A DNA stretch of 12,741 nucleotides from Armatimonadota bacterium (GTDB lineage Bacteria > Armatimonadota > Armatimonadia > Armatimonadales > Armatimonadaceae), in the NCBI GenBank assembly GCA_043754515.1, contig JAYUUO010000119.1:1-12741 (forward strand). Direction: 5' to 3'. How positions within the stretch are numbered: the stretch's first letter is position 1; each line of letters opens with the position of its first letter. Below, one piece after another: positions 1 to 12,741 of this stretch. A model generated the notes under the pieces. The model was not told the origin of the DNA and searched no databases. It saw only the letters and a program-made list of their open reading frames with translations. Both the position numbers and the translations under genes were made by a program.

Positions 1-660
1 CGAGGCGGTTTCTCTGACCCTCTCAAAGCGAGCCGCCGTGTGGCTTTGAGCGGGTAGATAGACAAAATAAGCGCTTCGTGTCCGCCGTCACCGCTCCGCA
101 GTGCGCGGGGTCGGTCAGTGATTTACCTCTGCCAACCGCTTGTAAAGGTGGCACGGTGGTCTCGCCATGCCAGCGGATTTACCTGAACAAGGTCCCCTTG
201 CTCCTGGTAGCCTCGGTCGTGACCGACCACGGGGGAGAAGGGAGCGTGTTGTATCTGGTGACGAGCGACGTTACCCAGGTGTTCCCGCCGCGGGAACACC
301 GACTAGACGCTCCGGCGATGCTTGCCATGTACAAAAAGCGGTGGAAATAGGCGAAACGGGTTTCTGCCGGATCGAGGAGTTTCACAAGTCCCTCAAGTCC
401 GAGAAACCGAAGGTTTTCGCGAGCAACGCGGCGTTCGCGAAGTCACCGACCAAGCGGGTGCGGACACAGAGCAACCATTTTTTTGCGAGTCTGGTTGCCT
501 TCACCAAAATGGAGGTGTTAAGGGTTTGCACACGGCTGAATCATTTCGCGGTGAAAGCGAAGTTGTATCAAGCGGCACTCGTCGCGGCGTTACAGCGGCT
601 TTCCGAGATGAACACGGGCGACGTTCTTGCCCATATCACACCCTGACTGCGTAAGGTGAG
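1..660 (+). mobile_element. Decayed IS701-family (ISAba11-like) insertion sequence: 3' part of transposase pseudogene plus right TIR
   Basis: Frames stitch to PLKASRRVALS / RFVS..RIYL..VLYLVTSD..YKKRWK / IEEFHKSLK..SNAAFAKSPTKRVRTQSNHFFASLVAFTKMEVL..LNHFAVKAKLY, the C-terminus typical of this DDE transposase group. There are frameshifts, stops and short insertions. It ends in TGCGTAAGGTGAG (648-660), matching the MITE ends at 9051 and 9395. Confidence 0.85.
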
Positions 661-672
661 TTAAGGATAATT

Positions 673-1095
673 ATGGCGGCTAAAGATTCGTATCACAATC
701 AATGTGTCCACTCTCTCCAGAAGGACGGATGGCTTATCACGCACGACCCGCTGACGTTGCGCATCGGGAAGACCGATGTAATGATTGACTTGGGCGCGGA
801 ACAGGTCGTCGGAGCGGAATGGGCGGGTGAACGTATCGCGGTGGCGATAAAAAGTTTCATCAGACCTTCGGCTGTGTATGATTTGGAGCAGGCTCTAGGG
901 CAGTTTACCCTTTACAAGGATGTACTGGAGCGATCCGCCGATGACGCCGACCGGGTTTTGTATCTTGCAGTCCGCGCCACGACATACGAGGAGATTTTCG
1001 GCGAGCCGATTGGTAAAATGCTCGTGGAGAACAAACGATTGCGGTTAGTCGTGTTCGATATAAATACGGATAAAATAGTACAATGGATACCGTAG
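673..1095 (+). CDS. xisH: XisH-family protein (fdxN element excision controlling factor; PD-(D/E)XK-like fold)
   Basis: MAAKD.YH...LQKDGWLITHDPL, IDLGAE, IKSF, ALGQF, LYLAV, IVQWIP motifs; RBS AAGGA at 663-667; overlaps xisI. Confidence 0.92.
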   Translation: MAAKDSYHNQCVHSLQKDGWLITHDPLTLRIGKTDVMIDLGAEQVVGAEWAGERIAVAIKSFIRPSAVYDLEQALGQFTLYKDVLERSADDADRVLYLAVRATTYEEIFGEPIGKMLVENKRLRLVVFDINTDKIVQWIP

Positions 1096-1421
1096 CGAAG
1101 TATCGTCAGGCGGTTAGAGAAGTGCCGATGCCGCTTACGAAGCGGCGATATGCGAACGCGGATTTGGTGAACGAGGCTGTTTTCGATGTCAAGAACGACC
1201 GATACATCATCGCTTCACACGGGTGGCAAAACGGCACGCAGCGTATGCACGGCGTGCTGGTTCACCTAGACATTATCGGCGACAAGGTTTGGATTCATCG
1301 CGACGGCACGGAAGAAGGGATCGCCTATGACCTTGAGGAGGCGGGCGTCCCGAAGCAGAACATCGTTCTGGCATTCCATCAGCCCCGAGATCGCATGGTA
1401 TATGGGTACGCCGCGTCGTGA
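1083..1421 (+). CDS. xisI: XisI-family protein
   Basis: MDT..KYRQ, VFD..NDRY....GW, VHLDI.GDKVWIHRDGTEEGIA.DL..AGVPKQNIVLAFHQP, GYA; canonical overlap with xisH. Confidence 0.93.
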   Translation: MDTVAKYRQAVREVPMPLTKRRYANADLVNEAVFDVKNDRYIIASHGWQNGTQRMHGVLVHLDIIGDKVWIHRDGTEEGIAYDLEEAGVPKQNIVLAFHQPRDRMVYGYAAS

Positions 1422-1503
1422 CTCCCCCGGTCCGTTATTTACCAGCCAAGCAGAACGCGGCACGCAGGAAACCGCTTGACGAACCGCGAACAGTACCAAA
1501 ACA

Positions 1504-2730
1504 ATGGCTAAGATAACCGAGGTGCGGGTGATCGTGACGAGTCCCGGTCGCAACTACGTGATGGTGAAAATACTCACCGACGAGCCGGGTCTGTACGGCG
1601 TCGGCGACGCGACCCTGAACGGCCGCGAACTCGCGGTCGCCGCCGCGCTGACCGAACATATCGCGCCGCTCCTGATCGGGCGCGACCCCGACCGCATTGA
1701 GGACATCTGGCAGTATCTGTATCGCGGCCCGTACTGGCGCGGCGGTCCCGTGCAGATGACCGCGCTCGCGGGCGTGGACATGGCCTTATGGGACATCAAA
1801 GGGAAGCGGGCGAACCTGCCGGTCTACTCCCTGCTCGGCGGCAAGACCCGCGAGGGTGCGCTATGTTACACGCACGCGGGCGGGCGCGACGCGGTGGAAT
1901 GCGAGGACGAGGTTCGCCGCGCGATGGAGCGGGGCTTCCAGGTCGTGCGAGCGCAGGTCGCGGTTCCCGGCGCGACTTCGACCTACGGGACGCGCGGCGC
2001 GGTGGAGGCGGCATCGGCGAAATGGGGCGGCATGGGCGGGCTTCCGCCGGTCGAGGGCGATTGGGAACCACTCGCCTATCTGCGCGTCGTCCCCCGCCTG
2101 ATGGCGCACCTTCGATCCACGGTGGGCGACGCGGTAGAGATCATTCATGACGTCCATCAGCGTCTGACCCCGCAACAGGCCGCGCGGCTGGGCCGGGAGC
2201 TGGAGCCGTTCCACCTGTTCTTTCTCGAGGACCCGGTGCGCCCCGAGTGGAAGGAAGGGTTACGCCTCGTTCGCGCACACACGACTACACCGCTCGCGCT
2301 CGGCGAACTTCTCCACTCGCTGTACGATTGTCTCCCGCTTCTCGTCGAGCGGCTGATTGACTTCGTGCGGTGCGACATCGCCCACATCGGCGGCATCTCC
2401 GAGGCGCGGCGCATCGCCGCCGTCGCCGAGCCGTTCGGGATCCGCACCGCCTGGCACGGGCCGGGGGATATTTCGCCGATCGCGCACGCGGCGAACGTCC
2501 ACGTAGATGTTTCCCTGACGAACTTCGGGGTGCAGGAGATGGTGTTCTTCCCGCCGGAGGTGGCGGAAGTAATTTCCGGCGCGCCCGAATACCACGATGG
2601 AAGGCTGTGGGCGAGTGACGCGCCAGGCCTCGGTTGCGACATTGACGAGGTAGCCGCGAAACGGTATCCATACGACCCCGCCTACCTTCCGGTCTGCCGC
2701 CGCGCCGACGGCGCGATGCACGACTGGTAG
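1504..2730 (+). CDS. manD: D-mannonate dehydratase / RspA subgroup of the enolase (mandelate racemase) superfamily
   Basis: VIVTSPGRNYV, GDATLNGRELAV, IEDIWQYLYRGPYWRGGPV, DMALWDIKGK; metal-ligand motifs HDVH, LEDP, LGE; WHGP; C-terminal AYLPV.R..DG.MHDW. Confidence 0.9.
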   Translation: MAKITEVRVIVTSPGRNYVMVKILTDEPGLYGVGDATLNGRELAVAAALTEHIAPLLIGRDPDRIEDIWQYLYRGPYWRGGPVQMTALAGVDMALWDIKGKRANLPVYSLLGGKTREGALCYTHAGGRDAVECEDEVRRAMERGFQVVRAQVAVPGATSTYGTRGAVEAASAKWGGMGGLPPVEGDWEPLAYLRVVPRLMAHLRSTVGDAVEIIHDVHQRLTPQQAARLGRELEPFHLFFLEDPVRPEWKEGLRLVRAHTTTPLALGELLHSLYDCLPLLVERLIDFVRCDIAHIGGISEARRIAAVAEPFGIRTAWHGPGDISPIAHAANVHVDVSLTNFGVQEMVFFPPEVAEVISGAPEYHDGRLWASDAPGLGCDIDEVAAKRYPYDPAYLPVCRRADGAMHDW

Positions 2731-2750
2731 CAATATGAGTCTGATACACT

Positions 2751-3554
2751 ATGTCCGTGCTAAACGCCATCGAGATCCGAAACGTTGACAAGATTTTCCG
2801 CGTCCGCAAAGCCGCGTACGCCGGTCTGAAAGGGCAACTCGGCGCATTTTTCAAAGGCATCCGCGCCCAGACCGAGGCCAAGGTCGGGCTGGGCGATATC
2901 TCGCTCTCCATCGCGCCCGGCGAGACGGTCGCGCTGATCGGCAGGAACAGCTCGGGTAAATCCACGCTCCTATCGCTCATCGCGCGGGTGATGAAGCCGG
3001 ACACGGGCACCGTCACGTTCCCCGCAAGCCCCGACCCTGAACGGCCACGCCTCGCGCCGCTCCTGGAAGTTGGGGCGGGGTTCCACCCCGACCTGACTGG
3101 GACGCAGAACATCTTCTTCAACGGCTCCATCCTGGGACTTACCCGGGCACAGATGCAGGCGCGGTACGAAGACATCAAGGCGTTCGCCGACTTCGAGAAC
3201 GACATCTACTATGATGCGCCGGTGCGAACCTACTCGTCGGGCATGTACGTCCGGCTCGGCTTCGCGGTCGCGGTACACACCGACCCGGACATCATCCTGA
3301 TTGACGAGTCGCTCGCGGTCGGTGACGAAGCATTTCAGGAGAAATGCTACGCGCGCATCGCGGAGTTCCAGAAGGACGGGCGCACCATCGTCTTTGTGTC
3401 GCACGACATGGCGGCGGTACGGCGGGTGGCATCTCGGGTCGTCTGGCTGTCACACGGCAGGATCGTGGGCGATAGCGCGGGAGACGGCGGCGGCATCGAG
3501 CCGGTCATAACGCGGTACCACGAGGATCTATACGCAACCCCCGAAAAAAAATAG
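2751..3554 (+). CDS. ABC transporter ATP-binding protein, Wzt/TagH-like (polysaccharide/polyol-phosphate export)
   Basis: Walker A GRNSSGKST, LLEVGAGFHPDLTG.QNI, signature YSSGM..RLGFAVA, Walker B IILIDE.LAVGD..FQ.KC, H-loop VSHD. Confidence 0.9.
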   Translation: MSVLNAIEIRNVDKIFRVRKAAYAGLKGQLGAFFKGIRAQTEAKVGLGDISLSIAPGETVALIGRNSSGKSTLLSLIARVMKPDTGTVTFPASPDPERPRLAPLLEVGAGFHPDLTGTQNIFFNGSILGLTRAQMQARYEDIKAFADFENDIYYDAPVRTYSSGMYVRLGFAVAVHTDPDIILIDESLAVGDEAFQEKCYARIAEFQKDGRTIVFVSHDMAAVRRVASRVVWLSHGRIVGDSAGDGGGIEPVITRYHEDLYATPEKK

Positions 3555-3675
3555 CCACCCGGCACCCGATAATGTAGCCATAATCGCGACTAATCCTTAC
3601 AATGAGTGTCGAAGGGCTTAAGCGTTGATCGCGCACGCGCCCCCTATGTTACGTAGAGGGCGGGAGGAATTATAT

Positions 3676-4215
3676 ATGACCCAATCCGCAGCCAGCGAAT
3701 TCTGGGTGTCCGAGGGAGCAGAGGACGCCGTTCGCAAGACGAAGTTGACACTGAAGAAATTGGGCGAGCTGACCGCCGTCGTGCCCGGACAGCACGTGGT
3801 CGGAACAGTCGCATTCGGCATACAAAACGTCACGCTGAAAATCGCGTGGCGGCCCGAAGAGATAGAGACCAAAGTAGACCGCATGGTCACCGGCCATGCC
3901 ACGACCGAAACCAAAACGCTGGGCACCTTGCTCTGCGTCGAGGCGACTATAGAAGGGCGGGGCGCGACGGGGAACGACGCCGCGCTCCGCAACGCGATGG
4001 AGCGGTTCGAGGATGCCTACATGCATTACGACCGCACCGACTACCAGCCCGACCGGCTGGGCTTCCTGCCCATCACGATCATCGGCGTCGTAATCGCGCT
4101 TATTTTGTTAGGCGTGTTGCTGGCGAAGAAGACCACCCTGTTCCAGGCCACGCCGTCGTCATCGCCGAGCGCGTCCGCGGATGCGTCGCCGGATGCACCC
4201 TTTATCGCGCCGTAA
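3676..4215 (+). CDS. Hypothetical membrane protein (single C-terminal TM helix, Ser/Ala/Pro tail)
   Basis: GGAGG RBS at 3663-3667 before ATG 3676; GC-rich codon pattern; hydrophobic stretch FLPITIIGVVIALILLGVLLA followed by KK. Confidence 0.75.
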   Translation: MTQSAASEFWVSEGAEDAVRKTKLTLKKLGELTAVVPGQHVVGTVAFGIQNVTLKIAWRPEEIETKVDRMVTGHATTETKTLGTLLCVEATIEGRGATGNDAALRNAMERFEDAYMHYDRTDYQPDRLGFLPITIIGVVIALILLGVLLAKKTTLFQATPSSSPSASADASPDAPFIAP

Positions 4216-4232
4216 CCGTCCGTATCCGTCTC

Positions 4233-4270
4233 GTTGGTCCCCCTCCCCGGCGAAGAGAGGGAGGACTGGC
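4233..4270. terminator. GC-rich bulged hairpin between convergent genes (terminator or REP-like)
   Basis: GTTGGTCC-CCCTC ... GAGGG-A-GGACTGGC pairs with G-U; there is no clear U-tract. Confidence 0.35.
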
Positions 4271-4326
4271 GCGGCGGTAGCCGATCCGGGCCTGGTGACA
4301 GCGTTCCGGGTAGGCGATCTTAATCG

Positions 4327-5415
4327 TCAGCGTCGCGCCCCTTTATTAGAAACGGCTTGTGAGCCGACGCGGGCCGGATAAGGCACGTTTGGTCCTTTGG
4401 TGCTGTGCCATAGGATGCGGTTCAGCGCGACGACTTGTACCCTGGTTAGGTGATCCGGTTCGGAGAAGTTCATTCGCTCGCTCGCCGCCGCGCCGTAAGC
4501 GACGGCGGCGTTCTTGACATTCAGGTCTATCCGTGGGGCGTGTAACGTGTACGGCGTCAGGTCGAGTTTGCCCGCGAACGCGGCGTACATGGGCGGCGCG
4601 GTGGCATCGTACTGGGGCATCGGCGGTAGACCGAGGATAAGTTCTATCGTCCGCAACATCGAGACGGTGTTGTAGCGCGTGCCGTCCACTCTCCCGAGGC
4701 ACGAGTGAGGCGAGACCACGAACGCGGTCGTCCGGTGCGCGTCCACGTGATCCGCGCTGTCCTGCGCGTCATCCTCGATGATGAAGATCGCCATCTCTTT
4801 CCAGTAGCGCGAACGCGAGCAGGCCGCTATAATTTCGCCCACGCCTTGATCGTTGGAGGCGATACAGGCTTGTGGCGTGAACGCGCCGGGACGTGTCCCT
4901 TCGGTGTAATCCTCGCGGAGCGACATTATCATCAAGTTCGGTAAATTGTTTTTCTCGTACTGCTTCAACTCTGCCGCGAAGATGTTTCCGTTCACCGTGT
5001 CGCACCGCTTGTCGTAACCCTCACGACAGACGGCGGGCATGTTCCTCTCCGTGTTGTTCGTCGCCCACGTGAAACAGTAGGACGCGAACGACTTGCCCTC
5101 CCGCTCGGCGACGTCCCAGACGCGTCCCGCCGGGGGGTAGATGTCCTTGTCCAGGAGAGGCCAGTCGGCGTGCCCGCCGTACGCGAGCATCCAAGCCCGC
5201 TCGCCGATGTCGGTGCTAATAGCTCCGGTGCTCCATGGGTGGCCGTTCCCAGACACCTCGCCGCTACAGAGTGTGTTGTCGAGCGTCACGAACTCGCGCG
5301 CGATCTTGTGTTCGTTTGGTGTCACCTTTTCGCCGAACAGCGTCAGGGACGAGTCGCCGTTCCCGAGCGGTTTACCCTTCGCATCTTTCAGGTCACCCAA
5401 TACCTGATCATAAGA
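4327..5415 (-). pseudogene. N-terminally truncated alkaline-phosphatase-like/phosphoesterase domain (C-terminal half of YncE-propeller/phosphoesterase fusion type)
   Basis: YDQVLGD..GNGD..LTLFGE.VTPN.H..A.EFV.LDN...GEVS..GH.W, IFIIEDDAQD..DHVDAHR, TVSMLRTIELILGLPPM.QYDA. The expected upstream ENRT is replaced by a stop; no signal peptide or propeller is present. Confidence 0.8.
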
Positions 5416-5447
5416 TCAACAGACTGCCAGAGTTATGGTAACCCTTT

Positions 5448-5628
5448 AGGAGTTACGCGGTTCGTCAAGGGACGCGGGTTAAAACCCACGTCATCGGCGA
5501 AACAAGTACAGTCAAAACTTGTTTTGACGATTGCCTGTCTAGACGCGTTCCGCGCCGGACGTCGGGTACCCGCTCGCGGGTGGGACGGGCGAATATGGGA
5601 GGAGGAACGCACCAACCGCGTAACTCCT
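5448..5628. mobile_element. MITE-1: 181-bp non-autonomous element with perfect TIRs and target-site duplication
   Basis: AGGAGTTACGCGGTT (5448-5462) / AACCGCGTAACTCCT (5614-5628), flanked by ACCCTTT at 5441-5447 and 5629-5635. An alternative reading is a 16-bp TIR with a 5-bp CCCTT duplication. Confidence 0.9.
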
Positions 5629-5686
5629 ACCCTTTATTAACAACACATTAAGGCTCTGCTAAGAACACGACACGAGACTTCACCGA

Positions 5687-6406
5687 TCACCCGATCCCCT
5701 CCGCGATCCCGAACCCGATCAGCCCGCCGAGTATCGTGACACCGCCCACGACCAGGCCCGCGACGACCGCGGCTCGCCACGACGGCTCGCGGAGCGCGAC
5801 GCGGGCGAGGGGACCCAAACTCAAGCCGATTATCAGTTCGGCGACCACGATATAGAGCGGCGTGTGCGTGCCGGGGAGCATCCGGCAGAACTCGTACTGC
5901 CACCAGTGCGCGTGGCGTGCCATCTCCTCGTAGAACGGGATGTTGACCGCGCCGACAACCGCCGACAGCACCACCCCGCGCCACGAGCCGACGCGCTCCA
6001 CGAACCGTGCCCCGAGGTATCCGATCTGCGCCGAGACCAGCATCCAGGCAAGCGGCATCCACCAGGGCGACTCCCAGAGCATAGTGCTTTTCGCCGGCCC
6101 GTAGTCCAGTGTGCCAGTGAAACGGACACAAAGCGCGTCCGCGACCAGCTCCACGACGCCGAGGCAGAGCCCGAACAAGAGGAGCCGCGCCACCGCCGCG
6201 TCCCGGTAGCGCAGGATATGCGCCGCGAATATCGCCCCGTTTATCCCGCAGAGCAGAGCGGCGGTTCGTCCGTCCGACCACGGCTTGTCCGCGACGAACA
6301 ACACCAGAATCACTGAGGTCGCGATGGTAACCAGCACCGTTCGCAGACGCGCCCCCTCCCGGCTATCCGCGACCACTACCGGCACGCCCGGAAAAAAAGT
6401 TTTCAT
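5687..6406 (-). CDS. Uncharacterised multi-pass membrane protein
   Basis: 239 aa with about 7 hydrophobic segments; motifs ELVADA, TLDY, WWMPLAW, PFYEEMA...WWQY; divergent from comEA. Confidence 0.8.
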   Translation of the reverse strand: MKTFFPGVPVVVADSREGARLRTVLVTIATSVILVLFVADKPWSDGRTAALLCGINGAIFAAHILRYRDAAVARLLLFGLCLGVVELVADALCVRFTGTLDYGPAKSTMLWESPWWMPLAWMLVSAQIGYLGARFVERVGSWRGVVLSAVVGAVNIPFYEEMARHAHWWQYEFCRMLPGTHTPLYIVVAELIIGLSLGPLARVALREPSWRAAVVAGLVVGGVTILGGLIGFGIAEGIG

Positions 6407-6471
6407 TTCCGCCTATTTTACTGTTAGATCCAGGTCTCTCGCCTCGTTAGTGTAGGGAAGGGCGAAAAATT

Positions 6472-7521
6472 ATGAAGTGGGCAGGAATTAGTGGCGCGCT
6501 CGCGGGCACAGCGCGCGAGCGGCTGGGTATAGGGGCGGTAGTAATCGGGGTCATCGTCGGCTCCGGGCTGATCGTCTCCGGCTCCTGCCGCAAAGACAGG
6601 TCGGCATTAGGCACCGTCACGGTGTTCCCGGCGAAGCCGATCCGGGGGGCGGAGAGGCGGCCCGTTGTCGCGCCCGAGTCGCCGCGGACGGACACGATCG
6701 TCGTTTACGTGACGGGGGCAGTGAAGCGTCCCGGCGTGTACACACTCCCCGCGCACACCCGCCTGTATCACGCGATCCGGGCGGCGGGCGGCTTCAAGGC
6801 GAACGCGGTAACCGAGGCATTGAATCTCGCGGATCAGGCGCGGGACGGCGACCAACTTTGTGTCCCCGTACGCCAGAAAGTGGTGCCCGCCGCGCCCGCG
6901 TCCCGATCCGAAACCGCGCGGGGTGGAACCCGCCTGATTGAACGGTACGCGCGGCGCGCCCCCGCATCCTACCCGAACATCATTCGCAAGGCGGCACTCC
7001 CCGCATCGGTCACTCTCCCGCCGCTACCGGAAGGCGGTGTCGGACCCGAGGAGAGCGGCGAACCCATCGTGACCGTGATTGCTACCCCAACGCCCGCGCC
7101 CGGCCGCGTGCTAGATGGCACTCTACAAGCCGTCACGGAGGCAAGCAATACAGAGCCGCGTGTCGCTTCGGAGGGTGCGAATGTTGGCGTGGGACTCCCC
7201 CCGTCCGCTCGACCGTCGGTCGCCTTAACCGGCGTTATCCCCTTGCCCGCGACGGGGCGACGGGGCGCACGCGGCATGTCCCGAGCCAGTGCGCCACGCG
7301 GCGGCGTGAAGTTCAAGAATCCCGGCGATGGCGTGGTGCATATCAACAGTGCCGGAGCCAGCGAACTCGAACACCTGCCGCGTTGCGGCCCCGCCATGAG
7401 CGCGAAGATCCTCGCCTACCGCGCCCAGATCGGCAGGTTCACCGACCTGAAGCAGCTGATGGATGTAAAGGGGTGTGGGGAAAAGACGTTTGAAAAGTGG
7501 CAACCGTTTCTAGCTCTGTAG
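6472..7521 (+). CDS. comEA: ComEA-family DNA-binding competence protein (TM anchor, SLBB domain, long Pro-rich linker, two HhH motifs)
   Basis: VVYVTGAVKRPGVY.L....R...AI.AAGG, LNLA....DGDQL.VP; C-terminal HINSA...ELE.LP..GP.....I..YR...G.F....QL..VKG.GEKTFEK. Confidence 0.9.
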   Translation: MKWAGISGALAGTARERLGIGAVVIGVIVGSGLIVSGSCRKDRSALGTVTVFPAKPIRGAERRPVVAPESPRTDTIVVYVTGAVKRPGVYTLPAHTRLYHAIRAAGGFKANAVTEALNLADQARDGDQLCVPVRQKVVPAAPASRSETARGGTRLIERYARRAPASYPNIIRKAALPASVTLPPLPEGGVGPEESGEPIVTVIATPTPAPGRVLDGTLQAVTEASNTEPRVASEGANVGVGLPPSARPSVALTGVIPLPATGRRGARGMSRASAPRGGVKFKNPGDGVVHINSAGASELEHLPRCGPAMSAKILAYRAQIGRFTDLKQLMDVKGCGEKTFEKWQPFLAL

Positions 7522-7547
7522 CAGGTGTTTCAGTGTCAGGAGCAAGC

Positions 7548-7970
7548 TGGTCCGAGTTCAAAAACGAGGTGTGGACGATTCCCAAGGAGCGGGTAAAGAA
7601 TGGGCGAGCACACAGCATTCCAATCTCGCCAGAGGTAGCACGACTATTGGATACTGTCCGATACGGTGACGCGCCAAAAGAAGATAGACGGGATGAGAAT
7701 GAGTATCTATTTCATGCGAGACGGCAGGGTTGTATTTCTTCCAGGACTATTCATCTGGCACTTCAGCGGATCAAAGTTGCAAGCGGTCTCAAGCATTTCA
7801 CGGCACACGATCTGCGGCGCACCTACGCAACAGGTCTCCGCCGCATCGGTATACCGCGAGAAACAGTCGCACGTATTCTGAACCATACTTCTCGTTCCGT
7901 AACACTCGTCTACGATTAGTACGACGAAATGCCCGAGATGTCAGATGTATTTCATCTACCAGCAGGGTAA
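7548..7970 (+). pseudogene. Tyrosine recombinase/phage integrase C-terminal fragment
   Basis: WTIPKERVKNGRAHSIPIS, FTAHDLRRTYAT, ILNH, VTLVYD*YD. The N-terminus, including the catalytic Arg box I, is missing, and there is an in-frame TAG at 7917-7919. Confidence 0.88.
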
Positions 7971-7986
7971 GAGGAATCAATAGGGC

Positions 7987-8008
7987 GATTATTCCGCGCG
8001 GAATAATC
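7987..8008. repeat. Perfect 22-bp palindrome
   Basis: GATTATTCCGC|GCGGAATAATC. Confidence 0.85.
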
Positions 8009-8013
8009 CACGG

Positions 8014-8043
8014 CGGCACCGAGTAGCATCACTATCGGTGCCG
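8014..8043. terminator. Strong bulged hairpin downstream of the 8070-8591 gene
   Basis: CGGCACCGA-G-TAG catca CTA-TCGGTGCCG; lies 26 bp beyond the stop of the minus-strand gene; no long U-tract. Confidence 0.45.
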
Positions 8044-8069
8044 TGAATGAGTGTCAGCATTGAGGCGGC

Positions 8070-8591
8070 TTAGCAATCGCAGTTAAATAGAACTCTTTTC
8101 AGACGGTCGTAGGTATCCTGTGATCCTACGCCACCGTAATAGGTGTTGTCTTCGGGGTTGTACCCCTGGCTCCAATGCTTCCACTCGTTCTTAGTACTGA
8201 TGTCAAAGTGGAAGTCACGATTCGCTGCGAATAAAAGCCCGTCTGATCCTTCGTAGGATGCGTCGCCACCAGTGAAGTTGCCGTTCCACTCGTCGCCGGA
8301 GTCGGAACTCATGATGTCACAGACAAATGCCGTATATCCGACTGCATAAAACCTGAACTCTCCGTTTACTATCGTGCAACTCCCCCGTTTGATTTCAGCG
8401 AATTGGAACGCTTTGTACAGGAGGCCGTTCGAGACGAGATCGGCGCCGATCGGGTAGCCAGATACCGCGACAAGTGCTCTGCTGTCCGATTCCGTGAGAC
8501 GCACCTCGCGAGTCAGGGACAGTATAGTACCGTGCTTACACGGCGAAGATTTCAGTTGTTTCTCCAGGGAATCCTCTTCGAGAGTGGTCAT
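8070..8591 (-). CDS. Hypothetical protein, 173 aa (C-terminal pattern recalls DUF6294-type proteins, unverified)
   Basis: RBS GGAAGGA upstream of ATG; open frame in lower-GC DNA; pattern F.F.EI..G.CT ... SSD..D.W ... terminal Cys. Confidence 0.65.
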   Translation of the reverse strand: MTTLEEDSLEKQLKSSPCKHGTILSLTREVRLTESDSRALVAVSGYPIGADLVSNGLLYKAFQFAEIKRGSCTIVNGEFRFYAVGYTAFVCDIMSSDSGDEWNGNFTGGDASYEGSDGLLFAANRDFHFDISTKNEWKHWSQGYNPEDNTYYGGVGSQDTYDRLKRVLFNCDC

Positions 8592-8699
8592 GCTGTTAAT
8601 CCTTCCGCGCCAACCAGAGTGGCAAAGTCTCGTCCATTTGCTAGCACCGGAAAATGTTACTCCAAAGTATTTCTTCTGTCAAACACGCCCCGTCCTGGT

Positions 8700-9018
8700 G
8701 CAAGTGCCATTCGTCGGGTGGTAGAAGTCAATCCTGCCACCCATGGAACATGGGTACCCGCAAGCCAAACGTGTTCCCGCTGTGGGAACATTGCTAAAAA
8801 ACCGTTGAAAGAGCGTTGGCACTATGCGAAAAGACCCTAAAGGTCTTTTGCGCGACTGTCCGATTTGCTTTTTGTCTTTGGACAGAGACACTAACGCTTC
8901 GTTCAACATATTGTAAGCCGCGCAAGGTTACTGTGAAGCAAAAACCGCTGTGGGAACACACAGCGTTGTCGCTATAGCGGCATAGAAGCCACGGGGCTTG
9001 TCCCCGGGGAGTGTTCAC
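8700..9018 (+). mobile_element. tnpB: IS200/IS605-family remnant: TnpB C-terminal zinc ribbon/RuvC-III pseudogene plus right end
   Basis: ASAIRRVVEVNPA..SQTCSRCGNIAKKPLKERWH, then after a frameshift DCPICFLSLDRDTNASFNIL. Right end is GAAGCCACGGGGCTTGTCCCCGGGGAGTGTTCAC (subterminal hairpin plus TCAC at 9015-9018). Confidence 0.88.
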
Positions 9019-9050
9019 TTGATCAAACCGATGAAGCTACCCATTCTTAA

Positions 9051-9395
9051 CCCACCTTACGCAGTCAGGTTGTGATCGCCCCTCAAATGCCCCGTTACGA
9101 GAGGCATTTTTCAGAGGTATGGCATGCCGAGATTTCTTTTCCCTATTGCCCGTCAACTGAAGTTGCGGGCTCGGTGGTTTCTGCGAAACCGGACGTGCTT
9201 CGCACGAAGCAGGCGTGTCCAAACGAGGGTTTGTGAGCGCATCTCCTCGTGCGAAGCACGTTTGGCGTGGCGCAAATCGGCTCTGCCGATTTCGCAGAAG
9301 CCACTAAGCCCGCTAACTTCAGTTGACGGGGCAAGCAGAAGGAATCATTTGTGATAATGTGATCGTCCTGTTTTAGAGGTATTGCGTAAGGTAAG
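9051..9395. mobile_element. MITE-2: 345-bp IS701-related non-autonomous element with target-site duplication
   Basis: TIRs CCCACCTTACGCA (9051-9063) / TGCGTAAGGTAAG (9383-9395); TTCTTAA at 9044-9050 and 9396-9402. The reverse complement of 9046-9076 matches 635-665 at 29/31. Confidence 0.88.
9146..9334. repeat. REPIN-like long imperfect palindrome nested in MITE-2
   Basis: Outer arms CCCGTCAACTGAAGTTGCGGGCTCGGTGGTTTCTGCGAA / TTCGCAGAAGCCACTAAGCCCGCTAACTTCAGTTGACGGG; inner arms ACGTGCTTCGCACGA / TCGTGCGAAGCACGT; each arm contains its own short hairpin. Confidence 0.8.
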
Positions 9396-9449
9396 TTCTT
9401 AAGATGTTGCGGGGCTTGCCCCGACGAGTATGTCATTTATTGGGGAAGA

Positions 9450-10353
9450 CTATTGTTTTGGATTTTGCTTCTTGCTACCGGGAACACGGAGGAGTTGTTT
9501 TCCCCCCAACTTACTGCCCACTTCAATCACTTGATCGTTTCGCCAATGGGCGGTTTCCCACGAATCCGGCGTTTCCAAAACGACGACGCCTTTTTGCACG
9601 TCGGCAACCCAAAGCGTGCCAACAGGGTTCCGTCCCATCACTAAACGCCCCAATGGACTCCAATACGTCTCCTCTTGCAACGCTTCGGCGATGGTTTCGC
9701 CCTTCCGGTTTATCAAAAGGTCGGGCGGCAGATATTGGTCGCCGTCGCCGTCGCTGTATACGACCACCTGGGGCATATGCATTTCAATTTTGCGCGGCCC
9801 GTTAAATAAAGCAATCTCGCTTAAACACACGTCGTTATCAGGGCTGGGCGCAAACCCAACCAGTTCAATCCGCAGTTTGGTAATGGCTTGCCGGGGCAAA
9901 GCGACCTCGTGCCAGCCCATCTTGTCGCTCAAACGAACGGTCTTCACGGTTTTGCTATGGGCGGCGAAGCTCGTGACGCGCAGTTCCGTGACGCGGTTGT
10001 TGCGCTTGAAAACGTCGCCGTTTTTGTTGTAGCCGTTCATTATGTGGAGGCTGTCCATCACAACCGGGTGTTTCGGCATAAGCAACAAGGCGTATTATTT
10101 CCCGTCCAATGCCTCGTCTACGCTGTCCTACGGCTTGCCTTTGCCACCGCTGAAAACCCACGCGGTTTCGGACCGGTTGTCAAACAAATGGGTGAGCGGA
10201 TAGCCCGTGTGTTTGCGCCCGGTTTGGAAGTTTTCCGACGAATACACTTTCCAATCGCTCCATTCAATGGTCGCGGCGTGTGCGAACCGGTTTATCCCGG
10301 CCCCACCTACTCAGCAAAATGCTCAGGATAAAAAGCGCGATGGTTTTTTGCAT
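9450..10353 (-). pseudogene. Secreted protein pseudogene with discoidin-like/NADase-type glycan-binding domain
   Basis: ATG 10353 MQKTIALFILSILLS (signal peptide), frameshift near 10287-10308, then FAHA-ATIEW..HLFDN.SETAWVFSG. In-frame stops at 10128-10130 and 10095-10097 precede IMNGYNK....F.RNNRV..L and DVCLSEIALF. Confidence 0.75.
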
Positions 10354-10373
10354 TGATTCTCTTCTTTCTTTCA

Positions 10374-11133
10374 CTACGGAAGTTCGTACTCCCATTCTTC
10401 AAACGCTGGGACGGGCAAGTAATCGGAGTCGGCGCAGGAGCGGAGCCATTGCGCGGCCCGTAAATCGCAGTGGGCGGCGTTGAGGGCGCGTTTTCGTGTT
10501 TGAGCAGGGGGAGCAAAGGAGCCGCGTGTTCATACAGTAGTTGGCCCAGCCCGCCCGCCACGTCCCTTCGGGTTTCGGTGTCACGAACAAGCAGAACAAG
10601 GAGTGGGTCAACTGCGGCTTTGTCGCCCCGTATACCCAGCGTTGATTGCCGCGTTTTTTCGTACCTCAATGGCCTCATCGTTCAACGCGGCAATCAACGC
10701 TTCGGTTATTTTTTTGCCCGCTTTTTCTGTCCTATCGCACCTATCCAGTGCCCACGCTGCCGAAGCGCGAACGACTGTATCCGGGTCGCGCAGGGCGGCA
10801 AGTAACGGCAGCCAGACCCGGTTATCGCCCAATAAGCCCAGTGCATCGGTGGCGGTCGCACGTTTGGGCGCGTCGGAGCCGCTTCTGCCGCTCAAATCGG
10901 CGATGAGTTGGGAAATTCCCACTCCAAGGAGTGCCGCAAGGTGCGCTTTGATCTGACGGCGGGCGGGCATATTGGGTGATTGGAAAATGCGCGTCAGGGT
11001 TTGAACAGTTTCGTCGTCGGCAAAAAGGCGCAGGGCGTAAGCCACCGTGATACGCGCTCCGACCTCCAAAACGGGTTCTTCCAGGCCCTGCTGCAAGCCG
11101 CTCAGGGCAGTGCTTTCGGCAGCCGCGGTGGTT
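10374..11133 (-). pseudogene. HEAT/PBS-lyase repeat protein remnant, frameshifted
   Basis: ALGLLGDNRVWLPLLAALRDPDTVVRASAAWAL, ALIAALNDEAIEVRKNAA; after a shift near 10642, LGIRGDKAAVDPLL..L. No credible start codon or RBS. Confidence 0.75.
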
Positions 11134-12465
11134 TCACTGAACTTTTTGCCAGCGCACACTGCCGTAGGTTCCCGCCCCGTCCGCGTGGGCGTAGCTTCCG
11201 CCGCCCGCATAATCTTCCTGATACGTGACCAGATACAGCCGCGCCCATTTTTCCGTGGGCAGTTTGTACAACAGGTAACCGGATTTACGGCGGTACAGCG
11301 GAACGCCCAATGCGTTTTTGGTGATTTCCCACGAACTGTCCACCATCGCGGTTTTCAAAACGCGAGCTTTGGGGTCGTTTTGGGCGACCTGCTTGCGAAG
11401 GCTTGCTTCTAACCCGGCGTCATGGAAAACGTTGGTCGGAAAAGAGTTAAGCGGGGCGCGGGCGTCCACGGCGGCTCTGAGCGCGTCCAGTTTTGTAATC
11501 AGCGGCTGCAAAACGCTGTTGGGCATGGCTTGTCGCCCGCTTTGCTGGTAATCAGCGTCAAGGAGCCGCTTCATTTTTTGCAGATAGACCGCACGGTCGC
11601 CAATCATCTCATCCGCTTCGCGGGCGGGAATAAACTCGCCCGCCTTGATTTTTTTAATCATTTTGTCCATGTCGCCAATCGCCATGTCCAAATCGTGCTG
11701 AACGAGTTCGGGCAGTTCGCTCAGTATAGCTTTTCCGGTCTGCACCATTTCGGGCCGTGCCTGCGCCAGTTTTTGGTTTGCTTCGGCTATGGCTTTTGCG
11801 CCGGTAACGTCGGGGAAGCTCGATTTGTCAATCAAGTCGTTTTTCAAGTCGGGATGCCGCTTCAAAACGCCCTCCAGTTTCGCGGTCGCTATTTCCAGCT
11901 TCGCGACCACCTCAGGCCATTGTTCGTTGGGCACGGGCAGGCGCGTCTCCTGTATCTCGCGGTACGAATCCGATACAAGGCGGCTGTCGTCCGGCAGAAA
12001 AACATCAGGAAGGCTCGTCTTGCGACCCGTGATTTGGCAGCAAATTTCCAGCATTTTGGTCATCAAACCGCTGTAACTCAAGGCGTCCAAGCCTTGTTTT
12101 GCGGCTTGGTTATATTCCTTGCCCCCGTATTTTAAAGCGTTGGGCAATTCCCCCCCACCAATGGGAAACTGGTAGCCAGATTGCCCCGGACTGCGGCGCA
12201 TTTCCCTGTCTTTCAGGGCGGCAATGCTCGTTTCGTAGATAGCGGCTGCCTCGTCGTATTTTTTCTGCCCGAAAAAGCGGTCGGCTTCCAAACTCTTCTT
12301 ATAAATTTGGTAAACCGCTTTTTCGCTTTCCGTTTTGGGTGGCTTGGGCATATATTGCGACCAATGCGCTGTCGCCTTAGTGGGACGCCCGTTCATTCCC
12401 AGCATGCCCAATACGGCGGCAACAAATACCATCCGTGCCATTTCCGCATATTTACTTGTTTTCAT
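11134..12465 (-). CDS. Secreted hypothetical protein, 443 aa (signal peptide, TPR-like helix pair, helical middle, distinct C-terminal domain)
   Basis: RBS GGAGG upstream of ATG 12465; MKTSKY..MVFVAAVLGMLG..ATA signal; EADRFFGQKKYDEAAAIYE TPR-like; C-terminal WEITKNALGVPLYRRK..YQEDYAGGGSY; uninterrupted frame. Confidence 0.8.
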   Translation of the reverse strand: MKTSKYAEMARMVFVAAVLGMLGMNGRPTKATAHWSQYMPKPPKTESEKAVYQIYKKSLEADRFFGQKKYDEAAAIYETSIAALKDREMRRSPGQSGYQFPIGGGELPNALKYGGKEYNQAAKQGLDALSYSGLMTKMLEICCQITGRKTSLPDVFLPDDSRLVSDSYREIQETRLPVPNEQWPEVVAKLEIATAKLEGVLKRHPDLKNDLIDKSSFPDVTGAKAIAEANQKLAQARPEMVQTGKAILSELPELVQHDLDMAIGDMDKMIKKIKAGEFIPAREADEMIGDRAVYLQKMKRLLDADYQQSGRQAMPNSVLQPLITKLDALRAAVDARAPLNSFPTNVFHDAGLEASLRKQVAQNDPKARVLKTAMVDSSWEITKNALGVPLYRRKSGYLLYKLPTEKWARLYLVTYQEDYAGGGSYAHADGAGTYGSVRWQKVQ

Positions 12466-12544
12466 GTTCCATCCCTCCTGCCCATATCTCAATAATGCAC
12501 TGCTTGCCCATCCGCTCGGCGATAAAAAGGCGAACAAAGAAAAG

Positions 12545-12610
12545 TTCCTTATCTTTTTCCCTGAGTAGCGTTAGCAAAGGAGGCACTGCAGTAGCGTCGC
12601 CGATTTCGCT
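12545..12610 (-). pseudogene. Single HEAT-repeat fragment
   Basis: SEIGDATAVPPLLTLLREKDKE resembles the consensus LGEIGD.RAV.PL...L.D.D. Confidence 0.45.
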
Positions 12611-12741
12611 GTAGTGAACCCCATACGCCGGACATGGTTCCATAGTCTGTTTTCGCGGTACTGTACCTGAAGTCCCGATTGTAACAGGCTATACGGTAGC
12701 TAATTTGAATTGAATTTCGCCTTTCTCATCACTCCATCATT

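Follow-up and report, generated by a model that had tools for sequence, protein, structure and literature searches.

Very small hairpins have inserted throughout the genome of the Armatimonadota bacterium that contains the stretch of 12,741 nucleotides analysed here (the window). They very probably form families of mobile, non-autonomous elements, each consisting of a single DNA hairpin of about 18–34 nt. In the following, G000 denotes the genome of the window, while G001, G002 and G003 are other genomes of the same genus.

Hairpin families

Alignments define 48 non-redundant indels of 18–34 nt, 22 of which are 21–27 nt in length. The excess of hairpins over controls implied by the original prediction is evident among them: 37 of the 48 fold better than 95% of their shuffles, compared with 21 of 137 neighbouring segments. 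A generic detector of element ends plus pairing was abandoned in favour of family patterns because its background was too high in this 62% GC genome. Scanning for four families gives 136 copies in G000, 105 of them outside one MITE. The family A scan gives 87 matches compared with 0–2 in two codon shuffles, and those for families B and C give 30 and 18 matches, with none in the control. A loose pattern for family B' stays near the control with 0–4 matches per genome. The family patterns tested exceed the control only within the genus, and in the window no Rfam match reaches the gathering score.

The families resemble each other in shape and not in sequence. An element starts with a C, followed by an outer stem of 3–5 bp (often bulged), AAA, a variable inner hairpin, TTT, the returning stem and a 3' TG or CA. 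When the family B pattern is given 11 free positions and no pairing is required, all 31 matches nevertheless have inner stems that are paired or nearly so, with at least two of four Watson–Crick pairs in each. Reading these 31 matches by eye reveals two-sided changes at three pairs of the inner stem. Compensatory change of this kind can be mimicked by template switching.

Element ends and lengths are fixed across families and two genomes. Identical cores recur at unrelated flanks (one family C core at five sites and one family A core at three), and elements are inserted into one another. Together with the empty sites in homologues and the two-sided stem changes, this upholds the original proposal of an SDR-like insertion system of small hairpins, conserved in structure, variable in sequence and biased to mobile DNA. 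A CRISPR spacer on contig C61 contains half a B element. The lone B half-sites in G000, 16 and 13 in number, turned out to be variants or nested hosts, or to lie at contig ends or in a CRISPR spacer, and no larger autonomous element with family B ends was found.

Insertions in the window

Sites in the window were tested by alignment to homologues from G003 or to other copies in G000. The first 662 positions (1–662, plus strand) hold the 3' part of a dead IS701-family element (NCBIfam NF049921, 304 bits), the 5' part of which lies at the end of contig C184; a second G000 copy is present on C150. The whole copy contains eight inserts, seven of which are defined against L002, an open G003 copy of 406 amino acids, and the eighth, of 27 nt, against L004, L005 and L045. 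Positions 1–17 (minus strand) are the end of a 30-nt family B element that starts on C184 (gap in L002 and L043). A 30-nt hairpin follows at 80–109 (plus strand), in a register that can slide against L043, and has a better-paired copy on C150. The in-frame 27-nt hairpin at 276–302 (minus strand) has perfect arms of 11 bp; it is a gap in L044 and L045, and against the latter it aligns as 275–301 and can slide. The same site is also filled in L002, with paired changes on both arms. Further on, a 23-nt family A element at 348–370 (minus strand; gap in L043 and L045) shifts the frame, and a 24-nt family A-like insert occupies 397–420 or 398–421 (plus strand; gap in L043).

The 3' remnant of a TnpB gene with an IS605-type right end (8702–9013, plus strand) was aligned to L047 and L049 from G003 and carries three inserts. 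A short hairpin at 8739–8756 (minus strand, end approximate) adds 18 nt net, split as 16 + 2 in one alignment, and has a near-identical 19-nt counterpart on C157. A 31-nt family B' element lies at 8824–8854 (minus strand) and a weakly folding insert of 27 nt at 8913–8939 (plus strand), both as gaps in L047 and L049. The latter resembles a decayed or truncated B' element, a kinship judged by eye from its likeness to B' cores of G003.

Two MITEs are affected as well. MITE-1 (5447–5629; about 50 BLAST matches in the genome) has been enlarged by hairpin insertions, and contigs of X4 and X5 hold a shorter form in which 5487 is joined to 5583. Within it, a family A element at 5494–5537 harbours a second, nested family A element at 5509–5530, seen as an inner gap of 5508–5529 against C59. 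MITE-2 (9049–9397) has IS701-type ends around an inner palindromic repeat (9149–9330), with inverted repeats I3 and I7 and homologues in G001 and G003. Its inner repeat contains a 30-nt B'-like insert at 9267–9296 (plus strand), a gap in L059, with the L048/L059 pair as further evidence; the homologous site in G001 is filled by a different 30-nt hairpin.

Seven of nine sites predicted beforehand are thus insertions with empty sites in homologues. The predicted coordinates were right at five of them, with clean gaps (276–302, 348–370, 398–421 or 397–420, 8739 to about 8756, and 8824–8854). Two other insertions are longer than proposed: 8913–8939 instead of 8913–8931 (27 rather than 19 nt) in TnpB, and 9267–9296 instead of 9266–9289 in MITE-2. 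The remaining two do not hold. The segment 9084–9108 does fold (−5.3 kcal/mol) and has the same length in three G003 homologues of this MITE end (L055, L058 and L060), which leaves a hairpin for which no empty site was found. The segment 10287–10308 (minus strand) fits no family, folds weakly (−3.2) and belongs to the leader of a broken secreted-protein gene; the leader length in the closest homologue, P0002 (58% identical), fits a single-base frameshift instead of a 22-nt insert. Three elements had been overlooked, those at 1–17 and 80–109 and the nested pair at 5494–5537. As expected, none was detected in manD or comEA.

Junctions and target sites

At 26 of the 34 sites that fit a family pattern, the net insert exceeds the core by one base. 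Flank profiles give only a weak C-N-A-N motif on the 5' side and no fixed target like HIP1; of these 34 sites, 19 have C at −4 and 15 have A at −2. Among non-nested A and B elements, C is found at −4 in 27 of 42 and A at −2 in 25 of 42. The same base occurs on both sides in 14 of 18 family C elements (5.4 expected) and in 16 of 25 B' elements (8.9 expected), which is not predicted by precise peel-and-paste. Families A (14 of 38, 12.7 expected) and B (8 of 28, 5.5 expected) have no such one-base repeat. Guide–target pairing of the 5' end of the element with the left flank seemed a possibility in family A and failed in family B, and no guide–target covariation was seen between families. Empty target sites have no special fold (2/48).

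Genomic distribution

Outside the MITE, 21 of the 105 copies are located on 89 kb of DNA marked by terminase or CRISPR-spacer matches, a 14-fold enrichment to which a single contig, C143, contributes 14 copies. By gene class, the density is 5.2 per 10 kb in IS genes versus 0.03 in other genes, in a tally for which the list of phage contigs was picked after the elements had been seen. On contigs with neither an IS nor a phage mark, 597 kb of intergenic DNA contain 12 copies. Intact phage genes carry elements in frame, and in a gp37/68 gene three of them form an in-frame stack of 26 amino acids with the conserved columns retained. Since such in-frame copies exist and unmarked intergenic DNA holds so few, the predicted residence in 'dead and mobile DNA' is correct as to mobile DNA and too narrow as to dead DNA. 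Prophages show no strand bias. IMG/VR yields two single matches to the family A pattern (one a confirmed hairpin) and none to B, so no element-rich free phage was found there; no relatives of a phage ParB locus were found.

These distributions probably reflect a real preference for mobile DNA beyond the effect of selection. It is plausible, if on the unlikely side, that the same mobile hairpins insert anywhere, with host DNA cleared by selection and dead IS and MITE lineages accumulating inserts as they are copied in trans. Several IS copies indeed have inserts in common (C119/C150, C54/C153/C251 and L178/L180), 31–35 MITE-1 copies trace back to one or two events, the empty targets are unremarkable in fold, and the phage genes keep their frame, which implies strong selection. 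Indiscriminate insertion accounts poorly, however, for the 12 copies in unmarked intergenic DNA as opposed to the 21 in far less, mostly coding, phage-marked DNA. It also agrees poorly with the comparison of 284 host genes (265 kb aligned), which revealed no family-type indel although the 24-, 27- and 30-nt forms preserve frame. In view of the in-frame copies in intact phage genes and the sparse copies in unmarked intergenic DNA, the earlier suggestion that the elements are neutral and purged from useful genes explains part of the pattern and not all of it.

Comparison with known systems

The Nostocaceae reportedly contain dispersed single hairpins of about 21–27 nt (SDR1–8) that keep their structure while the sequence varies, and that are said to nest and to reside in minitransposons. 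SDRs are not known to have a mobiliser. The elements presented here share with SDRs their size class, dispersal as single hairpins, conserved structure with variable sequence, nesting and residence in minitransposons. Filled and empty sites, compensatory stem change and nested copies are all found, and the 21–27 nt class makes up just under half of the indels. By these described features, the elements appear to work like Nostoc SDRs. They differ in belonging to another phylum, in reaching 30–34 nt, in their +1 junction rule, in their strong concentration in IS and prophage genes and in the in-frame stacks in phage proteins. SDR5 inserts inside HIP1 (PMC5861425, PMC4390886), whereas only the weak one-sided motif is seen here.

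REP/REPIN–RAYT systems (PMC3116915, PMC3733652, PMC8266576, PMC6006769) combine bulged hairpins of 20–40 nt in lineage-specific families with a single-copy domesticated HUH gene, and the same combination is encountered here. In contrast to REP/REPIN, our elements have no GTAG or CGTC tetranucleotide at the base of the hairpin or in its flanks, are single units instead of doublets, and lie within mobile-element genes instead of in the gaps that separate genes of the host; no element directly adjoins the candidate HUH gene. The ends of IS200/IS605 and of their non-autonomous derivatives (PATEs) likewise combine a hairpin of 20–25 nt with a target motif confined to the 5' side. Here, however, a single hairpin takes the place of separate left and right ends, the target is degenerate where theirs is a fixed tetranucleotide, and each insertion brings one added base. 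Integron attC cassettes at secondary sites also involve structure-based recognition of a single-stranded hairpin and a short target motif (bioRxiv 2022.09.11.507474; see also PMC2811028). Our elements are far shorter than attC and have no IntI, cassette cargo or GWT motif. Rickettsia palindromic elements add peptide to proteins as in-frame palindromes (RPE; PMC3733652). The present hairpins are several times shorter, and the genes that contain them belong to phages and IS, not to the host.

How elements of under about 35 nt move has been an open question since the Nostoc SDRs were described. With dozens of filled/empty pairs from this genus, and with a junction rule, a target motif and a few candidate enzymes to hand, the question becomes testable in vitro. 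The bias to IS and phage genes and the in-frame stacks in phage proteins point to an unrecognised route by which transposons lose their activity or become MITEs and by which loops are added to phage proteins. In these genomes, the inserts would also disrupt gene calls and conceal IS copies.

Possible mobilisers

In the scheme towards which we lean slightly, a trans-acting enzyme would recognise the folded single strand, excise the hairpin plus one flanking base and join it into a single-stranded target; phage and IS DNA that is replicating or entering the cell would offer such targets most often. Selection would then clear nearly all insertions in host genes and those out of frame in phage genes. 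HUH chemistry is quite possible for such an enzyme. TnpA and TnpA-REP bind hairpins of 20–25 nt in single-stranded DNA, require bulges and select 5' sites (PMC6006769, PMC8266576). Our best guess is the product of a single-copy gene after trpB on C71, a Y1 HUH nuclease similar in kind to TnpA and RAYT, and its identification as the mobiliser is tentative. The protein matches Pfam Y1_Tnp, retains D-H-x-H and Y-x-x-x-Q, and is present in all four genus genomes and in 15 of 71 class genomes, a wider range than that of the family patterns tested, which exceed the control in the genus alone; a PDB sequence search reaches only E of about 0.2, to IS608 TnpA. No sequence link was found between any enzyme and the elements. 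The gene has no adjacent element; a B element does lie at the contig end, 1.1 kb downstream, but its core recurs in a copy on C291 and it was probably carried there by an IS. Prophage hairpin density does not separate 10 HUH-positive from four HUH-negative genomes. In a small test on IS, two hairpin gaps were found in the HUH-positive G023 and G025 and none in G004, G006, G007, G028 and G029; G028 has four hairpins in 5.9 kb of IS.

A recombinase of the tyrosine or serine type, possibly phage-encoded, may instead recombine a folded or circular mini-substrate at a one-base core, much like integron integrases acting on attC; we consider this doubtful. Consistent with it are the +1 rule, the direct repeats of one base seen in families C and B', AAC/GTT in many stems and the many tyrosine recombinases of the genus and its prophages. 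IntI places single-stranded hairpin cassettes into short GWT sites (bioRxiv 2022.09.11.507474). However, none of the four genus genomes encodes a protein above the TIGR02249 cut-off, the AAC/GTT pair adjoins the loop and not the hairpin base, and families A and B lack the repeat.

It would be bolder to see the elements as mutagenic defence, in which a domesticated HUH nuclease retained by the host (or else a recombinase of phage origin) inserts self-propagating hairpins of 20–30 nt, which would rank with the smallest mobile elements described, into incoming or replicating mobile DNA. IS transposases would be frameshifted, host genes spared, and phages would survive only by in-frame stacks that add new peptide loops. 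We regard this as speculative and improbable.

Capture at breaks of reverse-transcriptase copies of a small RNA, made by a type XIII retron or a DGR, is hardly more than a slim prospect. Retrons produce hairpin ssDNA, and a type XIII retron RT is present in G000, G001 and G003 and a DGR-like RT in G000. Against this, the G000 retron operon has no element-like hairpin inside or upstream (one weak scan match lies in a G003 contig), no RT was found in G002 (82% complete) even though it has family A, Ku was not found in any of 32 family genomes, and dozens of distinct cores speak against a single template.

It is very improbable that the hairpins are immobile and form anew wherever they occur, through template switching or snap-back repair. 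Template switching does explain why loops alternate between reverse-complement forms and why certain elements have grown into perfect palindromes, but flanks are not copied (duplication scores of 0.14–0.41 for hairpin-forming indels of 21–30 nt), and neither the recurrence of cores at unrelated flanks nor the constancy of ends and lengths would follow.

Agreement with other assemblies

Among the contig pieces listed, those of run X4, which comes from the same study but carries no flag as a source, agree letter for letter over 409–5511, 5634–9322 and 9408–10694 and differ in two letters over 1–288; none of the pieces bridges 369–408 or 5512–5633. No strain without a window insert is seen among the listed contigs, contigs being the only material covered, and no listed holder is recorded as RNA. 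Contigs from two other studies span 89–365 (X6) and 103–368 (X11), with differences like those of the second G000 copy. All these genomes are MAGs in fragments, with many copies close to contig ends, but assembly artefacts are practically dismissed by the identical letters from another run, by these spanning contigs and by insert sites shared with G003 in diverged sequence.

Hairpin inserts and their empty sites

The inserts of about 18–34 nt form a real group of mobile, SDR-like hairpins and are markedly biased towards IS and phage DNA. When an open 406-residue IS701 transposase (NCBIfam NF049921; locus L002) of the same-genus genome G003 is aligned to the IS701 remnant (window 1–662 and the end of contig C184), it shows seven clean gaps of 30, 30, 30, 30, 30, 23 and 24 nt. 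An eighth insert of 27 nt (276–302) is also present in L002 and is missing from two other G003 copies. Comparison of the TnpB remnant with its G003 homologue (L047) gives gaps of 18, 31 and 27 nt, and comparison with L059 gives one of 30 nt within the inner repeat of MITE-2 (9049–9397).

The original prediction listed nine sites in the window as insertions. Comparison with homologues bears out seven, with empty sites at each; five are at the predicted coordinates, and two (8913–8939 and 9267–9296) are insertions but have ends that were corrected by alignment. At 9084–9108 three homologues show no empty site, and 10287–10308 more plausibly belongs to a leader that carries a one-base frameshift. 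Three further elements, at 1–17, 80–109 and 5494–5537, had not been predicted. As to assembly artefacts, the same sequence recurs in contigs from another run, with 369–408 and 5512–5633 unbridged among the pieces listed, and contigs from two other studies span 89–368.

Families and structure

Four families are distinguished, with patterns written here with a leading C. Family A (cores of 21–25 nt) consists of C, an arm of 3–6 nt, AAAC or AAAG, a short loop, the mirror of these and TG. Family B (28–33 nt) reads CAGAG-AAAY-stem-RTTT-TCTTG, family B', mainly from G003, CGCGY-AAA...TTT-CGC(A/C), and family C CGGAAC-AAA...TTT-TTCC. Rarer types are 18–21 and 27 nt long. The window is contig C119 of the genome G000, which comprises 5.13 Mb in 313 contigs. 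Pattern scans of G000 give 136 copies (87 A, 30 B, 18 C and one B'), 31 of which are accounted for by copies of MITE-1; two codon shuffles give 0–2 A and no B or C.

Identical cores occur in unrelated flanks, and many copies lie within other copies. The family A scan has no power to show covariation because pairing was a requirement of the scan. A family B pattern with 11 free positions has 31 matches (23 in G000 and eight in G003); the inner arms are complementary or nearly so in all 31, with two-sided changes at three pairs.

A self-BLAST of G000 yields 37 indels of 10–60 nt; those in a cluster at 20–30 nt mostly fold. In a sample of relatives (120 loci, 488 kb, chains longer than 3 kb being skipped), 103 redundant gap rows reduce to 48 sites of 18–34 nt. 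Of these 48 alignment-defined indels, 37 fold better than 95% of their own shuffles, compared with 21 of 137 neighbouring segments; ordinary indels and decayed elements are among the 11 that fold weakly. Only two of the 48 empty sites fold.

Bias to mobile DNA

The proposed bias to mobile DNA holds. In a score-based list the density per 10 kb is 5.2 in IS (19 in 37 kb), 3.6 in phage/MGE contigs (56 in 155 kb, contigs picked after the elements were seen), 0.26 in other intergenic DNA and 0.03 in other genes. Element-independent criteria select the only two terminase contigs of G000 and four contigs matched by CRISPR spacers; the 89 kb chosen in this way holds 21 of the 105 non-MITE copies, a 14-fold excess over the rest, with 14 of the 21 on C143 and none on C260. 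Among 127 ORFs beside 40 element regions, Pfam identifies IS630, IS3, IS256, IS21 and IS4/5 remnants, recombinases and phage genes at many sites, and many of these ORFs have no match. An alignment of 284 host genes to a 0.69-Mb sample of the same-genus genomes G001–G003 gave 11 in-frame indels of 5–14 residues, none of them family-shaped; four IS alignments contain three distinct element inserts.

In phage ORFs the best frame is mostly unchanged across the element. One gp37/68 gene carries a B element with two A elements inside it, a stack that adds 26 residues in frame; since the lengths of the A cores are not divisible by three, either the junction bases varied or the stack moved as a unit. 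Armatimonas is the named source of one phage-gene homologue. Type I-E cas genes and an array adjoin prophage DNA (C138:1834–9704 and C143). Of 70 spacers in the C61 array, seven have matches on contigs C172, C87 and C260; a C143 spacer has one on C97. On C155, C196, C246, C307 and C123 a common element lies inside apparent RHS-repeat gene fragments, as judged from the peptide pattern only.

Taxonomic range and known kinds

Exact element patterns match Armatimonadota records only, and these are possibly the same assemblies as the genus genomes rather than independent ones. One family A pattern has 43 matches in G000 and six in G003, where the arms are different and paired; the other 299 phylum genomes searched have 0–3, the control level. 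A stricter version has three matches in G002 and none in 69 other class genomes. The B pattern is present in two of 32 family genomes, and look-alike hairpins occur in a G001 phage. IS genes of two other genera (G023 L228 and G025 L236) carry hairpin inserts of 20–21 nt with empty sites. Their sequences are unlike those of the G000 families. Insertion of this kind may thus occur throughout the family, each lineage having its own sequences.

Among known kinds, the SDR set of Nostoc comes closest. The elements lack at least one defining feature of IS605 derivatives and of MITEs, and likewise of REP/RAYT systems and attC sites as described in PMC3733652 and PMC3116915 and in bioRxiv 2022.09.11.507474, respectively. 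Rfam gave no match in the window, and no account of such elements in Armatimonadota was found in literature that covers few subscription papers; the set is apparently undescribed.

Junctions and candidate mobilisers

At 34 non-redundant gap sites matching a family pattern, the net length minus the core is +1 in 26, 0 in four, +2 in two and −1 in two. The same base stands before and after the core above chance in families C (14/18) and B' (16/25) and not in A (14/38) or B (8/28), where the core is preceded by a T. The 5' side is enriched in C at −4 and A at −2, with 22/28 and 18/28 in B and 27/42 and 25/42 in non-nested A and B together. The 3' side is flat in B and nearly flat in A, but in B' T stands out at +2 and C at +6. 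Shared ancestry of sites was lowered via flank similarity and may partly remain. The elements are discrete hairpin units that nest, with a bias to mobile DNA, a +1 junction and a motif on one side. A trans-acting enzyme would recognise the folded single strand of the element.

The four Y1 matches in G000 include neither an intact IS200 TnpA nor a TIR-flanked HUH gene. The genome does have a lone single-copy HUH gene directly after trpB (C71:14139–14621; L088:1414–1899) in which D-H-x-H and Y-x-x-x-Q are kept. It occurs in all four genus genomes and in 15 of 71 in the class, and looks domesticated from the TIR-flanked group of L083/L084. Its chemistry would fit that of a mobiliser (PMC6006769, PMC8266576). 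Two correlation tests of this gene against the hairpins were weak or null. A recombinase fits the one-base repeats at the junctions better than HUH chemistry does. IntI was not found in the four genus genomes searched. Reverse transcriptases are present with no visible link to the elements. These are the RT of a type XIII retron operon with a SWIM protein (C263:17472–24488; L331), also present in G001 and G003, and a DGR-like RT of G000. The hairpin-rich stretch upstream of the retron may hold its ncRNA. We take C197:29310–30838 (L334), with an Avd-like gene, an RT and a template-repeat-like stretch, to be a DGR-like locus. Ku was not found in any of the 32 genomes of the family, nor were B half-sites around a larger element.

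Other features of the window

A XisH–XisI pair (673–1421) adjoins the IS701 end. The phosphoesterase gene at 4327–5447 is apparently truncated in its 5' part at MITE-1 (5447–5629). A C-terminal fragment of a tyrosine recombinase (7497–7919) directly follows comEA, where a stretch of lower GC begins. The reverse strand at 9450–10355 holds the broken gene of a secreted protein that has a PF25302-like domain; one frameshift and two in-frame stops lie upstream of the part of the gene that is open.

What the first reader, a model, noticed from the sequence alone, without database searches (positions are those of the whole stretch)
350..10306. Shared GCGAA(A)-stem-loop-stem architecture among otherwise unrelated hairpins
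Read in one orientation: 351-367 GCGAAAC gg GTTT-C-TGC; rc 399-420 GCGAAAACC ttc GGTTT-C-TCGG; 5497-5524 GCGAAACAAGT..ACTTGTTT; 8826-8853 GCGAAAAGACC ctaaa GGTCTTTT-G-CGC; rc 9270-9295 GCGAAATCGGC aga GCCGATTT-G-CGC; 10282-10306 GCGAACCGG tttatc CCGGCCCCAC. The inner stems differ in sequence and length but stay paired. The GCGAA start recurs in all six and a 1-nt bulge near the base recurs in most. Inference: this is a protein-recognition signature, as with the bulged hairpins bound by HUH (TnpA/RAYT) enzymes.
Basis: partly seen in the sequence, partly recalled or inferred. Interest (0 to 1): 0.8.

Follow-up and report, generated by a model that had tools for sequence, protein, structure and literature searches.

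The report
Tiny hairpin insertions sharing one target
These hairpins are 21-34-base pieces of DNA that have been pasted without target duplication into mobile-element genes, into a repeat and into each other in this bacterium; their sequences differ but they share a fold, ends and a preferred landing site, so one still unidentified enzyme likely moves them all.

Summary
The six hairpins are at the stated places, but GCGAA is not their signature: genome-wide it is not enriched at hairpin bases (2.6% vs 2.1-3.7% for nine other 5-mers). Five of the six are clean insertions, or a nest of two, with empty sites in congeners or paralogues; the sixth (10282) is unresolved. They belong to about 150 candidate loci of several sequence families (CA...GA-type ends, A/T-tract stems, often a one-base 3' bulge). 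The bulged fold is real: 135 hits vs 4-12 in shuffles, with compensatory changes. All families prefer one 9-base pseudo-palindromic target, (C)NRN[W]NYNG; two different units hit one site in opposite orientations, and the central target base is often replaced. No target duplication, REP tag, adjacent RAYT or strand bias was found. Closest known: the small dispersed repeats of Nostoc (mover unknown). The scan reported similar micro-elements on other genomes. The mover is not identified; an orphan HUH/Y1 enzyme is the leading but weak candidate (about 0.3).

The parts
1..662 (+). 3' part and right end of a broken IS701/IS4-like DDE transposase element (host of four insertions)
   Evidence: 87.6% paralogue on C150; 406-aa open frame in congener G002, L010, Pfam DDE_5
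83..112 (.). 30-nt hairpin insertion (boundary can slide 3 nt left); different family, degenerate fold in this copy
   Evidence: absent from L010 and L011; fold z -0.1
276..302 (+).
   Evidence: absent from L006 and L011, present in L010; z -5.7
348..370 (+).
   Evidence: absent from L006, L010, L011; family of 22-24-nt units
398..421 (-).
   Evidence: absent from L006, L010, L011; loose end at 422 in run X4 reads the empty form
5447..5629 (+). 183-nt MITE with 16-nt terminal inverted repeats, about 35 copies, built up from nested hairpin modules
   Evidence: 4-6-nt exact flanking repeats at 6 of 12 complete copies
   Evidence: uninterrupted in MITE copies C59, C305, C310
   Evidence: empty in C59/C305
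8699..9021 (+). 3' remnant and right end of an IS200/IS605 tnpB element (host)
   Evidence: 67% match to G002 L046, whose frame has Pfam Cas12f1-like_TNB
8738..8759 (+). probable hairpin insertion of the CACCC...GGGTACCC type also found in the MITE; boundaries not resolved
   Evidence: gap of net 18 nt against L046; pattern census
8824..8854 (+).
   Evidence: absent from L046 and L056; z -5.8
8922..8948 (.). 27-nt insertion, decayed fold (boundary can slide 4 nt)
   Evidence: absent from L046 and L056; z about 0
9268..9297 (-).
   Evidence: absent from L054 and L055, a diverged copy in L052; z -4.9
10282..10306 (.). weak hairpin near the start of a broken secreted-protein gene; membership unresolved
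   Evidence: z -0.6; only one distant homologue (38%) found, not alignable here

Best explanation
The hairpins are 21-34-base non-coding insertion elements of several sequence families, present at sites that are empty in congeners, and they are likely pasted by one trans-acting enzyme, predicted to bind the folded single strand and join it into a preferred nine-base target at its central base. Shown: insertion without target duplication; shared ends (C-A/G/T ... G-A most often), A/T-tract stem and one-base bulge kept by compensatory change; one target preference, (C)NRN[W]NYNG, shared by the families; use of one site in both orientations; frequent replacement of the central target base; nesting; pile-up in IS elements, MITEs and prophages. 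Inferred: that one enzyme serves all families; that the moving form is a fold-back single strand (at this size a double-stranded transposition intermediate is implausible); that the pile-up reflects purifying selection in core genes. Enzyme: not identified; my single best candidate is an orphan HUH/Y1 TnpA (subclass 1.2-like, Y---Q--HH), about 0.3.
For: Empty sites: (36 of 45 filled/empty rows differ by exactly the unit). Architecture: 135 hits vs 4, 5, 12 in three shuffles; basal 3 bp paired across a one-base 3' bulge in 63 of 172 hairpins chosen without regard to the base, shuffled partners mean 7.1, max 16; inner stem 92 of 105 cells paired among units chosen by ends only, arm-swap max 85; 23 two-sided changes, 0 of 500 shuffles (28 units, inner pairing was a selection criterion there). 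Target: 64 of 85 units score >=3 of 4 vs 12% phase-matched local background; a matrix trained on one family ranks another's sites (p 2e-8, 3e-7). Two paralogous IS200 tnpA genes of G002, 85% identical, carry different 30-nt units at one site in opposite orientations. Central base: changed in 8 of 12 sites whose empty homologue has T there. Clustering: 78 of 153 loci have a neighbour within 1 kb, random mean 8.9; densest contig is a Mu-like prophage. Subclass 1.2-like Y1 genes exist in G000 (one frameshifted, one divergent intact), G001 and G003; the subclass is described as lacking IS ends (PMC6006769, passages).
Against: No mover gene is linked to the units: none flanks 29 Y1 loci, and Y1 genes occur in 23 of 31 family genomes, nearly all without these unit patterns. 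No orientation bias (73 same vs 85 opposite pairs; 14 of 31 on the G-rich strand), and a two-sided target, fit HUH chemistry poorly. The target motif was read off the same set it was scored on (the cross-family test is the fairer one); in 22 held-out congener units only the 5' half holds well (9 of 22 score >=3 vs 12.7%; T at +2 in 5, G at +4 in 9; many share one host repeat). Empty homologues are 70-92% identical, so some junction differences may be drift. Two pairs are one base short. No excised form or segregating site in one population was seen (contigs only). Family regexes were built by hand from the hits; the loose CAGG class has a background of 9-15 per shuffle.
Confidence: 0.7

Rival explanations
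1. One reading: a REP/RAYT- or IS200/IS605-type HUH system whose recognition signature is GCGAA plus a bulge.
For: Bulged hairpins are required by the E. coli TnpA-REP (PMC8266576, passages); no target duplication; Y1 genes present.
Against: GCGAA not enriched; no GTAG/CGTC tag; no flanked RAYT; units are mostly intragenic in mobile genes; two-sided target and no strand bias.
Confidence: 0.1
2. No dedicated transposase: a host nuclease nicks the pseudo-palindromic target and repair synthesis switches template onto an extruded hairpin elsewhere, copying it in (a homing- or conversion-like route).
For: Symmetric target and replaced central base; one-base length errors; no linked enzyme; directed cutting was proposed for SDR5 in HIP1 (PMC4390886, passage).
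Against: Flanks are not complementary to each other or duplicated beyond chance; precise, conserved ends across families and conserved bulges are not expected from repair alone.
Confidence: 0.2
3. The units move through RNA and are reverse-transcribed into the target.
For: Two reverse transcriptases in the genome; variable terminal bases could be non-templated additions.
Against: The RTs are a DGR RT beside an Avd gene and a retron-like RT (types partly from my own knowledge); no sense bias in the 11 units assignable to a coding frame (7 sense, 4 antisense); wobble pairs favour neither strand.
Confidence: 0.12
4. Strand exchange by a tyrosine-recombinase-like enzyme over a one-base overlap, leaving donor 'coupling' bases at the junctions (analogy to Tn916 and to folded integron attC sites, recalled).
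For: Pseudo-palindromic target centred on one base, foreign bases at both junction positions, extrahelical bases in the fold.
Against: Several sites have non-target bases on both sides, which simple heteroduplex segregation does not give; stems of 9-12 bp are short for two recombinase protomers (inference); no such enzyme linked.
Confidence: 0.13
5. Ordinary terminators or chance hairpins; no mobility.
For: Individual 23-24-nt units fold only modestly (z -1.1 to -2.0).
Against: Clean presence/absence against homologues, interruption of reading frames, nesting, and different units at one site.
Confidence: 0.02

Closest known systems
Small dispersed repeats (SDR1-8) of Nostoc punctiforme and relatives (Elhai et al. 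2008, Genome Res 18:1484; paper not held; features recalled, plus passages in PMC4390886 and PMC2884548)
   Same: 20-30-nt dispersed units; several sequence families sharing a fold with compensatory changes; nesting in each other, in minitransposons and in heptamer-like repeats; precise insertion; mover unknown.
   Different: Different phylum (Armatimonadota per earlier finding e1-3955686); here one degenerate target is shared across families rather than one family tied to HIP1; replacement of the central target base is documented here; sequence relation to SDR1-8 could not be checked.
REP/REPIN with RAYT (TnpA-REP) (PMC8266576, PMC6006769, PMC3733652; passages read)
   Same: Short palindromes, some with a functional bulge; some REPs lie in frame in genes; no target duplication expected.
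   Different: No GTAG/CGTC tag; single units rather than doublets; mainly inside mobile genes; no adjacent RAYT; junction is not a fixed CT.
IS200/IS605 ends and their non-autonomous derivatives (TnpA Y1)
   Same: Bulged fold-back hairpins, insertion without duplication.
   Different: One hairpin is the whole element; no separate guide upstream of the stem; target preference on both sides; no strand bias; IS200/IS605 genes here are targets of the units.
Rickettsia palindromic elements (RPE) (as mentioned in PMC3733652, passages)
   Same: Palindromic insertions tolerated in frame in proteins.
   Different: The units here are shorter than RPE-1 (recalled), often not multiples of three (42 of 77 are) and concentrated in dispensable DNA.

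Membership tests
SDR-like very small mobile repeats | dispersed multi-copy units of about 20-30 nt | tested here: met
   20-34 nt, modes 30, 24, 22 among 86 units; 153 candidate loci on 71 contigs
SDR-like very small mobile repeats | presence/absence at homologous sites without target duplication | tested here: met
   first and last flanking bases identical no more than by chance
SDR-like very small mobile repeats | shared secondary structure across sequence families, with compensatory changes | tested here: met
SDR-like very small mobile repeats | nesting in each other, in MITEs and in short tandem repeats | tested here: met
SDR1-8 proper | sequence homology to the Nostoc families | not testable with these tools
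   paper not held
SDR5 | insertion only into HIP1 | tested here: not met
   target is degenerate (C)NRN[W]NYNG
REP/RAYT | GTAG- or CGTC-type tetranucleotide at the foot of the stem | tested here: not met
   G at -1 in 3 of 41 CAGG-type and 5 of 29 CAAG-type units; -2 unconserved
REP/RAYT | a tnpA-REP gene flanked by the repeats | tested here: not met
   4 Y1 hits in G000 and 29 Y1 loci of relatives, none flanked; assemblies are drafts
REP/RAYT | strand-specific cleavage of the folded repeat by the enzyme | not testable with these tools
   needs biochemistry
IS200/IS605 non-autonomous derivative | two ends with guide sequences and a 5'-only tetra/pentanucleotide target | tested here: not met
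   single hairpin; preference at -3, -1, +2, +4
IS200/IS605 non-autonomous derivative | orientation tied to replication direction | tested here: inconclusive
   no bias, but contigs are short and the richest is a Mu-like prophage
MITE (DDE-mobilised) | terminal inverted repeats of a parent IS and a target duplication | tested here: not met
   no duplication at the units, whereas the 183-nt host MITE has both

The most novel reading that the evidence does not exclude
One enzyme of an undescribed type mobilises a swarm of sequence-divergent 21-34-nt fold-back elements by shape and end dinucleotides and inserts them into a nine-base pseudo-palindrome by exchanging its central base: a transposition chemistry distinct from DDE, guide-directed HUH and retro-insertion, acting on the smallest mobile DNAs known.
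Probability: 0.25. Interest if true: 0.85.

Novelty: new variant of a known kind. Interest (0 to 1): 0.6.

Why it matters
How repeats under 40 bases spread has been open since they were described in Nostoc. This genus gives handles that can be tested: several families with common ends and fold, one shared target, a site hit twice in opposite orientations, and a tell-tale change at the central base. These define substrates and a target library for a direct assay of candidate enzymes. The units also add 8-10 residues in frame to transposases and phage proteins or break them, so they edit the mobile gene pool. If the mover is a new enzyme, it would be a compact way to write short sequences into DNA without duplication.

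Tried and rejected
GCGAA enrichment: rejected. Rfam: one chance hit. RAYT adjacency: none. One-base target duplication or self-complementary flanks: not above chance. Codon-phase artefact for the target motif: rejected by phase-matched background. Strand or replication bias: none. Homologues of the unit-rich prophage contigs in three congeners: almost none, so most units have no empty site on hand; IS630 and IS3 sites also gave none. Laying contigs of four runs on the window gave one empty-form loose end and MITE variants but no clean 22-31-nt deletion rows; no RNA holder listed. Phylum-wide 22-nt pattern: 0 of 300 other genomes. Viral contigs: 0 and 1 hit. A loose CCGTC...GCGCGGG pattern for the 83-112 unit was swamped by chance matches. 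The sixth hairpin could not be tested against a close homologue. No covariance model, structure prediction or protein-homologue database search was run. Literature searches found no description of such repeats in Armatimonadota; the library lacks most subscription papers, and no supplements were read.
Full report
Observation. The six strings are in the window as written. Four close with a one-base 3' bulge (351, rc 399, 8826, rc 9270); 8826 and 9270 fold far better than shuffles (z -5.8, -4.9), 351 and 399 only modestly (z -1.1 to -2.0), and 10282 not at all (z -0.6). Locally there is an excess (11 of 70 with a 4-bp stem) because the window holds several real elements.

The hairpins are insertions. 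Window 1-662 is the end of a broken IS701/IS4-like transposase element. Three homologues in congener G002 lack, cleanly, 30 nt at 83-112, 23 nt at 348-370 and 24 nt at 398-421; two of the three also lack 27 nt at 276-302, while the third carries a diverged copy in frame in a 406-residue open frame. The 8826 hairpin is 31 extra bases in a tnpB remnant and a decayed 27-nt unit follows at 8922. The 9270 hairpin is a 30-nt unit missing from two homologues and present, diverged, in a third. The 5497 hairpin lies in a 183-nt MITE of about 35 copies whose copies differ by nested modules; it is one 22-nt unit split by another, so its long stem is chimeric. So five of six have empty sites. The sixth lies where the frame of a broken secreted-protein gene shifts; the only homologue found in 70 other genomes is too distant to decide.

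Genome census. NNN-AAA-stem-loop-stem-TTT-bulge-N'N'N' occurs 86 times, against 0-1 for six other A/T trimers and 22 for TTT. A relaxed form gives 135 hits (100 loci) against 4, 5 and 12 in shuffles. Among 172 AAA hairpins picked without looking at the base, 63 pair three more bases across a one-base 3' bulge (shuffled partners mean 7.1, max 16), with AGA, CGA, GAA, CGG, GCA and GCG (3 of 63) as basal triplets. A second group, YAGG-stem-loop-CCGR of 21-30 nt, is partly unbulged. Hand-built family patterns give 33, 11, 3, 65 and 10 hits against 0, 0-2, 0, 9-15 and 0 in shuffles. The union is 153 candidate loci, some of them chance. Units chosen by their ends alone keep the inner stem (92 of 105 cells; arm-swap maximum 85); 28 aligned 30-mers show 23 two-sided changes in 7 of 12 pairs, 0 of 500 shuffles, slid controls at most 5 (inner pairing was a selection criterion and relatives are not independent).

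Where they sit. 78 of 153 loci have another within 1 kb (random mean 8.9). The richest contigs are a Mu-like prophage (18 loci) and another phage-like contig (13); many others interrupt transposases (family names from my own reading of the translations), as do the metagenome loci I read (3 of 8 read). Lengths are multiples of three in 42 of 77, so insertion is not frame-aware and selection likely does the sorting. The CAAG pattern has 18 copies here, 4 in G002 and none in 59 other relatives; the CAGG pattern has 27 here, 23 in G003 and 0-1 in 69 others. The families are thus genus-level and turn over between species.

Junctions and target. With units cut as C-N...G-N, 36 of 45 filled/empty rows differ by exactly the unit and none shows a duplication; flanks are neither repeated nor complementary beyond chance. 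Across 86 units with distinct flanks, -3 is a purine in 72, -1 is A/T in 68, +2 is T in 49 of 85 (pyrimidine 65), +4 is G in 57 of 85, and -5 is weakly C (36). 64 of 85 meet three of four positions against 12% in phase-matched local background, and a matrix from one family ranks another family's sites (p 2e-8 and 3e-7). In 22 held-out congener units 9 meet three of four (background 12.7%); the 5' half holds, the 3' half is weak, and many share one heptamer-like host repeat. The motif is symmetric about the -1 base, (C)NRN[W]NYNG. Two IS200 tnpA paralogues of G002, 85% identical, carry different 30-nt units in frame at one site, one per orientation, each adjacent to the same central base, which is independent reuse of a site. 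That central base is unstable: of 12 sites whose empty homologue has T there, 8 have A or C once filled (two of the 8 may be one event), and two further pairs are one base short. Homologues are 70-92% identical, so part of this may be drift.

Mechanism. Shown: precise insertion, shared ends, fold and target. Inferred: one trans-acting enzyme handling a fold-back single strand. Candidates in the genome are a frameshifted and a divergent intact Y1 gene plus an IS200/IS605 remnant, a DGR reverse transcriptase and a retron-like one, and phage integrases. None is flanked by units; in 29 Y1 loci of relatives the only family units found lay inside a tnpA or a neighbouring IS. REP systems need a GTAG tag and cut at CT, and IS200/IS605 targets are chosen by guides 5' of the hairpin (PMC8266576, passages); neither fits a two-sided target with no strand bias. 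Subclass 1.2 Y1 proteins have no known substrate (PMC6006769, passages) and occur in G001 and G003, but Y1 genes are in 23 of 31 family genomes, so this is a lead only. I put an orphan Y1 at about 0.3, nick-and-copy repair at 0.2, recombinase-like exchange at 0.13, reverse transcription at 0.12.

Known kinds. It works like the Nostoc small dispersed repeats (paper not held; features recalled; PMC4390886 and PMC2884548 passages); membership by sequence could not be tested. It is not a REP, an IS200/IS605 derivative or a MITE by the features tested. The scan has reported similar micro-elements in other genomes (unchecked notes, not support). Searches of the held library found no account for Armatimonadota.

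Verdict. Observation partly confirmed; interpretation partly supported; a new variant of a known but unexplained kind, interest 0.6.

Noticed in passing
L141:1000-2804 (G000 C197): DGR-like cassette: bAvd gene, 388-aa reverse transcriptase and a template-repeat-like stretch downstream.
   Followed up: partly
L140:1270-3629 (G000 C263): 470-aa retron-like reverse transcriptase directly after a gene with SWIM- and BRCT-like motifs (motifs by eye).
   Followed up: no
L002:1414-1896 (G000 C71): Intact, divergent HUH/Y1 gene right after trpB, with no flanking repeats; possibly domesticated.
   Followed up: partly
window 5447-5629: 183-nt MITE, about 35 copies, sharing ends with an autonomous IS in L092; its copies record the order in which hairpin modules were added.
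   Followed up: partly
window 9043-9400: Shell with the same ends as the IS at 1-662, enclosing a 174-nt inverted-repeat unit (9152-9325) that has relatives in G001 and G002; an IS200/IS605-like end follows at 9405-9437.
   Followed up: partly
window 673-1421: XisH-XisI pair next to the IS end.
   Followed up: no
window 7497-7919 and 8012-8043: Tyrosine recombinase fragment after comEA-like gene, followed by a strong hairpin; marks the start of a lower-GC accessory region not found in three congeners.
   Followed up: no
window 9450-10350 (-): Broken secreted-protein gene with two in-frame TAG stops and a frame change near its start.
   Followed up: partly
L060:10921-11709 and 12119-12298 (G000 C143): Prophage DNA methylase region carrying several 30-nt units, two of them in one open frame.
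   Followed up: partly
L066:6950-7125 (G000 C233): A 170-nt stretch with about 40 related copies in each of three congeners, probably a repeated protein motif.
   Followed up: no
G000 genome: Other repeats not studied: a 22-nt perfect hairpin in 19 copies and a 45-56-nt C/G-run repeat.
   Followed up: no
L279:1290-1967 (G003): Y1 gene bracketed by about 85-nt inverted repeats unrelated to the units.
   Followed up: partly
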